Assembly (NCBI GenBank): GCA_964349135.1 | Contig: CAYGFK010000001.1 | Span: 10,717 to 74,716, forward strand | Direction: 5' to 3' | DNA from: an uncultured Candidatus Saccharibacteria bacterium | Lineage (GTDB): Bacteria > Patescibacteriota > Minisyncoccia > Phycocordibacterales > DSPV01 | DNA length: 64,000 nucleotides | Shown here: positions 1-64,000 of the stretch, in pieces | Position numbering within the stretch: the stretch's first letter is position 1 | Layout of the letters: every line of letters starts with the position of its first letter | Made by a program: the position numbers and the translations under genes | The notes under the pieces: model-generated | Database searches by the model: none | Seen by the model: only the letters and a program-made list of their open reading frames with translations | Told to the model about the DNA's origin: nothing

Positions 1-2
1 CG

Positions 3-1130
3 GGAGATTTGGAACCACTTCTAACCGCTAAGAAACCTCCCGCATCGCTTACACTCGAATATCTTCGCGGAGAGAAACAGATTCCGATACCTGAAAAGAG
101 ACGAGAATCAGAGAAGGGAGCTCTTAAAATCCGTGGAGCGAAAATCTTTAACCTTAAGAATATAAATGTGGAGGTGCCACTTGGTAAACTTGTCTCAGTG
201 ACAGGTGTTTCGGGCTCCGGGAAATCTTCCCTTGTCTATGAGGTGCTCCATAAGAACCTTCTTGCGCGACTTGACCGTAAGTACCGTTCGAACGACACAT
301 TCAATTGCGCAAGTTTTACAGGGTCTGAATATCTCGGCCGGGCTATCTTGATAGACCAGTCGCCGATAGGCCGTACACCGCGTTCGAATCCCGCAACCTA
401 TACGGGAGCGTTTGCGTTCATTCGTGAGTTGTTTGCCGAGACATCGGAGGCCCGGGCACACGGGTGGGGCGCCAGCCGATTCTCCTTTAACGTGCCGACG
501 GCGCGTCGCGGGGGACGTTGTGAGGCCTGTGAAGGGAATGGTGAAATTGCCGTTGAAATGCACTTCTTGCCGACGGTGTACGTCACGTGCGAAGTTTGTG
601 GCGGGAAACGTTTTATGAAAGAGACGCTTGAGGTTACCTTTAAAAAGAAGAATATACATCAAGTTCTTGAAATGACTATCGAAGAGGCCATCGTATTTTT
701 CGAAGATATTCCTGCGATTTATGACCGTCTCAAGACGCTTGATGATGTGGGGCTCGGGTATTTGAAGCTTGGTCAGTCAGCGACGACGCTCTCCGGTGGA
801 GAAGCTCAGCGCGTGAAAATCGCGTCAGAGCTTTATCGTCCGCATCTGCAGAAGACCATCTATCTCCTTGATGAGCCGACTATAGGGTTGCATTATGAGG
901 ATGTTAAGAGACTCATTGAGATATTGCAGAAACTGGTTGACCGAGGAAACACGGTGGTGGTCATTGAACATAATATGGAGGTTATCAAGTCGTCTGATTA
1001 TCTCATTGATATCGGCCCCGAGGGAGGGGATGGCGGCGGCAAGGTTGTGGCAAAAGGTACACCTGAAGAAGTGGCGCAAACCGACACGCATACCGGTAAC
1101 TATCTTCGTAAGACTCTCCGAAAGAAATAA
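3..1130 (+). CDS. uvrA: Excinuclease ABC subunit A, C-terminal part (5' end lies outside the window)
   Basis: Second ABC ATPase domain: Walker A GVSGSGKSS, ABC signature LSGGEAQR, Walker B LLDEPT. C-terminal Zn-finger cysteines CEACEG...CEVCGG. The ORF runs from the window edge. Confidence 0.9.
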   Translation, partial: GDLEPLLTAKKPPASLTLEYLRGEKQIPIPEKRRESEKGALKIRGAKIFNLKNINVEVPLGKLVSVTGVSGSGKSSLVYEVLHKNLLARLDRKYRSNDTFNCASFTGSEYLGRAILIDQSPIGRTPRSNPATYTGAFAFIRELFAETSEARAHGWGASRFSFNVPTARRGGRCEACEGNGEIAVEMHFLPTVYVTCEVCGGKRFMKETLEVTFKKKNIHQVLEMTIEEAIVFFEDIPAIYDRLKTLDDVGLGYLKLGQSATTLSGGEAQRVKIASELYRPHLQKTIYLLDEPTIGLHYEDVKRLIEILQKLVDRGNTVVVIEHNMEVIKSSDYLIDIGPEGGDGGGKVVAKGTPEEVAQTDTHTGNYLRKTLRKK

Positions 1131-1188
1131 CGAACTCCTGGTGATATTTTGACGAGTTATGTGCCTGTGATAGCATGCGGGAAGATGT

Positions 1189-1214
1189 AAACGTGCATGG
1201 TGCACGTTTTTTCT
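1189..1214 (+). terminator. Rho-independent terminator after uvrA
   Basis: Hairpin acgtgcaTGGtgcacgt followed by a T6 run. Confidence 0.6.
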
Positions 1215-1227
1215 TTGAAAGGATATT

Positions 1228-1995
1228 ATGAATACAGAAACAATAGTTCCGTTTGATAACGAAGGTTTACTGACGCTTGCCACACGATGTGGCGGATTCT
1301 ACGAGTGTCCGAAGGACACTGATGGAAAACGGCTCGGACCGCTTGTCGGCTATGCCGGCCGAGATTCTCTTGGCAGGCAGTATGTTGGTGAAGTGTATGT
1401 AAATTTCGCCAAGGTCGAACGACATCCAAAAGCGCTCTCCAGAGTCGCTTCTCTTCTGCTCGACAAGATGCTTGCGCACGATAATGAGTGCATGGACATG
1501 ACATCGGGTTTTTGCGGTGCCCCTGAAGGTGGTAAAGCGCTTGCGCAGGCTTTGTCGGTGCTCACTGGTAAGCAGTACATCTTTCCTGAAAAGAAGATTA
1601 CCGCTCTCGCGACCGATAGTTCACGTGAGCAATCGGAGCTTGTCTGGGGCCGGCATGAGCCCCGTCCTGTAGGTGGGTGGTGGATTGTCGAAGACGTATG
1701 CAATAACTTCTCGACAACATTGAAATTTGTTGACCTGTTTCGTATCTACGGTTCGTTTCCCATTGGCATTATCTGTTTCCTGAATCGGTCGATTAGCACG
1801 GTTGACCGATTATCGGTGAGTATGGATGGGCCCGATATGCCTATCCTCTACGCCGTTCATAAGCCCTTTAGCCAGTATGAGGTCGGGCATATGCATGTGG
1901 AGCGCGATGTATCTATTGGCAACGTCGTCTGGAAGCCGAAAGCGGAGTGGGGTCGCCTTACAGAAGCGGTGGCGAATGCACGCGTGCAACAATAG
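1228..1995 (+). CDS. Type I phosphoribosyltransferase-family protein (orotate PRTase-like)
   Basis: PRPP-binding motif WWIVEDVCNNFSTT matches the VLLVDDVITTGGT pattern. Upstream FCGAPEGGKALAQALS resembles the PyrE FGPAYKGIPIA region. The exact substrate is not assignable. Confidence 0.5.
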   Translation: MNTETIVPFDNEGLLTLATRCGGFYECPKDTDGKRLGPLVGYAGRDSLGRQYVGEVYVNFAKVERHPKALSRVASLLLDKMLAHDNECMDMTSGFCGAPEGGKALAQALSVLTGKQYIFPEKKITALATDSSREQSELVWGRHEPRPVGGWWIVEDVCNNFSTTLKFVDLFRIYGSFPIGIICFLNRSISTVDRLSVSMDGPDMPILYAVHKPFSQYEVGHMHVERDVSIGNVVWKPKAEWGRLTEAVANARVQQ

Positions 1996-2002
1996 TAGAT
2001 AA

Positions 2003-2047
2003 AGCCTGCGAGCCCGCCGATGGCGGACTCGCAGGCTCTTTTCTTTT
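2003..2047 (+). terminator. Rho-independent terminator (agcctgcgag...ctcgcaggct plus T-run)
   Basis: 10-bp inverted repeat followed by TTTTCTTTT. It overlaps the 5' end of the track ORF, which argues for the uvrC start at 2065. Confidence 0.55.
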
Positions 2048-2064
2048 GTGCTAATTTTACCGGC

Positions 2065-3309
2065 ATGAATACTGAACGGTTACTCAAAAGACTTCCTGAC
2101 AGTCCGGGCGTCTATTTCTTTCTCGGAGCTCGTCGCAAAATACTTTATATTGGCCGTGCAACGTCATTGCGCGACCGTGTGCGAAGCTATTTCACCCATG
2201 ACCTCGCTGAAGTGCGGAGCCCGCTTATCGCCAAGATGATTGCTGAAGCGAAAGGAGTGGATTTCAAGAAGACAGACTCCGTGCTTGAGTCTATTCTGCT
2301 TGAAGCCGACCTCATCAAGAAATTCAAACCACCGTATAACACCGATGACAAAGACGATAAAAGCTTTAATTGTGTGGTGATTACGGATGAAGAGTATCCG
2401 CAGATTGTGCTGGTGCGCAAGAAGGAGTTAGAAGGTGACCGTTTTACTTTCGGGTCTCCGCGAAAGGTTTTCGGTCCATTTACTGAAGGCGGTAAACTCA
2501 AGCTCGCTCTCAAGATTATCCGCAAGATATTTCCGTACCGAGACGGGAAATGTGTACCGAATTCAGGCAAATCTTGTTTCAATCGCCAGATAGGCCTCTG
2601 TCCCGGTGTCTGTATGAATGAGGTTACAAAGATGGACTACGAAAAGACCGTTTGTAACATCGAGCGACTGTTCGAAGGCAAGAAATCATCCATTATTCGT
2701 GTCTTGCGAGCTGAAATGAAGCAGTGTGCCAAGCTTCATGAATTTGAGAAGGCGGGAGAAATCAAACGTCAGCTTTTTTCACTTCAACATATCGCCGACG
2801 TCGCGCTTATCACCGAGACAGCTCCTTCTGACCCAATCCGTTCAGTCCGTATCGAAGCGTTCGACATAGCGCATACATCCGGTCATGAAACCGTTGGTGT
2901 GATGACCGTTGTTTTCGGCGCGTCTGCGGACAAAAAAAGTTACCGCATGTTCCTTATCAGGGGGGCAAAAGCCGGAGATGATGTCGGAGCTCTCAGGGAA
3001 GTGTTGAGTCGCCGATTTAGTCATCCAGAGTGGGGTATGCCGGGTCTTGTGGTTGTTGATGGCGGAAAATCTCAGCTCAATGCCGCACAGAAACTATTGG
3101 CGACTATAGGCCTTTCGATTCCGCTTGTCTCTGTTGTGAAAGATGAACGACATCGTCCACGAGAGGTGTTGGGTGATAGCACGTATAGGCATACCTACGA
3201 GCGGGGGATACTGCTTGCGAATGCTGAAGCACACCGATTCGCCATCTCATTCCACCGTCGTCGGCGCGACCGTATTGGTGTAACGATAAAGAAAAGAAAA
3301 AGCCGGTGA
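2065..3309 (+). CDS. uvrC: UvrC-like excinuclease with GIY-YIG and RNase H-like endonuclease domains but no C-terminal HhH domain (415 aa)
   Basis: N-terminal GIY-YIG (GVYFFLG...ILYIGRATSLRDRVRSYF). UvrC endonuclease domain (IEAFDIAHTSGHETVGVMTVVF). At 415 aa it is about 190 aa shorter than canonical UvrC. Confidence 0.85.
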   Translation: MNTERLLKRLPDSPGVYFFLGARRKILYIGRATSLRDRVRSYFTHDLAEVRSPLIAKMIAEAKGVDFKKTDSVLESILLEADLIKKFKPPYNTDDKDDKSFNCVVITDEEYPQIVLVRKKELEGDRFTFGSPRKVFGPFTEGGKLKLALKIIRKIFPYRDGKCVPNSGKSCFNRQIGLCPGVCMNEVTKMDYEKTVCNIERLFEGKKSSIIRVLRAEMKQCAKLHEFEKAGEIKRQLFSLQHIADVALITETAPSDPIRSVRIEAFDIAHTSGHETVGVMTVVFGASADKKSYRMFLIRGAKAGDDVGALREVLSRRFSHPEWGMPGLVVVDGGKSQLNAAQKLLATIGLSIPLVSVVKDERHRPREVLGDSTYRHTYERGILLANAEAHRFAISFHRRRRDRIGVTIKKRKSR

Positions 3310-3326
3310 CGTGTCACCGGCTTCCG
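3300..3326. terminator. Bidirectional hairpin terminator between the convergent uvrC and Dabb genes
   Basis: gccggtgacGTgtcaccggc perfect inverted repeat. Confidence 0.5.
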
Positions 3327-3335
3327 TGTATTCCC

Positions 3336-3689
3336 TCAGATAGAGAGATAGTCGTGGTCGTGTACGTCCCCGACAATCCAGTCAGCCACTTCACTCAAGC
3401 CACATACAAATTTCTCGTGAAGCGGGTGTTTTTGATAACGTTCAAAGTCTCGGTCGCTTCGAAACATTGAGAAGAGGACGAGCTCGTAACCTTTTCTGGT
3501 ATCGAGATTTTTTCCTACTATCCAGAAGAGAAGTCCTTTACTGACTCCGCCACATTCCGCGCCAAGGACGTTTAATTCTGCCGCCACCTCCTCTCTTTTA
3601 ATGAACGTCGTCTCATCTCTGAATTTGATAAGTACGGTGTGCCAGCGTGCGGGCATACGGTTTCCTTTCGTTGATGGAGTTCTCTCCAA
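3336..3689 (-). CDS. Dabb (stress-responsive A/B-barrel) domain protein
   Basis: 117 aa. C-terminal pattern DFERYQKHPLHEKFV...VGDVHDHDY is typical of Dabb/YciI-like proteins. Confidence 0.55.
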   Translation of the reverse strand: MERTPSTKGNRMPARWHTVLIKFRDETTFIKREEVAAELNVLGAECGGVSKGLLFWIVGKNLDTRKGYELVLFSMFRSDRDFERYQKHPLHEKFVCGLSEVADWIVGDVHDHDYLSI

Positions 3690-3819
3690 AAGATTGCCAC
3701 AAATAATCTACGTGTCAATATATTGCAGGGCGAGGAGGTATGGTCAGATGTATCTGGTAACAGTTCTTAGGGTTGCCTAGTTTTATGGTCAGACGACATC
3801 TAAATAGAAAGGGAAGATT

Positions 3820-4275
3820 ATGATTGATACGTTCGACAAAGTCTTTGAGGCGTTTTTGAAAATGTTTTGGGAGCACCACCGGCATTTTTCCGAGTGTAAC
3901 CAAACGGGGCGATGGTCACAGAGTGACATGGAACGCTTCAGTGAAAGTAAGATTCAACTTGAAGGAGCATCTCGCGTTCTCGGCATCAATGCTCGAGACC
4001 AAGCGCTTCTTCAGAGAAGCTTGCCACTCCTCGGCATGATTAATGGAAATAAGAGCGTGTCTATGAAACCACTCTTTGTCACGTTCATGACGTCGGATTC
4101 GCACTACGCATCTTTGAACGGAAGGCGGGCGATGGTGCTTGATATTATCGAGCAAAGATGGCTGTACCGTTTCGGTCTCGCGGTGAGTCTGAAATTCACC
4201 GATGACCAGCGCCAAACGTATGCCGGTATCGACGAGGTCTCGGTTATTCCCGAAGACAGCACACCCCCTCTGTAG
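3820..4275 (+). CDS. Hypothetical protein (151 aa)
   Basis: Strong SD AAAGGGAAG 7 nt before the ATG and its own terminator at 4262-4291. No recognisable domain. Confidence 0.5.
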   Translation: MIDTFDKVFEAFLKMFWEHHRHFSECNQTGRWSQSDMERFSESKIQLEGASRVLGINARDQALLQRSLPLLGMINGNKSVSMKPLFVTFMTSDSHYASLNGRRAMVLDIIEQRWLYRFGLAVSLKFTDDQRQTYAGIDEVSVIPEDSTPPL

Positions 4276-4291
4276 AGGGGGTGTTTTTTAT
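4262..4291 (+). terminator. Rho-independent terminator
   Basis: acaccccctcTGTAgagggggtgt followed by TTTTTTA. Confidence 0.7.
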
Positions 4292-4314
4292 CCCTCAGTA
4301 AGGCCGTGGAAATA

Positions 4315-4376
4315 GTTGACAATGATATCTAAATATGCTATACTTTTCATCAGATTCAAACCCTCAACAAAGGTAG
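4315..4376 (+). promoter_or_regulatory. Sigma-70-type promoter (TTGACA-17-TATACT) plus conserved leader motif, copy 1
   Basis: TTGACA at 4315-4320, TATACT at 4338-4343, then leader cagATTCAAACCCTCAACAAAGGTAG ending 5 nt before the ATG at 4382. Confidence 0.6.
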
Positions 4377-4381
4377 TTCTT

Positions 4382-4657
4382 ATGAGCAAAACTAGTATCA
4401 CTAAAGGCAGTATCAATCCTCGTGCTTGGAGTAAACCAGATTCTGAGCAGACAAGAACCTCGTGGAGGCTTCAAGTCGTAAGCAAGGTCGACAGCAAGAG
4501 CTTCGTTGGCGGTAGCCTCGACGAACACTCTCTTTCTTCAAAGGAAGAGTGTGAGAAGGTTCTGATTGAAACCGGTCAATTCTGGAAGAAGTTCGGTTGT
4601 GAAATTACGTCCGCCATGGCCGAAGGGCCGGACGGCGAAGTCGTGAAGTTCATCTGA
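4382..4657 (+). CDS. Small hypothetical protein (91 aa), probable member of the small-protein family (C-terminal FGCEITSAMAEGPDGEVV motif)
   Basis: ATG at 4382 follows the conserved leader. The C-terminal motif aligns with ELDCTGSITVYIGGGDGIIEG of the 5148 gene. The track ORF starts at 4316, but the promoter and leader favour 4382. Confidence 0.5.
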   Translation: MSKTSITKGSINPRAWSKPDSEQTRTSWRLQVVSKVDSKSFVGGSLDEHSLSSKEECEKVLIETGQFWKKFGCEITSAMAEGPDGEVVKFI

Positions 4658-4667
4658 ACTTCAGACT

Positions 4668-4705
4668 ATCAGCTCATCGCTTAGGCGGTGAGCTGATTTT
4701 ATTTT
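4668..4705. terminator. Bidirectional terminator (atcagctca...tgagctgat) shared by the convergent genes
   Basis: 8-bp stem hairpin with T-runs on both sides. Confidence 0.55.
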
Positions 4706-5048
4706 ACAAATCGCCGAGGTGCGTGTGTTTGAACGAATCCGGATATTTGAGTCCGAAGCCGATAAGCCGGTCAAGTCCGATGTGTCCGACAAGAATAATA
4801 CCGGCCATGCCGAGGTATGGAGAAGAAAGAAGCGAGCCGGTGATAATGCAGGCGAAGGCGGTGGCGAGTGAGTGAGTGACGTTATAGGTGTATGCACCGA
4901 CACGGTCGTTAATAAAGTAGCCAAGCATGCCGGCATCAGGAGTGAGGATGAGCGCGAGATAAAGCCACCACGGATAGGGGAGCAGGGTGTAAAGATAAAT
5001 AGAGAATGCGAACAGCGCGACATATTCAAGTTTGAGCCAGCTTTTCAT
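4704..5048 (-). CDS. Small integral membrane protein (DUF4260-like, 4 TM)
   Basis: 114 aa with hydrophobic segments throughout. Resembles DUF4260-family membrane proteins by pattern recall only. Confidence 0.45.
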   Translation of the reverse strand: MKSWLKLEYVALFAFSIYLYTLLPYPWWLYLALILTPDAGMLGYFINDRVGAYTYNVTHSLATAFACIITGSLLSSPYLGMAGIILVGHIGLDRLIGFGLKYPDSFKHTHLGDL

Positions 5049-5084
5049 CAGGACAGTATAGCAAGGCGTCTGGCCTCCTAAACA

Positions 5085-5144
5085 TTGACGATACGGAGAA
5101 GTGTGTTAGAATCAAGATAGATTCAAACCTCAACAGAAAGGAAG
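5085..5144 (+). promoter_or_regulatory. Promoter (TTGACG-16-TAGAAT) plus conserved leader motif, copy 2
   Basis: Leader tagATTCAAACCTCAACAGAAAGGAAGatt then ATG at 5148. Confidence 0.6.
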
Positions 5145-5147
5145 ATT

Positions 5148-5570
5148 ATGAAGGTGGACATCGAGATAGTTCCTCACATGTCGTGTTCGTATAAACGGGA
5201 TTGTCAGCGCAAGACATCGGTTGCCACGAATGGGACCTACGATGAGAAATTCAGGCAAAGCAAGATTATTGCACGAATTGTCGGTGCCGTAGGGGCCTTT
5301 GTGGAGTTGGATTGCACAGGTTCCATTACGGTATATATCGGTGGAGGTGATGGCATTATCGAAGGCGACCTTAAAGTTGCCAACGAAGAACAGAAATTAT
5401 TCGCCCTCAAGGAATTTCATGACATCGAGTTTGATATGCTCTTGTTGTCGAGCATGCACCCGCAGGCGAAAGTCGAAGTGGAGTTTACGATGCACACAAC
5501 GTTTGCCGAGGAGGAATCCGACACTGAAATCCTAAGAGCGATTGATTGCTCACGAGTACAACCCGCATGA
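5148..5570 (+). CDS. Hypothetical small protein (140 aa), paralog family member A
   Basis: Own promoter, leader and terminator (5578-5620). Shares AF(V/E)(E/Q)LDC(T/N) and an N-terminal M.V.IEI pattern with the 5743 gene. Confidence 0.55.
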   Translation: MKVDIEIVPHMSCSYKRDCQRKTSVATNGTYDEKFRQSKIIARIVGAVGAFVELDCTGSITVYIGGGDGIIEGDLKVANEEQKLFALKEFHDIEFDMLLLSSMHPQAKVEVEFTMHTTFAEEESDTEILRAIDCSRVQPA

Positions 5571-5577
5571 TACGCGC

Positions 5578-5620
5578 CAACCGCCGATTCGCTACAGCGA
5601 ACCGGCGGTTTTTCTATACT
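5578..5620 (+). terminator. Rho-independent terminator
   Basis: aaccgccgattcgctacagcgaaccggcggtt followed by TTTTCT. Confidence 0.65.
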
Positions 5621-5712
5621 ACGTCTTAACTACGGAGTTTTTTACTGCAATGTCGGACATTGCAGATTTATACATTGACACAGGTGGTATTATGTGACAC
5701 TATATAAATAGG

Positions 5713-5739
5713 TTTTGAACCTCAACAAAAGAAAGGAAA
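5713..5739 (+). promoter_or_regulatory. Conserved leader motif, copy 3 (ttgAACCTCAACAAAAGAAAGGAAAG)
   Basis: Directly precedes the ATG at 5743. TTGACA at 5675-5680 lies upstream. Confidence 0.5.
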
Positions 5740-5742
5740 GAT

Positions 5743-6171
5743 ATGCAAACAGTACGCGTTGAAATACCTTCTGTACTCCGACCACATATGGACGGAAACG
5801 GAAGACTTCGGTCCGGTATTGAATACCGAACAAATCGTAAGGCTGACACCAGTGTGTATTACGGCACCAAGGGTTCAGTTGAGTCACGATTCAAACAGCA
5901 TCAGCAGATGGGTGGAGTCCAGGCAATCATTCAGGCGTTCGAGCAACTCGATTGCAACGCCATTGTACGGGTGGAGGTCAAAGGTGCCACTTATCGATTA
6001 GACGTCGACATTTCAGTCGGTCAACCTTTCCAGCGGAAAATAGTCCGTAAGGCACTGGAAGATATTGAGCGCGTGCTCTCCGTTCTTCAGAGATGGCCAG
6101 AAATGGTTGAATTCACTCTAGGGTTTACGGTCAAGACCGTCTATCTTGAAGCTGGACCACGTTGTGTTTGA
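5743..6171 (+). CDS. Hypothetical small protein (142 aa), paralog family member B
   Basis: Tandem to the 5148 gene. Shared motifs MQTVRVEI / QAFEQLDCNAIVRVEVKG. Terminator at 6203-6232. Confidence 0.55.
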   Translation: MQTVRVEIPSVLRPHMDGNGRLRSGIEYRTNRKADTSVYYGTKGSVESRFKQHQQMGGVQAIIQAFEQLDCNAIVRVEVKGATYRLDVDISVGQPFQRKIVRKALEDIERVLSVLQRWPEMVEFTLGFTVKTVYLEAGPRCV

Positions 6172-6202
6172 GGGTGTCGCTAAAAGTGGTAAGTATTTTA
6201 AA

Positions 6203-6232
6203 ACTGCCGAATCCGTTCGGCAGTTTTTTTCT
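6203..6232. terminator. Bidirectional terminator (actgccgaATCCGttcggcag plus T7) between the 5743 gene and thrS
   Basis: 8-bp stem with a T-run on plus and T/A-rich sequence on minus. Confidence 0.65.
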
Positions 6233-6239
6233 GGAGTTC

Positions 6240-6262
6240 ATTTCAAGGTCCGACCTTGAAAT
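6240..6262. repeat. 23-bp perfect palindrome ATTTCAAGGTCCGACCTTGAAAT, copy 1
   Basis: 11-nt arms around a single C. An identical copy lies at 43238-43260. Confidence 0.8.
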
Positions 6263-6267
6263 AGGGT

Positions 6268-8022
6268 CTATTTCTTTTCGATATTTTCTCTTGAGAGCTT
6301 CTCGGTGATTTTCTCTAGTGAGAGCTCCTCTTTTTCTCCCGAGCGAGATTCGAGCGTGGCAGAATGTGAGCCAGCTTCTTTATCGCCAATGACAAGCCAG
6401 TAAGGAGCTTTTTGGAGTTTTACGTTGCGGACGCGTTTACCGAGAGATTCGTTCGGGTCGGAGAGTTCGGCACGAATGCCGGAGGAGGAGAGAGCGGTGA
6501 GCGCTTCGCGAGCCGCGCTTTCATGTTTCTCGCTGACGGGTAAGATGACCGCTTGCACCGGTGAGAGCCAGAGTGGGAATACTCCCGCATAATGCTCGAT
6601 AAGGATGGCGAGAAATCGTTCGATAGAGCCCATGATGGCGGCGTGGAGCATGACGATACGTTCCTTCTCTCCTTTTTCATTGATACAGGTCAGGTCGAAA
6701 CGTTCGGGCATGTTCATGTCGAGCTGGATAGTAGCCACTTGATGTTCGCGTCCGAGCGCATCTTTTCCAAGGAAGTCGATTTTTGGTCCGTAGAACGCGG
6801 CTTCGCCCGGAGCTTCTTCCGCGACAGCCCCTTTTTCGCTCACAATCTCACGGAGAACGTTTTCGGCATGAGTCCAGGTCTTTTCGTCACCGAGATATTT
6901 TTCCATTTGGTTCTTATCGTGAAGTGAAAGTCGGTAAGAAAGCGAAAAACCGAATGCTCCGTAGAATGTCGAAATGATATCCCAGATGGCGCTGGCCTCG
7001 TCTTTTACTTGTGTGGAGCGACAAAAGACGTGTGCATCATCTTGAGTGATTGACCTGACACGTGAGAGTCCCGCCATTTCGCCAGATTGTTCGTCGCGGT
7101 AGACCTTTGTCGTGTTTGCATATCGTTGCGGAAGTTCGCGGTAGCTCCAGAGTTTGCGTGCGTAAATTTGTGTGTGATGCGGGCAATTCATCGGCTTCAT
7201 GGCAAATTCATGACCTTCGCGCGTGGTAATGCGGAATAGCTCGTCCTGAAATTTTGCCCAGTGACCACTTTTCTCGTAAAGGTCTTTTTTGGTGATATGG
7301 GGTATGTCGACGCGAACGTATCCACGTGCCTTTCGCAGCTCCCAGACGAAACCTTCAAGAAGGTCGCGGACAAGGGTTCCTCGAGGTGTCCAGAGGGGGA
7401 GTCCCGCACCGACAAGTTCGGAGAATATAAAGAGGTCGAGTTCTTGCCCGAGTTTTTTATGGTCGCGTTTTTTCGCTTCCTCCACTTGGTGTTTGTAGCT
7501 CTCGAGTTCATTGGCGCTTTCAAAGGCAAGTCCGTAGATGCGGGTGAGCATTTTATTGTTTTCGTCACCGCGCCAGTAGGCGCCGGCGACACGGTCAAGA
7601 TTCCATGACCCTGATGCAATGTCTTTCGACGGATTGTCAGCGTGACCCCCCCGGCACAAATCAGTGAAATCGCCTGAGGTGTAAAAGGTGAGTTTTTGTC
7701 CGTCTTTGACGATGTCGCCGATGAGTTCGAGTTTATAATGATTACCCGCAAAGTGCCGGCGCGCTTCGTCTTCGGTGACCTCTTTACCTTCAAAGCCCGT
7801 CCACTTTTTTACAAGTTCGCGCATTTTCTGCTCTATCTTCGGTAGTTCTTTTTCACTGACGGCAAGATTGTCAAAGTCGTAATAGAACCCATTGTCGATT
7901 GCCGGACCGATAGTCGGTATCGCGTCAGGGTAGAGTTCACGTACGGCAGCGGCGAGCAGGTGTGCAAGCGAGTGGCGTTTATGGTCGAGCGAGTTGTTTT
8001 TCATGGCACTAACTATAGACAT
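6268..8022 (-). CDS. thrS: Threonyl-tRNA synthetase (584 aa, N-terminal TGS region shortened)
   Basis: Editing-domain histidines (HRHSLAHLLAAAV), a class II catalytic core and a C-terminal anticodon-binding domain are all recognisable. Confidence 0.93.
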   Translation of the reverse strand: MSIVSAMKNNSLDHKRHSLAHLLAAAVRELYPDAIPTIGPAIDNGFYYDFDNLAVSEKELPKIEQKMRELVKKWTGFEGKEVTEDEARRHFAGNHYKLELIGDIVKDGQKLTFYTSGDFTDLCRGGHADNPSKDIASGSWNLDRVAGAYWRGDENNKMLTRIYGLAFESANELESYKHQVEEAKKRDHKKLGQELDLFIFSELVGAGLPLWTPRGTLVRDLLEGFVWELRKARGYVRVDIPHITKKDLYEKSGHWAKFQDELFRITTREGHEFAMKPMNCPHHTQIYARKLWSYRELPQRYANTTKVYRDEQSGEMAGLSRVRSITQDDAHVFCRSTQVKDEASAIWDIISTFYGAFGFSLSYRLSLHDKNQMEKYLGDEKTWTHAENVLREIVSEKGAVAEEAPGEAAFYGPKIDFLGKDALGREHQVATIQLDMNMPERFDLTCINEKGEKERIVMLHAAIMGSIERFLAILIEHYAGVFPLWLSPVQAVILPVSEKHESAAREALTALSSSGIRAELSDPNESLGKRVRNVKLQKAPYWLVIGDKEAGSHSATLESRSGEKEELSLEKITEKLSRENIEKK

Positions 8023-8076
8023 TTTCGGGCAAAAAGAAAAGCGCGACCCGTGGGGTCGCGCTTCGTATTTTTTGAG

Positions 8077-8418
8077 TCAGTTGTGAAAGAGGCAGAGAAA
8101 CGCGCTCACTTTGCTTGGGACAATGGTCGGTCCGTCCTGATGCCAATGCCCGGTTCCTTCATCGAATCGGAGTCGTTTTGCTGATACGAGGAGTGAGAGA
8201 CCCTCCGTCTGTACATCGAAATGGAGGGGACTGAATGCTTTCAGTAGTGGAAGCAAGTCCTTCCGGCAGGCTTTCTTTGCGACATGTTTTGAGGTCGCAC
8301 GTTGAAATCTTACATTTCGTTCGAGAGGTACTATCTCAAATACCCCTTTTTGTTTCTTAGGAATGACGCGGAGCACATTGTCTCCGACAATGACCACCAA
8401 TCCGACAGTTGTTTTCAT
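8077..8418 (-). CDS. Hypothetical protein (113 aa)
   Basis: ORF between dnaE and thrS with a downstream hairpin plus T-run at about 8035-8075. No confident domain. Confidence 0.4.
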   Translation of the reverse strand: MKTTVGLVVIVGDNVLRVIPKKQKGVFEIVPLERNVRFQRATSKHVAKKACRKDLLPLLKAFSPLHFDVQTEGLSLLVSAKRLRFDEGTGHWHQDGPTIVPSKVSAFLCLFHN

Positions 8419-8517
8419 GCATGGCCTTTGCGTTAGAGGTTTCAGGGGACGTCTACTATCAGATTATACTTCAGTGCTTTGATGTCAAGAAAAACTGTTT
8501 AGAGCACTGTGATAAAA

Positions 8518-11500
8518 CTAAGACTGCACAGGTTTTGGTGTCTGGATGTCGAGTGTCTTCATTTTTTCGATGATGATGGACGTCTCGCCGTTTCGGTTCG
8601 AGACTCGTCCGCGGATAGCGATACAAGCTTCAGGTTGAATAAGTGATTGATATTCCTCGAATCCTTTCGGGAAGATGACGCACTCCACAGAACCTGAGAG
8701 GTCGCCGAGGCGTATAAAAGCCATTTGGTCGTTCTTTTTGGTGAAAAGCATCCGTATATCTTCGATAATACCACCGAGCACGACCTGCATACCTTCCCGA
8801 TACTCACTCTTCACTCGAGAAATATTCACCTCGCGCTTTTCGAGGATGGTTCTGAATTTATCGAGCGGGTGTCCTGAGATGTAGAGACCGAGTAGCTCCT
8901 TTTCCCATGCAAGTCTTTCGGCAAGCGGAGTTTCCGGTGTGCTGACGAGGCGAAGTTGGTTGTGTGAAGAATCTACGCCGAAAAGAGAGTTCTGGTTGCG
9001 TGCCCCGCTTGAGTATTCTTTATGGTAAGCGAGAAGTGCTTCAAGGTTACCCATAAGCGTCCCGCGTTCCCCGAAGAGGTCGAGTGCACCTGATTTAATG
9101 AGTGCTTCGAGCGATTTCTTATTGAGATTTTTATCTTGGACACGTTCGAGGAAGTCAGCAAGCGACGCATACACACCTCCTTTCTTACGTTCCTCGATAA
9201 TGCTCTTGGCGATGCCCTCGCCGAAATTTTTGATGGTCGTGAGGCCGAAGCGAATGGTGTCGACCGTTACGGTACCTGTTCCTGCTCTTACCACGGAGAA
9301 TCCGGCGAAACTTTCGTTGATGTGGGGTGGGAGTACGGGGATGGCCATGCGTTTACACTCGGTGATAATCTCTCCTATCTTTTCGATGTCGCCTGAATCG
9401 GCAGTAAGTACCGCCGACATATAAATAGCAGGATAGTTTGCTTTCATGTAGGCGGTTTGGTAGGCGACTCGTCCGTAGCTTGCCGCATGTGCTTTGTTGA
9501 ATCCGTAGGCCGCGAATGGTTCGATGAGATGCCAGAGTTCCTCGGCTCTCTGGGATGAGAGGCCGTTTTTTTGGAACCCTTCAATGAGTTTTTCTTTCTG
9601 GGCGGCCATTTCTGCCGGGATTTTCTTTCCCATTGCTTTGCGCAGTTTGTCGGCTTCAAGCCATGAGTAGCCTGCGAGTCTGATGGCGATAAGCATGACG
9701 TCGTCTTGATACGTGATGACGCCGAATGATTGAGACAAGATATCTTCCAGGCGCGGGTCAAGGTAGGAAACGAGGCGTGGATTATGCTTGCGTTCAATGT
9801 AGCGGGGAATCGACTCCATAGGGCCCGGACGATAAAGCGCGACCATGGCATTGATATCGTAGATGCTTGAAGGTTTCAGGTCTTTGAGATAACGAGTCAT
9901 GCCTGAGCCACCGAGTTGGAATACGCCGATGGTCTCTCCGCGCGCAAGCATTTCATAGGTTTTTATGTCGCCGAGCGGTATGTTTTCGATGTCTACCGTT
10001 ATGCCAAGAATGGCTTGTACGCGGTGCACGGCATCTGCGAGGATGGCGAGGTTTTTGATGCCAAGAAAATCGAACTTGAGAAGTCCCGCATCTTCGACTG
10101 CATGCATGTCATATTGCGTGATGACTTTACCTTCGCCTTTTGGGTCGTATTGCAGAGGAACGTAGTCGGTGATGGCCGTTGGGGAAATGACGACACCGGC
10201 CGCATGGACGCTGATATGTCGCGCGCATCCCTCCACTTTTTTTGCCATCGCGATAATGTCTTTTGTGGCTTTATCTTTCTGCGCTAACTTCTTGAGTTCG
10301 GGAATCATTTCAAGTGCGCGCTCGATGGACATGGGGAATCCTTGCGAACCGAAAGGAATAAGTTTCGCAATTTGGTCACCTTTCGCGTAGTCATGGCCAA
10401 GTGCACGCGCAACATCACGCACACTTCCGCGTGCCATCATGGTGCCGAAGGTCCCAATTTGGGCGACTTTATCGGCGCCATATTTCTCGCGTACATAGGC
10501 AATCATATCGTCTCGTCTATTATCGGCGATATCCATGTCGATATCGGGAGCCGAAGGGCGTTCCGGGTTGAGAAATCGTTCGAACGGGAGTTTGTAGGCA
10601 AGCGGGTCGACCGTAGTAATGTAGGTGAGATAGGAAACGAGCGACCCTCCGGCGCTTCCGCGCGTGGTGCTCAAGATATTGTGCGTTCGGGCATAGGCAA
10701 GAAGGTCGGCGACGACAAGAAAATAAGGCGAGTACCCTTTCTTTTTAATGATATCAAGTTCGTATTCAATACGTTTTTCGACTTCCGGTGTCTTCTCCAT
10801 TTTTCGTTCGGTAAGTCCTGCGTACGTTTTTTCCCGGAGTTCTTGGTCATGACTTTTTCCCTTTTCGGTTTTGTAGTCAGGAAAGACCCATGTACCGAGT
10901 TCAAGCGAGAGCGAACATCGGTCGACGATTTTTTGATTGTTTGAGAGCGCGTCCGGAACATCACTAAAGAGCTCAGCGATTTTCTCTTGCGTTAAAAACG
11001 ATAGGTCAAGTCCGTTGTCTCGAACGGAGATTTCTCCGTAATCGGGATTATTCTGTACGGAGAGAAGTGTTTCGTGCGCTCGTTTATCGTCAGGCGTAAG
11101 GTAGTAGATATCATGTCCTGCAACGAGGGGGACATCCTCTTCTTTTGCAAAATCAGTAAGGTCGGGGATATCAAAATTTGGGACTTCGGGATGGCGGGTA
11201 ATCTCAAGAAAGAGATTTTTCTTGCCGAAGATTTCTCGTAATCCCATGAGTTTTTCTCTGGCTTTCGCTCGGTCCTTGTTTTTGAGTGCCTGTGCAATAT
11301 CCCCGAAGTAGGCAGGGCTGATGGCGATGAGGCCGTCCGCGTATCTCTCCAAGAGCTCCATGTCTACGCGCGGGCGGTAGTAGAAACCTTCAAGATGTGC
11401 AGCCGTGACGAGCTTGATAAGGTTTTGGTAGCCCGCTTTATTCTCAGCCAGGAGCACAAGGCGACCGCGTCGATTATCAACTCCTGTTTGCTTGTCGGTT

Positions 11501-11721
11501 CGTAAGCGGGCTGCGGTATAGACCTCGACTCCGATGATTGGTTTCAGTCCTTCTTTTTTACAGGATTTGTAGAACTCAAGCGCCCCGTAGAGGTTGCCGA
11601 GGTCGGTGAGCGCAAGCGCTTCCATGCCATTGTTTTTTGCTGCGGCAATGAGCTCTCCTATCTTAGGTAGGGCGGAGAGTAGAGAGTAATGGGAGTGAGT
11701 ATGTAGGTGGGTGAATTTCAC
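8518..11721 (-). CDS. dnaE: DNA polymerase III alpha subunit
   Basis: PHP domain (FTHLHTHSHYSLL), polymerase core, and a C-terminal OB region. Start set at the GTG (VKFTHLH) preceded by GGAGG. The 19-aa extension in the track ORF (MPIITYCR...) reads through the RBS. Confidence 0.93.
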   Translation of the reverse strand: MKFTHLHTHSHYSLLSALPKIGELIAAAKNNGMEALALTDLGNLYGALEFYKSCKKEGLKPIIGVEVYTAARLRTDKQTGVDNRRGRLVLLAENKAGYQNLIKLVTAAHLEGFYYRPRVDMELLERYADGLIAISPAYFGDIAQALKNKDRAKAREKLMGLREIFGKKNLFLEITRHPEVPNFDIPDLTDFAKEEDVPLVAGHDIYYLTPDDKRAHETLLSVQNNPDYGEISVRDNGLDLSFLTQEKIAELFSDVPDALSNNQKIVDRCSLSLELGTWVFPDYKTEKGKSHDQELREKTYAGLTERKMEKTPEVEKRIEYELDIIKKKGYSPYFLVVADLLAYARTHNILSTTRGSAGGSLVSYLTYITTVDPLAYKLPFERFLNPERPSAPDIDMDIADNRRDDMIAYVREKYGADKVAQIGTFGTMMARGSVRDVARALGHDYAKGDQIAKLIPFGSQGFPMSIERALEMIPELKKLAQKDKATKDIIAMAKKVEGCARHISVHAAGVVISPTAITDYVPLQYDPKGEGKVITQYDMHAVEDAGLLKFDFLGIKNLAILADAVHRVQAILGITVDIENIPLGDIKTYEMLARGETIGVFQLGGSGMTRYLKDLKPSSIYDINAMVALYRPGPMESIPRYIERKHNPRLVSYLDPRLEDILSQSFGVITYQDDVMLIAIRLAGYSWLEADKLRKAMGKKIPAEMAAQKEKLIEGFQKNGLSSQRAEELWHLIEPFAAYGFNKAHAASYGRVAYQTAYMKANYPAIYMSAVLTADSGDIEKIGEIITECKRMAIPVLPPHINESFAGFSVVRAGTGTVTVDTIRFGLTTIKNFGEGIAKSIIEERKKGGVYASLADFLERVQDKNLNKKSLEALIKSGALDLFGERGTLMGNLEALLAYHKEYSSGARNQNSLFGVDSSHNQLRLVSTPETPLAERLAWEKELLGLYISGHPLDKFRTILEKREVNISRVKSEYREGMQVVLGGIIEDIRMLFTKKNDQMAFIRLGDLSGSVECVIFPKGFEEYQSLIQPEACIAIRGRVSNRNGETSIIIEKMKTLDIQTPKPVQS

Positions 11722-11778
11722 GTTGCCTCCATTATACCCGAATCCATCACAGGACCTGCAGTACGTTATAATGGGCAT

Positions 11779-12378
11779 ATGATGAGGCTCGTCGGTGTAG
11801 ATGAAGTGGGTCGAGGTCCTGTTGCGGGGCCGGTGACGGTGTGCGCCGTGATTCTCCGGCGTTCTCTTCCGCGCGGATTCTTTACCGGTATACGTAACTC
11901 AAAAGCACTTACTGAGACGGCACGGCTTGCGTGGTATCGGAAGGCACGTGAGGCACGCACGAAAGCGTTCCTCCAGTTTGCTGTTGCATCACGGAGCGCG
12001 AATTTCATTGACCGACGGGGGATTGCCAGTGCGCTACGTGCATCGGTCGCGAGTGCGCTGAAGAGACTTGAATGTAAACCGTCCGAAGCACAGATTTTTC
12101 TCGACGGCAGTTTGTATGCGCCCGTCGTCTATAAAAATCAGAAAACAATAGTTCGAGGTGACGAGAAGGTGCCACTTATCGCGCTTGCGTCCATTATTGC
12201 CAAGGTGCACCGTGACAGGCGTATGAAGCGGCACGCCAAACGGTTCCCCGAATATGGCTTTGATGCGCATGTTGGCTATGGGACACCCGCGCACTACCAT
12301 GCCATACGTGCGCATGGGCCATGTAAACTCCATCGGATAAGCTTTCTTACCATACTGTTGCAGAATAAGCGTTCGTGA
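11779..12378 (+). CDS. rnhB: Ribonuclease HII
   Basis: VGVDEVGRGPVAGPV motif at the N-terminus. Start moved to the internal MMRLVG; the track ORF start overlaps dnaE. Confidence 0.88.
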   Translation: MMRLVGVDEVGRGPVAGPVTVCAVILRRSLPRGFFTGIRNSKALTETARLAWYRKAREARTKAFLQFAVASRSANFIDRRGIASALRASVASALKRLECKPSEAQIFLDGSLYAPVVYKNQKTIVRGDEKVPLIALASIIAKVHRDRRMKRHAKRFPEYGFDAHVGYGTPAHYHAIRAHGPCKLHRISFLTILLQNKRS

Positions 12379-12394
12379 GGTATACTCTTTCCCA

Positions 12395-12625
12395 ATGGTA
12401 GTACGAATGCGAGCAACCCGTGGACACACCGGCAATCGCCGGAGTCATCATGCGCTCAAGGAGCCGCGTCTTTCTGCGTGCGCTTCCTGTGGGACTTCGC
12501 ATGTACGCCATCGCGTGTGCCCGAACTGCGGTAAATACCGTGGCCGGGAAGTCATCAATGTCGCTCTCCATGCGGAGAAGCGCTTGAAGAAACAGAAAGC
12601 GCGCGAGAAGGAAATGGTGAAGTAG
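12395..12625 (+). CDS. rpmF: 50S ribosomal protein L32 (C-terminal basic extension)
   Basis: RRSHHAL motif and a Zn ribbon C..C...CPNCG. Confidence 0.8.
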   Translation: MVVRMRATRGHTGNRRSHHALKEPRLSACASCGTSHVRHRVCPNCGKYRGREVINVALHAEKRLKKQKAREKEMVK

Positions 12626-12675
12626 TCACGCCTTTGCGTGCTGAGTCAGTCCTTCCCAAGAGCACTTTTTTGTAA

Positions 12676-13593
12676 ATGGCAAACAGGCACCTTTCACGTT
12701 CAGTCGCACTGCAGACCCTCTTCGAGTGGGATACGAGGAATGTTCTCGAGAGTGATATGCAGAACGTTATGGAGCGCAACATCATTGAGTTCGCGCCGGG
12801 TCTTGGCGACTCTGATTTTGCAGAAAGACTTATCAGTACCGTGCTCGGGAAGCATACCGACCTCGATACTATTATTCAAAAAGCGGCACCCGATTGGCCG
12901 CTCGAAAAGATTTCAACGGTAGACCGCAACGTCCTTCGTATAGGGCTTGCGGAACTTTTATTCTCGGACAGAAAAGAAGTCCCGGCTAAAGTGGCTATCA
13001 ATGAAGCGATTGAGCTTGCGAAGACGTTTGGTGGCGAGAACAGTGGCAAGTTTGTCAACGGTGTGCTCGGTAGCGTTTATAAAGAGCTTGGCGAGCCGGG
13101 AAAAGATGAAGAGTCGAAGCATAAAAAGAATCAAATCACGCTTCAGCGTTTAGCGGGTGCTATTGTGTACGCGCAACACTCTGGAGCAACGTACGTTGCC
13201 TTGGTGCACGATGTGTTCGGACACTGGACCCTTTCGAAGGGAGGTGTTGAAGAAGGTGAAGACTTGGAGAAGGGCGTTGTGCGCGAGCTCAAGCAGGAAC
13301 TCGGTCTCAAGCATCTTAAGGTGAAGGACCGTTTGGGCGAGAACCAGTATATGGCGAGCCATCCTGAAAAAGGGAAACTACTGAAACAGGTCTCGTACTT
13401 TCTTGTTGAGTCGAAATTCGAGGACATTAAACTTGAAGAGAAGGGGGGGCTCGATGACGCGCGTTGGTTTAAGCTTGCCGATATCGTGGACCTCAATTTT
13501 TACGATGATATCTTGCCAATTGTGACGAAGGCGGTTACTATGCTCCTTGCCGTCGGTACAGGCGGTAAGAGGAAGAAGAACGTTACCAAGTAA
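12676..13593 (+). CDS. nusB: NusB antitermination factor fused to a C-terminal Nudix hydrolase domain
   Basis: Residues 1-140 match NusB (VPAKVAINEAIELAKTFGGENSGKFVNGVL). Residues about 160-300 carry the Nudix box GGVEEGEDLEKGVVRELKQELGL. It is one continuous 305-aa ORF. Confidence 0.8.
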   Translation: MANRHLSRSVALQTLFEWDTRNVLESDMQNVMERNIIEFAPGLGDSDFAERLISTVLGKHTDLDTIIQKAAPDWPLEKISTVDRNVLRIGLAELLFSDRKEVPAKVAINEAIELAKTFGGENSGKFVNGVLGSVYKELGEPGKDEESKHKKNQITLQRLAGAIVYAQHSGATYVALVHDVFGHWTLSKGGVEEGEDLEKGVVRELKQELGLKHLKVKDRLGENQYMASHPEKGKLLKQVSYFLVESKFEDIKLEEKGGLDDARWFKLADIVDLNFYDDILPIVTKAVTMLLAVGTGGKRKKNVTK

Positions 13594-13663
13594 TCTGATT
13601 TGGAAGAGAAAGGGCCTCGCCACCTCTCGGGTGTCGGTTCGTTTCTTCTCCGGATCCACACGT

Positions 13664-14353
13664 ATGGATTTTAAAGAATTTGAGCGTCGCGCGAATGTTT
13701 CGTTCCGCGACCAGGCGTTGTTGAGGCAGGCATTTACGCATCGTTCATACCTCAACGAGCACAAGAATTCAGGACTCGAGCACAATGAACGCCTCGAGTT
13801 TTTGGGCGATGCGGTACTTGAGCTAGTGGTGACCGAACATCTCTTTTCGAAATATCCAAACTATCCGGAGGGCGATATGACATCGTTGCGCGCTTCCGTG
13901 GTAAACGCCGATGCACTTTCGGAAGTTGCAACAGAAGTTGGCATGAATGATTTTCTTTTACTCTCACGTGGTGAAGCGAAAGATAAGGGTCGCGCACGAC
14001 GTTATATTCTCGCGAATACCTTTGAAGCGTTTGTCGGTGCGCTGTTCCTCGACCAGGGATACAATGCCTCACGCGATTTTGTTGCCGCACATTTGTTTCC
14101 GATGCTTGAAAAAATCGTCGCGGACGGTTTATGGACAGACTCGAAGAGTTCGTTTCAAGAAGAAGCGCAAGAACGCGCAGGGGTAACACCTGCATATCAA
14201 ACGCTTTCAGAAGAAGGCCCGGACCACGATAAAATATTCACCGTTGGCGTTTTTGTTGGTGACGAGCAAGTGGCTTTAGGTAAGGGAAAATCGAAACAAG
14301 AGGCTGAACAGGTCGCCGCACGCGAGGGCCTGAAGGCTAAGGGCTGGGATTAG
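13664..14353 (+). CDS. rnc: Ribonuclease III
   Basis: ERLEFLGDAVLEL signature and a C-terminal dsRBD. Start taken at MDFKEF inside the track ORF. Confidence 0.9.
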   Translation: MDFKEFERRANVSFRDQALLRQAFTHRSYLNEHKNSGLEHNERLEFLGDAVLELVVTEHLFSKYPNYPEGDMTSLRASVVNADALSEVATEVGMNDFLLLSRGEAKDKGRARRYILANTFEAFVGALFLDQGYNASRDFVAAHLFPMLEKIVADGLWTDSKSSFQEEAQERAGVTPAYQTLSEEGPDHDKIFTVGVFVGDEQVALGKGKSKQEAEQVAAREGLKAKGWD

Positions 14354-14361
14354 AGAGAGTA

Positions 14362-14391
14362 AAAAGCGGGACGAACAGCCCGCTTTTTTGT
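14362..14391 (+). terminator. Rho-independent terminator after rnc
   Basis: agcgggACGAACAGcccgct followed by T6. Confidence 0.65.
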
Positions 14392-14418
14392 TGTCTAAAT
14401 TCCTGCTACAATTTTCCT

Positions 14419-16677
14419 ATGTATCTGAAGGGCCTTGAGCTCTCCGGTTTCAAGTCGTTTGCCAAGAAGACTTCTCTTGGCTTTTCTTCGCCTATCACTT
14501 CTATTGTCGGTCCGAACGGTTCGGGAAAATCAAATGTGGCGGAAGCATTCAGGTTTGTTCTTGGCGAGCAATCCATCAAGTCGCTTCGTGGAAAACGTGG
14601 TGAAGACCTCATCTTTAACGGTTCACGCACCATTGGTCGGCAAAATCGCGCTTCCGTAAAGATTACTCTCGACAATTCAAAGCGTCTGCTCGACATTGAT
14701 TTCGATGAGGTGACCATCGAGCGTATCGTGCATCGCGACAATAATAATGAGTATCTCATCAACGGTAGCCAGGTTCGTCTTAAAGATATTCTGGAGCTTT
14801 TGGCGCAGGCGCATATGGGTCCGACAGGACACCACATCATTTCGCAGGGTGAAGCAGACCGAATTCTTAACGCGAATCTTAAAGAACGGCGACTTATGGT
14901 TGAGGACGCTCTCGGACTCAAGATTTACCAATTCAAGCGTACCGAATCTGAACGCAAGCTTGAGCGGACGCGTGAGAATATCACACAAGTCGAGTCACTG
15001 CGTCGCGAACTTGCGCCACATCTACGGTTTCTGAAGAAACAGGTTGAGAAGATAGAGAAGGCTAAAGAGCTTAAGAAAGCGCTTGCAGAACTTTACGTCG
15101 AATATCTGTCGCTTGAGCGCGCGTACCTTAGAGAGGCCGAACAGACGCTTTCTCGGGAATCGGAAGAGCCAACCAAGAAACTTGCCGAACGTGAGCATGA
15201 CCTTGCGCGCGCAAAGAAGATGCTTGAGCGCTCAAAGACGGGAGATGATAAAAGCACGCAGGTACTTGCAAGCGAGAAGGCGCTTAGGGATTTGCGGAAT
15301 CAAAAAGATGAGCTTTTGCGGGAAGTAGGGAGACTTGAAGGAGAACTTTCTGCCGAAGACCGACGATTGAAAAAACTTACGGATGAGAACGAAGCCGATA
15401 CGCACAAAACAGTCCCGCTTTCCGAAGTTCGGGCACTTGCCGGCGATATTGGGTCCCGGCTCGCTCGGGTTGAAGCAGTGTCTGATGTGTCGATGTTTCG
15501 GCAATTCATTTCCGAGATGAAAACAGTGCTTTCAGGTTTTCTCAAGCGTTTTGAAAGTGCTACGTCTACCGGCGCGCTTGAAGATGCGGTTCGGGGAATT
15601 GAACGTATCAAGACAGAGAAAGAAGAGGTGTCCGGGCGTGTCATTGCGATACAGGAGCGTGAGCGCGAGGAGCATGGAAAGTACGAGGCGCTTCGAGCTG
15701 ATATTGAAAAGGAGAAAGATGAAGGACGTGATGCCGAGCGGGAGATATTTCGTATCATGGCCGAGCAGAATGAGCTACGCGCCATTCTCAATAGTATCAA
15801 GGGCCGAGAGGCGTCTCTTTTGCTTGAGCGGGAAGAGTATAAACGAGAAGAACAAGAAGCCGTAGCCCTCGTAGGTCCGGAAACCGTTCGACGTTCGCAT
15901 GAGGCGGAGGTACCGTCTGTGCTTTCTGACCGCACCACACAACATGAACGTCGTCGGAATCTTGAGAAGATGAAAATTCGTCTTGAGGAGACGGGAAGCG
16001 GAGCCAGTGAAGAAACATTGAAGGAGTTTGAAGAAGTCTCACAACGGGATGCGTTTCTTGAACGTGAAGTCGGCGACCTGAATCGTTCGGCGGAATCCCT
16101 CGAAGTCCTCATCAAGGATTTAACTGCCAGACTCGACATTGAATTCAAGGAGGGAGTGAGGAAGATAAATGTGCAATTTGAAGAATTCTTTAAGCTCATG
16201 TTTGGTGGCGGAAGCGCTTCGCTTGAGGTTGTTCGTCCGGAGAAGCGACGCTCAAGCATGGCGGATGAGTTGTTCGCGACTGAGGCGGGCGCCCTGGTCC
16301 CTCAGGATGAAGAGGAGACTGAAGAGGGAATTGAGATACGAGTAAATTTGCCTCACAAGAAGATTCGCTCGCTTGAAGTCCTCTCGGGTGGTGAGCGTGC
16401 ACTTACCTCTATCGCCCTTCTATTCTCGATTTCACAGGTGAATCCGCCCCCGTTTATTATTCTCGATGAAACTGACGCGGCGCTTGATGAAGCCAACTCA
16501 AAGAAATACGGCGATATGATTGAAAACCTTTCGAGCTATTCTCAACTCGTGCTCATTACCCACAATCGCGAGACGATGTCTCGTGCCAGCGTGCTCTATG
16601 GAGTGACTATGGGGCAGGACGGGATATCGAAGCTTCTCTCTATTCATTTCGACGAGGCCGTGAAAGTTGCCAAATAA
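14419..16677 (+). CDS. smc: SMC-family chromosome-segregation ATPase, short form (752 aa) with no recognisable hinge
   Basis: N-terminal head with GPNGSGKSN. C-terminal head with LSGGERALTSIAL and ILDETDAALD. The middle is all charged coiled coil. Confidence 0.8.
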   Translation: MYLKGLELSGFKSFAKKTSLGFSSPITSIVGPNGSGKSNVAEAFRFVLGEQSIKSLRGKRGEDLIFNGSRTIGRQNRASVKITLDNSKRLLDIDFDEVTIERIVHRDNNNEYLINGSQVRLKDILELLAQAHMGPTGHHIISQGEADRILNANLKERRLMVEDALGLKIYQFKRTESERKLERTRENITQVESLRRELAPHLRFLKKQVEKIEKAKELKKALAELYVEYLSLERAYLREAEQTLSRESEEPTKKLAEREHDLARAKKMLERSKTGDDKSTQVLASEKALRDLRNQKDELLREVGRLEGELSAEDRRLKKLTDENEADTHKTVPLSEVRALAGDIGSRLARVEAVSDVSMFRQFISEMKTVLSGFLKRFESATSTGALEDAVRGIERIKTEKEEVSGRVIAIQEREREEHGKYEALRADIEKEKDEGRDAEREIFRIMAEQNELRAILNSIKGREASLLLEREEYKREEQEAVALVGPETVRRSHEAEVPSVLSDRTTQHERRRNLEKMKIRLEETGSGASEETLKEFEEVSQRDAFLEREVGDLNRSAESLEVLIKDLTARLDIEFKEGVRKINVQFEEFFKLMFGGGSASLEVVRPEKRRSSMADELFATEAGALVPQDEEETEEGIEIRVNLPHKKIRSLEVLSGGERALTSIALLFSISQVNPPPFIILDETDAALDEANSKKYGDMIENLSSYSQLVLITHNRETMSRASVLYGVTMGQDGISKLLSIHFDEAVKVAK

Positions 16678-16718
16678 GACAGTTGACGTATAGCCCATCC
16701 TCTGTTAGCATAGCGAGC

Positions 16719-17108
16719 ATGTTGAAATTACGTTTACAGCGAGTTGGAAAGAAAAATATCCCGTCGTTCCGCATTGTGCTGACCGATTCAAAGAACTCCA
16801 CGAAGAGCGGAAGATTTTTGGAAGTGCTTGGAACGTATGACACTATCAATAATGTTAAAACAGTCGATGGTGACCGTGTGAAGCACTGGATTTCAGTTGG
16901 AGCTCAACCGACTGAGACGCTCCACAATTTTCTCGTTGACCAGAAAGTAATCTCAGGAAAGAAGGTGAACGTTTTGCCTCGTAAAAGTCCGATAAAGAAG
17001 GAAGGTGATGCGCCTCCTGCCTCTACAACTCCTGCCGTTGAGGTTGCTTCTCCAGAGAATGCGTCATCTGCAGAGCCGGAGAAGGTTTCGGAGACTCCTG
17101 CGGTGTAA
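16719..17108 (+). CDS. rpsP: 30S ribosomal protein S16 with an Ala/Pro/Glu-rich C-terminal tail
   Basis: MLKLRLQRVGKKNIPSFRIV is a canonical S16 N-terminus. Confidence 0.9.
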   Translation: MLKLRLQRVGKKNIPSFRIVLTDSKNSTKSGRFLEVLGTYDTINNVKTVDGDRVKHWISVGAQPTETLHNFLVDQKVISGKKVNVLPRKSPIKKEGDAPPASTTPAVEVASPENASSAEPEKVSETPAV

Positions 17109-17240
17109 CACACCTCGTATGGGTAGGAAAGAAAACGAAGCGTCTTTTGACGCCGTTTGCGCGTTGTGATATAAGTTAGAGAGCAGTCACACATGTCGAG
17201 TACTGCACTATATTTACGAGAGAATTGATAGAATAAACCA

Positions 17241-17555
17241 ATGCAAGAATTGGACTCGCAGTTTCTGGACTACGTCGTCAAGGCATTAGTAGACAATCCG
17301 AGTGATGTGAAGATTGAGCGAACGGTCGACGAGATGGGAGTGCTTTTGAAGCTCTCCATCAATCCGAGTGATATGGGCAAGGTCATCGGTCGCATGGGAA
17401 ATACCGCGAAAGCTATCCGTACCCTGTTGCGCGTTGTTGGCATGAAGAATAATGCTCGTGTGAACCTCAAAATCAATGAACCGGAAGGGGCAGCTCCTCG
17501 ACAAGAGAAGGCCACCAAGACGGTTGATGAGGCAATGGCAGACCTTCAGCTCTAA
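17241..17555 (+). CDS. KH-domain RNA-binding protein (UPF0109 / YlqC-like)
   Basis: KH GxxG core VIGRMGNTAKAIR. Typical position after rpsP. Confidence 0.75.
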   Translation: MQELDSQFLDYVVKALVDNPSDVKIERTVDEMGVLLKLSINPSDMGKVIGRMGNTAKAIRTLLRVVGMKNNARVNLKINEPEGAAPRQEKATKTVDEAMADLQL

Positions 17556-17581
17556 TTTCTAAGCGAATCTTAAACACAAAA

Positions 17582-17630
17582 CCCGTTTCTCAATGCAGGA
17601 ACGGGTTTTGTGTTTTTATTATTTCTATTG
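17582..17630 (+). terminator. Strong rho-independent terminator (15-bp perfect stem)
   Basis: aacacaaaacccgtt-TCTCAATGCAGG-aacgggttttgtgtt followed by TTTATT. Confidence 0.7.
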
Positions 17631-17645
17631 CATTATACTCAAGCT

Positions 17646-18323
17646 ATGACTTTCCATGTCATTACGTTATTTCCAAAGGCGTTTACCTCGTACCTAGGCG
17701 AGTCTATTATTGCGCGTGCTATTCGCGATAAAAAGATTGCCGTATTGTTCTATAATCCTCGTGATTACACTACTGATAAGTGGGCTCGAGTTGACCGTAA
17801 GCCGTATGGCGGTGGCCCAGGCATGGTACTTGAAGCACCCGCGTTCGTGAAGGCCATAGAGGCGGCGCAGAAGAAAGCGGGGGGGCGCGCCCGAGTTATC
17901 ATCTTTTCAGCCAGCGGAAAGGAGTTCACGAACGGACATGCGAAAATACTCTCTCGTGGGAAGCGAGATATCATTTTAGTTTGTGGTCGCTACGAAGGTA
18001 TCGATGCGCGCGTCAAGAAAATATTCAAAGCAACTGAAGTATCCGTTGGTCCGTATATTCTCACGGGAGGTGAATTGCCGGCCGAGATTGTTATTGATGC
18101 TGTTTCGCGTCAAATCAAGGGTGTGCTCGGGAACTTCGATTCTGTAGAGGAACGACGGATTTCTACATCAGAAGTTTATACTCGGCCAGAGTTTTTCACC
18201 TATAAAGGTAAGAAGTATAACGTCCCGAAAGTTCTGCTTTCTGGTCACCACGCTCGTATGGATGATTGGAAACAGGGGAAGAGACAGAAAGAGCAGAAAG
18301 AGCAGAAAGAGATAGGGAAATAA
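17646..18323 (+). CDS. trmD: tRNA (guanine37-N1)-methyltransferase
   Basis: MTFHVITLFP..., SPOUT core, and PYGGGPGMVL. Confidence 0.9.
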   Translation: MTFHVITLFPKAFTSYLGESIIARAIRDKKIAVLFYNPRDYTTDKWARVDRKPYGGGPGMVLEAPAFVKAIEAAQKKAGGRARVIIFSASGKEFTNGHAKILSRGKRDIILVCGRYEGIDARVKKIFKATEVSVGPYILTGGELPAEIVIDAVSRQIKGVLGNFDSVEERRISTSEVYTRPEFFTYKGKKYNVPKVLLSGHHARMDDWKQGKRQKEQKEQKEIGK

Positions 18324-18338
18324 GCCCACTCGCTTAAA

Positions 18339-18371
18339 CCCATATCTGGACTTACGAAGTCCAGATATGGG
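18339..18371. repeat. 13-bp perfect inverted repeat (cccatatctggac-TTACGAA-gtccagatatggg) with no T-run
   Basis: Read directly from sequence. Lies immediately after the trmD stop. Confidence 0.7.
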
Positions 18372-18401
18372 AGGGTAATCCACAGGGTCCTATTTTGACC
18401 C

Positions 18402-18430
18402 TTGACATAATAATAGGGGTGGTATAGACT
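18402..18430 (+). promoter_or_regulatory. Putative sigma-70 promoter for rpoBC (TTGACA-17-TAGACT)
   Basis: Consensus -35 and a near-consensus -10, about 185 nt upstream of the rpoB ATG. Confidence 0.45.
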
Positions 18431-18538
18431 TTCTCCCTACGCGAAGCAAGATTGAGTTACGGACGCGGACTCGTTTACTACGTTAAGAGAGCCCCGAATT
18501 CTTGCTGACTAATTAAGAATACAATCCAAGAAGAATAA

Positions 18539-18566
18539 TCCGCCCAGGCGGACTCTTTTTGTTTTT
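18539..18566 (+). promoter_or_regulatory. Attenuator-like hairpin plus T-run in the rpoB 5' leader
   Basis: tccgccCAggcgga followed by CTCTTTTTGTTTTTG, about 50 nt before the rpoB start. Confidence 0.45.
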
Positions 18567-18615
18567 GACGGAAGCAGAGAATTGAGATTATAAGCATTAG
18601 CAACGCGCATCAATT

Positions 18616-21600
18616 ATGAAGACTACGCACGAGGAAAAGTCAGTCGCTCAGCTACCGAAGAAATATTTTAATAAATTTAAGAAGCCGCTCGCGCCACTTC
18701 CGAACTTTGTGGAGTCACAGCTCGACTCGTTCAAGTGGCTTATTGAGCGTGGCCTCGAGGAAGTGTTCAAAGAATTTTCTCCGATAAAAGATTATTCGGA
18801 GAAGAAATTTGAGTTTGAAATCATCGGTTTCACCATCAGCGAGGCGAAATATGATGAATACTATGCGAAAGACAATAAACTCTCCTATGAGGCGCCGATA
18901 AAGATGCGTGTCCGTCTTAAGAATAAGATGGTCGGCACCACGAAAGAGCAAGAGATTTTTCTCGCTGATTTTCCTCTCATGACCTCGCATGGGACGTTCA
19001 TCATTTCAGGTGTCGAGCGCGTCATCGTGCCACAGCTCGCACGCTCATTCGGCGTGTTCTTTACGGTTAATGAACTCCGTGACAAACGTCATTTTGGTGG
19101 CAAGATTATCCCGTCACGTGGCGTGTGGGTTGAGATAGAAACTGAGGCAGACGGCGTGCTCTACGTTCGCATTGACCGTAAACGCAAGTTCCCGATTTCA
19201 TCACTTCTTCGTGTCCTCTCGCAGAAAACCGACGAGGCAATTATCGCCGCATTCAAAGCGCACCCGAACGCCATTCCTTATTTACAGGCTTCGTTTGCAA
19301 AGGACCATGCGAAAACTATCGACGATTCGTACATAGAGATTCATAAACGTCTTCGTGATGGTGAAATTGGCTCTGTCGAGAACGCCAAAGAGTTCATCAA
19401 CGGCATCTTCAATCCGGCTCGTTATGACCTCTCGAAAGTCGGACGTTTTAAATTTAACAAGCGTTTCGGCATGCCCCTCACCGATAAGGCCCTTGAGAAC
19501 CGAACCGTGTCATTCGACGACCTCATTTTAACCATTGCCCACATCGCGCATCTCAATAACACTCCCGGAGCAATGGAAGATGATATCGACCATTTGGGGA
19601 GCCGACGTGTTCGTTTCGTTGGCGAACTTCTTCAGCAGAAGATTCGTGTTGGTATGTCCCAAATCAAACGTAATATCCAGGACCGTATGTCGACTGTGGA
19701 TGCCGATGTGACGCTTCCGGTACAGTTCATTTCTCCGAAACCACTTCAGGCTCGTATTAAAGAATTTTTCACGACAAACCAGCTCTCACAGTTCATGGCG
19801 CAGGAAAATATCCTCGCTGAGATTGAACACCTCCGAACGCTTTCGGCACTTGGTCCTGGAGGCCTCACGCGCGAGCGTGCGGGGTTTGAAGTCCGTGACG
19901 TTCATCCGTCGCACTATGGGCGCCTTTGTCCAATCCATACTCCTGAAGGACCAAACATCGGTCTTATTCTCCGCATGGCGACGTATGCGAAAATCAACGA
20001 ATTCGGCATGATTGAGACACCGTATGCAAAAGTAGAGAAGGGTCGTGTGACCGAAGAAATTGTCTATCTCAACGCCCTCGAAGAAGAAGGATTTAATATT
20101 GCCCATGCGGCAACAACGACCGACGACCGTGGAAATATCCTTACGAACGAAGTCGAAGTACGACAGAATGGGAAGCCGAGCATTGTGAAGAAAGAAGATG
20201 TTCAGTATTTTGACGTGGCTACCAATCAGGCATTTTCAATCGCGACTTCTATGATTCCGTTCTTGAATCATGACGACGCAAACCGAGCGCTCATGGGTTC
20301 AAACATGCAAAAGCAGGCCACCCCATGTCTGATTCCGGAAGCACCGCTTGTGGCAACCGGCATTGAGCGAAAAGCTGCCGTTGATACCGGACGAGTCATT
20401 CTTGCAGGGGAGGATGGCACCGTGGTCGCCGCCGATGCTCGAGGGGTTACCCTGAAGGCAAACCGAACCGGTAAGGAGCACGTGTACCCGCTCGTGAGTT
20501 TCTCGCGCACGAATGGTTTTACGGCGTTCCATCAGCGCCCGTCGGTAACGGTTGGTGACAAGCTCAAGAAGGGTGATGTCATCGCCGATACATCGTCAAG
20601 CGATGGCGGAGAGATGGCACTCGGTCAGAACGTACTTGTTGCGTTTATGTCATGGTCCGGTTCAAATTACGAAGACGCCATTATCCTCTCCGAGCGTCTT
20701 GTGAAAGAGAGCCGATTCGCCTCTATCCATATTGAAGAGTTCGTGGTCAACGTCCGTGATACCAAACTTGGTCCGGAAGTGACCACTCACGATATTCCAA
20801 ACGTCGGAGAAGGAAAACTCAAAAATCTCGACGAAGACGGTGTTGTCCGTATCGGTGCAGAAGTACGGCCGGGCGATATTCTTGTCGGAAAGATTACGCC
20901 GAAAGGAGAAACGCAACTCACTCCGGAAGAGAGACTTCTTCGGTCGCTCTTCGGTGAGAAAGCACGCGATGTTAAAGATACTTCGAAGCGCATGGAGAAC
21001 GGTAAGCGAGGTCGCATTCTTTCAGTGAAAGTATTCTCCCGTGAAAAGGGCGATAAGCTTGAATCAGGTATTATCAAGCGCATTCATATCGAAGTTTCGG
21101 AGATTCGAAATGTCTCAGTGGGTGACAAGCTTGCCGGTCGCCACGGGAACAAAGGAGTCATCTCAAAGATACTTCCTGAGGCAGACATGCCGTTTATGCC
21201 GGACGGACGTCCTATTGATGTTATTCTCACACCACTTGGCGTTCCGTCGCGTATGAACCTCGGTCAGATTCTTGAATTACATCTTGGTTTGGCTGCTAAA
21301 ACACTCGGTTATCAGGCTGTGGTGCCTCCGTTTGCCGGAGCAACCGACGCCGAGATTAAAGAGGAACTGGTAAAAGCCGGTTTCAATGAAAGCGGTAAGA
21401 TTCGTCTTAAGGACGGTCGCACCGGAGAGGCGTTTGAGCGCGACATTGCTGTTGGGTACATGTATATCTTGAAACTGCACCACATGGTTGAAGATAAGAT
21501 TCATATGCGCTCTATTGGTCCGTACTCACTTATCACTCAGCAACCGCTTGGTGGTAAGGCGCAGGGCGGAGGACAGCGATTCGGAGAAATGGAAGTCTGG

Positions 21601-21864
21601 GCGCTTTTGGGTCACGGTTCCGCGTATACGCTTCGCGAAATGCTTACGGTGAAATCTGACGACATTGTCGGTCGTGCGGCGGCTTTCGATTCCATTGTGA
21701 GAGGTTCGGATGTCAGTCAAACAAACATTCCAGCATCGTTCAACGTGCTCACCAACAATCTGCGAGGTCTCGCACTTGATGTTGATTTTCAACATACGAA
21801 AGAACAGGTCGAATCAGCTCCTGAGAGGGAATTGCGTCCGCGACGACGCTCCCCACGCTCTTAA
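18616..21864 (+). CDS. rpoB: DNA-directed RNA polymerase beta subunit (1082 aa)
   Basis: Full-length match to RpoB conserved regions. Confidence 0.97.
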   Translation: MKTTHEEKSVAQLPKKYFNKFKKPLAPLPNFVESQLDSFKWLIERGLEEVFKEFSPIKDYSEKKFEFEIIGFTISEAKYDEYYAKDNKLSYEAPIKMRVRLKNKMVGTTKEQEIFLADFPLMTSHGTFIISGVERVIVPQLARSFGVFFTVNELRDKRHFGGKIIPSRGVWVEIETEADGVLYVRIDRKRKFPISSLLRVLSQKTDEAIIAAFKAHPNAIPYLQASFAKDHAKTIDDSYIEIHKRLRDGEIGSVENAKEFINGIFNPARYDLSKVGRFKFNKRFGMPLTDKALENRTVSFDDLILTIAHIAHLNNTPGAMEDDIDHLGSRRVRFVGELLQQKIRVGMSQIKRNIQDRMSTVDADVTLPVQFISPKPLQARIKEFFTTNQLSQFMAQENILAEIEHLRTLSALGPGGLTRERAGFEVRDVHPSHYGRLCPIHTPEGPNIGLILRMATYAKINEFGMIETPYAKVEKGRVTEEIVYLNALEEEGFNIAHAATTTDDRGNILTNEVEVRQNGKPSIVKKEDVQYFDVATNQAFSIATSMIPFLNHDDANRALMGSNMQKQATPCLIPEAPLVATGIERKAAVDTGRVILAGEDGTVVAADARGVTLKANRTGKEHVYPLVSFSRTNGFTAFHQRPSVTVGDKLKKGDVIADTSSSDGGEMALGQNVLVAFMSWSGSNYEDAIILSERLVKESRFASIHIEEFVVNVRDTKLGPEVTTHDIPNVGEGKLKNLDEDGVVRIGAEVRPGDILVGKITPKGETQLTPEERLLRSLFGEKARDVKDTSKRMENGKRGRILSVKVFSREKGDKLESGIIKRIHIEVSEIRNVSVGDKLAGRHGNKGVISKILPEADMPFMPDGRPIDVILTPLGVPSRMNLGQILELHLGLAAKTLGYQAVVPPFAGATDAEIKEELVKAGFNESGKIRLKDGRTGEAFERDIAVGYMYILKLHHMVEDKIHMRSIGPYSLITQQPLGGKAQGGGQRFGEMEVWALLGHGSAYTLREMLTVKSDDIVGRAAAFDSIVRGSDVSQTNIPASFNVLTNNLRGLALDVDFQHTKEQVESAPERELRPRRRSPRS

Positions 21865-21885
21865 TCGCTAACACACGAAACTACC

Positions 21886-24800
21886 ATGATGAAAAACAAC
21901 AACAAACATAATACCTCGCAGAATTTTGATGCGATTATGCTCAAAGTCGCTTCACCGGAGCGTATCAAGGAGTGGTCTTATGGCGAAGTTACCAAGCCGG
22001 AAACTATCAACTACCGAACTCAACGTAGCGAAAAGAGCGGACTCTTCGATGAGAAGATTTTTGGTCCTGACAAGGATTATGAGTGTTACTGCGGTAAATA
22101 TCGGGGTATTCGCTATAAAGGCATCGTTTGCGAGAAGTGCGGTGTTGAAATAACTCGCTCCATTGTCAGACGCGAACGAATGGGACATATCGAGCTTGCC
22201 AGCCCCGTCAGCCACATCTGGTTTCTTCGCAGTACACCTTCACGAATAGGTCTCATTCTCGGCATGTCGGCGGACGACCTTGAAAAGGTTATCTACTTTG
22301 CCGGATACATTGTGACGACAGTGAGCGAAAATGGGCGCAGTGAAATTCTTAAGGAGCTTGATTCAGAATTTAAATCGAAAGTGAAGGCGGTTCATGACGA
22401 AAAGACGAAAGAGGCCCTCAAGGAGATGTTCACCAATACGAAAAAGGAAATTGAAGGCATTCGTCCGGGTGTCGTACTCGACGAGGTTGCGTATCATAAC
22501 TACTCAGTCAAATACAGTACGCTTTTTGAGGCGGGTATTGGGGCTGAAGCTATTTATAACATTTGCAGAGACCTCGACCTTAAGGAGCTTGAAGAGCGAC
22601 TTGCCGCTTCCTACGAAAAGGCATCAAGTGTTGAAAAGGAGCGACTCAATAAACGCCTCTCCATCATTCGCGCAATGATTGCGGCAGGTACACGTCCGGA
22701 ATGGATGTTTCTTACGCGCATACCGGTTATTCCGCCAGCACTGCGTCCGATGGTTCCGCTCGACGGTGGCCGTTATGCGACATCAGACGTCAACGACCTC
22801 TACCGACGCGTTATCAACCGAAACAACCGACTTCGTAAACTCAAGGAGATTAGCGCACCGGAAGTTATTTTGCGAAACGAGAAGCGTATTTTACAGGAAG
22901 CGGTTGATGCGCTCATCGACAACTCTCTCCGACACGGTTCAAGTATCATGTCGAACCTCTCGCAGGCGCAACGACGTCCGCTTAAATCGCTCGCGGACAA
23001 CCTGAAGGGTAAACGCGGTCTTTTCCGTCAAAACCTGCTCGGTAAACGTGTCGACTACTCCGGCCGAAGTGTTATCGTGGTTGGTCCTGAACTCAAAATC
23101 CACCAGTGCGGTCTCCCCAAGCTTATGGCCCTTGAACTCTTCCGTCCATTCGTTATCGCCAAGATTCTTGAATACGAGTATGCCTACAATATCCGTGGCG
23201 CCAACCGTCTCATTGATGACGATGTGCCGGAAGTCTGGGCCATTCTTGAAGAGGTTATTAAAGATAAATATGTGTTGTTGAACCGTGCACCGACGCTTCA
23301 CCGACTCGGTATTCAGGCATTCAAGCCCGTGCTTATTGAAGGGAGTGCTATTCAGGTTCATCCGCTCGTCTGTACGGCATTCAACGCAGACTTCGACGGA
23401 GACCAGATGGCCGTTCACCTACCGCTCTCACAGGAGGCGCAAGCTGAAGCGGTCAATATTATGGCTGCCGATAAGAACATCTTGAAGCCTGGTTCTGGAG
23501 ACCCAACGGTCAGTGCGAAGATGCTCGATATTGTTCTCGGTTCGTTTTGGATGACGAAAGATGTTCCAAGCGAGCGAAAAGAACAGCAAAAATATTTTGA
23601 TTCTCCGAAGAGCGCTGTCCAGGCGTACGATTTCGGTGCGCTTAGCTTCCGTGAGCCAGTCAAAATTCTCGCGCCTCATGAGGCTCGATACCAGGCGTTT
23701 AAAGGCGAGATGTTTGAGACGACCGTAGGCCGTATCATCTTCAACGAAGTGCTTCCGGACGACTACCCGTTCATCAACCAGGAAGTTGGACGAAAAGATA
23801 TGTCGAAGATTGTCAGCGACCTTATCGACCGGTACGGCATCGAGAATGTTCCGCCTATCCTCGACCGTGTAAAGCAAATCGGTTTCCATTACGCGACCCG
23901 TTCAGGAGTGACGTGGGGAATCGATGATATTAAAATCCCCGAAGGAAAAGCGGAGGTGATTAAGAAGGCCAAGCTGAAATCCGAAGAGGTGTTCATGCAG
24001 TACGAAACAGGACTTCTCTCATCAGAAGAGCGCTTCCGTAAGAGTATCGATATCTGGCATGAAGCTAAGAATGAAGTGGAGCGTCTTATTCCGGATGCAA
24101 TGAATTCTGATGGTTCGGTCTACGACATGTGGAAGTCAGGAGCTCGAGGTTCGCTTTCGCAGGTGACGCAGATGGCTGGTATGAAAGGTCTTATCGCCAG
24201 CACGTCGGGAGAAGTCATCGAATTTCCTATTCTTTCTTGTAGCAAGGAAGGTCTTACACCAATCGAATACTTCATTACGACGCACGGTTCACGAAAAGGT
24301 CTTACTGACACCGCTCTTAATACGGCGAAGGCGGGTTATCTTACGCGCAAACTCTTCGTGGTTGCTCAAGACGTTGTTATTACCGAAGATGATTGTAAAA
24401 CTAAAGATTTCATTGTCATCAGTACGACAGGAAGCACCGCAGGCGTACATATCTCAATCGGAAAACACCTTCGTGGCCGAGTACTTGCCGAAGACCTTGA
24501 AAAGAACGGAGTTTCGTTTAAGCGCGGAACACTTCTCAATAAAGAGGATGCGGTGAAGATAGAGGAGCTCGGCTTCACGGAAGTGAAAGTTCGTTCTCCG
24601 CTCATGTGTCGAACCTCGCACGGCATTTGCGCTCAGTGCTACGGACTCGACCTTGGAAAGAATAAACTCGTTGACCTTGGCGAAGCGGTTGGTACGGTTG
24701 CTGCGCAAGCAATCGGCGAACCGGGCACCCAGCTAACCATGCGTACCTTCCATGCAGGAGGAACCGCGTCAGTAGGTGGCGACATCACCGCTGGTCTCCC

Positions 24801-25647
24801 TCGCGTTGAAGAACTCTTTGAAAAGCGAGCACCGAAGAATCCGGCAGTTGTGTCGCACGTTGACGGTGTAGTCTCTGAGATTCGTGATATGGGCAAAGAG
24901 AAAGTTATTGTGGTGATTCCGACTGTCGAACATAAACCGAAGGGTAAAGGGAAGAAGGGAACTGAGGCGGAGGAGTACTCGGTTCATTATCGACGCATGC
25001 CACTCGTTAAAGTGGGTGGAAACGTCAAGAAAGGAGATATTCTCACCGATGGTTCAGTGAATATTGATGAATTGTACAAATATGGTGGCGTCGAGAAAGC
25101 GCAAAATTACATCATTTCCGAGGTTACCAAGCCGTATGAACTTCAAGGAGAAACCGTCTCGCGTAAACATATCGACGTGATTGTGAAGCAGATGTTTTCT
25201 CGGTTCCGCATCAAGGAATCAGGTGGCACGCCGTTCTCTGCGGGCGACGTCGTTTCAAGCGGAGAATTGTATCTTGAAAATACCGCCGCGCGAGAACGTG
25301 GTGAAGAGGAGGCGAAAGCTGACCGGGTCGTAATGGGAATTACCGAAGCGTCACTGACGCGCCGAAGCTTCCTTGCAGCTGCTTCGTTCCAACACACGGC
25401 ACGAGTTCTTATTTCAAGTGCGGTGCGCGGTTCCGTCGATACCCTCCGAGGTCTTATGGAGAATGTCATCATCGGGCGTTTGATTCCTGCCGGAACAGGG
25501 TTCCCTGGGAGTCCGAAGCGCGCGATGGTTGCAGAAATCCAGAAACGAAAGGCGGAGGTAGCACGTGAGCGTGAGATGGAAGAAATGCAGCGGCAGGCAG
25601 CTGAGGCCGCAGAGAAGTCCGGAGACGAAGAGACGGTTTCAGCGTAA
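21886..25647 (+). CDS. rpoC: DNA-directed RNA polymerase beta' subunit (1253 aa)
   Basis: Zn-binding CYCGKY...CEKCGVE, NADFDGD catalytic motif, and the trigger loop are all present. Confidence 0.97.
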
Positions 25648-25716
25648 TCGTTACGCATCAGATTTCTTCGTGCAGGACTTCGCGTCTTGCCCTTTAGCCA
25701 TTCATCGAACCATTCT

Positions 25717-27417
25717 ATGTCATCACCAGTTGAACTCATTAAAGAGCGACTGAGCGTCACTGACGTCATCGGCTCGTATGTTCAACTGGAGAAGGCGGGC
25801 TCCAATCTTAAGGCGAAATGTCCGTTTCATAACGAAAAGACCCCGTCATTCTTCGTATCGCCGGCTCGTGGCAGTTATTACTGTTTTGGGTGCGGTGCGA
25901 AAGGGGATATCTTCTCATTTGTGCAGGCCTTTGAGGGTCTAGATTTCATGGGCGCGCTCAAATCACTCGGCACTCGGGCCGGTGTAGAGATTTCCCCTGA
26001 GGACCCGAAGGTTCGGAGCGGACGAGAGCGTCTTTTTCTGCTTCTTGAAACAGCAACAGCGTTCTTTGAAGCTGAGCTGAATAAAAATAAGGAGGCACGG
26101 GCGTATCTTACGAAACGAGGCCTTTCTGACGAGACGGTTCGCTCGTGGAGGATAGGGTTTGCTGAGGACGAGTGGCAGTCGTGTCTTGACTACTGCACCA
26201 CAAAAGGATTCTCACTTGATGAGCTCGAAAAAGCCGGACTTATCAAGCGCGAAGGAGGAAAGACGTATGACCGATTTCGTTCCCGTGTCATGTTTCCGAT
26301 AGTTGATGCGTCGGGACGGCCCGTTGCATTTTCCGGACGACTCTTTGGTAAAAAAGACGATAAGGCGCCTAAATATCTTAATAGCCCGGAAACACTGGTG
26401 TTCTCAAAGTCACGTATCTTATATGGTTTTGACAGGGCAAAGAATGAAATTCGCAGACTTGATTACACCATGCTTGTTGAAGGACAAATGGACCTCTTGA
26501 TGTGTCATCAGGCAGGTTTCAAGAATGCCGTTGCATCGTCGGGTACGTCGTTTACCGAAGAGCAGATTACCATTCTCAAGAGACTTTCGAAACGACTTTT
26601 GATGGTTTACGATGCAGATAAAGCGGGTGTTGCGGCGAGCGTTCGGAGTGCCTCTCTTGCCCTTGCGGAAGGTATGGAGGTTAAAGTTGCCGCTCTTCCG
26701 GAAGGGAAAGACCCTGCCGAACTTATCGTTCTAGATAAGGAAGGATTTAAGCAGGCACTCAAGAGCTCTCAGCACGTTATCGATTTTTATCTCGAAGCCA
26801 TTCTTAAGGAGGGTCTCGATGAGCGGTCGCTTCTCGGAGCACTTCGTATAAAACTTTTTCCGTATATTGCCGCCCTTGAATCGAGCGTTGAGCGTGATTA
26901 TTTTATCAAACGACTCGCAGAAAAGACCGGAATTCGCGAGGCCGCAATCAGAGAGGATTTGTCGAGTGTCGAGGTGGTGCGCGAGACGAAAGAAATGGTG
27001 CGCCCTTCAGTTTCACTCTCTCCTCGCCGAAACTTTTCAGAACGTCTATTAGTCGGGATTTGGCTTTGGCAGTCAGGGCAAAAGGAACCACAACTTGATG
27101 TCGCTACTTTCAGGAAAGAAGTTGAGCGTATCCTTGGAACAAAGAAGGGTGGAGAGATTTTTGAGGAGGCGAAACAGGTAAGTGACGAGCTTGTATATCA
27201 GGCCGAATCATACTATGGTGGCACACGCGACCTTGGCCGTGCGGTTGATGAGCTTCTCTCGATGCTTGAAGACGATTTCCTAAGTGACGAGATGACAACG
27301 ACGCTTCATGAACTTGCGCTTGCAAAGCAGAAGAAAGATATCCAAGAGGCGCACTCTTTGCAGACAACCTATCAAAAACTTGCCCGCCGTCGAGATGAGT
27401 TGCGGGGTAAGCGTTAG
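25717..27417 (+). CDS. dnaG: DNA primase
   Basis: CHC2 zinc finger CPFHNEKTPSF...YYCFGCGAKGD and a TOPRIM domain. Confidence 0.9.
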   Translation: MSSPVELIKERLSVTDVIGSYVQLEKAGSNLKAKCPFHNEKTPSFFVSPARGSYYCFGCGAKGDIFSFVQAFEGLDFMGALKSLGTRAGVEISPEDPKVRSGRERLFLLLETATAFFEAELNKNKEARAYLTKRGLSDETVRSWRIGFAEDEWQSCLDYCTTKGFSLDELEKAGLIKREGGKTYDRFRSRVMFPIVDASGRPVAFSGRLFGKKDDKAPKYLNSPETLVFSKSRILYGFDRAKNEIRRLDYTMLVEGQMDLLMCHQAGFKNAVASSGTSFTEEQITILKRLSKRLLMVYDADKAGVAASVRSASLALAEGMEVKVAALPEGKDPAELIVLDKEGFKQALKSSQHVIDFYLEAILKEGLDERSLLGALRIKLFPYIAALESSVERDYFIKRLAEKTGIREAAIREDLSSVEVVRETKEMVRPSVSLSPRRNFSERLLVGIWLWQSGQKEPQLDVATFRKEVERILGTKKGGEIFEEAKQVSDELVYQAESYYGGTRDLGRAVDELLSMLEDDFLSDEMTTTLHELALAKQKKDIQEAHSLQTTYQKLARRRDELRGKR

Positions 27418-27459
27418 ACAAGCCCCTTATTTATATTATAGGATAACCATAACGCCCAT

Positions 27460-28704
27460 ATGAAGAAAAAGAAGACGGTTTCGAAAAAGAAAACAAGTGG
27501 TACAAAACGTGCAAAGATGCATCCAAAGAGGAAGTCAGTTCGGTCTGCATCGAAGACGCATGTCAAGAAAGCTAAGAAAGGAGCAGTTTCAGGTAAATCG
27601 AATCTCCCGAAAGTATCCAAGAAATCACGTCTTCTTGAGACAAAAGTCGAAAAGCTCCTTGCTCGTGGAAAGGAGAAGGGATTCGTGACCTATGACGAAA
27701 TTTTGAAAGAATTCCCGACCATTGAGAATGATATTATTTTCCTTGAAGACCTCTATGTTCGTTTTAATGAAGCGGGTATCGATGTGCTTGAGGGTGGTGG
27801 CATGCTCGACCCGCATGTCGATGAGATAGTTGCGAAGCGGTCCGGTTACGGGCGGTCGGATTCTTCCTACGATTCCATCCAAATGTACCTCAAAGAGATT
27901 GGACAGTATCCTCTTATCAGTGCCGCTATGGAACGTGAACTCGCGAGACGTATCGAACAGGGGGACGAAGAGGCGAAGAATCTCCTCGCTCGTGCAAACT
28001 TGCGTCTTGTCGTGTCTATCGCCAAGAAATATGTAGGACGTTCTCCTGACCTCACACTCCTCGACCTCATTCAGGAAGGGAACCTCGGCCTTTTTAAGGC
28101 CGTTGATAAATTCGATTGGACAAAAGGGTACAAATTTTCGACGTACGCCACGTGGTGGATTCGACAGGCGATTACCCGCGCGCTCGCTGACCAGTCTCGC
28201 ACGATTCGCGTGCCGGTGCACATGGTAGAGACTATTGCAAAGTATAAGCAGGTTGTCCGCCGATTATCACAGGACCTTGGGCGCGACCCGCTTCCGGAAG
28301 AGGTCGCTATCGAGATGGGTATTGAGGTGCAGAAAGTGTATCAGATTGAAAAAATTGACCAGGATACCGTTTCGCTTGAAAGCCCTGTAGGGGATGACGG
28401 CGATGACGGAAAATCAACGCTCGGAGATTTTGTCTCCGATGATAAGATACTGTCGCCTGACCAGGAATCGTCACGACGCATTCTCTCTGACCAAGTAAAA
28501 GAAATCTTAAGAGAGCTCTCCGAGAAAGAACGGCGTATTCTTGAGATGCGACATGGGCTAGGCGAGTGGCAGGGAATTACCCATACACTTGAAGAAGTCG
28601 GCCAGAAGTTTGGTGTGACCCGCGAACGTATTCGCCAGATTGAAGCGAAGGCGCATGAAAAGATTCGCCAGCATGAGAAGGCAATGAAGCTCAAAAACTA
28701 CTAA
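27460..28704 (+). CDS. rpoD: Primary sigma factor (sigma-70 family) with a lysine-rich N-terminal extension
   Basis: Regions 1.2 to 4 are conserved (YLKEIGQYPLIS; DLIQEGNLGLFKAVDKFD; YATWWIRQAITRA; the region 4 HTH). The first ~60 aa are highly basic rather than an acidic region 1.1. Confidence 0.9.
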   Translation: MKKKKTVSKKKTSGTKRAKMHPKRKSVRSASKTHVKKAKKGAVSGKSNLPKVSKKSRLLETKVEKLLARGKEKGFVTYDEILKEFPTIENDIIFLEDLYVRFNEAGIDVLEGGGMLDPHVDEIVAKRSGYGRSDSSYDSIQMYLKEIGQYPLISAAMERELARRIEQGDEEAKNLLARANLRLVVSIAKKYVGRSPDLTLLDLIQEGNLGLFKAVDKFDWTKGYKFSTYATWWIRQAITRALADQSRTIRVPVHMVETIAKYKQVVRRLSQDLGRDPLPEEVAIEMGIEVQKVYQIEKIDQDTVSLESPVGDDGDDGKSTLGDFVSDDKILSPDQESSRRILSDQVKEILRELSEKERRILEMRHGLGEWQGITHTLEEVGQKFGVTRERIRQIEAKAHEKIRQHEKAMKLKNY

Positions 28705-28705
28705 A

Positions 28706-28736
28706 AAAACGGCGCTCCAGAAGGAGCGCCGTTGTG
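28706..28736. terminator. Hairpin terminator after rpoD
   Basis: acggcgctccAGAAggagcgccgt flanked by an A-run and a T-run. Confidence 0.6.
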
Positions 28737-28998
28737 TATTAAATCATGACGGACGGGTCGTCACTTCTAAGCGCCATGATAAGCCTTTCAGCGCTTTTTC
28801 TGGCGTCTGTTTCGATAGACTCACCCTTACGGAGGGGGCGGCCGGTGATGGGGAATGTTCTGGATGTTCGCTTCGGTGTTTCTATGGTGAGCGGTAATCC
28901 CGTTCGATAATCACGTAGGGTGCTAAATTGTTTTTTCATTCTGCCCGTCAGTATAGAACCTGTCTCATCGATAGGCAAGTTGGTATATACTGGATTCG

Positions 28999-31917
28999 AT
29001 GAAGACTGATAAATTTGCAGAGGCGTACCGAAAACTCAATCAAAAACAGCGGGAGGCCGTAGACGCCATTGACGGGCCGGTTATGGTTATTGCTGGTCCG
29101 GGAACGGGCAAGACGACCATTCTTTCTCTGCGCATTGCGAATATTCTACGGAAAACCGACTCGCCTCCGGACGCTATTTTGGCGCTGACCTTTACCGAAT
29201 CAGGGGTCCGTTCGATGCGAAAGAAACTTCTTGAGGTCATCGGACCACGAGCGTATCGCGTTCACGTACACACGTTCCACGGTCTTGCCAATGAAATTAT
29301 CAAGACGTATCCCGACAAATTTCCGCGTATTATCGGGTCTGAGCACATCGAAGACCTTGAGCAGATACGACTTGTTGACGAACTTCTCGGGAAAGGGGAA
29401 TACGAATATCTGAGACCTAAAGGAGACCCGCTCTACTATGTGCGTAAGATTATCGATGTGGTGAAGAACTTGAAGAAGGACGGGATTTTGCCCGATGCGC
29501 TTGAAAAAAGGGTCTCCCTGGAGGAGCAGGAAATTCTCTCGGCGCACGATTTGCGACACGAATCGGGTCGGTACGCGGGTGAGATGAAGGGGGCCTATCG
29601 TGAACGTCTCGAGTCAATCGCAAAGAATAAAGAGCTTGTTCAAGCGTACCGTGACTATGAGTTACTTCTCGAGAAATCGCGTCTCTACGATTATGAAGAT
29701 ATGATTTCAGAGGTCGTCAAGGCGCTTGAAAGTGATTCGGATTTGCGACTCCGGCTTCAGGAAGAGTATCAGTATGTCTTGGCTGATGAACACCAGGATG
29801 CCAACAAATCGCAGAATCTTTTCCTTGAGTTGCTAAGCTCATTCCATGAGAACCCCAATTTATTCGTCGTAGGGGACGAAAAACAGGCGATATTTCGTTT
29901 TCAAGGCGCCTCACTCGAGAATTTTTTGTACTTTAAGAGTCGATTCCCGACGACAAAACTTATTGTACTCGACGAGAACTTTCGTTCGCATCAAATTATA
30001 CTCGATGCAGCCCACGCTCTCATTGAGCATAATACGGTAGATGACCGTTCTCTCCGAACTGAGCTGAAATCTGTTCGGAGTATCGCGCCCGAGAAGCTTG
30101 TTGTGGCAGAGGCACCCGACCGTCTCTCAGAGCTCTTCTATATCGCAGAAAGGATTACTGAGCTCCGGTCAAAAGGGGTTCCCCTTAAAGAAATGGCGAT
30201 TTTGGTTCGGGATAACGCGCATGCCGGACCGGTGGAACATGAGCTCCGTCGTCACGGTATCAGTGTCGCTCGGCTTGCGAGTGCGGATGTGCTCGGTCAC
30301 CCGTACCTCGATGGCTTTTTGACACTGATGCAGGCCGTGTCGACCCCGGCTGATGAGTCGATATTTATACGCGCTGCTTTCGTCGGATTTCTGAAGGTTG
30401 ACCCGATTGCCTTGTCACGAATTCTCTCGCGCCGATTGCGTGGAGAACCTTTGCTTGAACTCCTTGCCAAACACCAAGAGACTAAAGCATTTGCCGCGCA
30501 TTTTCGTTTGTTTGCCGAGCTCGCACATCGCGAACCGCTCGTTGAGGCATTCGAACGCATTGCACTCGAATCGGGATTCATTGATTTTCTTGTTGCTCAC
30601 ACTCGTTCACATGAACTCCTTCCGCTCTATGCCGGCCTTCTTGACGCCGTGGTTCGGCACGCGGAGCGAGATAAAAAAGCGACCCTAGCTGATTTCATGA
30701 GACGCCTTGAGAGTGCTCGGGCTCATGGACACACGATTGCTGTTTCTCCACTGCCACCTGAAGGTGTACAGCTTCTGACGGCGCACGGTTCGAAAGGACT
30801 TGAGTTTGACCATGTCTTTATCGTGCATGTTCTTGATGGGATATGGGGAGGCCGGAAATCTCGAAGCGCTTTTTCTATTCGTGGCGTAGGTTCTCTCGGG
30901 TCTGATATTGAGGATGAACGCCGTCTTTTTTATGTGGCTCTCACACGAGCTCGACAGTCGGTAACGCTCTCGTTTTTTGAACATACCGAGGACGGTAAAG
31001 AAAAGAGTCCGTCGCAGTTTGTCGCCGAGCTCGCGCTCGAACATGTGCAACGTAAACTGGTCGAACCCATTTCTCTCGAATCAGCGGTGAAGCCGACGCC
31101 CGGCCCGAAGACGGGAGCGTTCGACAAATCCTATTTGAACGGACTGTTTCTTGAACGAGGATTTTCAGTTACGCATCTCAATAACTATCTATCATGTCCG
31201 TGGAGATATTTCTTTGTCGATTTGCTTCGCGTACCAAAACCTTTAGAATCCTCGGCAATCTACGGTCTTGCAATGCACGGCGCATTGAAATATTACTTTG
31301 ATGCCTACGCGCGTGAAGAGGATGTAACCGTGTCTCAAGTGGCTTCCTTCATTGAAAATCTTTTATGGCGTAGTGCGCTTTCAGACAAAGATTTCAAGCA
31401 ACACGCTCGAGAAGGTAAAAAGGAGGTCCAAGGGTATCTCCAGTCTCGCCATTTTTCTCGAGCCATTTTTAATGAAATGCGCATTTCAGGGGTGCCGTTT
31501 TCAATCGGGGATACGGAGATTGTACTTACCGGAATACTCGACAAAGTTGAAATGATGGAGGGTTCGTCGGTTCACGTCATCGATTATAAAACCGGAACCC
31601 CAAAAAGTCGGAATGACATACTTGGTAAAACAAAGAATTCAGACGGAAATTACCATCGTCAACTTCTGTTTTATAAGCTGTTGTTAGACCAATACAAGGA
31701 CGGGGAGTGGAAGATGAAGGCCGGTACCATTGATTTTATCAAGCCGGATAAGAAAGGAAGTTACCACAGCGAGACGTTCGATGTTGCAGATGGTGACGAG
31801 AAAGTTGTTGCAGAAGAAATACGACACGCTGCCCGTGAAATTCTCGAGCTCTCTTTTTGGGAACGTTTTTGCGACGACCGTTCTTGCCCGTGGTGCCGGC
31901 TACGGCGACAACTGTGA
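28999..31917 (+). CDS. UvrD/PcrA-type superfamily 1 helicase fused to a C-terminal RecB-family (PD-(D/E)xK) nuclease domain with a 4-Cys Fe-S cluster signature
   Basis: SF1 motifs GPGTGKTT, DEHQD, Q-motif. C-terminal HVIDYKTG (DxK), QLLFYKLL (QxxxY). Cys at LSCPWRYF plus C-x5-C-x2-C (FCDDRSCPWC) at the extreme C-terminus. Confidence 0.8.
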   Translation: MKTDKFAEAYRKLNQKQREAVDAIDGPVMVIAGPGTGKTTILSLRIANILRKTDSPPDAILALTFTESGVRSMRKKLLEVIGPRAYRVHVHTFHGLANEIIKTYPDKFPRIIGSEHIEDLEQIRLVDELLGKGEYEYLRPKGDPLYYVRKIIDVVKNLKKDGILPDALEKRVSLEEQEILSAHDLRHESGRYAGEMKGAYRERLESIAKNKELVQAYRDYELLLEKSRLYDYEDMISEVVKALESDSDLRLRLQEEYQYVLADEHQDANKSQNLFLELLSSFHENPNLFVVGDEKQAIFRFQGASLENFLYFKSRFPTTKLIVLDENFRSHQIILDAAHALIEHNTVDDRSLRTELKSVRSIAPEKLVVAEAPDRLSELFYIAERITELRSKGVPLKEMAILVRDNAHAGPVEHELRRHGISVARLASADVLGHPYLDGFLTLMQAVSTPADESIFIRAAFVGFLKVDPIALSRILSRRLRGEPLLELLAKHQETKAFAAHFRLFAELAHREPLVEAFERIALESGFIDFLVAHTRSHELLPLYAGLLDAVVRHAERDKKATLADFMRRLESARAHGHTIAVSPLPPEGVQLLTAHGSKGLEFDHVFIVHVLDGIWGGRKSRSAFSIRGVGSLGSDIEDERRLFYVALTRARQSVTLSFFEHTEDGKEKSPSQFVAELALEHVQRKLVEPISLESAVKPTPGPKTGAFDKSYLNGLFLERGFSVTHLNNYLSCPWRYFFVDLLRVPKPLESSAIYGLAMHGALKYYFDAYAREEDVTVSQVASFIENLLWRSALSDKDFKQHAREGKKEVQGYLQSRHFSRAIFNEMRISGVPFSIGDTEIVLTGILDKVEMMEGSSVHVIDYKTGTPKSRNDILGKTKNSDGNYHRQLLFYKLLLDQYKDGEWKMKAGTIDFIKPDKKGSYHSETFDVADGDEKVVAEEIRHAAREILELSFWERFCDDRSCPWCRLRRQL

Positions 31918-32856
31918 TTAGTCGAGCAGGGCGTCGATAATCTGACTTACGATACCCAAGGGAAGTGCGCCTGACATACTGATTCGTTTTCGGTCATTTG
32001 AGATGACGAATACCTGTCCTTGGCCTTGCGCGATGAAGTCGTTATTGAGCTTTTCGATGTACGCAACTCCCGAGTCAGAGAATCCGTCCTTTGAGACAAA
32101 CACCGAGAACGGAGTCCCGCGACCACCACCACGGGTCGCGTCGTCATACTCGCTCTGTACAGTGTCCGCATATTTGCTACTTGAAAGGCAAGTGGCAAAG
32201 GCATCTTTATCGAGTCCAACATCTCCGGCAATTTCTGGCAGACGCGCAGGGTCAAGTCCGTTATTGGCAGGTGTTATTTCATAAAGTCTATTTGTGTAAT
32301 CCCAGAAACCTTTGTTCCCGCCAAGTTCGCCGGCACATTCAAGCGCCTCGCCTTCTTTAGGTGCTCGTGGATGCAGTTGGGTGAGAGGAAAATGTCGATA
32401 TACCCAACTAACCTCTCCATTCTTACCGTAGGAATCTATCACGCTCTGCATGGTTGTATGGAAGTTCTTGCAGAAAGGACATTCGGTGTCTGAGTATTCA
32501 ACGATAGTAATCGGTGCTTCCGGGCTTCCAAGTATCCAGTCATCGCCGCTAATAGGTGCAATCGTAACATCACTTGTCGTCTGCGGTTTAATTTGTTGCG
32601 CCGCGGGCTTTTCTTCAGTTGTGGTGCCACCTCCGTTGTTGGCGATAAGTACGGCACCTCCAATAAGGGCACCAGCGATTACAATAGCTACGGGAAGCGT
32701 CAATGCGTTTGAGTTGTTGGATTCCATATCTTTTACGTTAAAGAGTAACCGCCCTAGTGTACCTGACCCTGAGAGCTCATGCAACGAGTATTTGTTTTGT
32801 TGTGTAGAGCCGTGGTTTTGCGGTATAGTGCTCAGATAATGGATTCTATACTTCAA
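31918..32856 (-). CDS. DsbA-like thiol:disulfide oxidoreductase with an N-terminal membrane anchor
   Basis: Thioredoxin-fold CPFC active site and hydrophobic stretch LTLPVAIVIAGALIGGAVLI. The true start may be the internal MESNNS at 32727. Confidence 0.7.
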   Translation of the reverse strand: MKYRIHYLSTIPQNHGSTQQNKYSLHELSGSGTLGRLLFNVKDMESNNSNALTLPVAIVIAGALIGGAVLIANNGGGTTTEEKPAAQQIKPQTTSDVTIAPISGDDWILGSPEAPITIVEYSDTECPFCKNFHTTMQSVIDSYGKNGEVSWVYRHFPLTQLHPRAPKEGEALECAGELGGNKGFWDYTNRLYEITPANNGLDPARLPEIAGDVGLDKDAFATCLSSSKYADTVQSEYDDATRGGGRGTPFSVFVSKDGFSDSGVAYIEKLNNDFIAQGQGQVFVISNDRKRISMSGALPLGIVSQIIDALLD

Positions 32857-33639
32857 GCGCTCGTATTAGGACTTGTTCAGGGAGTTACGGAGTTCATCCC
32901 GGTCTCTTCTTCGGGTCACCTTATTCTCGTGCGCGATTTCTTTGGTATTGTCGCTACTCCTGCCGACCTCGCCTTTGATGCCGTACTTCAGTTAGCCACG
33001 GCAATATCTGTGGCTTGGTATTTCAGGAAAGACCTCATCAACTTGCTCTTGGCGTTTGGGCGCAAACTTCAAGGACACCATGTGGACGAGGAATATCGCG
33101 TGCTCTTTCTTTCACTTGTACTTGGCACGATTCCTGCTGTACTCGCAGGACTCTTACTCGAAGATTCGATGGAGACACTCTTCCGTTCCAGCACGCTCGT
33201 TGCGTGGACGCTCATTGTCGGTGCCGTGCTCATGTATTCGGCAGACCGCATAGGGTCGCAAAAAGACGGACTCACGGTTAGGAAGGGTTTCTTTGTAGGT
33301 CTATTTCAAGTCCTCGCGCTTGTGCCGGGAATCTCGCGTTCAGGGGCCACTATCTCTGGAGGTCTCTTTGCCGGTCTGAATCGGGAGAATGCAATTCGAT
33401 TCAGTTTCCTTCTTGGATTTCCGATTCTTTTCGGTTCGGGTATAAAAAAACTCCTTGAGTTGCTTAGCGCGGGGGCGCTCGACACTCTCGGCGCATCTCT
33501 TGTTATTGGCTCAATTGCCGCGTTTGTATCAGGACTTGCCGCCATCCATTTCCTTGTCTCGTATCTAAAACGGCACGGTCTCAGTGTCTTTGTATTCTAC
33601 CGTGTAGCGCTAGCCGTTCTCATTCTCGTATTTCTCTAA
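32839..33639 (+). CDS. uppP: Undecaprenyl-diphosphatase
   Basis: MDSILQALVLGLVQGVTEFIPVSSSGHL is a canonical UppP/BacA N-terminus. Confidence 0.9.
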   Translation: MDSILQALVLGLVQGVTEFIPVSSSGHLILVRDFFGIVATPADLAFDAVLQLATAISVAWYFRKDLINLLLAFGRKLQGHHVDEEYRVLFLSLVLGTIPAVLAGLLLEDSMETLFRSSTLVAWTLIVGAVLMYSADRIGSQKDGLTVRKGFFVGLFQVLALVPGISRSGATISGGLFAGLNRENAIRFSFLLGFPILFGSGIKKLLELLSAGALDTLGASLVIGSIAAFVSGLAAIHFLVSYLKRHGLSVFVFYRVALAVLILVFL

Positions 33640-34205
33640 AACAAAGCCCCTGTCTTGTTGGCAGATGGTGCCTCCCATGACGAGGTGTCGAGTTTGAAAT
33701 CTTTAACGGTCCCGTTGTCGAGATAGCTAAGTTTGCCGTTTTTGCGAGCATAGTCATACAGTTCTTTAGTGATGCGCACGTCTTCAATGCAGTATTTTCG
33801 TAATTTCTCTATCTGGCCCTCGTTCCACCACTTGATAGCATCAAGGCCGTGTCCGATTTTCTTCTTGCCGAGTGTTGCCTCGGCGAGCGTATCGAGTTTA
33901 ATGCGTCGTCCGAGCGAGTGGCGCACTTCTTTGAGGAGGTCGAGACTTCGTATCTTTGTCAGGTCTCCACGATAGTATTTATTCAGACAGGGGATATCAA
34001 AGTGGTCAGAATTGAAACCGATAAGCAGGTCAGCTTTTTCAAGAATAGGCCACAGGTTCTCGAGTTCCTCTTCTAGGTAACTTGAATAGGTATCTGATTC
34101 TGAATCGTAGATGCAGACGATGGACATGTCGAGGTCGGCCGGATTGTTTGAGCCGACATCGGTGAAGATGTTTTTTGTTTCGATATCAAAAACTACCTTT
34201 CGCAT
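33636..34205 (-). CDS. DEDD-type 3'-5' exonuclease (RNase H-like fold)
   Basis: FDIET...(Exo I), FNSDHFDIP (Exo II), YCIEDV (Exo III). Confidence 0.6.
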   Translation of the reverse strand: MRKVVFDIETKNIFTDVGSNNPADLDMSIVCIYDSESDTYSSYLEEELENLWPILEKADLLIGFNSDHFDIPCLNKYYRGDLTKIRSLDLLKEVRHSLGRRIKLDTLAEATLGKKKIGHGLDAIKWWNEGQIEKLRKYCIEDVRITKELYDYARKNGKLSYLDNGTVKDFKLDTSSWEAPSANKTGALF

Positions 34206-34226
34206 GGTTTGTATAGTCTACGCTAG

Positions 34227-35180
34227 TTACTTGAGAGGTAGAGCGTGAGTTACCAGGAAATCCCGAAGGGTTACGTCGCCCATGCCGAAGCCGACGGTGG
34301 GAACTGGCTCAGCGTCAAATAGTTCCATGAGGTTGTCATACCGACCCCCTCCGAAGAGTGAGCGACGGTTTTCTTCATGGGTGTCGAATACTTCGAATAC
34401 CATACCGGTATAGTAGTCGAATCCTCGAACAAGGGTCGGTTCATAGATGACGTTAGTGATACCTGCGGAGGTGAGTGCTTCAAGGACATCCGTTGGTCCG
34501 TTGCTTGCACTGAGCACGAACTCTTTGTTGGAGAACTTTGTCCATTCCGCGGTGAATTCCTCGTCGGTGATTTTGTTCTTCTTATCTATGAGTCGCATCG
34601 CTTCGGGTAGGGTTAGCGGGTCCTTGAGAAGTCCCGATATCTCCTTTTCGCTGTGTGCGCGGTTATTAATCTTGATTTGAAAATCCTGCTCCTTGGCACC
34701 AAACGCTTTCATAAGGTCGTAGGCGAGCTTTATGATTTCAACGTCGGCTTCTGTCCCTGCGATTCCCATGAGGTCGCAGTTGAGTTGCCAGTGTTCACGA
34801 CGTCGGCCGCGTTGAGGCCTCTCGTACCGGAAACAATTGGCGATGGTGAACCAGCGAAGAGGGAACTCTCTTTGGAGTTCTCGTCGTTTGGCGGCGACCA
34901 TACGAGCAAGACTCGGAGTCATTTCAGGTCTCAAGGCCACCTCACGGTCTCCTTTATCGCGGAAGAGGTACATTTGGTCGTTGACGATTTCGTCGCTTCC
35001 CTTGCGTCGGTAAAGTTCGGCGTACTCAAGAATCGATGAGCTGTACTCAGCGTAACCGGCTTTTTCGACCGTTTTTCGCCACGTAGAGAAGATATAGTTT
35101 TGGACTGCCATATCCTCGGGGTAAAAATCCCTAACGCCTTTATAGGGCTCTGTAGAAAGTTTATTTACTTTTTCTGACAT
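34227..35180 (-). CDS. hisS: Histidyl-tRNA synthetase catalytic core with no anticodon-binding domain (317 aa; HisZ-like architecture)
   Basis: GVRDFYPED, ALRPEMTPSLARMV, motif 2 FRYERPQRGRRREHWQ, motif 3 GGGRYDNL. The ORF ends right after motif 3 and the next gene is the unrelated exonuclease. Confidence 0.75.
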   Translation of the reverse strand: MSEKVNKLSTEPYKGVRDFYPEDMAVQNYIFSTWRKTVEKAGYAEYSSSILEYAELYRRKGSDEIVNDQMYLFRDKGDREVALRPEMTPSLARMVAAKRRELQREFPLRWFTIANCFRYERPQRGRRREHWQLNCDLMGIAGTEADVEIIKLAYDLMKAFGAKEQDFQIKINNRAHSEKEISGLLKDPLTLPEAMRLIDKKNKITDEEFTAEWTKFSNKEFVLSASNGPTDVLEALTSAGITNVIYEPTLVRGFDYYTGMVFEVFDTHEENRRSLFGGGRYDNLMELFDAEPVPTVGFGMGDVTLRDFLVTHALPLK

Positions 35181-35345
35181 AGGGCAATTGTAGCGTGCCT
35201 AGAGTCGTTTCGCAACGTGGAACTTGCATTATATTTTAATGTATGCTATACTCCTTGCGTCGTAGTATTTCTCGAATGTCGGCTGTGAGTTTTCACGCAC
35301 GAGTTTGAGGAGGTCGTGCTATGAAAGTTACAACAAAGAATACTC

Positions 35346-35618
35346 ATGGCTAAGAAATTGTATGTCGGTAACCTCTCATGGGGTACTGACGATGACAGCT
35401 TGCGCAGCGCCTTCGCTGAAGCCGGTTCCGTGTTGTCCGCTCAGGTCCTCAAGGACCGAATGACGGGCCGCTCACGTGGATTCGGATTCGTCGAAATGGA
35501 AGATGCGGATGCTCAGAAAGCGATTGAGATGCTTGATGGCAAGGATCTTGATGGCCGAAACATTCGTGTCAATGAAGCGAAGCCGCTCGCCGAGCGACCA
35601 GCTCGCCGGGAGTTCTAA
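35346..35618 (+). CDS. RRM-type RNA-binding protein
   Basis: RNP-2 LYVGNL and RNP-1 RGFGFVEM. Terminator at 35628-35662. Confidence 0.88.
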   Translation: MAKKLYVGNLSWGTDDDSLRSAFAEAGSVLSAQVLKDRMTGRSRGFGFVEMEDADAQKAIEMLDGKDLDGRNIRVNEAKPLAERPARREF

Positions 35619-35627
35619 CTCTCGCAC

Positions 35628-35662
35628 AAAAACGCCCGCTCTCGCGGGCGTTTTTGTTTTGC
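35628..35662 (+). terminator. Rho-independent terminator after the RRM gene
   Basis: aacgcccgcTCTCgcgggcgtt followed by TTTGTTTT. Confidence 0.7.
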
Positions 35663-35730
35663 TTGACGGCGTTATTCTGACGAGTACTATGGGGTCAGAA
35701 CAACCGGGCATAGCCCGAGAAAGGCAACTC

Positions 35731-36003
35731 ATGGAGATTAAATATCCCGAGCCGGAGAAGGTCTCCCGGCGACGTATACGCGGAATGGTTAAGTACGCGA
35801 CGAGTCAGGTCACTCATGTGCCGGTACCGGAAATAAACAGGGATACGCCACTATCCACTGCACAGGCGCATGAGGTTCTCGCACTTTTGGGAAATGACCT
35901 TGACCGAGAGATACCTATGCCACGGCGCAAGCGCCGAGGCATCAAGGTGTCCACATTGGAAGGTTTTGTCTTCCATGGCCAGGAGAAGTTTCCCAAGTGC
36001 TAA
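35731..36003 (+). CDS. Small basic hypothetical protein (90 aa)
   Basis: Promoter TTGACG-16-TACTAT at 35664-35691 and SD GAGAAAGG before the ATG at 35731. Own terminator at 36003-36046. The longer track ORF (35476) overlaps the RRM gene in another frame and is rejected. Confidence 0.35.
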   Translation: MEIKYPEPEKVSRRRIRGMVKYATSQVTHVPVPEINRDTPLSTAQAHEVLALLGNDLDREIPMPRRKRRGIKVSTLEGFVFHGQEKFPKC

Positions 36004-36046
36004 TGCGCGCAATGATTCCCTCTGGAATCCATTGCGCGCTTTTTCG
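36003..36046 (+). terminator. Rho-independent terminator (gcgcgcaatgg...ccattgcgcgc plus T5)
   Basis: 11-bp stem followed by TTTTTCGTTT. Confidence 0.65.
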
Positions 36047-36169
36047 TTTGTAACATCATACCCCTTTCGTGCGTTGTATAAGTGAACAGGTCGATATTTT
36101 TTAAAAAACGATGGCGGCAAGTTGCTACTCCTTGCCGCCTCCCTTTAGGGGGGTATACTTTGTGGACGT

Positions 36170-36760
36170 ATGGCGTATTTGGAAACAAAACCAGACGAAC
36201 AGTCGCTTGTCAGGACAAAACTCACTGACGAAGAAGTGTTTTCACGTGCGCTCACGAAGGACCCAGAGCTATTTTCCGAGATTGTAGAACGGTATCGTCA
36301 TGCGTTTTTGAGGAAGGCGAATTCCATCCTTAAGAACGAAGGGGATGCCGAAGATGCGGTTCAGGACGCACTCGTAAAGATATATGCAAAAGGTCGCTCG
36401 TTTAAGCCCGTACCCGGTGCTACCTTTAGTTCATGGGCATATCGAGTGCTCATCAACACGTGTTTGACCCTGTATCGAAAACGGGCTCGAGCTCGACTCG
36501 TGAGCTCCGAAGAACTTGAAGAGGTACTTGCTGATTATGCCGACGAGGCGCGTACGGAATCACGCTTGTCGTATGATGCATTTCTCGCTGTCGTATCGCG
36601 TCTTCCGGTTCAATTCTCTGCGCTCTTACAGAAACTTGTGGTATTAGGACGGAGTCCGGCAGATGTCGCCTCGGAAGAGGGGGTAAGTGTCGGTGCAATT
36701 CGAACTCGCTTGCATCGTGCCAGAAAAGCGTTTGAGAAAGTGCGGGTAACCATTGAATGA
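36170..36760 (+). CDS. ECF-type sigma-70 family sigma factor
   Basis: Region 2 (DAVQDALVKIY...FSSWAYRVLINTCL) and region 4 HTH (VASEEGVSVGAIRTRLHRARKAF). There is no region 3. Confidence 0.8.
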   Translation: MAYLETKPDEQSLVRTKLTDEEVFSRALTKDPELFSEIVERYRHAFLRKANSILKNEGDAEDAVQDALVKIYAKGRSFKPVPGATFSSWAYRVLINTCLTLYRKRARARLVSSEELEEVLADYADEARTESRLSYDAFLAVVSRLPVQFSALLQKLVVLGRSPADVASEEGVSVGAIRTRLHRARKAFEKVRVTIE

Positions 36761-37124
36761 TAGATACGATATGATTATTGTGATGCCAAAAGCAGAATTA
36801 GGAGAATTGGTGATGCGCCGAGTTCGGTTCATCTATCTTGTTCGCACACTGGTCACGCCACTTGTGGCTGAGGTCATTTCGCTTTCCGCCTGTGTCGGGG
36901 CATTTGTAGTGCTTGTTTCCTTTGAAGATGTGGTTGCTAATGCGCGTGCCACCGAATCGTTTTTGTCGCTCGTACAGTACGTGTTTTCTGCCGCGATGCA
37001 TACCGAGCTACTCATGCAGACCCTCTTTATTATCTTTATCGCCGTTTCAAGCTACTGTATGTATTCAATTATAAAGATGCCACGTCAGGAAAGCAGAACA
37101 TTCGTAGAATCGCAAATCGCTTAA
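36753..37124 (+). CDS. Putative membrane-bound anti-sigma factor (3 TM, 123 aa)
   Basis: Start overlaps the ECF sigma stop by 8 nt, which implies translational coupling. Hydrophobic helices present. No sequence homology is claimed. Confidence 0.4.
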   Translation: MNDRYDMIIVMPKAELGELVMRRVRFIYLVRTLVTPLVAEVISLSACVGAFVVLVSFEDVVANARATESFLSLVQYVFSAAMHTELLMQTLFIIFIAVSSYCMYSIIKMPRQESRTFVESQIA

Positions 37125-37444
37125 AGACGTCCACTGGACATAAGAAAGAAGAATCTCCGCATAGGCGGAGTTTTTATTTATCCGTTCCAGAGGTCGGTCC
37201 ACCAATCAAACGTGAGAAAAAGCAACACCGCTGCGGGAATATAGATGGGGGATAGGATGAGAAAAAGAATTCGTTTCCACATCATGGGATTAAAGAAGGC
37301 CGATACGTTCCTGAGGTGTGAGGGGGGGTGCTACAGCCTCGAGAAGAGAACGTACCGGCCAGGTAAGGGAACGAGTTGCTTGCGTGCGATGTGCGTTCCC
37401 TGTAAGAGAGAGAGTACTCTGAAGGTGTCTTTTCGTCAAGAATA

Positions 37445-37759
37445 TTATAGAGCGATAGTTACGAAGATGATGAAAGTAAAAAGGGCTAGAAAGGCGATGG
37501 TGTAGGCAAACATTTGTACGGCTTCAGCCGGTTTCTTTTCAAAGAAGAGCATGGTTGGTTTACCGAGTACCAGTGACCCGGTAATGGCGGCGGATGTAAC
37601 AAAGAGAAGCAACATGGCAAGCGGTGCAGCGAATGTGTCCGGTTTCCCTCCGAAGAATTTCTCCACATAAGACATAAAAACGGCGACTAAGGTAACGTAA
37701 ATAGCAGTGGCACCGGCATGTAACGCCGCACGTCTGATTAAATCATTTTTATGCTCCAT
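37445..37759 (-). CDS. Small membrane protein (104 aa, 3 TM)
   Basis: Hydropathy only. Confidence 0.35.
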   Translation of the reverse strand: MEHKNDLIRRAALHAGATAIYVTLVAVFMSYVEKFFGGKPDTFAAPLAMLLLFVTSAAITGSLVLGKPTMLFFEKKPAEAVQMFAYTIAFLALFTFIIFVTIAL

Positions 37760-37795
37760 GGCTCTAATATAACTCTTTTAAGTGTAAAAATCTTA

Positions 37796-38176
37796 CTATT
37801 TGTTAGTAAGCTTGGATATTCCTCTTTCAACTTCAATATGGCAATTCTTACAGAGAAGAATGCATTTTCGTGCTTCTTTGAGAATGCTTTTCCACGAATA
37901 ACTCAACCCCTTCACACTCAAAGAAAATTCTTTCTGTTTTCGGTTTAAGTGATGGAAATCAAGGGCGCCTGCATATTTTTTGTAACCACAAATTTGACAT
38001 TCCCCTCCGAACAAACTGACAAGTCTTTCTTTCTTTTTTCTCCTGTTATTAATAACCCATTCGGACGCGCACTTTCCGCATCGATAGGTCCCATCTTTCC
38101 TTGGAAAATGAGATGATTTCCCGTGATGTCGACAATGTTTAATCATGCGCAAATTATAACACTTGGTGTTAAGCAT
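37796..38176 (-). CDS. HNH endonuclease, free-standing
   Basis: C..C...HH...C..C.H core (CQICGY...FHHLNRK...CKNCH). Start set at MLNTK; the longer track start (38272) would overlap the tRNA 5' exon. Confidence 0.7.
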   Translation of the reverse strand: MLNTKCYNLRMIKHCRHHGKSSHFPRKDGTYRCGKCASEWVINNRRKKKERLVSLFGGECQICGYKKYAGALDFHHLNRKQKEFSLSVKGLSYSWKSILKEARKCILLCKNCHIEVERGISKLTNK

Positions 38177-38232
38177 CTGTAGGCACTGGACTTCATTGAT
38201 ACTCTGGAATAGAATTGTTGTGTTCGTTATAT

Positions 38233-38503
38233 TCCGGGATAGCTCAGCGGTAGAGCAGTCGCCTGTAAACATATTTGCAGCTTTTCACCGAAAGGTGGAT
38301 TGAAAAACTTCGGGATAACGGTGGAGCCCCTCTGGGGTAATACCGTGGGAACCCTTACTAATTAATTAGTTGGGGGCGCCGTAGAGACTAGATACCGAAG
38401 CACCTAAGGTTTTCATAACTATGGTGGTGATATAGTCCACGCCATTGGTAACAATGGATAACGTGTAAGCGATTGGTCGCAGGTTCGAATCCTGCTCCCG
38501 GAG
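38233..38503 (+). tRNA. tRNA-Asn(GUU) interrupted by a 199-nt group I intron (38267-38465) in the anticodon loop, between nt 35 and 36
   Basis: 5' exon TCCGGGATAGCTCAGCGGTAGAGCAGTCGCCTGT and 3' exon TAAGCGATTGGTCGCAGGTTCGAATCCTGCTCCCGGAG. Spliced product has loop CUGUUAA. Close to B. subtilis tRNA-Asn. The intron carries Azoarcus-like P7/P9 elements (GTAGAGACTAGA, CACCTAAGG, CTATGG, ATAGTCC) and ends in G. Confidence 0.8.
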
Positions 38504-38519
38504 TTGCCAAAATTAATAT

Positions 38520-38545
38520 GCCCCGCAAGGGGCGTTTTAATTTTG
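38520..38545 (+). terminator. Rho-independent terminator after the tRNA
   Basis: gccccGCAAggggc followed by GTTTTAATTTT. Confidence 0.6.
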
Positions 38546-38663
38546 TTGCAACTCCGAGGAGAGGACGCAAAAGTCTTTGCGTCCGTCAGGATTCGAAAGG
38601 GTCGTTGGGTTCCCGTTCGTGAAGCGAATGGGATACGACCACCTGCGACGGTAGTCGAGAATT

Positions 38664-38679
38664 CTCCTGCTCCCGGAGT
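38664..38679 (+). repeat. 16-nt direct repeat of the tRNA-Asn 3' end (TCCTGCTCCCGGAGTT; first copy 38490-38505)
   Basis: Exact match read from sequence. It lies in a 290-bp structured noncoding stretch with a GGACGCAAAAGTCTTTGCGTCC hairpin and two CAGGATTCGAAAG elements. Confidence 0.75.
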
Positions 38680-38771
38680 TAGAGTAAGTTTAGCCCCGTT
38701 GCGAGAGCAATGGGGATTTACTTATCTCTCTGCGGGGCAGGATTCGAAAGACGGAGAATACAGTCAACGTA

Positions 38772-38842
38772 TTGACCAAAAGTTCTAGATGTAGTACTAT
38801 ATTGCTAGTTCCAGAGTCACTCAAAACCTCAAAGAAAGGAAG
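38772..38842 (+). promoter_or_regulatory. Promoter (TTGACC-17-TACTAT) plus conserved leader motif, copy 4
   Basis: Leader cactCAAAACCTCAAAGAAAGGAAGtatcc then a TTG start at 38848. Confidence 0.55.
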
Positions 38843-38847
38843 TATCC

Positions 38848-39489
38848 TTGAAAACATACATATCGTTAGTGCTTGCGCTGTCAGTGTCGTTGTTGTTTGG
38901 CGACGATTCCGACAGAGTTTCAAGTCCAGGAATACTCTTGGGCTACAAAGGCGTCGGACTCGATGGCTACACGTTCAGCCATGATACGCACCCCAACGAC
39001 CCTTTCCTGATGAATTCAGGGCAACCGGGCTCAGCAGGGGAAACCAAACTCGATGACCCGTTGCACTTCTTGGCCGTTGGCCTGACGTATGACGTGCCAC
39101 TGGGTAAGTCATGGACCGTCGCCATAGGAGCTGGCGGTTTATTTATCCCAAACCGGGATGAGCATCAAAATGATAACGATACGCGCCCGGCAGAAAATGG
39201 CGCATTCGTATATTCTGAAGCAAATTTTGGCGTATTCGCGACGGTCGGCTTGTCGTATGATGTCACCAAACGTTGTTACGTTGGCATCGAGGGACAGGTT
39301 GCCGGAATCTTTGTCGAAAGCGGATGGGACCGTTTTAATTCGGATGAGAGAGTTCATTCGAGTACAGAATGGGTTCCGTCTATTGGACCAAAAATTGGTT
39401 ACTGGGTTAATGAACACTTTCTCATGGAGGTAGGCGTTCAGTTTGGCCACTCGGTTGGTGGGACGGTATCGCTCAGATATCGATTTTGA
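38848..39489 (+). CDS. Secreted OmpW-like 8-strand beta-barrel protein (213 aa, TTG start)
   Basis: N-terminal signal peptide MKTYISLVLALSVSLLFG. Alternating hydrophobic beta-strand pattern. C-terminus ...VSLRYRF matches the OmpW-family terminal GYRF/aromatic-end barrel signal. Confidence 0.5.
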   Translation: MKTYISLVLALSVSLLFGDDSDRVSSPGILLGYKGVGLDGYTFSHDTHPNDPFLMNSGQPGSAGETKLDDPLHFLAVGLTYDVPLGKSWTVAIGAGGLFIPNRDEHQNDNDTRPAENGAFVYSEANFGVFATVGLSYDVTKRCYVGIEGQVAGIFVESGWDRFNSDERVHSSTEWVPSIGPKIGYWVNEHFLMEVGVQFGHSVGGTVSLRYRF

Positions 39490-39504
39490 ACCTGTTACGA
39501 ACAA

Positions 39505-39540
39505 GCCCGAGACCTATGGTCTCGGGCTCTTTCTTTTCAT
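39505..39540 (+). terminator. Rho-independent terminator
   Basis: agcccgagaccTATGggtctcgggct followed by CTTTCTTTTC. Confidence 0.65.
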
Positions 39541-39587
39541 AAAGTGAAAAATGTAATACACTTTTCTCTTATAACGTCTTACATTCA

Positions 39588-39947
39588 ATGCATCGGACTA
39601 CCAGATACATAACGATTGGCACCGGCATCATTGCACCCCTGTCAGTCTCCGCACAAAATTACGATATCTCCACAATCGAAGGCATGGTATCTGCCGTTTC
39701 CGGAATCATTAACACAATATTTCCGGCACTTACGGCTCTCGCCGTATTCATGATAGCGTGGGCGATATTTAGCTTCATTATAAACGCAGGGGACTCGGAG
39801 AAACGGAAGCAAGGATTGATGCACATCATATGGACGCTTATAGGTGTATTTCTCCTTTTTTCCATTTGGGGCCTCGTGAACATCTTGAAAAATACGTTTA
39901 CTCTAGACACAACGCCTCCTCCGCTTCCCACAACGCTCATTCCGTAG
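39588..39947 (+). CDS. Small secreted two-TM protein with a Pro/Thr-rich C-terminus (VirB2/TrbC-pilin-like topology)
   Basis: Signal-like N-terminus ending SVSAQ, two long hydrophobic helices separated by the NAGDSEKRKQG loop, and a TTPPPLPTTLIP tail. Confidence 0.35.
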   Translation: MHRTTRYITIGTGIIAPLSVSAQNYDISTIEGMVSAVSGIINTIFPALTALAVFMIAWAIFSFIINAGDSEKRKQGLMHIIWTLIGVFLLFSIWGLVNILKNTFTLDTTPPPLPTTLIP

Positions 39948-40136
39948 CCGATTCTTATTGTCGAGAGTACTTAGTAATTCGTGACCGAGTCTTGTTCCCG
40001 GGGAGGTAGGGACATAGTGAAAGATGAGAGATATAAAGAGTTCTAATTTGATTTTTCCGTGATTATGTTATATAAATCGTAATAGAGTTCTATAAAAGAA
40101 GGGAGGTGAATTAGTATTAAAAGTACCACTTTTAGT

Positions 40137-40328
40137 GTGAAGGATTCTGATTTTCAGACATCCTCTTGGTCAAACAAACGATTCAAACCGCTTTGTGTAC
40201 AGGTCGCTCGAAAGCGACAGGGTGTAGCGGTGCGTGACAGTAAAGACCAAGCAAAACAAACTCTTTACTTCAGTCGTAAGGAGTGGAACGCCTTTATTAA
40301 GGGCGTGAAAGCAGGGGAGTTTGATTAA
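40137..40328 (+). CDS. Small hypothetical protein (63 aa, GTG start)
   Basis: GGGAGGTG RBS upstream. Terminator at 40338-40372 (agccccgccagTGAActggcggggct plus T6). Confidence 0.35.
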   Translation: MKDSDFQTSSWSNKRFKPLCVQVARKRQGVAVRDSKDQAKQTLYFSRKEWNAFIKGVKAGEFD

Positions 40329-40615
40329 CCCTGAACGCAAGCCCCGCCAGTGAACTGGCGGGGCTTTTTTATGCCAGAGATAGCAACAGGTCCTTGCAAG
40401 ATTCATCTATTGGGTCGGGTATTTCTAGTATTTCGCATCAGATTGACAAAATGTGAAGACAAGTGTATTATGTAGCTCTGACACTCTCACTGGTTTTTGT
40501 TCAGGGAATACCGATTCCTTCAAAGCTCTAAAGCTTTATCTGAAAAACTCGCGAGACTCGATTGCGATAAAAGCATCGGCGCTCGGGAGTGTTTTTTATT
40601 TTTCTAACATCATGT

Positions 40616-41845
40616 ATGTATAACAGAACAAGAGGTCATTCAGGTGGCACTAAAGGGCGATTTCCAAGTAGGACGGGGCATTTTAGTCATGGCAGGGGTA
40701 GGTCTCATCACGCTCGTCCAAGTCGGCGTCTTCCCGGAACGCAGTACATCGACCCTGCGGTTTTCGTCAACAAAGTTGCGATAACCGAAGTTGCGGAGCA
40801 TTTTATACCTGAACACCAGTTCACTGATTTTGAGATAGCTGAGGAGCTTAAACAGGCGATTGTTGCTCGAGGGTATATTGTGCCTACTCCTATTCAGGAC
40901 CGCACTATTCCACACATCCTCAGAAATCTTGACGTCGTGGGAATTGCAAATACCGGAACCGGCAAAACCGGAGCATTTCTTGTACCCGCCATTGATAAGG
41001 TTCTCCGAAAACGAACAGAGAAGATTTTGGTTATTGTTCCTACGCGGGAGCTTGCTCTTCAGATAGACACAGAACTCAAGTCGTTCACCAAGACATCTCG
41101 GATACATTCGGTGGTATGTGTTGGCGGAACCAGTATGGGGAAACAGATATCTGATTTGCGGAGACCGTATAACTTCATTATCGGCACCCCCGGACGTATC
41201 AAAGACCTCATCAATAGAAAATGTATACGACTTTCCGAGTTCAAGACGTTGGTGTTGGATGAGGCAGACCGAATGCTCGACATGGGATTTGTCGGCGACA
41301 TGCGCTTTGTGGTGTCACTGATGCCCAAAGACAGGCAGACCATGTTCTTTTCGGCAACCGTTTCGTCGTCAATTGAGAAACTCATAAGTGAATTTGTACG
41401 TGAGCCGGTACGAGTGTCGGTGAAGACCGGAGATACGTCAAAGAATGTTGAGCAAGACGTTGTAAAAGTTACGGACCCAAGTAAAAAACTGGAACGTTTG
41501 CATGACCTTTTGATTGAAAAAGATTTCAAGAAAGTACTCGTCTTTTTGAGAACGAAGCATGCTGCTGAGCGGTTATCTAAAGACCTAATTCAGAGGGGTT
41601 TTAAAGCAACCTCGATTCATGGCAACAAGAGCCATATCAAACGACAACAGGCGCTTGGTAGTTTCAGAAAGGGGGAAGTGCAGGTCCTTGTTGCGACTGA
41701 CGTGGCGGCCCGTGGGTTAGATATCGATGGAGTCAGTCATGTCATCAATTATGATTTGCCGGCAACGTACGATGATTATGTGCACCGTATTGGACGCACT
41801 GGCCGAGGAGACAAAAAGGGCAAAGCGCTTACCTTCATTCAATAA
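40616..41845 (+). CDS. DEAD-box ATP-dependent RNA helicase with an Arg/Gly/His-rich N-terminal extension
   Basis: Q motif, Walker A GTGKTG, DEAD, SAT, HRIGRTGRG. Confidence 0.9.
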   Translation: MYNRTRGHSGGTKGRFPSRTGHFSHGRGRSHHARPSRRLPGTQYIDPAVFVNKVAITEVAEHFIPEHQFTDFEIAEELKQAIVARGYIVPTPIQDRTIPHILRNLDVVGIANTGTGKTGAFLVPAIDKVLRKRTEKILVIVPTRELALQIDTELKSFTKTSRIHSVVCVGGTSMGKQISDLRRPYNFIIGTPGRIKDLINRKCIRLSEFKTLVLDEADRMLDMGFVGDMRFVVSLMPKDRQTMFFSATVSSSIEKLISEFVREPVRVSVKTGDTSKNVEQDVVKVTDPSKKLERLHDLLIEKDFKKVLVFLRTKHAAERLSKDLIQRGFKATSIHGNKSHIKRQQALGSFRKGEVQVLVATDVAARGLDIDGVSHVINYDLPATYDDYVHRIGRTGRGDKKGKALTFIQ

Positions 41846-42074
41846 TGAAACATTCACATCCACAAAAGAAATCGTACGGTCACGGCTGGGTCTACAAGAA
41901 GACCTTGTCGCCGATTTTGGTATGTTCTTGTGGCTCTAAATATCTAAAGACTCGCCCCAGTCAGACAAAATGCGTCAGGTGCTTTACGAGGAGTTAGCCC
42001 TCCTCTGCAAGGTCCGACCTCGCCGTAGAATTGACGTATTTCTACAACCATGGTACTCTCCTCTGGAGTCAATC

Positions 42075-42096
42075 TGAACCTTCAACGAAAGAGACA
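42075..42096 (+). promoter_or_regulatory. Conserved leader motif, copy 5 (ctGAACCTTCAACGAAAGAGacatct)
   Basis: Precedes the ATG of the MDMQSVRV... gene. Local coordinates are approximate (+/-1). Confidence 0.45.
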
Positions 42097-42099
42097 TCT

Positions 42100-42546
42100 A
42101 TGGACATGCAAAGTGTTAGGGTCGGCAAAATCCACTACGCGGGTTCGTCTGGTCGTCGTCAGTATCCAGTCATCTACAAAGTATTTGGACAGCAGATTAT
42201 ATTTACCGGTCTCAAGGTGGAATGTCCTTCAACCAGACATTCCGCCACAGAAATTGTCTGGCTTATTGCCACACAGGAGGGAATTATCCCGGCGACAGGA
42301 ATGTTTTTTGACCTCCAGACGCGCTTGGGGTACCCAGAGCTTCGGCCGGGGAAATTCATCTTTAGCTTACTTGTGCTTGAGCAGTTCGGGTCCGGCGTCC
42401 GAGTAGTCGGTTGGAAAGAAGGAGTATGCCACCCCTTGGTTCTCCAGCACTTCCAGGGTTACATCAGCGATTCCGACTTGGGAGTTTCCCTGCAGAACGT
42501 AAGTCCAAGTCAAGGTGTCTATCAGCCAATACAGGCGTGCGAATAA
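42100..42546 (+). CDS. Hypothetical protein (148 aa), third member of the small-protein paralog family
   Basis: Start at the internal Met of the track ORF, directly after the leader motif. Shares N-terminal MQSVRV and the QQIIFTGLKVEC block with 5743 (MQTVRV; QAIIQAFEQLDC). Confidence 0.45.
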   Translation: MDMQSVRVGKIHYAGSSGRRQYPVIYKVFGQQIIFTGLKVECPSTRHSATEIVWLIATQEGIIPATGMFFDLQTRLGYPELRPGKFIFSLLVLEQFGSGVRVVGWKEGVCHPLVLQHFQGYISDSDLGVSLQNVSPSQGVYQPIQACE

Positions 42547-42613
42547 CCGTCTGTGAAAATCGAATGCTCGCGCGTTCGGTTTTTTCTTTTGAGAACTGTT
42601 GTATTATGGTGAT

Positions 42614-42772
42614 ATGAAGAAAAGCAGAATTCTATTTTCCGTACTCGCCATACTATTCGGAGTATTCATGGTTGTGTACGGTGGATACGACGATAGTCCC
42701 GGCGCGCAAGGACTTGGACTACTTGCCGTCATTGGCGGTATCATCGGTGTGATAAAGAGTAGGGGAGTTTAA
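42614..42772 (+). CDS. Tiny membrane peptide (52 aa, 2 TM)
   Basis: ATG after TATTAT. Two hydrophobic helices. Below the track size cut-off and found by manual translation. Confidence 0.3.
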   Translation: MKKSRILFSVLAILFGVFMVVYGGYDDSPGAQGLGLLAVIGGIIGVIKSRGV

Positions 42773-42802
42773 CAGACGCTATAGAAAACCCGCCAAATTA
42801 TT

Positions 42803-43015
42803 ATGGAATTAGTCACCGTTCTCTTAGTGCTCGTTGTTGTACTTGCGCTCGGCACCACGTACGCGTGGTACCAATTTTATAAAGTAATCAAGAACGAATG
42901 CGATACGTGCTCAGTTGGACTGCATCAGAGCCCGTTTCGCTCGAAGTGTTTTGTAGGAGCACTTTTCTTTAGTGGCGCATTAGTGCTCGCACTGTACGCG
43001 TACGCACTCGTCTAA
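42803..43015 (+). CDS. Small membrane protein (70 aa, 2 TM, CDTC motif)
   Basis: Hydropathy plus C-x2-C in the loop. Confidence 0.35.
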   Translation: MELVTVLLVLVVVLALGTTYAWYQFYKVIKNECDTCSVGLHQSPFRSKCFVGALFFSGALVLALYAYALV

Positions 43016-43074
43016 GATGTCACTTGACATTCGTAGGTATCGTCGTATCATATAGTCAGAACGAAAGGAAACTT

Positions 43075-43188
43075 ATGGAGATTCTGCTCTTTGTTGTGGT
43101 GTACGTAATTGTTGGCCTCTTCTCTTTTTGCGCGCTTGGTCGCGCTCGAAAGACGGGGGATTCCATACGAATTACTGACGACTCCTAG
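43075..43188 (+). CDS. Tiny single-TM peptide (37 aa)
   Basis: SD GAAAGGAAA 6 nt before the ATG. Terminator directly after (43205-43232, aacgccccgaTGTTCAtcggggcgtt plus T5). Confidence 0.3.
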   Translation: MEILLFVVVYVIVGLFSFCALGRARKTGDSIRITDDS

Positions 43189-43237
43189 GAGTCGTGCTCA
43201 AAACGCCCCGATGTTCATCGGGGCGTTTTTCTTACAG

Positions 43238-43260
43238 TATTTCAAGGTCCGACCTTGAAA
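43238..43260. repeat. 23-bp perfect palindrome ATTTCAAGGTCCGACCTTGAAAT, copy 2
   Basis: Identical to 6240-6262. Again sits about 6 nt after a terminator T-run. Confidence 0.8.
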
Positions 43261-43354
43261 TGGAGGTGTTTGAACATTTAAACTTTTCTTTTCTGTCTTT
43301 TGTTCTATACTCTCGAGAGAATAAATTCCGGTCTTTGCCGGAGAAAGGAAGATT

Positions 43355-43576
43355 ATGGATTCAATAAATTCGCTTGCTAATGTAGTGGCCGTAGCAGCCA
43401 AGATGAGAGGGGACCCGCTCGTAATGATGGATTTCATCAGGGATGCACTCGAACGTATTCGTGATGGTAAGGAGGTTGTAGAGGAATATCCCGCAACAGG
43501 AAACCCTTCATTGCGTGATGTGTATAAGATTGCCGCGCGTCTTCAACAGGAAGCGGCTACAGCTGAAGCCGTATAA
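43355..43576 (+). CDS. Small hypothetical protein (73 aa)
   Basis: SD GAAAGGAAG. Terminator at 43580-43608 (actgccgaCCAAGGtcggcag plus T6) with the same stem as the 6203 terminator. Confidence 0.4.
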   Translation: MDSINSLANVVAVAAKMRGDPLVMMDFIRDALERIRDGKEVVEEYPATGNPSLRDVYKIAARLQQEAATAEAV

Positions 43577-43654
43577 CAATTACTGCCGACCAAGGTCGGC
43601 AGTTTTTTGTCACACCCTGCCGTCATAGCACGTCTTAGAGTATAATAAATCCCT

Positions 43655-44590
43655 ATGGACCCTCAACATGAGCATAAAAAGAACATAGACCAGAAGACCT
43701 TACTGAGCGTAGCCGGTATGGTCATTCTTGCTCTGTTTGCTCTCGTGTATTTTTCACTTTCAACGCGACTTAGTCGTATCGATGAACAGCTTGCCTCACT
43801 TACGTCTCAGGCCAATCAGCTTGAGGCCGGCGTAGCTACTCTCAACGAAAAGTCGCAAGGTCTCTCAGATGTACTTTCTGCTACCGCTGTCGGTTTGCAG
43901 AATACCCAAGCGAACATACAAAACGTGCAATCTCAGGTCGGCAGTGTTACAGAAACACTCGGCCAAGTGACCGGCTCGGTGACGACACTTGAGAAACTCT
44001 CAAAGACCGACCCGGAACTTCTCCAGAAATATTCCAAAGTCTTTTTTCTCAATGAGCACTATACGCCGGAACGAGTAGTGGGCATTCCGTCAGAGTTTTT
44101 GTATTACGAGAAAAATCCGGAAGTCATTCATGCGCACGTCGCACCCTATCTTGGAACACTGCTTAGTGTCGCGAAGTCCGCCGGTATCAATCTCTATATA
44201 CTCTCCGCGTATCGTTCGTTTGATGAGCAACAGAACTTGAAATCTGATTATACGGTGGTGTACGGAGCAGGAACGGCAAATCAATTCTCTGCGGACCAGG
44301 GCTATTCGGAACACCAACTTGGTACAGCCGTCGACTTCATGACGACAGGAATAGGAGGTACGTTGGACGGGTTCGATACGACCGGGGCCTACGCGTGGCT
44401 TACGTCACACGCACATCTCTACGGGTTCACACTTTCGTATCCCAAAGGCAACAGTTTTTATATCTTCGAGCCGTGGCATTGGCGATATGTAGGTGTGGCA
44501 TTGGCAACTGAACTTTATAATTCAGACAAACATTTCTACGACCTTGACCAGCGCGAGATAGACGCGTATCTAGTCAGGCTTTTTGAGTAA
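43655..44590 (+). CDS. Membrane-anchored D-alanyl-D-alanine carboxypeptidase (VanY / peptidase M15 family) with a coiled-coil linker
   Basis: N-terminal TM. M15 zinc motifs SEHQLGTAVDF and EPWHWRYVG. Confidence 0.75.
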   Translation: MDPQHEHKKNIDQKTLLSVAGMVILALFALVYFSLSTRLSRIDEQLASLTSQANQLEAGVATLNEKSQGLSDVLSATAVGLQNTQANIQNVQSQVGSVTETLGQVTGSVTTLEKLSKTDPELLQKYSKVFFLNEHYTPERVVGIPSEFLYYEKNPEVIHAHVAPYLGTLLSVAKSAGINLYILSAYRSFDEQQNLKSDYTVVYGAGTANQFSADQGYSEHQLGTAVDFMTTGIGGTLDGFDTTGAYAWLTSHAHLYGFTLSYPKGNSFYIFEPWHWRYVGVALATELYNSDKHFYDLDQREIDAYLVRLFE

Positions 44591-44595
44591 GTGGC

Positions 44596-45150
44596 CTAGA
44601 ACAGTGTGTGTCCGAGCGATGCCGTGAGGGTGACAATGCTGAAACTACCGACCATGAGGACAGGAGCCAGATGGAGGTACCTTATACCTGCGAGCGCGAG
44701 CGCGAGCATCAAGAGGTCGTTTGGAAATGGCGTGAAGCCGATATAGCAGAGGACGAACGTATACATAATCCACGGAGGGAGTTTCGCTATTTTCTCGGAG
44801 AATTTTTGGATATTTGGAATTGAGCGAGCTTCAAGTACCCGTACACCACGTCGCGCGATAAGAAAGAAGATGGAGTCGCTTAGGAATATTCCGAGACCGC
44901 CAAAAATCCCAAGGAGTAAGGGGTTGGCACCTCCAGCCCCGAACGTGGCGATAGAGACAAAAAAAGGAGCTCCGGTAAGCGTTGAAAGTCCGCCGAATAC
45001 GGCGAGTAAGAAGGCAATGAGGTAGGTGTTATGTACACCGATGTTGTCGATGAAGATTGACGGGGGTATGAAAACGAAAAAGAGCGTCCACGCAACAAGA
45101 AAGAGAACGAGAAGCCAAAATCCCCAGTGTTTTTTAAACCATTGTGACAT
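44596..45150 (-). CDS. DedA / VTT-domain family membrane protein
   Basis: 184 aa multi-TM. Resembles the DedA/TVP38 family (G-rich GAPFFVSIATFGAGG). Confidence 0.6.
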   Translation of the reverse strand: MSQWFKKHWGFWLLVLFLVAWTLFFVFIPPSIFIDNIGVHNTYLIAFLLAVFGGLSTLTGAPFFVSIATFGAGGANPLLLGIFGGLGIFLSDSIFFLIARRGVRVLEARSIPNIQKFSEKIAKLPPWIMYTFVLCYIGFTPFPNDLLMLALALAGIRYLHLAPVLMVGSFSIVTLTASLGHTLF

Positions 45151-45239
45151 TGATGGGGGATGTGGGTAGCTTAGGCATGCCCAAACATAAGTCCATTATA
45201 TACTATTGTCACTTTCTGGTAAGATAATCGAACACGCCA

Positions 45240-45998
45240 ATGCTTTCAGTTATCTTCGCGTCATGTGTCATCATGCTCACCTCGCTCATCGGGGTTATTT
45301 CATTATGGGGGAAGATGGGTAATGTCATCGCACGGAACCTAAGCTTTTTGGTGAGTTTCTCTTCAGGGGTATTTCTCATTGTTGCGTACGAGCTTCTGGA
45401 GGAGACGTTTGAGCATGCTACCGGCCTGGCAGGCGGACTTGTATGGATTACCGTTGGTATCGGGGGGTTACTCATTCTCTTCAAGTTTTTACCGCAGTTC
45501 CACCATCACCATAGCGGACATGACGAACAAGAACATGCGCACACCTCGCTTGATGCACGGAGGATTCTTTTGAGCGACGGCATGCATAATATCGGTGACG
45601 GCATTTTGCTTTCCGCTGCATTCGCTGTAGACACTCGGCTTGGTATATTGACTACATCAAGTGTTTTTATTCATGAGATACTTCAAGAGATATCAGAGTT
45701 TTTTGTGCTCAAAGAAGCAGGTTATTCCACAAAGAAGGCCCTTTTTATGAATTTTATCGTTTCGGGGACGATACTTATCGGAGCACTCGGTTCTTTTTTC
45801 TTGCTTGAGAATTTCGAAGGAGTCGAGACAATGCTTCTCGGCATTTCAGCCGGCGCGTTTGTGGTTGTCGTATTTCATGACCTCATCCCTCATTCTGTCC
45901 GGCAGTCACGCAAGACGAAGAGTTATCTCCGGCACGCGCTCTGGTTCTTAACCGGAGCCGCCCTCATGTCTTTCCTGAGTGTATTTGCAACGCACTGA
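45240..45998 (+). CDS. ZIP-family divalent metal transporter (ZupT-like)
   Basis: His-rich loop HHHHSGHDEQEHAH. Conserved HNIGDG and HEILQE helices. Confidence 0.75.
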   Translation: MLSVIFASCVIMLTSLIGVISLWGKMGNVIARNLSFLVSFSSGVFLIVAYELLEETFEHATGLAGGLVWITVGIGGLLILFKFLPQFHHHHSGHDEQEHAHTSLDARRILLSDGMHNIGDGILLSAAFAVDTRLGILTTSSVFIHEILQEISEFFVLKEAGYSTKKALFMNFIVSGTILIGALGSFFLLENFEGVETMLLGISAGAFVVVVFHDLIPHSVRQSRKTKSYLRHALWFLTGAALMSFLSVFATH

Positions 45999-46055
45999 TG
46001 TGACTGGGCCGACAACGTTTTCTCTACATTTTTAGACGTGGTACACTAAAGCACG

Positions 46056-47456
46056 ATGGATTCGTACGGTAAATTTATTACACGAGAATTGCCGAGCCCA
46101 CCACACTGGAGTAAGGCGCTTGGTGTGGGTATTGTCGTCATGGGGCTTGCAATCGGAACCGGTGAGCTTATTCTCTGGCCTCACCTTATTGCAAAGCATG
46201 GACTCTCTCTTCTGTGGGCCGCGCTCGTCGGTATTACGTTCCAATATTTCATCAATCAAGAAGTGGCGAGGCATGCACTGGCGACTGGGGAAAGTTTTTT
46301 CACTTCAAGTTCACGTGTCGTAGGGTGGCTTCCGCCTTTTTGGCTCGGTTCAGCCGTCCTACTCTATATTTGGCCGGGGTGGGCGGCCGCACTTGGTACG
46401 ACGCTTAAAGAGTTGTTCGGGTTTGGGCACTATCTTGGATGGGCCACGGCCAGCTTGGCGCTGATTTTAATTCTTACCTTCACCGGTCGGGCCGCGTACA
46501 CCGTCCTTGAGAGGACACTCAAGATTGTCGTACCCGTCTTTTTCGTCTTACTTGTCATTACGAGCTTTTTGACGCTTTCCTTCTCTGATATCCAGGAGGC
46601 CTTCTCTGGGTTGCTGAATTTCGGTCATTTCCCAGAAGATATTGATATGTCTGTGCTTCTCGGTGCCATTGTTTTTGCCGGAGCCGGCGGCCTCTTAAAC
46701 CTTTGTGTATCACTTTGGTATCGAGATAAACAAATTGGTATGGGTGCGTACGCGGGTCGCATTCTCAACCCGATTACAGGGAAAACGGTGTCAGCTTCTT
46801 TTGAGGGATATAGGTTTGAACCAACTGAAGAAAATCTTTCCCGATGGAAGAAATGGATGTCTTTTGTACGAATCGACCAGGGAGTCATCTTTTGGTTCTT
46901 AGGATTGATTACACTGGTCCTTTTGAGTTTAAACGCCTATGTGGTACTGACGCCACTTGGTTTAGTTCCCGAAGGATTGCAGGTTGCTGTCGTGCAAGCG
47001 GAGATTTTTGGCGCCAATTGGGGGCGATTCGGTTTCGACCTGTTTTTGGTCATGGCGTTTCTCATGCTTTTTTCGGTTATGTGGACGGTGGTTGATGCAT
47101 TCACACGTATTGTCTCCGACATTCTTTATGTAAACGCGCGAACCGGCCCATTTTATTCACGTCTATCATGGCTTTCTCGTGTTCCGCTTAGCACGCTCTA
47201 CTATACGCTCATTGTCGGGATTGTCCTTGCGAGCACGCTTCTGCTTTCTTTTGAGCAACCGCTCGTACTTCTGACGACGAGCGCTGTACTTGGGGGGCTT
47301 ACCATGGCTGTCTATACGCCGATGCTTTTGTATCTGAATAATCGACGTCTGCCAAAAGAAGTGAGGCCGGGATTTTTCAGCAACGCAATGCTCGTTCTCG
47401 CATCCCTTTTTTACATAAGCTTTTCGGCGTATATTTTGGTAACCACATTTACATAA
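46056..47456 (+). CDS. Divergent Nramp-family transporter (11 TM) without the canonical DPGN/MPH metal-site motifs
   Basis: TM1 region LAIGTGELILWPHL...SLLW aligns with MntH IDPGNFATNIQAGA...LLW. The TM6 region is AGAGG instead of MPH. Confidence 0.55.
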   Translation: MDSYGKFITRELPSPPHWSKALGVGIVVMGLAIGTGELILWPHLIAKHGLSLLWAALVGITFQYFINQEVARHALATGESFFTSSSRVVGWLPPFWLGSAVLLYIWPGWAAALGTTLKELFGFGHYLGWATASLALILILTFTGRAAYTVLERTLKIVVPVFFVLLVITSFLTLSFSDIQEAFSGLLNFGHFPEDIDMSVLLGAIVFAGAGGLLNLCVSLWYRDKQIGMGAYAGRILNPITGKTVSASFEGYRFEPTEENLSRWKKWMSFVRIDQGVIFWFLGLITLVLLSLNAYVVLTPLGLVPEGLQVAVVQAEIFGANWGRFGFDLFLVMAFLMLFSVMWTVVDAFTRIVSDILYVNARTGPFYSRLSWLSRVPLSTLYYTLIVGIVLASTLLLSFEQPLVLLTTSAVLGGLTMAVYTPMLLYLNNRRLPKEVRPGFFSNAMLVLASLFYISFSAYILVTTFT

Positions 47457-47468
47457 TCAAGACAACCT

Positions 47469-47927
47469 ATGTTGATAGACCCTATTCATGTCTCAAGTAA
47501 GGTATTCAGCGCAGGTGGCGCTATCCCGCCTTCGTATACGTGTGACGGAAATGATGTTTTTCCTCCGCTTGAGATTCGTTCGCTTCCGGAGGGCGTGGTA
47601 ACTCTCGCGCTTGTTATGGATGACCCGGATTCGCCGAGTGGCACGTGGGACCACGTCATTCTCTTCAATATAAAACCGGATGCCGTTTTTGCTGAAGGTA
47701 TGGTGCCGGAAGGAATTTACGGAACAAACAGTTGGGGTAGAACAGATTGGGGAGGTCCGTGCCCTGGAGACGGTGTGCACCGATACTTCTTCAAGGTGTA
47801 CGCGTTGAATAAAAGGATTTCTCTCAAGAAAGGCGCATCGAAATCGGACTTGCTTGTGGCAATGGAAGGACACATTATCGGCTACGGTGAACTTATGGGC
47901 ACCTATGCTCGAACTTCTGATGATTGA
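47469..47927 (+). CDS. PEBP-family protein (YbhB/YbcL-like)
   Basis: DDPDSPSGTWDHVILFNI and GVHRYFFKVYALN motifs. Confidence 0.85.
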   Translation: MLIDPIHVSSKVFSAGGAIPPSYTCDGNDVFPPLEIRSLPEGVVTLALVMDDPDSPSGTWDHVILFNIKPDAVFAEGMVPEGIYGTNSWGRTDWGGPCPGDGVHRYFFKVYALNKRISLKKGASKSDLLVAMEGHIIGYGELMGTYARTSDD

Positions 47928-47939
47928 AAACCGATTGCA

Positions 47940-48179
47940 ATGAGACGCCTTATTAAAGTAAAAGTTGTTTCAGACGCTCGTAAGGAGTCGGTAGTTGTTC
48001 GTTCGCCTGATTCATATACCGTCTCAGTTCGGGCGCCTGCTGAAGCGGGACAGGCTAATCGGCGAGTACTCCACCTTCTTAGGCAATACTTCGGGTCTGG
48101 AACTTTGATGCGCATTGTCTCCGGACACCATAAGCCCGGGAAGATTGTATCTCTTGAGGCAGGAGAAAGGAGGATTTGA
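47940..48179 (+). CDS. DUF167 / YggU-family protein
   Basis: 79 aa. ...AEAGQANRRVLHLL...G resembles UPF0235. Confidence 0.6.
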   Translation: MRRLIKVKVVSDARKESVVVRSPDSYTVSVRAPAEAGQANRRVLHLLRQYFGSGTLMRIVSGHHKPGKIVSLEAGERRI

Positions 48180-48194
48180 TATACTGGAAGGACT

Positions 48195-48575
48195 ATGCGA
48201 TTACATATAAAAACAACGAATATCCCGTCCACTCCCGAGCTCACTGAGTACCTCGAAAGACGTCTCTCTGCGCTCGACAAGCTTACGGTCCACCATGAAG
48301 AAGAGGTAATTGTTGATGTTGAAGTCGGGCAGACAACCCGCCACCATCAATCTGGGGATATCTATCGAGCGGAAATAAATGTTACAATCGGTAAAACGGT
48401 CTTTCGGGCCGTACAGGAAACTGAGGACCTTTTCACATCGATTGACGTGGCTAAAGACCAGATGCTCGGAGAGCTCCGTTCATTCAAAGGGAAACGAATC
48501 TCTCTCGCACGGCGCGGCGGGCAGAAGATAAAGGCATTGATGCGCCGTTTACCATGGTGGAGAAATAACACATAA
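48195..48575 (+). CDS. hpf: Ribosome hibernation-promoting factor (RaiA/HPF, short form)
   Basis: MRLHIKTTNIPSTPELTEYLERRLSALDK is a canonical S30AE N-terminus. Confidence 0.85.
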   Translation: MRLHIKTTNIPSTPELTEYLERRLSALDKLTVHHEEEVIVDVEVGQTTRHHQSGDIYRAEINVTIGKTVFRAVQETEDLFTSIDVAKDQMLGELRSFKGKRISLARRGGQKIKALMRRLPWWRNNT

Positions 48576-48777
48576 CTATATGGGAGGAATGCTCAATCGC
48601 CAGTTCTCGTCTCTCTCGTCGCTTGTGATGCTCTTAATGCTATCGCTCGGTACCGCATGGCTCTTTTCGGTTGCCGCACATACCAACGACTTCATTGAGG
48701 ACATTATGGCATCTCAGGGTGAAGTGGTGAGTTACGGCCAGTCGGCGCGTGCTTCAAGTACGCTCTTGCGGTAAGAG

Positions 48778-49632
48778 TTAGGATGAAAGATTTCCCCGGA
48801 GAAAATCCTGATAAGGCATTTCTCTTTTGTTTTCAGGTATAACGCTCTGTGGCTCGAACCCTCCTTCTGTCGTGAGTTTGGCATCAGTGATTTTTACTCG
48901 CAGGTCCCGCCCTTTTCGTGTTGCGATGAAATAGACGCCGGGCGATGACCGGTACGCCTTAAAACGCCTCCAGTTTTCGTTTGCGTCCATAGTGAGGTCG
49001 ATGAAGCCGTCCTCCTTAGTTATTTTCTTTGTGAAGGTTGCCTGTTCATGTTCTTGCTCTTCTGCGCGAAGGGTTCCCTCAATCCATTTTGGCAGAAGGT
49101 CTGCATACAGTTGCGCTCCTGTTATCGCGAGTACGGATTCAGCCTCATCTGCATCAGGGGTGTTTTCGAACGCTATCGCTTTGCATCCAAGGGTTGGTCC
49201 GTGGTCCATCTTATGGTCGAGCTTCATGACACAAACACCGAGTTCGCCCCCTTCTCTGATGGCTGTCCTGATAGGGGACGCTCCTCGATATTTTGGGAGG
49301 AGTGACGGGTGAATATTGAGAACACCATGTGGCGGGATATCGAGAATGTGTGGCGGGAGGAGTTTCCCGTATTCTGCGACCAGAAAGACGTCCGCCCCCA
49401 CTTCACGCAATGTTTTTTCCACGCTCTCATCTCTCAGGGTTTCGGGTTGGAGAGAGGGGATGGCATGCTGTGTTGCCCATATTTTTACGGGAGGAGAAGT
49501 GAGTGCGTGCCCCCGACCTTTCGGCTTGTCGGTTTCGGTGACAACGAGTGTCGGGAGTATTCCGCGTGCTTTGAGTGTCTCAAGAACGGTGACAGCGAAG
49601 TCTGCGGTACCAAAAAATATCATTGAGGTCAT
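48778..49632 (-). CDS. fmt: Methionyl-tRNA formyltransferase
   Basis: MIFFGTADFAV..., the SLLPKYRG motif and a C-terminal domain. Start taken at the internal Met; the track ORF extends upstream across the def stop. Confidence 0.9.
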   Translation of the reverse strand: MTSMIFFGTADFAVTVLETLKARGILPTLVVTETDKPKGRGHALTSPPVKIWATQHAIPSLQPETLRDESVEKTLREVGADVFLVAEYGKLLPPHILDIPPHGVLNIHPSLLPKYRGASPIRTAIREGGELGVCVMKLDHKMDHGPTLGCKAIAFENTPDADEAESVLAITGAQLYADLLPKWIEGTLRAEEQEHEQATFTKKITKEDGFIDLTMDANENWRRFKAYRSSPGVYFIATRKGRDLRVKITDAKLTTEGGFEPQSVIPENKREMPYQDFLRGNLSS

Positions 49633-49633
49633 A

Positions 49634-50182
49634 TTATTTTTCGAAATCCTCAGGATGAACTTCCTGGATATCTCGGGCTTTATCAATAAATAATATACCG
49701 TTGAGGTGGTCGGTTTCATGCTGGAATACTTGAGCAAGTAGGCCCGAGGCTCCTCGGGTGAACCGTTCTCCGTTCTCGTCGTACGCTTCAATGGTTGTCT
49801 TGGTTGCGCGTTCCACCTTACCGTAGAGCCATCGTACCGAGAGACATCCTTCCTCCATCCACGTTTTTTTCTTTGAAAGCCGTGTAATGCGAGGATTGAT
49901 GAATACCATATCTTTCGACGTTGATGGTTCCGAGAAGACCTCGCTTTTTTTACTGTTCCTGAGTTCGTCCTCTATGTCGAAGACTCTCTTCGACACAACG
50001 AAGATTCGCAATGTTTCTCCTATCTGCGGAGCGGCAATGGCAACGCCGTCCGGTTGTTCCTCAACGGCCTTCTTCATCTCCGAGATAATGCGTTGCAGGC
50101 GTGGAGACCCTATCTCTTCGATAGGGACTTCTTTGGATACCTCTCGCAAGGCATGATGGTCTTTTCCGACAATATTCGACAT
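49634..50182 (-). CDS. def: Peptide deformylase
   Basis: GIAAPQIG, EGCLSV, HETDHLNG motifs. Confidence 0.92.
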   Translation of the reverse strand: MSNIVGKDHHALREVSKEVPIEEIGSPRLQRIISEMKKAVEEQPDGVAIAAPQIGETLRIFVVSKRVFDIEDELRNSKKSEVFSEPSTSKDMVFINPRITRLSKKKTWMEEGCLSVRWLYGKVERATKTTIEAYDENGERFTRGASGLLAQVFQHETDHLNGILFIDKARDIQEVHPEDFEK

Positions 50183-50214
50183 AGGTTCATTATATAGTCT
50201 ATTGAAGATGATTT

Positions 50215-52095
50215 TTATGTAAAGCTCTCCGGGTCTACCGATAATTCTGCCGATGGGGGAAGTGAGCGGAGTATTGAGAGAATTCGTTCATTGGGCCACT
50301 CTTTTGCGGGTATCTTCATGACGCCGGATAGACCAGATTTGTTCTTTGCTTGTTTAAGAAAGACCGGGAAGATGTCTATTTCTTGAGGTGCAAGCGCTTG
50401 GACAAGTGCGTGCATCTCTTTACTGATTACCTCTTTCTGGCCGGAAAGGGTTATCTTTATCGGCACGGAAAATGGGGGATAGAGTAGTGTTTTGCGTAGT
50501 GCCAATTCGCCCTGAAAGAACGAGCTCAGGCTTCCTTCCGCAAAACTTGCAAGCGCATGAGAGTTTTCTGTTCGTGTTTGAATGATAAATTCTCGTTCCG
50601 CGAATTCAATTAAGTTTCCAAGGAGATAGCTGACACGTTCGTTTATGCGAAAATCAGGTATTGAGAAGAGTTCGTCAATCGAGGCGATAGCAACTGTACC
50701 CACGGGAGCTAAGAGATACGGGAGCATGAATTCGGTTCCAACAAGAACACTTCCGGGGGAGTTATAAAATTTCTCGATAAGCGCTTTCGCCTGTTTTCTG
50801 TTGGTTACCGATTCAGAATCCATTCTGATGACGACAAGGTCGTCGAAGACCTCATGGAGTTCTCGTTCGACGAGTTCAGTCCCGATGCCGAACGTGGCGA
50901 GTTTCCAACTGTTGCAGGAGGCGCACCTAATCGACGCATCTATTTTTTCTCCGCACCGGTGACAGAGGAAAAACCGGTTTTTTTCAGAAGTTCCGTGAAG
51001 TACGGTCGGGTGACCACATACGCTACAGGAAAGCAGGGTGCCACAATCTCCGCATATGGTTGTTGGGGCGAGCCCTTTTCTCCCGGCAAATACAATGACA
51101 CGGTCTGCAGAGGCTCGAGCGGTACGTATCTTTTCAATGAGTTCATCCGAGAGTGCGCGAGGCACACCTTTCAGACTTGGTTTATACGGCTTCATGTCGA
51201 TAAGGGAGACTCGAGATTTGGTGCTACGTCTCCATTTCAGCGGGACGAGTTCATCGATTTCATGCTCGTAGTACCGTTCAATAAGCGCGCTTGATAAAAT
51301 GGTATCTCCGAAAATGAGGCGTGCATGGGCGTGCCGGGCGTACGTACGTATGAAGAAACGGAAATCGATGAAAGGTCGGTTTCGTTGTTTATATGACGCA
51401 GAATTCTCGCGCTCTACGATAATGGTCCCGGCGCGGTCTGCGGCAATGCCGATGAATCCGGGAGTTGAGACCATAAGGAGCGGATGCGTTTCTTTATATA
51501 TTCGTTCGATATCAAGTGTCAGTGCGCGTAGTGTCTTTTTGCTGTGCAGCAGGAGCGAATACTCTTCGATACCTTTTGAGAGTTTTTCGAGAGCCGTTTC
51601 TGCTTCTTGTATCGTCGGGACGAGGAAGAGCACAGACTCTTTATGCCTGAATGCTTCGCGGATGAGAGAGCGGTATTGGCTGAACCTCTCCTCACTGTCG
51701 TTTTGGATTGCCTGCAGGGTCGGACGGGCAGTAGGCGCCGGCTCATGACGGGCTTCCGGGATTTTTTTGATGAGATTGAGCGGAAGAAGCGCGGTAAGTG
51801 TCGCTCCGAACGGAGCCGCATAGAATCGAGAGGTCTCCCGGGCTGCGGTAATGAAGGCGTCGCTTGAGAAACGCGGAGAGATGATTTTCCCAACTTTCTT
51901 CATTGAGAATGACGACGATTTAATTGACGTCTTTTCTTCACGGGCCTTTTTTGCCCCGATAACGAGTCCTGTCACGCTCTTCGAGCGAAGAGGGATATGC
52001 ACAAGACTGCCGATAGGTATTTCCTGCGCGCTGAAATACGTGAGGGTGTCGGCCCACACGCTTTTCTCGAGCGGGATGACCTCTATAATATGCAT
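50215..52095 (-). CDS. priA: Primosomal protein N' (replication restart helicase)
   Basis: Helicase core and Zn-binding CGDCGTLLSCSVCGHP...CHRCG...CASCNS. Confidence 0.9.
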   Translation of the reverse strand: MHIIEVIPLEKSVWADTLTYFSAQEIPIGSLVHIPLRSKSVTGLVIGAKKAREEKTSIKSSSFSMKKVGKIISPRFSSDAFITAARETSRFYAAPFGATLTALLPLNLIKKIPEARHEPAPTARPTLQAIQNDSEERFSQYRSLIREAFRHKESVLFLVPTIQEAETALEKLSKGIEEYSLLLHSKKTLRALTLDIERIYKETHPLLMVSTPGFIGIAADRAGTIIVERENSASYKQRNRPFIDFRFFIRTYARHAHARLIFGDTILSSALIERYYEHEIDELVPLKWRRSTKSRVSLIDMKPYKPSLKGVPRALSDELIEKIRTARASADRVIVFAGRKGLAPTTICGDCGTLLSCSVCGHPTVLHGTSEKNRFFLCHRCGEKIDASIRCASCNSWKLATFGIGTELVERELHEVFDDLVVIRMDSESVTNRKQAKALIEKFYNSPGSVLVGTEFMLPYLLAPVGTVAIASIDELFSIPDFRINERVSYLLGNLIEFAEREFIIQTRTENSHALASFAEGSLSSFFQGELALRKTLLYPPFSVPIKITLSGQKEVISKEMHALVQALAPQEIDIFPVFLKQAKNKSGLSGVMKIPAKEWPNERILSILRSLPPSAELSVDPESFT

Positions 52096-53618
52096 TAGAG
52101 CTCTCGCAAAATCTTAATTTTCGCACCAAGCTTTGCGAGTCGCTCGGCGATGTCTTCGTAACCGCGATTGATGGAATAGATATTTCTGAGAATCGATGTC
52201 CCTTCTGCACCGAGCATACCGATGAGTACGATGGCTGCGGGGCGGAGCGCCGGAGGGCAGATTATCTCATTTGCTTTGAGTTTTGTCGGACCGTTGATAA
52301 AGACGCGGTGAGGGTCGGCGAGAATAATGTCGGCACCGAGGCGGTCAAGTTCTTTGTAATGAATAGCGCGCGCTTCGTAGACCCAATCATGAATGAAGGT
52401 TTGTCCTTTCGCTTGAGTTGCGATGATGGCGAAGAAGGGAAGGTTGTCTATGTTCAGACCGGGGTATGGTCGAGCTTCGATTTTTTCGTCGAGTGCGGTG
52501 AGTTTTGAAGGAAATGTCTCAATGTCGACAAGCGCGGTCTGTCCGTTCTCAGACATATACGGTTTGCTCTTTTTGAATCGAAATCCCATCTTCTTGAGTT
52601 TCAGGAGCTCAAGCTCAAGAAAATGTATCGGACAGCGTTTTATGGTCAGGTTTGATTTGGTCACGATAGCAACCGCAAGCATGAACATGGATTCAATAGG
52701 GTCTTCGCTTAGGTGGTAGCGCGCCTTCACCTCAATATCCGGTTTGCCGTGCACCACGAGCGTGGTTGTGCCTATTCCGTCTACCTGTACGCCGAGCTCA
52801 TGAAGGAAGAAACAGAGGTCCTGAATTTGATAGTTCGCCGATGCGTATTTGATGGTTGTGGTTCCTTTAAACCGTGCGGCCGCCATCAGGACGTTTTCGG
52901 TTACCGTATCGCCTGATTCGTAGAGAATGATTTCACGACTCTTTGGTTTGCCGACCGTGACTCGGTGACCGGCACCAGAGGTTTTAATAGAAACGCCAAG
53001 GTTTTCAAGAGCGTAGAAATGCGGGCGCACTGTGCGTTTGCCAAGCTTACAACCTCCCGATTGCGGAAGAAAGAAGCTTTTTGCGATATGCATCAAAGGC
53101 CCGATGAGCATGATGACACTCCGTGTTTTTTGCGCTGATGCCACATTGATTGTAGAAAGTGAGAGTTTAGACGGCGGTTTGATGATAAGGTCGCTGTTTA
53201 CCCATCGAACTGAAACACCGATAGATTGCAGAACTTCAATCATGCGATACACCTCTTCTATTCTCGGCACGCTTACGAGCGTTGTTTCTCCTTTGTTGAG
53301 GAGTGCGGCGCAAATAAGACCCATCGCGGCATTTTTCGATGTCTTTGTGGTGATAGTTCCTGAGAGTGGGTGTCCGCCTTCGATTTCGAGATTGATGGCA
53401 CCATCGCCGATATGAATGATGTCTTTATTGAGAATGTTGCTGATGCGGGAGAGGAGGGAGGCGCTGACGTTTTGCGTTCCACTCTCGATGCGAGCGACAG
53501 CGCTCTGTGTCGTACCCAGACGCTTTGCAAACGCGTCTTGAGTGACACCACGCTCTTCGCGGAGATTTTTAATCAAGGAACCCAGCACAGAGAGCTGTTT
53601 GTTAGGTTTAGTAGGCAT
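52095..53618 (-). CDS. murA: UDP-N-acetylglucosamine 1-carboxyvinyltransferase fused to an N-terminal XRE-family HTH domain
   Basis: The first ~70 aa form a Cro/C1 HTH (LREERGVTQDAFAKRLGTTQSAVARIESG). The rest aligns end-to-end with MurA, including active-site Cys (GGCKLG) and C-terminal IYSINRGYEDIAERLAKLGAKI. The ATG at 53618 follows an in-frame TTG. Confidence 0.85.
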   Translation of the reverse strand: MPTKPNKQLSVLGSLIKNLREERGVTQDAFAKRLGTTQSAVARIESGTQNVSASLLSRISNILNKDIIHIGDGAINLEIEGGHPLSGTITTKTSKNAAMGLICAALLNKGETTLVSVPRIEEVYRMIEVLQSIGVSVRWVNSDLIIKPPSKLSLSTINVASAQKTRSVIMLIGPLMHIAKSFFLPQSGGCKLGKRTVRPHFYALENLGVSIKTSGAGHRVTVGKPKSREIILYESGDTVTENVLMAAARFKGTTTIKYASANYQIQDLCFFLHELGVQVDGIGTTTLVVHGKPDIEVKARYHLSEDPIESMFMLAVAIVTKSNLTIKRCPIHFLELELLKLKKMGFRFKKSKPYMSENGQTALVDIETFPSKLTALDEKIEARPYPGLNIDNLPFFAIIATQAKGQTFIHDWVYEARAIHYKELDRLGADIILADPHRVFINGPTKLKANEIICPPALRPAAIVLIGMLGAEGTSILRNIYSINRGYEDIAERLAKLGAKIKILREL

Positions 53619-53665
53619 CAAGACATTATAGCATAGATGCTATATCTTGCATATCTGGAATCTGG
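53619..53665 (-). promoter_or_regulatory. Putative promoter with an overlapping 18-bp palindromic operator (TATAGCAT-AG-ATGCTATA, 53627-53644) immediately upstream of HTH-murA
   Basis: Minus-strand reading is ATGCAA-17-TATAAT-GTCTTG-ATG. The palindrome covers the spacer and the -10 box. Confidence 0.45.
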
Positions 53666-53929
53666 AGGTAGATTGACAGTAACACCGTATCATGTTATTA
53701 TTGCATATAGTCGGGTCAGAACCTAGTAGAGCTCTCGAATGGTCATAACCCGAAATTCACATTATTGGTTCGTCACGCCAATGTCTCCTGAGTTTAATCC
53801 AATGCGATAACCAGACGAGGTACATTGAGGCCGACGCTGTCCGCACCATACCGTGTGTGACACCGGCCTCTTTTTATTTTTTGGTAACTGGACGCACTTC
53901 ACTAAAAGCTATAAGCTAGAAGCTACTCT

Positions 53930-54943
53930 ATGGCGTTTTTCTCAAAAAAATTAGGTATTGACCTTGGTACGGCAAACACCCTCGTATTTGTTCCCGGCAA
54001 AGGAGTCATTCTCAATGAACCGTCGGTAGTCGCACTTTCCGAACCGGACCGACGAATACTTGCGGTTGGTGTTGAAGCGAAGCGCATGATTGGCAAGACG
54101 CCGGAGAGCATTATCGCGTACCGACCCATGAAGGACGGTGTGATTGCCGACTACCGAGTGACGGAGACGATGCTTCGTTATTTTATACAAAAAGCACTCG
54201 GTCGCTGGAATATTATGAAGCCGGAAGTAATGATTTCCGTGCCGGCAGGTATCACGTCAACAGAACGCCGTGCCGTTATTGAAGCGGCTATTCGTGCCGG
54301 CGCGAAAAATGCGTATGTGGTCAAAGAGCCGATTCTTGCCGCTATCGGCGCGGGTATTCCTATTCATGAACCGGTTGGCCACATGGTCGTGGATATCGGA
54401 GGTGGTACCACTGACGTTGCTGTCATTTCACTCGGTGGCATCGTGGCATCGACATCCGTGAAATGCGCCGGAAATCGAATTGATTCGGCAATCGCTGACT
54501 ATCTTAAGAAAACGTACAATCTCGCTATCGGAGACAAAATGGCGGAAGATATCAAAATACAAATCGGTTCGGCGCTTCCTCTCGAGGAAGAGCTTTCAAT
54601 GATGGTGAAGGGGAGAGATTTTGTTACCGGCCTTCCTCGTTCGACAGAGTTCAAGACGAATGAGGTTGTCAAAGCCATCGGTCGTGAATTACGCGAAATG
54701 GTGAAGGCAATACGCGAAGTGCTTCAGGAGACACCTCCGGAGCTTGCGGCAGACATCATTGAGCGTGGCATTATTATGACCGGAGGAACTTCTCAATTAC
54801 GCAATTTGCCGGAACTTATTTTCCGTCGCACGGGTGTGCCTTGTAAACTGGCGAAAGATGCGCTCTTTTGTGTTGCGCGCGGTACCGGTGTTGCTCTAGC
54901 GCATCTCGAAAGCTACAAGAAAGCCATCGTCGCCAAGCGGTAG
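53930..54943 (+). CDS. mreB: Rod-shape actin homolog MreB (copy 1, stand-alone)
   Basis: LGIDLGTANTLVFV..., DIGGGTTDVAV, ATPase core. Confidence 0.9.
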   Translation: MAFFSKKLGIDLGTANTLVFVPGKGVILNEPSVVALSEPDRRILAVGVEAKRMIGKTPESIIAYRPMKDGVIADYRVTETMLRYFIQKALGRWNIMKPEVMISVPAGITSTERRAVIEAAIRAGAKNAYVVKEPILAAIGAGIPIHEPVGHMVVDIGGGTTDVAVISLGGIVASTSVKCAGNRIDSAIADYLKKTYNLAIGDKMAEDIKIQIGSALPLEEELSMMVKGRDFVTGLPRSTEFKTNEVVKAIGRELREMVKAIREVLQETPPELAADIIERGIIMTGGTSQLRNLPELIFRRTGVPCKLAKDALFCVARGTGVALAHLESYKKAIVAKR

Positions 54944-54956
54944 TATAATAATCGAG

Positions 54957-55664
54957 ATGGCACGAGATACTATCTGGCAAGGGGTGGGGAAGAAGCCACT
55001 TGAATTGCATCACGCCTATGCTCTCGTTGGCGAGCGAAAAGCCGTTCTTGATGACGTGTACCTCTTTCTTCAGGAGGCCTTTAAGCTCGACATGAGGGGT
55101 AATCCCGATATTCATATCAGCGCATTTGATTCGCTTTCGATAGATGATAGCCGGCGCTTGAAAGATATACAGCAAAAGAGGGCGTTTAAGGATAGGAAAA
55201 TTATTGTGGCCGCATTCAATACGGCAACATCGGACGCGCAAAATGCTCTCCTCAAAGTACTTGAAGAACCGACGGCGCATACACACTTCTTTCTCATCGT
55301 GCCGAGTCTTGAGGTGCTGTTGCCCACCGTGCAGTCGCGTGTTTTTGTGGTAGAGGTCGGGGAACGACGTCCGCGCCCTGTACATTCGAAAGCAAAAGAG
55401 TTCCTCCAAGCATCTCTTCAGGTAAGACTTGAGATTGCGAAAACCTTGGCTGATTCTGTATCGGATGAAAAAATTGAACGGCAGGCGGTTATCGACTTCG
55501 TTGGCGATATTGAAGCACTTCTCGCTTCATCCGATAAGAAATCGCTCCACTATCAGGCGCTTGAGGATGTCGCACTGTGCAGGAATTATCTTGGCGACCG
55601 AGCATCGTCGGTGAAGATGTTGCTTGAGCATTTGGCAGTTGCACTACCAGTGCTGAACCTATAA
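54957..55664 (+). CDS. holB: DNA polymerase III delta' subunit-like clamp-loader protein
   Basis: AAA+ fold with SRC-like VLEEPTAH...FLIVPS...LPTVQSRVFVV and a degenerate P-loop. Confidence 0.65.
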   Translation: MARDTIWQGVGKKPLELHHAYALVGERKAVLDDVYLFLQEAFKLDMRGNPDIHISAFDSLSIDDSRRLKDIQQKRAFKDRKIIVAAFNTATSDAQNALLKVLEEPTAHTHFFLIVPSLEVLLPTVQSRVFVVEVGERRPRPVHSKAKEFLQASLQVRLEIAKTLADSVSDEKIERQAVIDFVGDIEALLASSDKKSLHYQALEDVALCRNYLGDRASSVKMLLEHLAVALPVLNL

Positions 55665-55690
55665 GATACAAGTACTAAACCCACATTACT

Positions 55691-56242
55691 ATGGCATACG
55701 ATTTCAAATCATTGAAAGAAAAAACAGGAGACGCCGAACAATGGCTTTCCAAGGAATACTCATCCATCCGTACGGGTCAGGCAACTCCGGCTGTGCTTGA
55801 TGGCGTGTTTGTCGAATCATACGGTTCGAAAATGAGTATTCAACAGCTCGCATCAGTCGGCATAGAAGGATTGAAAGTCCTTCGTATCACGCCGTATGAT
55901 ATGGAACAAGCGAAGGGGATAGAAAAAGCTATTGCGCAATCAAATTTAGGACTTTCAGTGGCAATCGACGACAAAGGTTTGCGAATCACATTTCCTGATT
56001 TAACCGCCGAGCGCCGAGCGTCATATTTAAAGATTGCTAAAGAGAAGCTCGAAGAAGCCCGAAAAAAACTTCGTGTTGCGCGTGATGAAGTGTGGAAGGA
56101 TATCCAGGAGCGTGAACGAGAAGGCACTATTCGTGAAGACGAGAAATTCCGTCTGAAAGACGAGATGCAGAAGATTATCGATGCCGCCAGTTCAAAAATC
56201 GAAGGACACCTTGAACGAAAAGAAAAGGAGATAAACGCTTAG
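55691..56242 (+). CDS. frr: Ribosome recycling factor
   Basis: SIRTGQATPAVLDGVFVESYG plus a C-terminal coiled coil. Confidence 0.9.
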   Translation: MAYDFKSLKEKTGDAEQWLSKEYSSIRTGQATPAVLDGVFVESYGSKMSIQQLASVGIEGLKVLRITPYDMEQAKGIEKAIAQSNLGLSVAIDDKGLRITFPDLTAERRASYLKIAKEKLEEARKKLRVARDEVWKDIQEREREGTIREDEKFRLKDEMQKIIDAASSKIEGHLERKEKEINA

Positions 56243-56245
56243 TCC

Positions 56246-57337
56246 GTGACCGTCCTGCTTTTCATTGTCATACTGGGCGCGCTCATATTTGTTCATGAAC
56301 TCGGTCATTTTTTGTTGGCAAAACTCTTTGGTATTCGTGTTGATGAATTTGCTCTCGGATTTCCGCCTCGGTTATTTTCTCGAGTGGTGGGTGAGACGCG
56401 CTACGCGCTCAATCTCCTACCGTTTGGCGGTTATGTGAAGATATTTGGCGAGGATATGACCGCTATTCCATCGAGTGACCCGGATAAGTCGCGTAGTTTC
56501 TCCGCACAGAATCGCTTTAAGCAGGCAATGGTGCTTGTGGGAGGTGTTTCAATGAATGTCATCTTTGCATGGCTTCTCTTGTCGGCAGGGTTTCTTTTTG
56601 GGGCGACCGTTGTCTCGGACGATTATCCGAATCGTACTCTCATTGACGAGCGGTTGCTTGTTGTTTCTGTGCTCCCTGATTCTCCGGCCTTTGAAGCCGG
56701 ACTTCAAGAGGGTGATGTGGTCCGTGGCATACGCGATGAGTCAGAGACTATTTCCATGCCTTCGGTGACCGTGGTACAGCAGTTTGTAGCTGACCACGAT
56801 GCTCGAGAGGTAGTCTTTGATATTGAGAGGAGCGGGGTGCCCTCTCTTATTTCCGCAATCCCTAAGGAGGGTGTTGTGGAGGGGCAGGCAGGCGTTGGAA
56901 TCAGTATGGAGCAGGTCGGCACCTTACGCCTCTCGATAGTTGGTTCACTCATTGAGGGTATGCGCCGGACGTCAACGTTGCTTGTCCTTACGGTGCAAGG
57001 ATTGGGAGGTTTCCTCTATGAACTCTTTTTATTCCAGGCTGATTTTTCTGAGGTCGCAGGTCCGGTTGGTATTGCCATACTTGTTGGCGACGCGCAATCT
57101 CTCGGACTTTTCTATCTCCTCTCGTTTACGGCCATCATCTCGCTCAATCTTGCCGTACTCAATCTCATTCCATTTCCGGCACTTGACGGAGGACGTCTTT
57201 TCTTTGTGCTCATCGAATCCGTCATTCGTCGACCTCTACCGGTGAACTTCATCAAGACATTAAATACGGTTGGTTTCTTCTTGCTCATTGGTCTCATTCT
57301 TTTCATCACCTACAAGGACATTGCGAAGTTGTTCTAG
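56246..57337 (+). CDS. rseP: Site-2 protease (RseP/M50 family) with a PDZ domain
   Basis: HELGHF zinc motif, PDZ segment, and C-terminal LDGG in TM. Confidence 0.85.
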   Translation: MTVLLFIVILGALIFVHELGHFLLAKLFGIRVDEFALGFPPRLFSRVVGETRYALNLLPFGGYVKIFGEDMTAIPSSDPDKSRSFSAQNRFKQAMVLVGGVSMNVIFAWLLLSAGFLFGATVVSDDYPNRTLIDERLLVVSVLPDSPAFEAGLQEGDVVRGIRDESETISMPSVTVVQQFVADHDAREVVFDIERSGVPSLISAIPKEGVVEGQAGVGISMEQVGTLRLSIVGSLIEGMRRTSTLLVLTVQGLGGFLYELFLFQADFSEVAGPVGIAILVGDAQSLGLFYLLSFTAIISLNLAVLNLIPFPALDGGRLFFVLIESVIRRPLPVNFIKTLNTVGFFLLIGLILFITYKDIAKLF

Positions 57338-57498
57338 TGCTTTTCCTACGAGACGTGGTATCGGTGAGCTTCTCAAGGGGAGCGTGCAGAGCGAAAATTT
57401 CGGGCTGACGCTATCACGCGAATGGGGTTTGTCAACTATCGCGGTTATATGAGTTTTACGTTACTATAGGTGATATTCTTTAACGTTTAAGCGTTTCT

Positions 57499-58755
57499 AT
57501 GCGCCAGTCAGAGCTATTCACTAAAACACGAAAAGAGGCCCCAAAGGATGAATTATCCAAGAATGCGAAGCTTCTTATCCGTGGAGGATTTATTCATAAG
57601 GAAATGGCGGGTGTGTACTCGTTTCTTCCGCTTGGATTGCGCGTGCTCGATAAGGTAGTGAATGTGATTCGTGAAGAGATGAACGCCGTTGGCGGGCAGG
57701 AGGTGCACTTGTCGACACTTCAAAGTAAGGAAGCGTGGGAAGCAACCGGACGATGGGACGACAAATCAGTCGATACGTGGTTTAAGACATCACTGCGCTC
57801 TGGTGGCGAAATCGGTCTTGGTTTTACGCATGAAGAGCCTATGACACGAATGATGCGGGAGCATGTGCGTAGTTTTCGCGACCTACCGGTATACCCATAC
57901 CAATTTCAAATGAAGTTTAGGAATGAGGAGCGCGCGAAGTCAGGGCTTATGCGAACCCGTGAATTTTTAATGAAAGACCTCTATTCAATTTCTCGAGATA
58001 CCAAAGAGCATGAGCGTTTCTATGAGACGATAACTCTGGCGTATAAAAAGGTGTTTGAACGTCTTGGCATTGGCCCGTTTACGCATCTTACCTATGCGTC
58101 AGGCGGTTCGTTTAGCAAATATTCTCACGAGTTTCAGACGCTTTGTGAGGCCGGGGAAGACACCATTCATCTCTGCCGGGACTGTGGCGTGGCGGTGAAT
58201 GAGGAAATACACAGCGAACAGAACACGTGCCCTCAGTGTAAGAGCGAAGCGCTTGTTGAAAAGAAGGCGGTTGAGGTAGGTAATATATTTTCGCTCGGTA
58301 CTCGCTTTTCTGAAGCACTCGGGCTTGTGTATGTGGATGAACGGAATGAATCAAAGCCTGCCGTGATGGGCAGTTACGGTATTGGTCCGGGACGATTGAT
58401 TGGTACCATTGTTGAATTGTTTTCTGATGAAAAGAGCATTCTCTTCCCGAAGAGTATCGCTCCTTTCTCGGTACACCTCTTGCTTCTTGATACGGACAAT
58501 GAAAAAGCGCGTACGCAGGCGGAAATCCTCTACAATGAACTATCCGCTGATGGCATCGACGTTCTCTTTGATGACAGGCCTTCGCGTGCAGGAGAGAAGT
58601 TCGCGGACGCAGACCTCATTGGTATTCCGCTTCGTCTTGTCGTGAGTGAACGTACGCTCAAAGAGGACGCTATAGAAGTAGTAAACCGTCGGGGTGGGGA
58701 TGTCTCCCATGTGCCGGCGAAGAAAATAAAAGGGTATCTGCATGAACATCTTTGA
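57499..58755 (+). CDS. proS: Prolyl-tRNA synthetase, minimal bacterial-type without the INS editing domain (418 aa), with a CxxC-x13-CxxC insertion
   Basis: LLIRGGFIHKEMAGVYSFLPLGLRVL, motif 2 FRNEERAKSGLMRTREFLMKD, and an anticodon-binding domain. CRDCG...CPQCK replaces the loop before GNIFSLGT. Confidence 0.85.
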   Translation: MRQSELFTKTRKEAPKDELSKNAKLLIRGGFIHKEMAGVYSFLPLGLRVLDKVVNVIREEMNAVGGQEVHLSTLQSKEAWEATGRWDDKSVDTWFKTSLRSGGEIGLGFTHEEPMTRMMREHVRSFRDLPVYPYQFQMKFRNEERAKSGLMRTREFLMKDLYSISRDTKEHERFYETITLAYKKVFERLGIGPFTHLTYASGGSFSKYSHEFQTLCEAGEDTIHLCRDCGVAVNEEIHSEQNTCPQCKSEALVEKKAVEVGNIFSLGTRFSEALGLVYVDERNESKPAVMGSYGIGPGRLIGTIVELFSDEKSILFPKSIAPFSVHLLLLDTDNEKARTQAEILYNELSADGIDVLFDDRPSRAGEKFADADLIGIPLRLVVSERTLKEDAIEVVNRRGGDVSHVPAKKIKGYLHEHL

Positions 58756-59809
58756 GGAACAAATCGAAAAACTCTACCGGCTTTTTTCGCACGACTTAGG
58801 AATTGACCTTGGTACGGCAAATACGCTTGTCTACGTACGGGGGAGGGGCATTGTGGTCAATGAACCTTCGGTTGTTGCGCTCAATCAGAAAACCGGACAG
58901 GTGGTTGCTGTCGGCAATCAGGCCAAAGCCATGCTCGGCAGGACACCGCCTCATATCAGCGCGATTAGACCGCTTGTTGAGGGTGTCATCTCGGATTTCG
59001 AAGTGACGGAAGAAATGATTTCGTACCTTATGAATCGCGCGCAGGAAGGGGGGCGCAAGTATTTCGGTCCTCGCGTTGTGGTTGGTGTGCCGTCCGGGGT
59101 GACGAACGTCGAGTCGCGCGCCGTGCGTGATGCAACAAAGAATAGTGGGGCACGCGAAGTGTACATTGTGGAACAGCCAATGGCTGCGGCAATCGGCATC
59201 AGACTTCCGGTCAAGGACCCGGTGGGGAATATGATTATCGATATCGGCGGTGGAACTACCGATATTGCCGTTTTGTCGCTTGGCGGAACCGTTCGTTCTC
59301 GAAATCTAAAGACTGCTGGTGACCATTTCAATAACGATATCGTGTCGTACATCAGAAATGAGTTTAAAATACTGATTGGTGAGAAGACGGCAGAGCAGAT
59401 TAAGATTGCTATCGGTTCGGCAATGCATGAAGGGGAGTCGATGGAAGCGGTTGTGAAAGGCCGTGATTTGGTGACAGGTCTGCCTCGAGAAGTGGTGGTG
59501 ACTGATGCGGATGTTCGAGAGGCGATTGGTCAATCGGTGGACACCATCGTTGAGGCGACACGAGAAGTTCTTGAAAAGACACCGCCCGAGCTGGTGTCGG
59601 ACATTATGCAAAAAGGTATCTTTCTTGTCGGCGGGGGCGCGCTCCTCAAAGGTCTTGCCAAATTCCTCGAACAGAATTTGCGAATTCCGATTCATGTTGC
59701 TGATGACCCGCTGACGGCCGTTGCCCGTGGGGCAGGCATTATTCTTGAGGATATGGACCGTTATAGAGATACTCTGATTCACTATGAAGAGGATGATAGG
59801 GCTGGCTAG
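58742..59809 (+). CDS. mreB: MreB (copy 2, heading the mreBCD-mrdA operon)
   Basis: LGIDLGTANTLVYV, DIGGGTTDIAV. Sequence is distinct from copy 1. Confidence 0.9.
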   Translation: MNIFEEQIEKLYRLFSHDLGIDLGTANTLVYVRGRGIVVNEPSVVALNQKTGQVVAVGNQAKAMLGRTPPHISAIRPLVEGVISDFEVTEEMISYLMNRAQEGGRKYFGPRVVVGVPSGVTNVESRAVRDATKNSGAREVYIVEQPMAAAIGIRLPVKDPVGNMIIDIGGGTTDIAVLSLGGTVRSRNLKTAGDHFNNDIVSYIRNEFKILIGEKTAEQIKIAIGSAMHEGESMEAVVKGRDLVTGLPREVVVTDADVREAIGQSVDTIVEATREVLEKTPPELVSDIMQKGIFLVGGGALLKGLAKFLEQNLRIPIHVADDPLTAVARGAGIILEDMDRYRDTLIHYEEDDRAG

Positions 59810-60611
59810 GTCAGCGCGCGGACCGCGCCACAAGGTGTCCTTTGTATTCACTCTGGTGCTCGTTCTTGTTGCTATACTCTCTTTTTGGAAGCCGTCTGTG
59901 ATATCCAATGTGGTCTACACGATATCCGTACCGTTTTCGCGTTCGTGGCTCTATATTGAATCGAAGAGCAGAGAAGTGCTTGTGTATTTTGAATCAAAAA
60001 CAGTTCTTGAACGTGAGAACGAAAAGCTTTCTCAGGATTTGCGTTCGGCACAGCTTGAACTTTTGTTATTTACATCGCTTGCGCCCGACGTTGCCCGTCT
60101 AAAAACATTTCTTGCCGATGAGCGACCGAAGAGTAGCATTGTGTCAGGTGTCTTAAGCGCGCCACCGCGCTCCCCGTATGACACACTCGTTATCGACGCC
60201 GGCGCAAGAGACGGCGCGACCATCGGAGCACTTGTGCACAGTATGGAAGGTGTCGCGCTTGGTACCATTACAGAAACGTTTAGAGACTTTTCTCGAGTGA
60301 CCCTCTTCTCTTCTCCGGGGAATGAGATTGGGGTGCGCATTGGTGAATCGCAGACTCAGGTGCAGGCGATTGGTATTGGCAATGGAGAGTTTCAGTTGCT
60401 TCTCCCGCGCGAACTCGAGATACATGTCGGAGACCCGGTTGCCTTTCCGGACCTTCTCCCGTCAATTATCGGCGAAGTTGGTTCGGTCACGTATCAGGAC
60501 GTTGATTTCCTCCAACTTGTTTCATTTCGTATTCCCGTGAACATGAATACACTTCGTTATGTTTTGGTGGAGACAGAACCTACTAACGGTGAAGGTGAGA
60601 ATGGAAACTAA
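59784..60611 (+). CDS. mreC: Rod shape-determining protein MreC
   Basis: N-terminal TM, coiled coil, beta-rich C-terminal domains. Operon position. Start overlaps the mreB end. Confidence 0.7.
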   Translation: MKRMIGLARSARGPRHKVSFVFTLVLVLVAILSFWKPSVISNVVYTISVPFSRSWLYIESKSREVLVYFESKTVLERENEKLSQDLRSAQLELLLFTSLAPDVARLKTFLADERPKSSIVSGVLSAPPRSPYDTLVIDAGARDGATIGALVHSMEGVALGTITETFRDFSRVTLFSSPGNEIGVRIGESQTQVQAIGIGNGEFQLLLPRELEIHVGDPVAFPDLLPSIIGEVGSVTYQDVDFLQLVSFRIPVNMNTLRYVLVETEPTNGEGENGN

Positions 60612-60882
60612 GACACAATCTAAAATATTTTTTGTACTCGTGTGGGTGTTTTCGCTTATCGCGCTCCCGTGGTGGGGGACTTCGATTGTGGCGCTCATGT
60701 CTTTTTTCGTGTTTCGCTCTCCGGCAGTATCGCTTACCCTCGGGTTTGGTATGGATGTATATTATGGTTCGATAACGTCCGCATTCTTTCCGTTTCCATT
60801 TCTTGTCTCGGCAGTCATTCTTAGTTTTCTTGTCCCGCGTTTTAAACGACAACTTGTCTTTTGGCGCTCGGGCGACGCATAG
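60601..60882 (+). CDS. mreD: MreD-like small membrane protein
   Basis: 93 aa with 3 TM, overlapping the mreC stop. Position between mreC and PBP2. Confidence 0.5.
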   Translation: METKTQSKIFFVLVWVFSLIALPWWGTSIVALMSFFVFRSPAVSLTLGFGMDVYYGSITSAFFPFPFLVSAVILSFLVPRFKRQLVFWRSGDA

Positions 60883-60887
60883 TTTTT

Positions 60888-62594
60888 ATGAAGTTTTTTT
60901 CATTTAGGAAAAAGAGACTGAGGGAGAGTTCGGCTGAGCATGAAATAGAGCCGGACGAGATTTTCCTTGATTCAAGTAATTTACCTCAATTCGACAAATA
61001 CCAATTTGAGGGCCGGCTCGAAAAAGCGATTTCGGCCAAGACAGTTACGTTTTGGGGCTTCGCCTTTCTCTTGTGCGGACTGATTCTTCTTGGCCGGACC
61101 TGGGTATTACAGATTGCACGAGGTGAGTCATACGCAGAGTTGGCGCAGAAGAATCGTTTGCGCAGTTCGGTTATCTTCGCTCCCCGCGGTCTTATCGAAG
61201 ACAGGAATGGGGAACCGCTTGCCGTGAATAAAGCGAACGAAGAACATCCTCATTATCCCTCGAGAGAATACGTGACCGGAGGCGGTTTCAGTCACTTACT
61301 AGGGTATATCGAGTATCCAAAAACCGACTCCTCAGGTGTTTATTTTCGTACGGAATACGTTGGAAAAGAAGGTGTCGAGTATCTCTACAACGCGGTTCTT
61401 AAGGGAGAGAATGGTCTCCAGATTAGCGAAGAGAATGCGCGGGGAGATGTCGAGTCGGAGAGCGTTATCCAGCTCCCCCGATATGGACTCAACCTCACGC
61501 TCTCGGTTGATAAGCGTTTACAGCAGAAGCTTTATGAACTCATCAAGTCGACTGCGTCTGACCGAGGGTTTGTGGGAGGTGCGGCGGGTATCATGGACAT
61601 TGAAACCGGAGAACTCTTAGTGCTCACGAGTTTCCCCGAATATGATTCGAATATCATGTCCGAGGGAAGCGACCCTGAAGCAATCTCTGATTTTCTCACC
61701 GACGAACGCCAAGTCTTCCTTAATCGAAGCGTTGACGGTCTCTATGCGCCCGGCTCAATTATGAAGCCGTTCATAGCGGTAGGTGCCCTCATTGAAGGGG
61801 TCATTTCCCCCGACAAACAAATCTTGAGCACGGGTTCCATTTCTATTCCGAATCCATACAACCCTTCGAGCGTTTCCGTGTTTCGGGACTGGAAGGCGCA
61901 CGGTCTTGTCGATATGCGAGAAGCGCTTGCCGTATCGTCAGATGTTTATTTCTATGAAATTGGAGGAGGATTTGAAGACCAACAAGGGCTTGGCATTGAG
62001 CGCATAAAGAAATACCTCATGCTATTCGGTTTTGGTGACCGTAATTCTGACAACGAACTACTTCAGGTATCAGGCACTATTCCGGACCCGAAATGGAAAG
62101 CGGAGACCTTTGAAGGAGAACCATGGCGCATTGGAGATACGTATAACACATCAATCGGGCAGTATGGAACGCAGGTGACCCTTATGCAGGTGCTTCGGGC
62201 GACAGCCGCACTTACAAATGGCGGGCGTCTTATCGAGCCGACTCTCATGGTCGGCGGGAATCGTGGTCGTGTGCACGAAAAGAAGCTTGATATACCGGAA
62301 AGCGTTCTCAAGGTGGTTCAGGAAGGTATGCGAGATGCCGTGCTCTTCGGTACGGCATCAGGTCTTGGGGTTGGCGGAGTTGAGGTGGCGGCGAAAACCG
62401 GAACTGCCGAAATCGGGAGTCGGAAGCTTTATGTCAATTCGTGGATTGAAGGATTCTTTCCCTATGACGACCCTCGATACGCTTTTGTCGTACTTATGGA
62501 GCGAGGACCTCATGACAACACGGTGGGTGCCCTTTTCGTCATGAGACAGTTTATCGACTGGCTAAGCATTGAGGCCCCTGAATATCTCAAATAG
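60888..62594 (+). CDS. mrdA: Penicillin-binding protein 2 (elongasome transpeptidase)
   Basis: SIMKP (SxxK), SSD (SxN), KTGTAE (KTG). Confidence 0.85.
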   Translation: MKFFSFRKKRLRESSAEHEIEPDEIFLDSSNLPQFDKYQFEGRLEKAISAKTVTFWGFAFLLCGLILLGRTWVLQIARGESYAELAQKNRLRSSVIFAPRGLIEDRNGEPLAVNKANEEHPHYPSREYVTGGGFSHLLGYIEYPKTDSSGVYFRTEYVGKEGVEYLYNAVLKGENGLQISEENARGDVESESVIQLPRYGLNLTLSVDKRLQQKLYELIKSTASDRGFVGGAAGIMDIETGELLVLTSFPEYDSNIMSEGSDPEAISDFLTDERQVFLNRSVDGLYAPGSIMKPFIAVGALIEGVISPDKQILSTGSISIPNPYNPSSVSVFRDWKAHGLVDMREALAVSSDVYFYEIGGGFEDQQGLGIERIKKYLMLFGFGDRNSDNELLQVSGTIPDPKWKAETFEGEPWRIGDTYNTSIGQYGTQVTLMQVLRATAALTNGGRLIEPTLMVGGNRGRVHEKKLDIPESVLKVVQEGMRDAVLFGTASGLGVGGVEVAAKTGTAEIGSRKLYVNSWIEGFFPYDDPRYAFVVLMERGPHDNTVGALFVMRQFIDWLSIEAPEYLK

Positions 62595-62651
62595 CCAGAG
62601 GAGGTGTTTTGTGCTATCATCGCTCTGTTGCAAGCTATATCAACATAAATT

Positions 62652-63116
62652 ATGTCTCACGAAAGCGAATATTTAACGAAGGCAAAGTTTGAGGAATTAA
62701 CAAAAGAGCTCTCGTATCTCAAGACGGATAAACGAAAGGAGATTGCGGAGAGTCTTGAATATGCCAAAGGACTCGGCGACCTCTCAGAGAATGCGGAATA
62801 CCATGAAGCTCGTGAAGCCCAAGCGACGCTTGAGGACCGTATTGAAAAACTCGACGCGCTTCTGCAATCGGCTCAGATTGTGTCCGACAGTCATGGCGGA
62901 ACGGTCAGCATTGGTTCATCGGTGACCGTTAAGAGAGAGGGTGGAGATAAACAATCGTTTCATCTTGTTGGTTCCGAAGAAGTAGATGTCCAGAGTGGAA
63001 AAATATCGGTTCATTCACCACTTGGTTCGGCACTTATCGGGAAACGAAAAGGAGATGTTGCGGAGTTCCTGTCACCTCGGGGAACTATGCGCTATACCGT
63101 TGTCGAGGTAACGTAG
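62652..63116 (+). CDS. greA: Transcription elongation factor GreA
   Basis: Coiled-coil N-domain with LSENAEYHEAREAQ and a C-terminal FKBP-like domain. Confidence 0.9.
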   Translation: MSHESEYLTKAKFEELTKELSYLKTDKRKEIAESLEYAKGLGDLSENAEYHEAREAQATLEDRIEKLDALLQSAQIVSDSHGGTVSIGSSVTVKREGGDKQSFHLVGSEEVDVQSGKISVHSPLGSALIGKRKGDVAEFLSPRGTMRYTVVEVT

Positions 63117-63119
63117 AGA

Positions 63120-64000
63120 ATGGCTTCACAAGAAGAACTCAGGAATACACGCCTTGAGAAGTTGGAACGCCTGAAGAAGGCGGGGATGCCGGTTTATCCT
63201 GTGTCAGTTCCTCGAGACATGTCGATTGCACAAGCGATTCATGAATTTGATGCGCTCTCGAAGGGCGGAAAAGAACTTTCGCTTGCAGGACGTGTGATGG
63301 CCCTCCGTCCTCAGGGTGGACTCACCTTCCTCAACATCACCGATGGAACCGCAGTGTTTCAGGGATTGCTCAAAGATGAAGAGACGCCCAAAGACGTCAT
63401 CAACTTATTTTCAGAGACTGTCGATATAGGTGATTTTATATCAATGACCGGCACGTTGTTCGAGACGAAGCGCGGTGAAAAGACGATGCTGGTGTCGAAA
63501 TGGACGATGGCATCTAAATCGCTTTTACCACTTCCTGAGAAATGGCACGGCATCACTGACCCCGAAGAGCGGTATCGTCTTCGATATCTCGACTTATTGA
63601 TGAATGCCGAGTCGAGGGATACGTTTGTTCGTAAGCAGAAGTTTTGGGATGCGACGAGGTCGTTTATGAAAGAGAGAGGGTTTCTTGAAGTTGAGACCCC
63701 GACGCTTGAGGTGACGACCGGCGGTGCCGAAGCAAGACCGTTCAAGACACATCACAACGATTATGATATCGATTTATTTCTTCGCATCTCGGTCGGAGAG
63801 CTCTGGCAGAAGCGTTTGATGGCGGCCGGATTTCCTAAGACGTTTGAGGTCGGACGCCTGTATCGGAATGAAGGGTCAAGTCCGGAACATCTTCAGGAGT
63901 TTACGAATATGGAATTTTATTGGGGCTACGCAAGCGCCGAGGAGGGTATGAAGCTTGTCGAGGAGTTGTATCGCACTCTCGCGAAAGCCGTTTATGGAAA
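63120..64000 (+). CDS. lysS: Lysyl-tRNA synthetase, class II (3' end lies outside the window)
   Basis: OB anticodon-binding domain and class II motifs (FLEVETPTL, ...FEVGRLYRNEG). No stop codon before the window end. Confidence 0.9.
   Translation, partial: MASQEELRNTRLEKLERLKKAGMPVYPVSVPRDMSIAQAIHEFDALSKGGKELSLAGRVMALRPQGGLTFLNITDGTAVFQGLLKDEETPKDVINLFSETVDIGDFISMTGTLFETKRGEKTMLVSKWTMASKSLLPLPEKWHGITDPEERYRLRYLDLLMNAESRDTFVRKQKFWDATRSFMKERGFLEVETPTLEVTTGGAEARPFKTHHNDYDIDLFLRISVGELWQKRLMAAGFPKTFEVGRLYRNEGSSPEHLQEFTNMEFYWGYASAEEGMKLVEELYRTLAKAVYG

Follow-up and report, generated by a model that had tools for sequence, protein, structure and literature searches.

A free-standing HNH endonuclease gene conserved beside the intron-bearing tRNA-Asn gene of Patescibacteria: a candidate for collaborative homing

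What is a nuclease gene doing just outside an ORF-less intron of a tRNA gene, and on the opposite strand? The question is raised by a 64-kb stretch of a Candidatus Saccharibacteria contig (the window, along which all positions are counted), and it bears on a survey of 2026 in which the tRNA-Asn intron type at position 35/36 and four intron-encoded HNH genes were published (PMC13011429). [quoted passage not shown] Introns like that of the window are counted there as having no homing endonuclease gene. The text of PMC13011429 makes no mention of 'free-standing' or tRNA-flanking HNH genes, its supplements make no mention of CP066686, CP011213 or HNH, and in the literature searched we found no description of a free-standing HNH gene beside a tRNA-Asn intron.

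ARAGORN at its default settings and Rfam at its gathering thresholds returned zero RNA genes across the whole 64-kb window, and detection of the tRNA-Asn gene and its intron required intron-aware ARAGORN together with Rfam in E-value mode. With introns allowed, ARAGORN reported a tRNA-Asn(gtt) at 38232-38504 with a 199-nt intron at position 36, given as i(36,199); direct reading places the tRNA-Asn(GUU) gene at 38233-38503 on the plus strand, interrupted at position 35/36. A local Rfam search matched RF00028 (group I intron) to 38257-38458 with 50.8 bits (gathering score 50) and an E-value of 1e-11. The junctions, read directly and marked here by a slash, are CTGT/AAAC at the 5′ side and ...CGTG/TAAG at the 3′ side, and both group I rules are obeyed, the 5′ exon ending in U35 and the intron in G. 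The RF00028 match, the exon-final U, the intron-final G and the 35/36 insertion thus assign the window's intron to the published tRNA-Asn type, and the ORF-less 199-nt intron that had been noticed from the letters of the sequence stands as described. The precursor RNA folds with P1 and the tRNA arms formed (z-score −4.2). Homologous introns occur at 159 other loci, and the nearest relatives of the window's intron come from loci of every HNH state. The features of the locus are as follows.

37796 to 38146, minus strand: predicted HNH endonuclease gene, 116 aa (ORF list, 184 homologues, invariant residues)
38153 to 38172, minus strand: palindrome over an extended −10 box, the putative HNH operator/promoter (conserved upstream of long-form HNH genes)
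38187 to 38215, plus strand: promoter-like site of the tRNA gene, TGGACT, 17 nt, TAGAAT (consensus scan)
38233 to 38266, plus strand: tRNA-Asn(GUU) 5′ exon, positions 1-35, ending ...CCTGT (ARAGORN, sequence; the same exon in 66 loci)
38267 to 38465, plus strand: ORF-less group I intron, 199 nt, in the anticodon loop at 35/36, terminal G at 38465 (RF00028, fold)
38263 to 38269 (CTGT/AAA) paired with 38274 to 38280 (TTTGCAG), plus strand: intron P1 (fold)
38466 to 38503, plus strand: tRNA-Asn 3′ exon, positions 36-73, starting TAAGCG, CCA not encoded (ARAGORN, sequence)
38518 to 38535, plus strand: terminator-like hairpin 3′ of the tRNA, the core of a longer hairpin at 38504-38553

The HNH and tRNA-Asn genes are divergent, with the HNH start codon facing the tRNA across a gap of 86 nt. 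The minus-strand ORF that ends at 37796 has three possible starts, at 38146, 38176 and 38272. We place the start at 38146, because the homologues align from MIKHC and the conserved promoter and palindrome occupy 38153-38172; the starts at 38176 and 38272 (the longest ORF) were rejected on the same grounds, since the palindrome and promoter would fall inside both extensions. The sequence-only reading had given the gene as 37796-38176, which is hereby shortened to a coding sequence of 37796-38146 (116 aa). It had also let the gene end about 60 nt from the 5′ exon; the proximity holds (56 nt from the ATG it had used), but it is the start codon, not the end of the gene, that faces the tRNA. The promoter-like site of the tRNA gene stops 17 nt 5′ of the tRNA, and a TATAAT-like box is equivalently placed in the aligned spacers of other loci.

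What kind of protein the gene encodes can be read from its homologues. A large protein search returned 184 of them at 65-76% identity (about 113 aa), and all those with a named source are from Patescibacteria (Yanofsky- and Nomurabacteria, Paceibacterota). Across 24 homologues the N-terminal Cys/His zinc ribbon (C5, H8, C23 and C26) is invariant, and so is the HNH core (C50xxC53, D63-F-H65-H66, C95, C99-K-N101-C102-H103, E105 and E107), bearing out the CxxC...HH...CxxC.H gene that had been recognized on the strand opposite to the tRNA. The PHROG matches, to phage protein families, are phrog_2255 'HNH endonuclease' (E 2e-25) and phrog_3106 (1.7e-18), and phage proteins annotated as HNH endonucleases are among the relatives. 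Pfam alone is insufficient to identify the protein, every match being below its cut-off (PF21368, 21 bits against 23; PF01844, 13.5 against 21.4). A search of NCBIfam with the protein gave nothing useful, the PADLOC defence models gave zero matches, and a sequence search of the PDB gave spurious zinc-ribbon matches only. The AlphaFold model (pLDDT 92) has strands at 62-66 and 95-99 followed by a helix at 100-107, and its best Foldseek matches in the PDB are HNH domains (Cap5, Gme HNH, T4 endonuclease VII and Cas9), at weak scores (E 0.04-0.5, TM 0.3-0.4). Judged by the profiles and by the catalytic and zinc residues, the 116-aa protein is thus predicted to be an HNH / His-Me finger (beta-beta-alpha-metal) nuclease. 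When 1.8 billion representatives were searched with a profile, 26,152 relatives passed E ⩽ 1e-3, of which 157 passed 1e-30, and many of the top matches are proteins of 200-430 aa with two copies of the whole module in tandem, which suggests that the single-module proteins act as dimers. Several homologues are labelled 'McrA' by JGI. We rejected a modification-dependent restriction enzyme of the McrA type, since the 116 aa are accounted for by the zinc ribbon and HNH parts, no PADLOC model is matched and the gene lies in a tRNA-gene context.

To see how general this neighbourhood is, one can turn to other genomes. One genome-wide scan of one genome per GTDB species with the HNH family alignment gave 80 loci, and the Patescibacteria set used below has 72, made up of 71 species-genome loci (L001-L070 and L072) and the window. 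The tRNA-Asn genes were mapped by ARAGORN with introns and then by a custom exon finder. A mapped tRNA-Asn adjoins or encloses the HNH gene in 66 of the 72 loci, an adjacency far above chance, and the intron lies at exactly 35/36 in 59 of these 66 tRNA-Asn genes (89%). In two further loci, L026 (divergent) and L058 (intron-encoded), the tRNA-Asn was detected by one method only (ARAGORN or the 5′ exon alone); the other unmapped loci are contig ends, except L027, where only a tRNA-like remnant was found. All introns seen split tRNA-Asn(GUU) as ...CTGT/...G/TAA..., that is, at 35/36. The ARAGORN labels Thr, His, Asp, Tyr and Val given to some of these genes were rejected as boundary mis-parses of the same Asn 35/36 junction, a mis-parsing likewise met in PMC13011429. 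Rfam found the group I core in nine of ten sampled loci spanning all main arrangements.

The arrangements themselves are varied. In 38 loci the HNH gene is divergent and upstream, at a distance of 73-245 nt (73-120 nt in all except L002), and 35 of these, the window included, have the intron, with three intronless. In 12 it is upstream on the same strand, 6-90 nt away (L036 has a 9-nt overlap with the tRNA), eight with the intron and four intronless. A single locus, with the intron, has the HNH gene downstream of the tRNA-Asn, and in 15 it lies inside an intron of 525-604 nt. A free-standing HNH gene therefore stands beside an intron-bearing tRNA-Asn in 44 loci (35 divergent, eight upstream on the same strand and one downstream).

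Seven of the tRNA-Asn genes beside an HNH gene are intronless. The HNH gene is intact in six of these loci (L005, L008, L011, L010, L036 and L052). In four of these six, three of which come from one clade, the 31:39 pair of the tRNA is flipped, and this may give resistance to the HNH protein. In L036 the intronless tRNA-Asn has the canonical CTCCCTGTTAAGGAG arm beside an intact HNH gene, so the HNH protein cannot cut every uninterrupted allele. Given six intact HNH genes beside intronless tRNA-Asn genes, other routes to immunity, or inactivity of the HNH protein, must also exist.

The reverse relation was measured on loci chosen independently of the HNH gene. A single metagenome scan, in which the tRNA-Asn 5′ exon had to be followed by any base but T, gave 120 loci, 101 of which hold a complete intron-containing tRNA-Asn, and the test was restricted to the 60 with at least 600 nt on both sides. 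Among these 60 intron-bearing loci, 47 (78%) have no HNH gene, seven have it inside the intron and six have it beside the tRNA. An intron was thus found in 59 of 66 HNH-linked tRNA-Asn genes, against a base rate of about 16% (15 of 95 genomes; PMC13011429), and an HNH gene in 13 of 60 intron loci. The association is asymmetric: the HNH gene almost never occurs without the tRNA-Asn, and the intron often occurs without the HNH gene. The sequence-only reading had taken strict co-occurrence across relatives, with neither element found without the other, as the mark of a linked pair. Co-occurrence is borne out in the 59 of 66 loci, and it fails in the seven intronless HNH loci and in the 47 of 60 introns without an HNH gene. 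Such an all-or-none criterion is too strict; HNH-less introns and intronless HNH loci are both predicted by a cycle of homing-endonuclease gain and loss. When the HNH-less intron loci of the metagenome sample were searched for remnants, the palindrome was absent, and the only HNH-like traces were short, weak matches that lie close within the intron border and correspond to the C-terminus of the intron-encoded form; these may be conserved intron RNA sequence.

In addition to the coding sequence, the putative promoter of the HNH gene is conserved. The spacers of divergent loci are variable save for the −10-like box of the tRNA and an HNH-proximal palindrome of 7+7 nt, which in the aligned spacers reads TTAACAC-N3-GTGTTATAAT, its right arm being the extended −10 box (palindrome sequence, TTAACACCAAGTGTTATAAT). 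In the window, the minus strand reads TTAACAC-CAA-GTGTTATAAT and ends 6 nt 5′ of the ATG, and the distance to the ATG is constant (6-7 nt) across the aligned loci. This leaves no space for a ribosome-binding site, and the HNH mRNA is therefore probably leaderless. The palindrome accompanies the long form of the HNH gene (defined below) in all three of its arrangements, though its sequence varies slightly at some of them. Each of the 25 strict matches among the genome loci is found where an HNH gene begins; in the 685 kb of metagenome loci the palindrome occurs solely at long-form HNH genes; and its 17-nt core is matched in the window with 1 mismatch, where 0.15 matches are expected by chance. 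The half-site GTGTTAA, which together with its flanking base gives C-TTAACA on the opposite strand, agrees at 6-7 positions with CTGTTAA(G), the anticodon loop of tRNA-Asn when no intron interrupts it. Because this likeness extends over only 6-7 nt, with a chance roughly estimated at 0.015-0.07, the resemblance of the palindrome to the intronless anticodon loop is suggestive only. Most simply, the palindrome would be an operator through which the HNH protein represses its own gene. It could alternatively be a relic of the invasion by the endonuclease gene, as has been proposed for I-TevII (PMC3984707), although this leaves the strict conservation of the palindrome unexplained.

A neighbour-joining tree and the alignment separate the HNH genes into a long and a short form. 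The long form, to which the window's gene belongs, is found in Paceibacteria-type genomes and is free-standing in every case; it has the zinc ribbon, and the last residue of its metal site is Glu. In the short form the zinc ribbon is missing and that residue is His, and most short-form genes are encoded within the intron, where they occupy the P1 loop right behind the 5′ splice site. The intron-encoded relatives of the window's HNH protein share 47-58% identity with it and sit in the tRNA-Asn 35/36 intron of Berkel-, Doudna- and Komeilibacteria and other Patescibacteria lineages (15 mapped loci and L058); in Woesebacteria loci the short form is free-standing, just upstream of the tRNA. Free-standing copies are nested within the mostly intronic short-form clade (L052, L056/L060 and L072), so transitions between the intronic and free-standing states have happened more than once. 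The intron-encoded HNH genes of PMC13011429 (Nakagawa et al. 2026) belong to the same intron family and the same site, with a homologous HNH core (43-58%). The gene in the window differs from them in lying outside the intron on the opposite strand, in its extra N-terminal zinc ribbon, in having Glu instead of His at the last metal-site position, and in carrying a palindromic operator-like element.

Long-form HNH genes are under strong purifying selection. The dN/dS ratio is 0.03-0.13 (about 0.05) in the nine unsaturated pairs among 44 full-length genes, synonymous sites being saturated in the other 937 of 946 pairs, and protein identity is still 58-73% where synonymous sites are saturated. Such values point to very long maintenance, which is unusual for a purely selfish endonuclease and fits a host function too. 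They also speak against the suggestion, made from the window alone, of a degenerating mobile element, at least for the window's copy, whose catalytic residues are those invariant in the family; degenerate copies do occur elsewhere (L034, L047, L048 and L049). Base composition, synonymous distances and tRNA fragments also bear traces of the kind left by a mobile element. The GC content of the HNH gene is about 8 points under that of its flanks in 53 of 56 loci (38% against 49% in the window), and it follows the GC content of the host (r = 0.70). In three compared pairs the dS of the HNH gene is 0.5-0.8 against 1.1-2.4 for flanking genes, and in three other pairs the two are about equal, as expected from vertical descent. 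The dS estimates are noisy for so short a gene, and taken together they give hints of occasional exchange between relatives on a mainly vertical background. Fragments of tRNA-Asn lie around some HNH genes: in L009, L014, L047 and L160 the HNH stop codon runs straight into a 22-nt copy of the tRNA 3′ end, and in L049 and L051 the HNH promoter is immediately preceded by a pseudo 5′ exon. We read these fragments as scars left by recombination within and near the tRNA gene. The window also has a 15-nt copy of the 3′ end of the tRNA (38666-38680), which was considered as the boundary of a mobile unit made of HNH gene and tRNA, and was rejected because such copies are equally frequent without an HNH gene (6/62 against 6/66).

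Which function would account for this gene? We lean, at a little better than an even chance, towards a free-standing homing endonuclease that is aimed at the intron insertion site in tRNA-Asn and acts in trans, that is, by collaborative homing. This reading is supported by the intronic sister clade, by the linkage to a 35/36 intron in 59 of 66 loci, by the retained catalytic residues and low dN/dS, by the AT bias, by the HNH dS values under those of the flanks in three pairs and the tRNA fragments, by the phage relatives within tRNA gene clusters, by the tandem two-module relatives and by the operator-like palindrome. Against it weigh the six intact HNH genes beside intronless tRNA-Asn genes, the 47 of 60 intron loci that have no HNH gene, the long-lasting purifying selection, the three pairs in which HNH and flanks have equal dS, and the shortness of the likeness between palindrome and target. 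The proposal that the gene is a free-standing endonuclease tied to its ORF-less neighbour had already been made from the window, and it is strongly supported by the intronic relatives and by the intron frequency of 59/66 against 15/95. As judged from sequence and conservation, the HNH gene has an extended −10 promoter of its own, 6 nt ahead of the ATG, from which the protein would be made. A dimer of it would bind tRNA-Asn(GUU) genes that have no intron and cut them at the anticodon loop (...CTGT^TAA...), where the group I intron is otherwise inserted; the resident tRNA-Asn would be immune, its cleavage site being split by the 199-nt intron. The intronless allele of a relative would be cut and then repaired from the copy that carries both intron and HNH gene, and the two would be copied together, since no more than about 120 bp separate the HNH gene from the insertion site. 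If a genome with the HNH gene were to lose the intron precisely, a cleavable site would be restored, and this penalty on intron loss would help to explain why the intron persists in very reduced genomes. The HNH protein may further repress its own gene through the promoter palindrome, which shares C-TTAACA / TGTTAA-G with the target, in the manner of I-TevI.

A bolder version, which we put forward only tentatively and regard as rather doubtful, is that the HNH gene and the ORF-less intron form a two-part 'drive plus immunity' module that has become quasi-stable in Patescibacteria chromosomes, with a nuclease that regulates itself through a palindromic operator mimicking the target and with intron loss punished, and that the family is an unrecognized class of tRNA-gene-specific homing endonucleases. 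If so, a self-splicing intron would be locked into a minimal genome's sole tRNA-Asn gene, the tRNA-gene-specific class would cover phage, Patescibacteria and Acidobacteria members, and nature would display all intermediate stages of the Bonocora-Shub pathway from a free-standing endonuclease to a mobile intron.

The strongest competitor, though an unlikely one, also invokes homing: the endonuclease would target the tRNA-Asn locus independently of the intron ('intronless homing', as in SegB), the intron would be no more than a frequent companion or hitch-hiker, and an allele would be made immune by sequence variants or by the very presence of the inserted HNH gene. This would fit an HNH gene that is tied to tRNA-Asn regardless of the intron, as in the seven intronless loci with their three-member clade of intact HNH genes, and it has a demonstrated precedent in T4 SegB, which shows intronless homing in a phage tRNA cluster (PMC2330249). 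It would also fit the more distant relatives, which sit among intronless tRNA genes: the closest relatives from phages (41-48% identity, full length) are encoded within clusters of tRNA genes in Felix O1, Cronobacter phage CR3 and the crAss-like DAC15, a Pyrinomonadaceae relative lies between tRNA-Gly and tRNA-Cys, and one in a Nisaea MAG lies before tRNA-Leu(UAA). The characterized F-Tfl HNH endonucleases of the T5 tRNA cluster were rejected as relatives, there being no tblastn match at E 1e-3. Against this independence from the intron stand the intron in 89% of HNH-adjacent tRNA-Asn genes, where the base rate is about 16%, and a sister clade that is located inside the very same intron.

An improbable alternative is that the gene has been domesticated as a vertically inherited, immobile host protein with HNH and zinc-ribbon parts, serving as a palindrome-binding regulator or as a repair or maintenance nuclease. 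A dN/dS of about 0.05 with 58-73% protein identity at saturated synonymous sites is what such a protein would show, and the position and the promoter with its palindrome are fixed across many lineages, the HNH GC content follows that of the host (r = 0.70), and the gene is kept intact beside intronless tRNA-Asn genes. However, every nuclease catalytic residue is invariant, the AT bias persists, and the distribution is patchy, with a free-standing copy at only 6 of 60 independently sampled intron loci. The pseudogenes (L034 and L047-L049), the rearrangement of the HNH gene around the tRNA with its tRNA-fragment scars, and the HNH dS values under those of the flanks in some pairs are likewise at odds with an immobile host gene.

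Some homing endonucleases of other families also act as maturases, and the closeness of the HNH gene to an intron-containing tRNA gene would suit a helper at the RNA level that either assists the tRNA-Asn intron in splicing, as a maturase or chaperone, or takes part in tRNA processing. We consider this very improbable, since homologous ORF-less tRNA-Asn introns self-splice in vitro without protein (reported for one homologous tRNA-Asn intron and one tRNA-Asp intron, PMC13011429), 78% of intron loci have no HNH gene, the HNH gene persists beside intronless tRNA-Asn genes, and the conserved catalytic residues are those of a DNA nuclease. That a generic McrA-like restriction or defence HNH nuclease happens to lie beside a tRNA gene, as the JGI name 'McrA' on several homologues might suggest, is in effect refuted by the comparative data, with adjacency in 66 of 72 loci, no PADLOC match and 116 aa that include no modification-reading domain.

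The reading as a collaborative homing endonuclease can be set against the systems already known. Collaborative homing is known for two phage systems (PMC3984707): F-CphI, which adjoins the ORF-less psbA intron of cyanophage S-PM2, and the second phage system of Bonocora and Shub 2009 (reviewed in PMC3984707); homing in trans is also known for T4 mobE and I-TevIII (PMC2790892). With F-CphI and collaborative homing the locus in the window would share a target at the intron insertion site, immunity conferred by the intron and co-conversion of both elements. It differs in being found in Patescibacteria chromosomes, not in phages, and in having a tRNA as the host gene; the arrangement is also old and widespread (dozens of species, dN/dS of about 0.05), it occurs in several orientations, and it has a sister clade that is truly inside the intron. 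The nuclease type is different as well, with a zinc ribbon and HNH core here and an Endo VII-like nuclease in F-CphI. The locus would thus seem to be a chromosomal, tRNA-gene version of collaborative homing with an unusually stable, autoregulated-looking endonuclease, and not a categorically new mechanism.

Phage tRNA-cluster endonucleases (T4 SegB; Felix O1 ORF44/45; CR3 gp262; DAC15 gp120) are likewise wedged between or beside tRNA genes. SegB belongs to another nuclease family, GIY-YIG; the HNH homologues of Felix O1, CR3 and DAC15 are uncharacterized, and the tRNA genes that flank them have no annotated intron, unlike that of the window. The closest parallel for the promoter is I-TevI, which represses its own promoter via an operator that resembles its homing site (PMC2988022); here, the conserved sequence that covers the promoter of the nuclease gene bears a short likeness, of 6-7 nt, to the presumed target (C-TTAACA / TGTTAA-G). 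The two cases differ in that I-TevI, a GIY-YIG enzyme, has a distinct domain for binding DNA, and in that the putative operator in the window is a 7+7 palindrome.

A conserved endonuclease gene just outside the intron alters the conclusion of limited mobility for part of the phylum, and it offers a testable answer to the question of intron persistence in streamlined genomes. The loci also provide a natural series in cellular genomes, with the HNH gene free-standing in several orientations, immediately upstream of the tRNA, or inside the P1 loop. A 116-aa nuclease that probably reads the tRNA anticodon-arm sequence and has its own putative operator would be an easy biochemical target. On the practical side, default tools miss the tRNA-Asn gene, and public annotation over-extends the HNH ORF across the tRNA gene: the public gene calls stretch it to 38272, over the 5′ exon.

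The association of the HNH nuclease with tRNA genes extends well beyond the tRNA-Asn locus of the window. Full-length homologues are found within the tRNA gene clusters of three phages, namely Felix O1 (L204), where the gene order is Lys, HNH, Ile, CR3 (L205), where the homologue lies 18 nt after tRNA-Asn, and the crAss-like phage DAC15 (L206). A short relative occupies the tRNA-Gly/tRNA-Cys spacer in Pyrinomonadaceae chromosomes (loci L073-L079), and another is located upstream of tRNA-Leu(UAA) in a Nisaea metagenome-assembled genome (L080). Judging from these sequence neighbourhoods, the HNH family overall looks specific to tRNA genes. Loci of the Patescibacteria type, with both the HNH gene and the tRNA-Asn intron, are also present on contigs titled as other phyla, including a 434-kb contig labelled Ignavibacteriota (L040) and a 440-kb contig labelled Gammaproteobacteria (L072), in addition to L055 and L063. 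Possible explanations are bins with wrong labels, chimeric contigs or a genuine transfer between phyla.

The best matches in a library of 1.8 billion proteins are 200-430 aa long and carry the whole zinc-ribbon-plus-HNH module twice in tandem (P0121-P0132); many of these two-module proteins come from GC-rich organisms. This arrangement suggests that the working unit of the nuclease is a dimer.

Vestigial pieces of tRNA-Asn were found to adjoin the HNH cassette in six loci, at the following positions:

L009 about 3349-3372, L014 about 3343-3366, L047 about 925-946, and L160: GTTCGAGTCCTGGCCGCGGAGC fragment after the HNH stop codon
L049 1258-1298 and L051 2940-2975: degenerate tRNA-Asn 5′ exon directly upstream of the HNH palindrome

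The GTTCGAGTCCTGGCCGCGGAGC fragment, placed directly 3′ of the stop codon, corresponds to the 3′ end of the functional tRNA, which lies on the opposite side of the HNH gene, and in L049 the degenerate 5′ exon is accompanied by the intron guide sequence TTTGCAGC. These fragments are scars of rearrangement within and around the tRNA gene. Short and weak tblastn matches (E 0.003-0.6) to the intron-encoded HNH were detected just inside the 5′ splice site of ORF-less tRNA-Asn introns of 228-335 nt from metagenome loci (L111, L126, L129, L132, L134, L152, L165, L175 and L188). In all but L165 the matched part is the C-terminal end of the protein, roughly its last 20 residues; in L165 it is the first 15. 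Such matches are either remnants of ORF deletion or intron-core RNA that is overlapped by the ORF end.

A further element lies downstream of tRNA-Asn in the window:

38504-38760: region with an element of about 160 nt that lies 3′ of the tRNA terminator hairpin and ends in a copy of the tRNA-Asn 3′ end

The copy is direct and 15 nt long (cctgctcccggagtt, 38491-38505 and 38666-38680), and inverted T-arm-like copies occur within the element (caggattcgaaaggg near 38594 and ggcaggattcgaaag near 38738). Comparable 3′-end copies, 140-190 nt downstream of tRNA-Asn, are equally common with and without the nuclease (6/66 HNH loci versus 6/62 HNH-less loci), and are therefore not tied to it. A conserved version is common to L013 and L046. 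Possible identities of this element are att-like scar, miniature insertion element and small structured RNA.

In public gene calls the HNH gene is given as a 158-aa protein (P0001, window 37796-38272; L201) that extends over both the spacer and the 5′ exon of the tRNA, and default tRNA and Rfam tools found no tRNA anywhere in the 64-kb window. The same mis-annotation is likely at other occurrences of this tRNA-Asn intron.

Two genes beyond the tRNA were also noted:

38848-39489: ORF (213 aa) directly downstream of the tRNA, with only a weak outer-membrane beta-barrel match
39588-39947: 119-aa ORF, the second gene beyond the tRNA, with a T4SS_pilin (PF18895) hit in the public annotation

The two are consistent with a surface-apparatus neighbourhood of the Patescibacteria kind and have no link to the HNH/intron finding.

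Follow-up and report, generated by a model that had tools for sequence, protein, structure and literature searches.

A predicted self-splicing group I intron within the anticodon of a tRNA-Asn(GUU) gene from an uncultured Candidatus Saccharibacteria bacterium

Introduction

Group I introns in the tRNA genes of Patescibacteria were described by Nakagawa, Amikura, Omae and Suzuki (mSystems 2026, PMC13011429; preprint July 2025, 10.1101/2025.07.03.662931). [quoted passage not shown] Standard tools often missed these genes or labelled them Thr(UGU) (PMC13011429). Accurate self-splicing at 35/36 was obtained in vitro with the tRNA-Asn intron of GCA_016700035.1 and the tRNA-Asp intron of GCA_001029755.1, the ligated exons were sequenced, and a C in place of the terminal G prevented the exons from being ligated (PMC13011429). 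Subgroup IA was assigned to 25 of 28 introns at 35/36 and subgroup IC to none of the Patescibacteria tRNA introns (PMC13011429). In most of the tRNA-Asn introns in Table S3 of that study an additional hairpin separates P7 from P3'; members without the hairpin are GCA_030583765.1 (Asn), GCA_023898525.1 (Asp) and GCA_016699995.1 (Tyr) (PMC13011429). HNH genes were reported in four tRNA-Asn introns (PMC13011429), and limited horizontal transfer of tRNA introns was inferred by the authors because most introns lack endonuclease genes.

Two further bodies of work bear on the locus described here. The Azoarcus intron consists of helices P1-P9 and P9.0 and lacks P5abc and P7.1/7.2 (PMC13168695). Free-standing endonucleases and ORF-less introns are known to be joined by two routes, collaborative homing and endonuclease-gene invasion (PMC3984707). 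Collaborative examples are F-CphI, encoded beside the cyanophage psbA intron, and T4 mobE with I-TevIII (PMC3984707, PMC2790892, PMC6083498).

The window analysed here is a 64,000-nt (64-kb) stretch of contig CAYGFK010000001.1 from assembly GCA_964349135.1. Its tRNA-Asn(GUU) gene is split within the anticodon by a 199-nt group I intron. The intron class was published in 2025-2026, and the locus is an additional example of that class, not a discovery. Host tRNA, insertion site, splice-site rules and invisibility to default tools are common to the window and the published 35/36 introns. HNH genes are found only inside introns in PMC13011429, whereas in the window the HNH gene lies outside the intron and adjoins the tRNA gene.

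Methods

All coordinates are given on the window, and adding 38266 to the number of an intron nucleotide gives its window position. Relatives were collected by pattern scans of public collections, the pattern consisting of the conserved core, then G|TAA, then a T-loop. The genome collection scan gave at least 119 loci; from IMG/VR one pattern retrieved 50 stretches and a second 107. For validation, exon boundaries were rebuilt, the sequences were spliced in silico and ARAGORN was rerun. The pattern limited the spacing from AGACTA to ATAGTC to 55 nt. The P7.1-bearing type, which is dominant in the published set, was excluded by this ceiling, and the locus counts are therefore lower bounds biased towards the intron type of the window. 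Fourteen Collinsella matches in the genome scan were rejected as false positives, consisting of a tRNA 3'-half repeat after chance matches to AGACTA/ATAGTC.

Covariation was scored on the window intron and its 19 nearest relatives in a plain MAFFT alignment. For nhmmer, a lineage profile was built from the 19 relatives with the window left out.

Detection and layout of the split gene

ARAGORN without -i returned no tRNA across the whole 64-kb window, and Rfam at gathering thresholds reported nothing over the same 64 kb. Both blanks were false negatives, overturned by ARAGORN in intron mode and by cmscan on a restricted region. In intron mode ARAGORN called tRNA-Asn(gtt) i(36,199), the sole tRNA that this mode found in the 64 kb, and the form spliced in silico was called as an ordinary tRNA-Asn. 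The Rfam check advised by the first-pass annotation, when run on 38000-38800, gave Intron_gpI (RF00028) at 50.8 bits (cut-off 50) with an E-value of 7.1e-12. The alignment spanned the full model, positions 1-253, and was seen solely when the short region was searched. With default ARAGORN and long-sequence Rfam both blind to it, the genome would wrongly seem to be without tRNA-Asn. That default pipelines miss such genes is thus shown once more here, and false absences of this kind affect completeness estimates for small-genome bacteria. ARAGORN and tFind often give a Thr boundary shifted by 2 nt for such genes.

The coordinates of the features are collected in Table 1. Exon 1 supplies the acceptor 5' strand, the D arm, the 5' strand of the anticodon stem and C32 U33 G34 U35, ending in ...GCCTGT. 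The intron starts with AAACAT and ends with ACGTG. Exon 2 starts with TAAGCG and supplies U36 A37 A38, the 3' strand of the anticodon stem, the variable loop, the T arm, the acceptor 3' strand and, as its final base, the discriminator G73; CCA is not encoded. When joined in silico the exons gave a clean tRNA-Asn(GUU) cloverleaf with the anticodon loop CUGUUAA (CTGTTAA in DNA). The first-pass annotation had placed the tRNA halves 199 nt apart, with U closing the 5' exon, G closing the intron and the loop CUGUUAA restored by joining at 35/36; all of this was borne out by in silico splicing and ARAGORN -i. The strings it had singled out as core (GTAGAGACTAGA, CACCTAAGG, CTATGG and ATAGTCC) all fall within 38381-38439.

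The promoter-like element, a weak candidate with 9 of 12 consensus matches, lies upstream of the tRNA gene and stops ~18 nt short of it; four such sites were counted in the region against 2.0 expected. The terminator-like hairpin was also picked up as a long inverted repeat.

Table 1. Positions of the split tRNA-Asn gene, its intron and neighbouring elements in the window
Feature	Window position	Intron nt	Strand	Basis or remark
HNH endonuclease gene, free-standing, divergent from tRNA	37796-38146		-	family residues, Pfam
Promoter-like element	38187-38215		+	TGGACT, 17-nt spacer, TAGAAT; consensus scan
tRNA-Asn exon 1	38233-38266		+	sequence reading, ARAGORN -i
P1 hairpin	38263-38280		+	Rfam alignment, MFE fold
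Group I intron, 199 nt, without ORF	38267-38465	1-199	+	RF00028, ARAGORN -i, covariation
P2, GAAA tetraloop L2	38285-38289 with 38294-38298	19-23/28-32	+	covariation
P3 5' strand CUUCGG	38308-38313	42-47	+	pairs with 38395-38400
P4	38318-38322 with 38342-38346	52-56/76-80	+	encloses P5
P5	38326-38330 with 38334-38338	60-64/68-72	+	75% paired, 3 covarying pairs
P6/P6a/P6b stem-loop	38347-38380	81-114	+	Rfam alignment, MFE fold
P7 5' strand G-A-GACUA	38384-38390	118, 120-124 (A119 bulged)	+	pairs with 38433-38438
P3 3' strand CCGAAG	38395-38400	129-134	+	covariation
P8 with presumed 11-nt GAAA-tetraloop receptor motif CCUAAG...UAUGG	38401-38426	135-160	+	sequence reading
P7 3' strand UAGUCC	38433-38438	167-172	+	Rfam alignment, covariation
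P9.0	38439-38441 with 38462-38464	173-175/196-198	+	encloses P9; 83% paired
P9, GUAA tetraloop	38442-38447 with 38452-38457	176-181/186-191	+	72% paired
Terminal guanosine (omega-G), 3' splice site	38465	199	+	
tRNA-Asn exon 2	38466-38503		+	sequence reading, ARAGORN -i
Intrinsic-terminator-like hairpin (GCCCCGCAAGGGGC) with T-rich tail	38518-38545 (hairpin 38518-38535)		+	

The split tRNA gene is neither a chance match nor an assembly artefact. The core-plus-T-loop pattern had a single match in the window and no match in any of 100 shuffles. The fold of minimum free energy (MFE) for the pre-tRNA had -100.6 kcal/mol (z = -4.2) and, made independently of the helix scheme, recovered every helix apart from the P7 pseudoknot. 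The window comes from a metagenome assembly, in which a tRNA gene might be artificially fused to intron DNA of another organism; virtually no weight can be given to such a chimera here. An exact copy of 38233-38503 is present in a separate, independent ENA assembly and one Logan contig extends to exon 1, the tRNA halves on either side of the insert fit each other perfectly, and the arrangement recurs at no fewer than 98 other loci. A megablast search with 37000-40000 found nothing in the phage collection.

Structure and covariation of the intron

In P1, exon CUGU and intron AAA (38263-38269) pair with UUUGCAG (38274-38280, intron nt 8-14) across the loop L1, CAUA (38270-38273), and U35 (38266) forms the wobble pair of the 5' splice site with G 38277 (intron G11). 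The guide GCAG, proposed as a candidate in the first-pass annotation, occupies 38277-38280 (intron nt 11-14). It was invariant in 20 of 20 relatives and is absent from the search pattern. The first intron pair of P1 covaries, being GC in 9 sequences, CG in 6, AU in 4 and UG in 1.

When the helix scheme was laid on the alignment, 85.3% of cells paired, against 31-44% with the partners slid. Both sides were altered in 35 of the 63 pairs. The covariation score was 0.347 compared with 0.153 in shuffles, and 0 of 500 shuffles reached 0.347. Covariation was found in P2, P3, P5, P8, P9 and P9.0 and in one pair of P4. All five pairs of P2 were changed on both sides (92.8% of cells paired), and five of the six P3 pairs covaried (97.5% paired). 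P4 was 97% paired, its covarying pair being an A-U to U-A swap in 5 sequences. The outer helix of P8 was 98.8% paired with 3 covarying pairs, and covarying pairs were present in both P9.0 and P9, for which the MFE and centroid folds concur. The P6 region was 73% paired and is variable in length among relatives. P7, the guanosine-binding helix, was 100% paired and invariant in the 20 sequences; this invariance is partly an effect of collection, because both P7 strands stood in the search pattern. The gap between P7 and P3' is only 4 nt (38391-38394). P10 is weak, just 2 pairs being possible between UAA of the 3' exon and the guide.

The CCUAAG and UAUGG strands of P8 are taken by us to be an 11-nt GAAA-tetraloop receptor. 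Two tertiary contacts would probably clamp the fold, one between L2 GAAA and the P8 receptor and the other between L9 GUAA and the C:G-rich P5.

Isotype of the host tRNA

The exons can also be read as tRNA-Thr(UGU) with the intron at 33/34 and the boundaries shifted by 2 nt. In this reading ...CCU closes the 5' exon, G 38463 is the last intron base and UGUAAGCG opens the 3' exon; these boundaries likewise yield a 7-nt loop, CUUGUAA, and again put U directly ahead of the intron and G at the intron end. Thr(tgt) was also the label given by ARAGORN -i to 35 of the 86 validated genome loci. The Asn and Thr isotypes were not resolved when the tRNA body, its anticodon loop masked, was compared by BLAST with 683 intron-less tRNAs, and this comparison was replaced by a test of the first acceptor pair together with the discriminator base. 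The U1-A72 pair and G73 of the window tRNA were found in 0 of 68 intron-less Thr tRNAs from the collected loci; in the intron-less Asn tRNAs from the same loci they occurred in 11 of the 22 that could be parsed and formed the commonest Asn type. At the Thr boundary U33 would form a Watson-Crick pair with A 38279, whereas the pair used at group I splice sites is a U•G wobble, and this wobble arises only from the 35/36 boundary. ARAGORN called the window locus itself Asn, and the sequenced products of relatives spliced in vitro show excision at 35/36 (PMC13011429). The Thr reading thus has a very slim chance of being correct.

Self-splicing

The locus is very probably a functional tRNA-Asn(GUU) gene carrying an ORF-less self-splicing group I intron between U35 and U36. 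The in silico evidence covers the anatomy, the compensatory changes in the helices, the precise exon-intron borders and the assignment of the tRNA body to Asn, and self-splicing of the window's intron is considered likely. Within the 64 kb inspected no second tRNA was called, and the gene is presumably the only tRNA-Asn gene of the genome.

In the proposed pathway a single precursor would be transcribed between the candidate promoter and the terminator hairpin, and the intron would fold into P1-P9 and P9.0, probably held by the L2/P8 and L9/P5 contacts. The guide 5'-UUUGCAG would pair with exon CUGU and place U35 in the U•G wobble. An external guanosine bound in P7 could then attack after U35, after which the terminal G would occupy the guanosine site and the released 3'-OH of U35 would attack before U36 (38466). 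Ligation of the exons would give the loop CUGUUAA and set the intron free, and RNase P, 3' trimming and CCA addition would complete the tRNA.

One counterpoint to functional self-splicing is the RF00028 score, which lies barely above the cut-off (50.8 against 50). Together with the weak P10 and the inspectable genome portion of 64 kb, this borderline score could be read as the mark of a disabled pseudogene, in which a decayed intron no longer splices and a second, intact tRNA-Asn elsewhere serves the cell. All core helices are intact, however, and are kept by compensatory changes in relatives, the guide, splice-site U and terminal G are all canonical, and the exons give a perfect cloverleaf. 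A pseudogene is very improbable.

The intron may instead be genuine and need a protein helper in vivo, for which a chaperone, or the neighbouring HNH protein in the role of a maturase, would be candidates. Some group I introns do need maturases; the ribozyme is small, P5 is short, P10 is weak and an HNH gene lies 87 nt upstream. Minimal tRNA introns of similar size, for example those of Azoarcus and Anabaena, nevertheless self-splice efficiently, and maturase activity is to our knowledge a property of LAGLIDADG proteins and not of HNH proteins. In most relatives the vicinity contains no HNH gene. Self-splicing free of protein was seen both for a 196-nt tRNA-Asp intron that lacks P7.1 and for a tRNA-Asn intron (PMC13011429). 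Dependence on a helper is accordingly judged unlikely.

Relatives of the intron

Splicing in silico gave a clean tRNA-Asn(GUU) at 98 or more loci besides the window, namely at least 86 species-level genomes and at least 12 viral contigs. In all 99 validated loci, window included, the intron ends in G and the 5' exon in CTGT. The arrangement is far commoner than the 28 complete-genome cases reported to date. An Asn host had been described as uncommon in the first-pass annotation; this view is contradicted by the 15 tRNA-Asn genes among the 22 intron-containing tRNA genes of Patescibacteria (PMC13011429) and by the genomes and viral contigs collected here, which make an Asn host not rare.

The 86 genomes listed are labelled as Patescibacteria (39), Omnitrophota (11), Planctomycetes (6), DPANN archaea (5), Limnocylindria (4) and others, and a further 11 carry the labels Gammaproteobacteria or Pseudomonadales, which are third-party labels and may be unreliable. 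The arrangement is also present in contigs carrying clearly archaeal genes.

Against the lineage profile the window intron scored 134 bits. Closely similar scores were given by the published tRNA-Asn intron of GCA_030583765.1 (138.5 bits) and by the hairpin-less tRNA-Asp (127 bits) and tRNA-Tyr (124.5 bits) introns. Hairpin-bearing tRNA-Asn introns, which are labelled IA or are of P7.1 type and probably IA, aligned over their full length at 40-63 bits. Only the core was aligned in Arg and Leu introns labelled IC3 (24-32 bits), in a Phe intron labelled IA3 (19 bits) and in the Azoarcus intron (18.5 bits, a provisional score on an approximate sequence). The core strings GGGATAACGGTG ... AATACCGTGGGAAC ... 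CCGTAGAGACTAGATACC ... GATATAGTCCACGCC are common to the window and the published hairpin-less lineage of Patescibacteria, to which the window intron is assigned on these sequence comparisons. Over aligned positions it is 76% identical to its nearest published member, GCA_030583765.1, and ~75% identical to the nearest species-level genome among the loci listed (L260); at these identities it is a new sequence. The intron of GCA_016700035.1 that was spliced in vitro shares only 64% identity with the window intron and bears an additional hairpin following P7.

The first-pass annotation had likened the intron to the IC3 intron of Azoarcus. In size (~200 nt) and location in the anticodon loop the window intron resembles those of Azoarcus BH72 pre-tRNA-Ile(CAU) and cyanobacterial tRNA-Leu(UAA). 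It has the minimal IC3-type architecture, with P2 and P9.0 present and no P2.1, P5abc or P7.1/7.2, and it shares with Azoarcus and IC3 introns the helix set, the L2 GAAA loop, the 11-nt P8 receptor (CCUAAG/UAUGG) and a P9 capped by a GNRA loop. The universal P7/J8-7 core is likewise shared, and the core strings GUAGAGACUAGA and AUAGUCC are nearly identical. The J3/4-P4 and P6 sequences differ, as do the host tRNA and the site, which is 35/36 in the window, 34/35 in tRNA-Leu introns and 36/37 in the Azoarcus tRNA-Ile intron. The likeness stands for helix set, L2, P8 receptor and core; it fails for closest kinship, since the 124-138 bits of the hairpin-less lineage compare with 18-32 bits for Azoarcus and the IC3-labelled introns, which score below even the P7.1-type Asn introns. 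Judged by sequence, the resemblance to Azoarcus is confined to minimal architecture and universal core and does not mark the closest relationship.

The neighbouring HNH endonuclease gene

The listed ORF of the HNH gene extends over 37796-38272 and overlaps exon 1. Conservation begins near Met43 (38146), so the gene probably stops 87 nt short of the tRNA gene. The HNH motif is intact (CxxC ... HH ... N ... CxxCH), and 23 of 23 invariant family residues are present, CxxC, HH and NCH among them. The Pfam model AI2M-like_HNH gave an E-value of 5e-4, below threshold, and the Pfam HNH models were sub-threshold.

Homologues are located inside the intron at 15 of the 99 listed tRNA-Asn-intron loci, always in L1 ahead of the guide, and four of these introns (L176, L196, L197 and L207) are of the window's own lineage. 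At ~13 loci besides the window an HNH gene lies ~35-315 bp from a tRNA gene with an ORF-less intron; only 3 matches in the 99 listed loci were farther off. The family has at least 533 members in IMG/VR. Among the best 80 IMG/VR loci the nearest detected neighbour is a tRNA gene in 75, within 265 bp in 73, and this neighbour is tRNA-Asn(gtt), nearly always intron-less, in 41 of the 75. The linkage of the HNH family to the intron and tRNA-Asn locus is non-random.

The occurrence of the family within or beside tRNA-Asn in bacteria, DPANN archaea and phages suggests endonuclease-assisted mobility. The HNH gene most likely encodes a homing endonuclease that spreads, or formerly spread, the intron and the tRNA locus. 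The linkage fits the routes of collaborative homing and endonuclease-gene invasion. T4 SegB is a free-standing homing endonuclease encoded in a tRNA region. A point of likeness to F-CphI, mobE and SegB is that homologues of the window family occur inside the same intron (L1) in other genomes; a point of difference is that its host in the window is a bacterial chromosome and not a phage.

The intron and the HNH gene might form a collaborative-homing pair, the HNH lineage being dedicated to tRNA-Asn(GUU) and shuttling between a place beside the gene, L1 and phage tRNA arrays, and carrying the 35/36 intron among phages, Patescibacteria, other bacterial phyla and DPANN archaea. The chances of this extended reading are put a little short of even. 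If true, it contradicts the published inference of limited horizontal transfer of tRNA introns. Many phage homologues lie beside intron-less tRNA-Asn genes, so a target other than the site of intron insertion is conceivable. Should the endonuclease target intron-less tRNA-Asn genes, the spread of ORF-less introns and their persistence in streamlined genomes would be explained. Only the HNH linkage and the archaeal cases add to what the consulted literature reports, and they lie mostly outside the intron finding itself.

Genomic context

No rRNA gene was found in the 64-kb window. A T4SS-pilin gene is present, and the housekeeping genes are compact, with product lengths of 1082 aa for rpoB, 1253 aa for rpoC, 1086 aa for dnaE, 752 aa for SMC and 414 aa for rpoD. 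Together with the contig matches below, this gene content is consistent with a Patescibacteria chromosome, probably a Paceibacteria-like one. The best tblastn matches of the window proteins were to CPR-labelled contigs, among loci that were selected by the pattern and of which 39 of 86 are labelled Patescibacteria/CPR.

HNH gene beside the tRNA and its relatives

As listed in the table, the HNH ORF overlaps exon 1 of the tRNA-Asn gene on the opposite strand; the likely start of the gene is Met43, at 38146. Relatives in other genomes and in phages are located either in loop L1 (the P1 loop) of related tRNA-Asn introns or adjoining tRNA-Asn genes. At least 533 relatives were found in IMG/VR viral contigs, and neighbours were examined in the best 80 loci (L272-L351). 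A tRNA gene was the nearest detected neighbour of the HNH gene in 75 of these 80, at a distance of ≤265 bp in 73 of the 75. The nearest tRNA was most often Asn(gtt) (41 loci), followed by Ile (9) and Arg (8), and nearly all of the 41 tRNA-Asn(gtt) genes were without an intron. The family looks like a homing endonuclease lineage tied to the tRNA genes of phage tRNA arrays.

Introns in other tRNA genes

Group I introns at position 35/36 of tRNA-Asn(GUU) were also located in five DPANN-labelled contigs, L188 (93-621, minus strand), L154, L158, L215 and L249, in all of which the acceptor pair of the tRNA is G1-C72, of archaeal type. The Rfam group I intron model RF00028 scored 82-97 bits in L188, L249, L154 and L215, and no match to it was found in L158 at E ≤ 0.001. 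Three of the five introns contain the ORF of this HNH family. The L188 contig also codes for TBP, a protein of KH/Pno1-like type and MCM, whose winged-helix domain is archaeal. A survey of group I introns in archaea, published in 2018, retained 39, every one in an rRNA gene (PMC6125680).

Viral-contig tRNA genes of many isotypes were found with ARAGORN -i to carry introns of >100 nt (IMG/VR L005-L152), presumed to be group I. Besides Leu(UAA), Met(CAU) and Arg(UCU), the isotypes include Gln(UUG), Lys(UUU), Glu(UUC), Thr and Tyr, and there are several genes for tRNA(UCA). The last were named 'SeC' by ARAGORN (L019, L022, L027, L046, L052, L053, L091) and may be opal-suppressor tRNAs.

Matches in Collinsella (L160, L179, L180, L192, L205, L208, L218, L219 and others) were rejected as introns, being a repeat of a tRNA 3' half that resembles an attachment site, with AGACTA and ATAGTC standing ahead of it by chance.

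Isotype assignment

Among the genome-contig matches listed (L153-L271), 86 loci gave a clean tRNA-Asn(GUU) after in-silico splicing. ARAGORN -i called Asn(gtt) in just 29 of these and Thr(tgt) in 35, the other calls being Asp, Tyr or His. The published 2-nt boundary miscall, by which Asn genes split at 35/36 are read as Thr(UGU) (PMC13011429), is thus reproduced on a larger scale.

Genome neighbourhood

In many CPR loci (for example L260, L209, L255, L266, L184 and L176) the intron-bearing tRNA-Asn gene lies 1-2 kb or less downstream of dnaG-rpoD. In the window, unlike these, dnaG-rpoD (25687-28704) is ∼10 kb upstream, with UvrD, DsbA, BacA, exonuclease, HisRS and sigma-factor genes between. 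Elsewhere in the window, the fusion of HTH_3 with an EPSP-synthase/MurA-type domain is unusual.

Protein-coding features of the window
Feature	Length	Position	Strand	Remarks
HNH endonuclease ORF		37796-38272	-	Intact; directly upstream of the intron-bearing tRNA-Asn gene, divergent
Histidyl-tRNA-synthetase-like protein	317 aa (short)	34227-35180	-	Class II core only
RRM_1 RNA-binding protein	90 aa	35346-35618	+	Few kb upstream of the tRNA-Asn gene
HTH_3 + EPSP-synthase/MurA ORF	508 aa	52095-53621	-	HTH_3 (Xre-type) N-terminal; EPSP-synthase/MurA-type domain full-length

Follow-up and report, generated by a model that had tools for sequence, protein, structure and literature searches.

An XRE-type helix-turn-helix domain fused to MurA, with a candidate operator over its own promoter, in Patescibacteria and Actinomycetota

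The window, that is, the whole stretch of 64,000 nucleotides that was analysed, carries the HTH-murA coding sequence on its minus strand at positions 52095–53618, as a single uninterrupted ORF of 507 aa plus stop read from an ATG at 53618–53616 to a stop codon at 52097–52095; the ORF listing places the start one codon earlier, at a TTG at 53621. The stop codon overlaps the ATG of priA (50215–52095, minus strand) as TAATG, def (49634–50182) and fmt (about 48778–49638) follow on the same strand, and murA-priA-def-fmt probably form one operon, whose downstream genes span 48778–52095. Among 80 related loci, priA lies downstream of murA in 64 and def in 47. On the upstream side an MreB/Mbl paralogue is encoded divergently on the plus strand (53930–54943; Pfam MreB_Mbl, 446 bits). 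The same divergent mreB is found upstream of murA in 65 of the 80 loci, which represents a conserved context and does not imply control by HTH-MurA.

The N-terminal part of the protein is an XRE/Cro-C1 helix-turn-helix domain (aa 12–67; 53418–53585, minus strand), delimited with Pfam HTH_3 and the AF2 model. In the complete protein HTH_3 matched aa 16–67 (E 4.4e-14, 52.7 bits, cutoff 23) and EPSP_synthase aa 80–494 (E 8.9e-48), while the isolated domain gave 56.1 bits with HTH_3 and was likewise above cutoff with HTH_31 and HTH_19. The AF2 model (pLDDT 87.8) comprises a four-helix HTH (aa 7–22, 27–34, 38–45 and 53–62, with the helix 2-turn-helix 3 arrangement in place), a flexible linker and a MurA fold, the linker being located at aa 63–73 (53400–53432, minus strand; pLDDT about 58 over the block and below 50 for aa 67–73). 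The predicted recognition helix, TTQSAVARIE (aa 36–45; 53484–53513, minus strand), has Q38, S39, A42, R43 and E45 invariant in 117 homologues, and its T37/S37 variant tracks the class of operator described below. That HTH and MurA form one polypeptide, as the initial annotation had it, is borne out by these two domains in a single ORF, and the domain search which it had proposed returned both of them together with further instances, since PF00275 and PF01381 were combined in one protein of about 500–510 aa in all 120 best homologues (63–76% identical).

The remainder of the protein is a MurA (UDP-GlcNAc enolpyruvyl transferase) domain, aa 76–507 (52098–53393, minus strand), assigned by NF006873, phmmer and Foldseek. 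MurA is the enzyme on which fosfomycin acts, and it performs the first committed step in making peptidoglycan. The domain scored 322 bits with the NCBIfam MurA subfamily model NF006873 (cutoff 297), covered positions 2–417 of the 417 of the PF00275 profile, i.e. its full length, and matched MurA entries of the PDB by phmmer with an E of 1.5e-55. The AF2 model displays the two-domain inside-out alpha/beta barrel; in Foldseek it reached a target-normalised TM of 0.90 to the MurA structure 5ujs, and the top 43 matches were all MurA. Residues K95, C190, R195, D391, R417 and R459 align with the catalytic residues of MurA (K22, C115, R120, D305, R371 and R397 in E. coli) and are invariant in the 117 homologues. 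The codon of Cys190 lies at 53049–53051 (minus strand), where GGCKLGKR aligns with GGCAIGQR of Campylobacter jejuni MurA in an invariant column; this cysteine corresponds to E. coli Cys115, the residue targeted by fosfomycin. With the strict murA equivalog TIGR01072 the score was 313.3 bits, below the cutoff of 392.7. By these profile scores HTH-MurA is a divergent MurA subfamily, for which TIGR01072 does not certify strict functional equivalence.

In front of the gene, a consensus extended -10 element, TGCTATAAT, was located at 53625–53633 of the minus strand, and its hexamer stops 6 nt short of the ATG, a smaller gap than the roughly 10 nt stated at first. The extended -10 TG was present in 68 of 69 loci, with TATACT as the hexamer in 31 and TATAAT in 20. 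The -35-like element is weak (ATGCAA, 53647–53652, minus strand, 16 nt 5' of the -10; 3/6 match to TTGACA), and a promoter scan of the window listed no minus-strand promoter for HTH-murA, which fits a dependence on the extended -10. Transcription is predicted to start at, or adjoining, the A of the ATG (53616–53618, minus strand), and the 6 nt before it, GTCTTG, hold no Shine-Dalgarno sequence. A gap of 6–8 nt between -10 and start codon recurs in 20 of the 69 loci of the first set, the window included, and in 8/8 actinobacterial loci examined, so that the leaderless transcript suggested by the initial annotation is plausible.

Over this promoter lies the candidate operator, TATAGCAT-AG-ATGCTATA (53627–53644), a perfect palindrome of 18 bp (8+2+8) that scores 23.2 bits with the family PWM and has its conserved core at 53628–53643 (ATAGCATNNATGCTAT). 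The overlap with the -10 noticed at the outset was confirmed, the proximal arm running into the extended -10 on the minus strand. The palindrome is unique in the window even with three mismatches permitted. Perfect palindromes with 8-bp arms and spacers of 0–4 nt are not rare there, 31 having been counted versus about 5 in shuffled sequences, most of them GC-rich terminator stems; the significance of the dyad therefore comes from its position and its conservation in related loci rather than from the palindrome alone. A dyad was found within 260 nt upstream in 68 of 71 fused genome loci, 67 of them at 14 bits or more. Two further loci had no upstream sequence. The 16-bp dyad precedes 67 of 69 fused genes versus none of 9 unfused orthologues. 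The family PWM had only three off-target matches, all weak, in the 738 kb scanned. As the motif is essentially one site, a role of the HTH in tethering the enzyme to DNA, the other option raised initially, is unlikely. Furthermore, dyad, -10 and start codon are arranged alike from CPR bacteria through to actinobacteria of about 70% GC: the dyad ends inside the -10, and 6–8 nt and the start codon follow, as seen for the window, many CPR loci and all eight actinobacterial loci.

The proximal arm is confounded with the extended -10, and only the distal arm and symmetric changes can argue for an operator. The distal arm is conserved to the same degree as the proximal one. Moreover, the dyad is lost together with the HTH: it was absent from all nine unfused orthologues in the same mreB-murA-priA slot (Fisher p = 7e-6), which sit at no fewer than four separate places in the MurA tree and point to at least four independent losses of the HTH; some of these loci keep the promoter half only (e.g. 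L058, with TATGCTATAGT). The arms also change symmetrically with the recognition helix. TTQS is paired with ATAGCA-TATA-TGCTAT, with G at arm position 4 in 58 of 63. In 77 metagenome loci that make up an independent set, TSQS goes with ATATCA-N4-TGATAT, and 56 of them have the strict dyad versus a background of 0.065 per 200 nt. In Actinomycetota, TSQSAVARIEQG is paired with ATCTCA..TGAGAT and TSQGAVTRIE with AACTCA-TATA-TGAGTT. These classes are structured by phylogeny, and the independent transitions behind them in the MurA tree are few. In all, the dyad is conserved and co-varies with the HTH domain in well over a hundred relatives. The idea that MurA represses its own transcription, already put forward in the initial annotation, thus finds strong comparative support in operator conservation, loss with the HTH and symmetric co-variation, repression itself being suggested by the position of the operator.

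We therefore consider it probable that HTH-MurA is both an active UDP-GlcNAc enolpyruvyl transferase and a repressor of its own promoter. Two molecules would place their N-terminal HTHs on both arms of the 16–18-bp dyad ATAGCAT-N2-ATGCTAT, whose half-site centres would be about 10 bp apart on the same helix face. The dyad would occupy roughly -27 to -10 of the extended -10 promoter, and the bound protein would for this reason exclude RNA polymerase. Transcription of the leaderless murA, and probably also of the co-oriented priA-def-fmt, would then drop as the enzyme builds up, a negative feedback which would set how much there is of this first committed enzyme of peptidoglycan synthesis. We infer from sequence that the protein binds physically, which sign the regulation has and that the start is leaderless. 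Cooperation of two molecules has against it that solved MurA enzymes are generally monomers, that in the XRE repressors known to us the dimer contact lies C-terminal to the HTH, and that helix 4 of the AF2 model is not followed by a fifth one. In favour, XRE regulators typically act as dimers on palindromes 5' of their own genes, which they thereby autoregulate (PMC12565409). Catalytic and DNA-binding domains share one polypeptide in HTH-MurA, as would suit a trigger enzyme, i.e. a protein combining catalysis with gene regulation (Commichau and Stulke 2008, as cited in PMC6524683).

The alternative that fares best, though we regard it as unlikely, is that the fused protein is mainly a transcription factor, its MurA-like domain being a ligand sensor of the BzdR type, or a specialised paralogue, with a separate canonical MurA supplying peptidoglycan precursors. 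This would agree with the TIGR01072 score below cutoff, with an identity of only 24–30% to solved MurA enzymes and with the 54% identity between CPR and actinobacterial fused proteins, which suggests a distinct, horizontally shared subfamily. In addition, in Intrasporangium and Terrabacter the fused gene lies among fatty-acid and other metabolic genes and not among cell-wall genes, so that such large genomes may have another murA. Nevertheless, all tested catalytic and substrate-contact residues are invariant in 117 sequences, which would be unexpected in a pure sensor, and in Patescibacteria the fused gene takes the very mreB-murA-priA slot held by the unfused MurA of sister lineages. No second MurA was found within the 64-kb window, and none of the genomes of the 80 loci gave two copies. 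Even this alternative would keep DNA binding at the dyad.

Decidedly less probable is that the HTH binds no DNA and serves as a protein-interaction module, for instance a RodZ-like one contacting MreB, the palindrome belonging to the promoter or serving a different regulator. RodZ binds MreB through a cytoplasmic XRE-like HTH domain, most loci have mreB as their conserved divergent neighbour, and the extended -10 alone accounts for the proximal arm. However, the RodZ-type model HTH_25 gave 12.5 bits (cutoff 24.6) versus the 56 bits of HTH_3, and no membrane segment was found after the HTH, where the Pfam match and AF2 model have the MurA domain directly next. The nearest solved domains (PezA, PlcR, SinR, HipB and C.BclI) all belong to DNA-binding XRE repressors. 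Also against it stand the conservation of the distal arm, its symmetric changes with the recognition helix, and the fact that the dyad disappears with the HTH in the independent losses while mreB and the promoter half are kept. HTH-murA and its dyad are, moreover, retained without mreB as a neighbour.

It is still harder to credit that the symmetry merely reflects back-to-back promoters for murA and mreB instead of a site for a dimeric repressor. Read on the plus strand, the distal arm gives TGCTATATC, a -10-like sequence directed towards mreB, and TTGCAA-type -35 hexamers adjoining the dyad are palindromic in some loci, but the mreB start lies anywhere from 43 to 1790 nt away from the dyad, and in the window a much better plus-strand promoter (TTGACA-17-TATTAT) is available at 53673–53701. 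Moreover, the dyad persists next to upstream genes that are co-oriented or unrelated, as in Actinomycetota and the basal clade, and is absent from unfused loci that still have a divergent mreB. Finally, the idea of an artefactual fusion, in which a frameshift or mis-assembly joined a small XRE gene to murA, can be discarded for all practical purposes. Nothing was found in its favour, and architecture and linker are identical in every one of the 120 best hits of two separate searches, on many independent contigs of up to 1 Mb, as well as in 151 fused loci drawn from independent assemblies and in the finished genomes of cultured species. On this record the fusion is real and ancient.

Several known systems resemble the autorepressor proposed here, among them trigger enzymes with a DNA-binding domain of their own, such as BirA and PutA. 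BirA, the textbook case, is the biotin protein ligase of E. coli and repressor of the bio operon; it likewise joins an N-terminal HTH to a metabolic enzyme and represses as a dimer on a palindromic operator overlapping the promoter, as is predicted for HTH-MurA. However, its HTH is winged and without sequence relationship to the XRE/Cro-C1 domain, and it represses the biotin biosynthesis operon and not its own gene, whereas the predicted target of HTH-MurA is its own promoter. Dimerisation and binding of BirA are driven by the reaction intermediate biotinyl-5'-AMP; we know of no co-repressor for HTH-MurA. PutA (proline utilisation A) of enterobacteria, an enzyme with a DNA-binding domain, acts on operators within the put control region to repress its own gene, the same combination as is predicted here, but it uses a ribbon-helix-helix, catabolic activities, several operators and a switch based on redox-driven membrane association, while MurA is biosynthetic and essential and has a single dyad. 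The restriction-modification C-protein genes are often transcribed as leaderless mRNAs. The DNA-binding fold is shared with 434 and P22 Cro and CI, SinR, HipB, PezA and C.BclI, and small XRE autorepressors act as dimers on short dyads over their own promoters (PMC12565409). These are, however, stand-alone regulators or antitoxins of about 70–110 aa with their own dimerisation surfaces, none joined to a core biosynthetic enzyme. BzdR-type regulators also have an XRE HTH, a linker and an enzyme-fold domain (shikimate-kinase-like in BzdR), and the BzdR model NF006015 matched the HTH weakly (33 bits, cutoff 204). The enzyme-like domain of BzdR is a non-catalytic effector sensor; HTH-MurA, unlike it, keeps every catalytic residue and shares fold, catalytic residues and, in sister Patescibacteria, gene slot with canonical unfused MurA.

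As for novelty, the initial annotation knew of no HTH-MurA fusion. No published description of one, or of a self-repressing MurA, was found in the literature searched, but the architecture itself is neither rare nor unseen: database entries number in the thousands, across Patescibacteria and also from RefSeq genomes of Actinomycetota in culture (Intrasporangium, Terrabacter, Humibacillus), annotated merely as MurA or as "helix-turn-helix domain-containing protein".

A further, rather speculative step, which we hold to be possible but doubtful, is that HTH-MurA goes beyond a concentration-dependent autorepressor and acts as a flux sensor, the module having moved as a unit between Patescibacteria and Actinomycetota. 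When UDP-GlcNAc and PEP bind, MurA closes from its open state in a large movement; it also forms a dead-end complex with UDP-MurNAc and PEP. The closing movement might control dimerisation or, by way of the short linker, how far the HTH can reach, and precursor supply would then directly set transcription of the leaderless murA operon. If so, this operon would couple three processes of bacteria with minimal genomes: wall synthesis (murA), the restart of replication (priA) and the initiation of translation (def, fmt).

How the cellular level of MurA is set is an active question. In Firmicutes, ClpCP degrades MurA by way of ReoM/ReoY/PrkA, and another form of control is feedback, in which UDP-MurNAc binds the enzyme; in the systems known to us, its abundance is controlled post-translationally or by such binding, and not by a DNA-binding domain on the enzyme. 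HTH-MurA appears to carry its own transcriptional feedback loop and, if this is true, a core cell-wall enzyme would join the short list of enzymes doubling as repressors. The presence of the module and a matching dyad in cultured Intrasporangium, Terrabacter and Humibacillus makes the prediction testable at the bench now, and the natural helix/operator variants TTQS, TSQS and TSQG are ready material for specificity swaps. As far as we are aware, gene regulation is almost unknown in the Patescibacteria, a huge and mostly uncultured group, for which this would be one of very few sequence-defined triplets of regulator, operator and promoter.

The HTH-murA gene lies on the minus strand and runs in a single frame of 507 aa from an ATG at 53618 to a stop codon at 52097-52095. 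Pfam places an XRE/Cro-C1 HTH at aa 16-67 (HTH_3, E 4e-14) and a full-length EPSP_synthase-fold domain at aa 80-494 (E 9e-48), the latter being assigned by NCBIfam to the MurA subfamily NF006873 (322 bits vs a cutoff of 297) and missing the cutoff of the strict murA equivalog TIGR01072 (313 vs 392.7 bits). Alignment to solved MurA enzymes located the catalytic Cys loop GGCKLGKR (C190) together with K95, R195, D391, R417 and R459, residues which are invariant across an alignment of 117 homologues. The AlphaFold2 model (mean pLDDT 87.8) comprises four helices within aa 7-62, a linker at aa 63-73 with a block pLDDT of about 58 (below 50 at aa 67-73) and, C-terminal to it, a confident MurA fold, the TM between model and MurA structures being 0.90. 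A fifth helix is absent from the HTH of this monomer model; MurA enzymes are generally monomers. No solved structure spanning the HTH and MurA domains together was present among the structure matches to the model. The protein is a bona fide XRE HTH joined to a MurA-subfamily enzyme.

The initial annotation had read the two domains as one polypeptide, and this was borne out, a frameshift or assembly artefact being ruled out by an architecture common to all 240 homologues listed and to 151 fused loci. Both domains reside in one protein of ~500-510 aa in all of the 120 best homologues (63-76% identity), which come from many independent assemblies of Taylorbacteria, Paceibacterota and further Patescibacteria, with contigs of up to 0.3-1.0 Mb in some cases. 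When one genome per species was scanned, giving 80 loci, the HTH was fused in 71 and the orthologous MurA started directly at the enzyme domain in 9. Moreover, when 1.84 billion cluster representatives were searched with aa 1-118, 190 clusters reached an E of 1e-10 or better, and 66 of the best 150 representatives combine the recognition helix with the MurA SKN motif. With a high-GC relative as the query, a further search recovered the same architecture from cultured Actinomycetota (including Intrasporangium calvum, Terrabacter, Humibacillus, Terracoccus and Lapillicoccus), in which the protein is annotated as MurA or 'helix-turn-helix domain-containing protein'. Aligned over the full length, with the HTH and the Cys, the I. 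calvum and window proteins share 54% identity, while solved MurA enzymes share only 24-30% with the window MurA domain; on these identities the fused genes form one distinct subfamily common to Patescibacteria and Actinomycetota, and horizontal transfer would most simply explain its sharing between the two phyla. The fusion is genuine, and it is both ancient and widely distributed. As for labelling, the Patescibacteria-type gene was also met on contigs labelled Jiangellaceae, Nanoarchaeia or Gammaproteobacteria (L079, L051, L041 and L049); L079 is genuinely high-GC and clusters with the actinobacterial type, and the labels of the other three look like binning or labelling errors.

Upstream of HTH-murA the minus strand reads TTCCAGATATGCAAGATATAGCATCTATGCTATAATGTCTTGATG, which includes an 18-bp perfect palindrome at 53627-53644. 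Its promoter-proximal arm continues into TGCTATAAT, a consensus extended -10, whose hexamer lies just 6 nt from the ATG, with no Shine-Dalgarno sequence in between; the -35 is weak (ATGCAA). This palindrome sequence occurs once in the window. Nevertheless, perfect palindromes with 8-bp arms are common there (31, vs ~5 in shuffles), so that significance drawn from the window alone was dropped and the case for an operator must rest on comparison. Among the other palindromes, a perfect one of 23 bp, ATTTCAAGGTCCGACCTTGAAAT, occurs twice (6240-6262 and 43239-43261), each copy a few to ~15 nt past an intrinsic-terminator-like hairpin with a T-run, and may be another regulator's operator or an intergenic repeat.

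The comparison showed that, of the 71 fused genome loci, 68 have a 16-bp dyad, ATAGCATATATGCTAT, no more than 260 nt upstream, and that upstream sequence is absent for two of the three others. With a symmetric PWM, 67 dyad sites score at least 14 bits, and besides these and the window's own site, which is the single one in 64 kb, just three weak matches appear in 674 kb of related loci and the 64-kb window. The distal arm plays no part in the promoter and equals the proximal arm in invariance, and the dyad is retained with HTH-murA also at loci that lack mreB or have an unrelated gene upstream. The palindrome is, on this comparative evidence, a putative operator belonging to the HTH. The same scan leaves a larger regulon unsupported, as it does the earlier suggestion that the HTH tethers the enzyme to DNA. 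Conserved co-regulation of mreB through the murA dyad is likewise unsupported, the distance between them ranging from 43 to 1790 nt. One related locus, L003, has its intact operator and -10 (about 3808-3826) some 175 nt before the start and retains a decayed copy, ACATACATCTAACCTATAT, at the usual position next to the start codon, which suggests that the promoter-operator module can duplicate or relocate.

The dyad is lost together with the HTH. In a strict class-agnostic test it was present in 54/69 fused and 0/9 unfused loci (Fisher p = 7e-6), and the unfused genes occupy four or more separate positions on a neighbour-joining MurA tree. The mreB-murA-priA neighbourhood is retained at the unfused loci, some of which keep the promoter half alone, e.g. 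L058, with TATGCTATAGT, 6 nt and then the ATG.

In addition, the arms change symmetrically in step with the recognition helix. TTQS(A/V)(I/V)ARIE helices accompany ATAGCA..TGCTAT arms, TSQS proteins ATA(T/C)CA..TGATAT arms, high-GC members with TSQSAVARIEQG the form ATCTCA-TATN-TGAGAT, and TSQGAVTRIE of I. calvum and Terrabacter the perfect dyad TAACTCATATATGAGTTA. The putative TSQS operator class was confirmed in an independent set of 80 metagenome loci of that clade, all fused and 77 with upstream sequence, of which 56 carry the strict dyad against a background of 0.065 per 200 nt, with the consensus ATATCA-N4-TGATAT. Differences between classes fall at the same position of both arms, as would be predicted of a homodimer site, unlike a one-sided promoter element. 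These classes are phylogenetically structured, so the independent transitions are few; one, at L011, is nested within the TTQS clade. As to geometry, the end of the dyad falls inside the -10, which is TATACT or TATAAT in Patescibacteria, with TG in 68/69 loci, and TANNNT followed by 6-8 nt and an ATG or GTG in 70%-GC actinobacteria (8/8 loci read). In the first set (68 loci and the window) the gap from -10 to start is 6-7 nt in 15 loci and no longer than 9 nt in 20, one of which is the window; the rest have leaders of 25-40 nt.

The most economical reading of these data is steric autorepression by HTH-MurA, for which we infer both the binding and the sign of the regulation. Two HTH domains would occupy half-sites ~10 bp apart and, since the pair would thereby cover about -27 to -10 of the extended -10 promoter, RNA polymerase and HTH-MurA would compete for the same DNA. 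The transcript would probably start at the ATG and so be leaderless. Downstream, the start of priA overlaps the murA stop by one base (TAATG at 52095), which suggests translational coupling of a cell-wall enzyme with the replication-restart helicase; def and fmt come next on the same strand, and priA lies downstream of murA in 64/80 loci. The feedback loop probably governs a small operon (murA, priA, def and fmt). In 19 of 68 related loci a DnaA-box-like 9-mer, TTATCCACA, or a close variant lies on the murA strand 20-38 nt upstream of the operator, whereas its frequency across the loci predicts ~0.7 (L005, L008, L009, L017, L018, L030, L031, L042, L053, L055, L061, L062, L064, L070, L073 and others). 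The window has no such 9-mer, its sequence at that position being CCTCCAGAT; DnaA may provide an input to the murA-priA promoter in some lineages.

Among other readings, the MurA domain may act as a sensor only or serve a paralogue role, especially in Actinomycetota; nevertheless, its active site is invariant, fused MurA is syntenic with unfused MurA in Patescibacteria, and such a role would itself still involve the operator. No second murA was found in the 64-kb window. A RodZ-like HTH binding MreB was made attractive by the divergent mreB, but it was rejected on the coupled-loss data, in which the dyad tracks the HTH, not mreB, on the domain scores (HTH_25 12.5 bits, well under its cutoff, vs 56 for HTH_3) and on the nearest solved domains, which are DNA binders. 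The dyad as back-to-back divergent promoters fails, because geometry varies and loci without divergent genes also exist.

The spacer between murA and mreB has features of its own. At 53673-53701 on the plus strand, a sigma-70 promoter close to consensus (TTGACA, 17 nt with TG, TATTAT) is followed ~125 nt further on by a strong terminator-like hairpin (GAGGCCG...CGGCCTC, 53827-53870) and then TTTTTATTTTTT, and the two (53673-53882, plus strand) would yield a ~175-nt RNA ending ~50 nt before the mreB ATG, which could be a small RNA or an attenuating leader. Its sequence is unconserved in the closest loci; Rfam gave nothing for the spacer at gathering thresholds, with chance-level matches only at E up to 5, and the fold z-score is only -1.7, so that a structured RNA was rejected as an explanation of the spacer. 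A conserved block, GCTATA(C/A)GCTA, within CGCTGTACGCTATACGCTAC, lies directly 5' of the mreB start in the window (53895-53929, plus strand) and its closest relatives, L002 and L003, and resembles a proximal promoter, from which mreB too would have a very short leader. The window holds two MreB/Mbl paralogues on the plus strand, 53930-54943 and 58742-59809 (446 and 459 bits). The first, divergent from murA, stands alone ahead of a DNA polymerase III delta-prime-like gene, and the second is followed by an ORF (59784-60611) and a PBP2-type transpeptidase (60861-62594), an arrangement resembling the classical rod-shape cluster.

XRE proteins typically act as dimers that control their own genes from palindromes 5' of them (PMC12565409), and proteins uniting catalysis with gene regulation are termed trigger enzymes (PMC6524683). 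BirA and PutA, too, are enzymes that carry a DNA-binding domain and repress through an operator overlapping the promoter, and small XRE autorepressors and the C proteins of restriction-modification systems are also similar; the likeness is functional, HTH-MurA being homologous to none of the enzyme-repressors. In the literature searched, neither an HTH-MurA fusion nor MurA as a regulator of its own transcription was described, though this does not prove that no such account exists, and databases contain thousands of copies annotated just as MurA or HTH protein. Since HTH-MurA occurs in cultured actinobacteria, the proposed autoregulation is directly testable at the bench.
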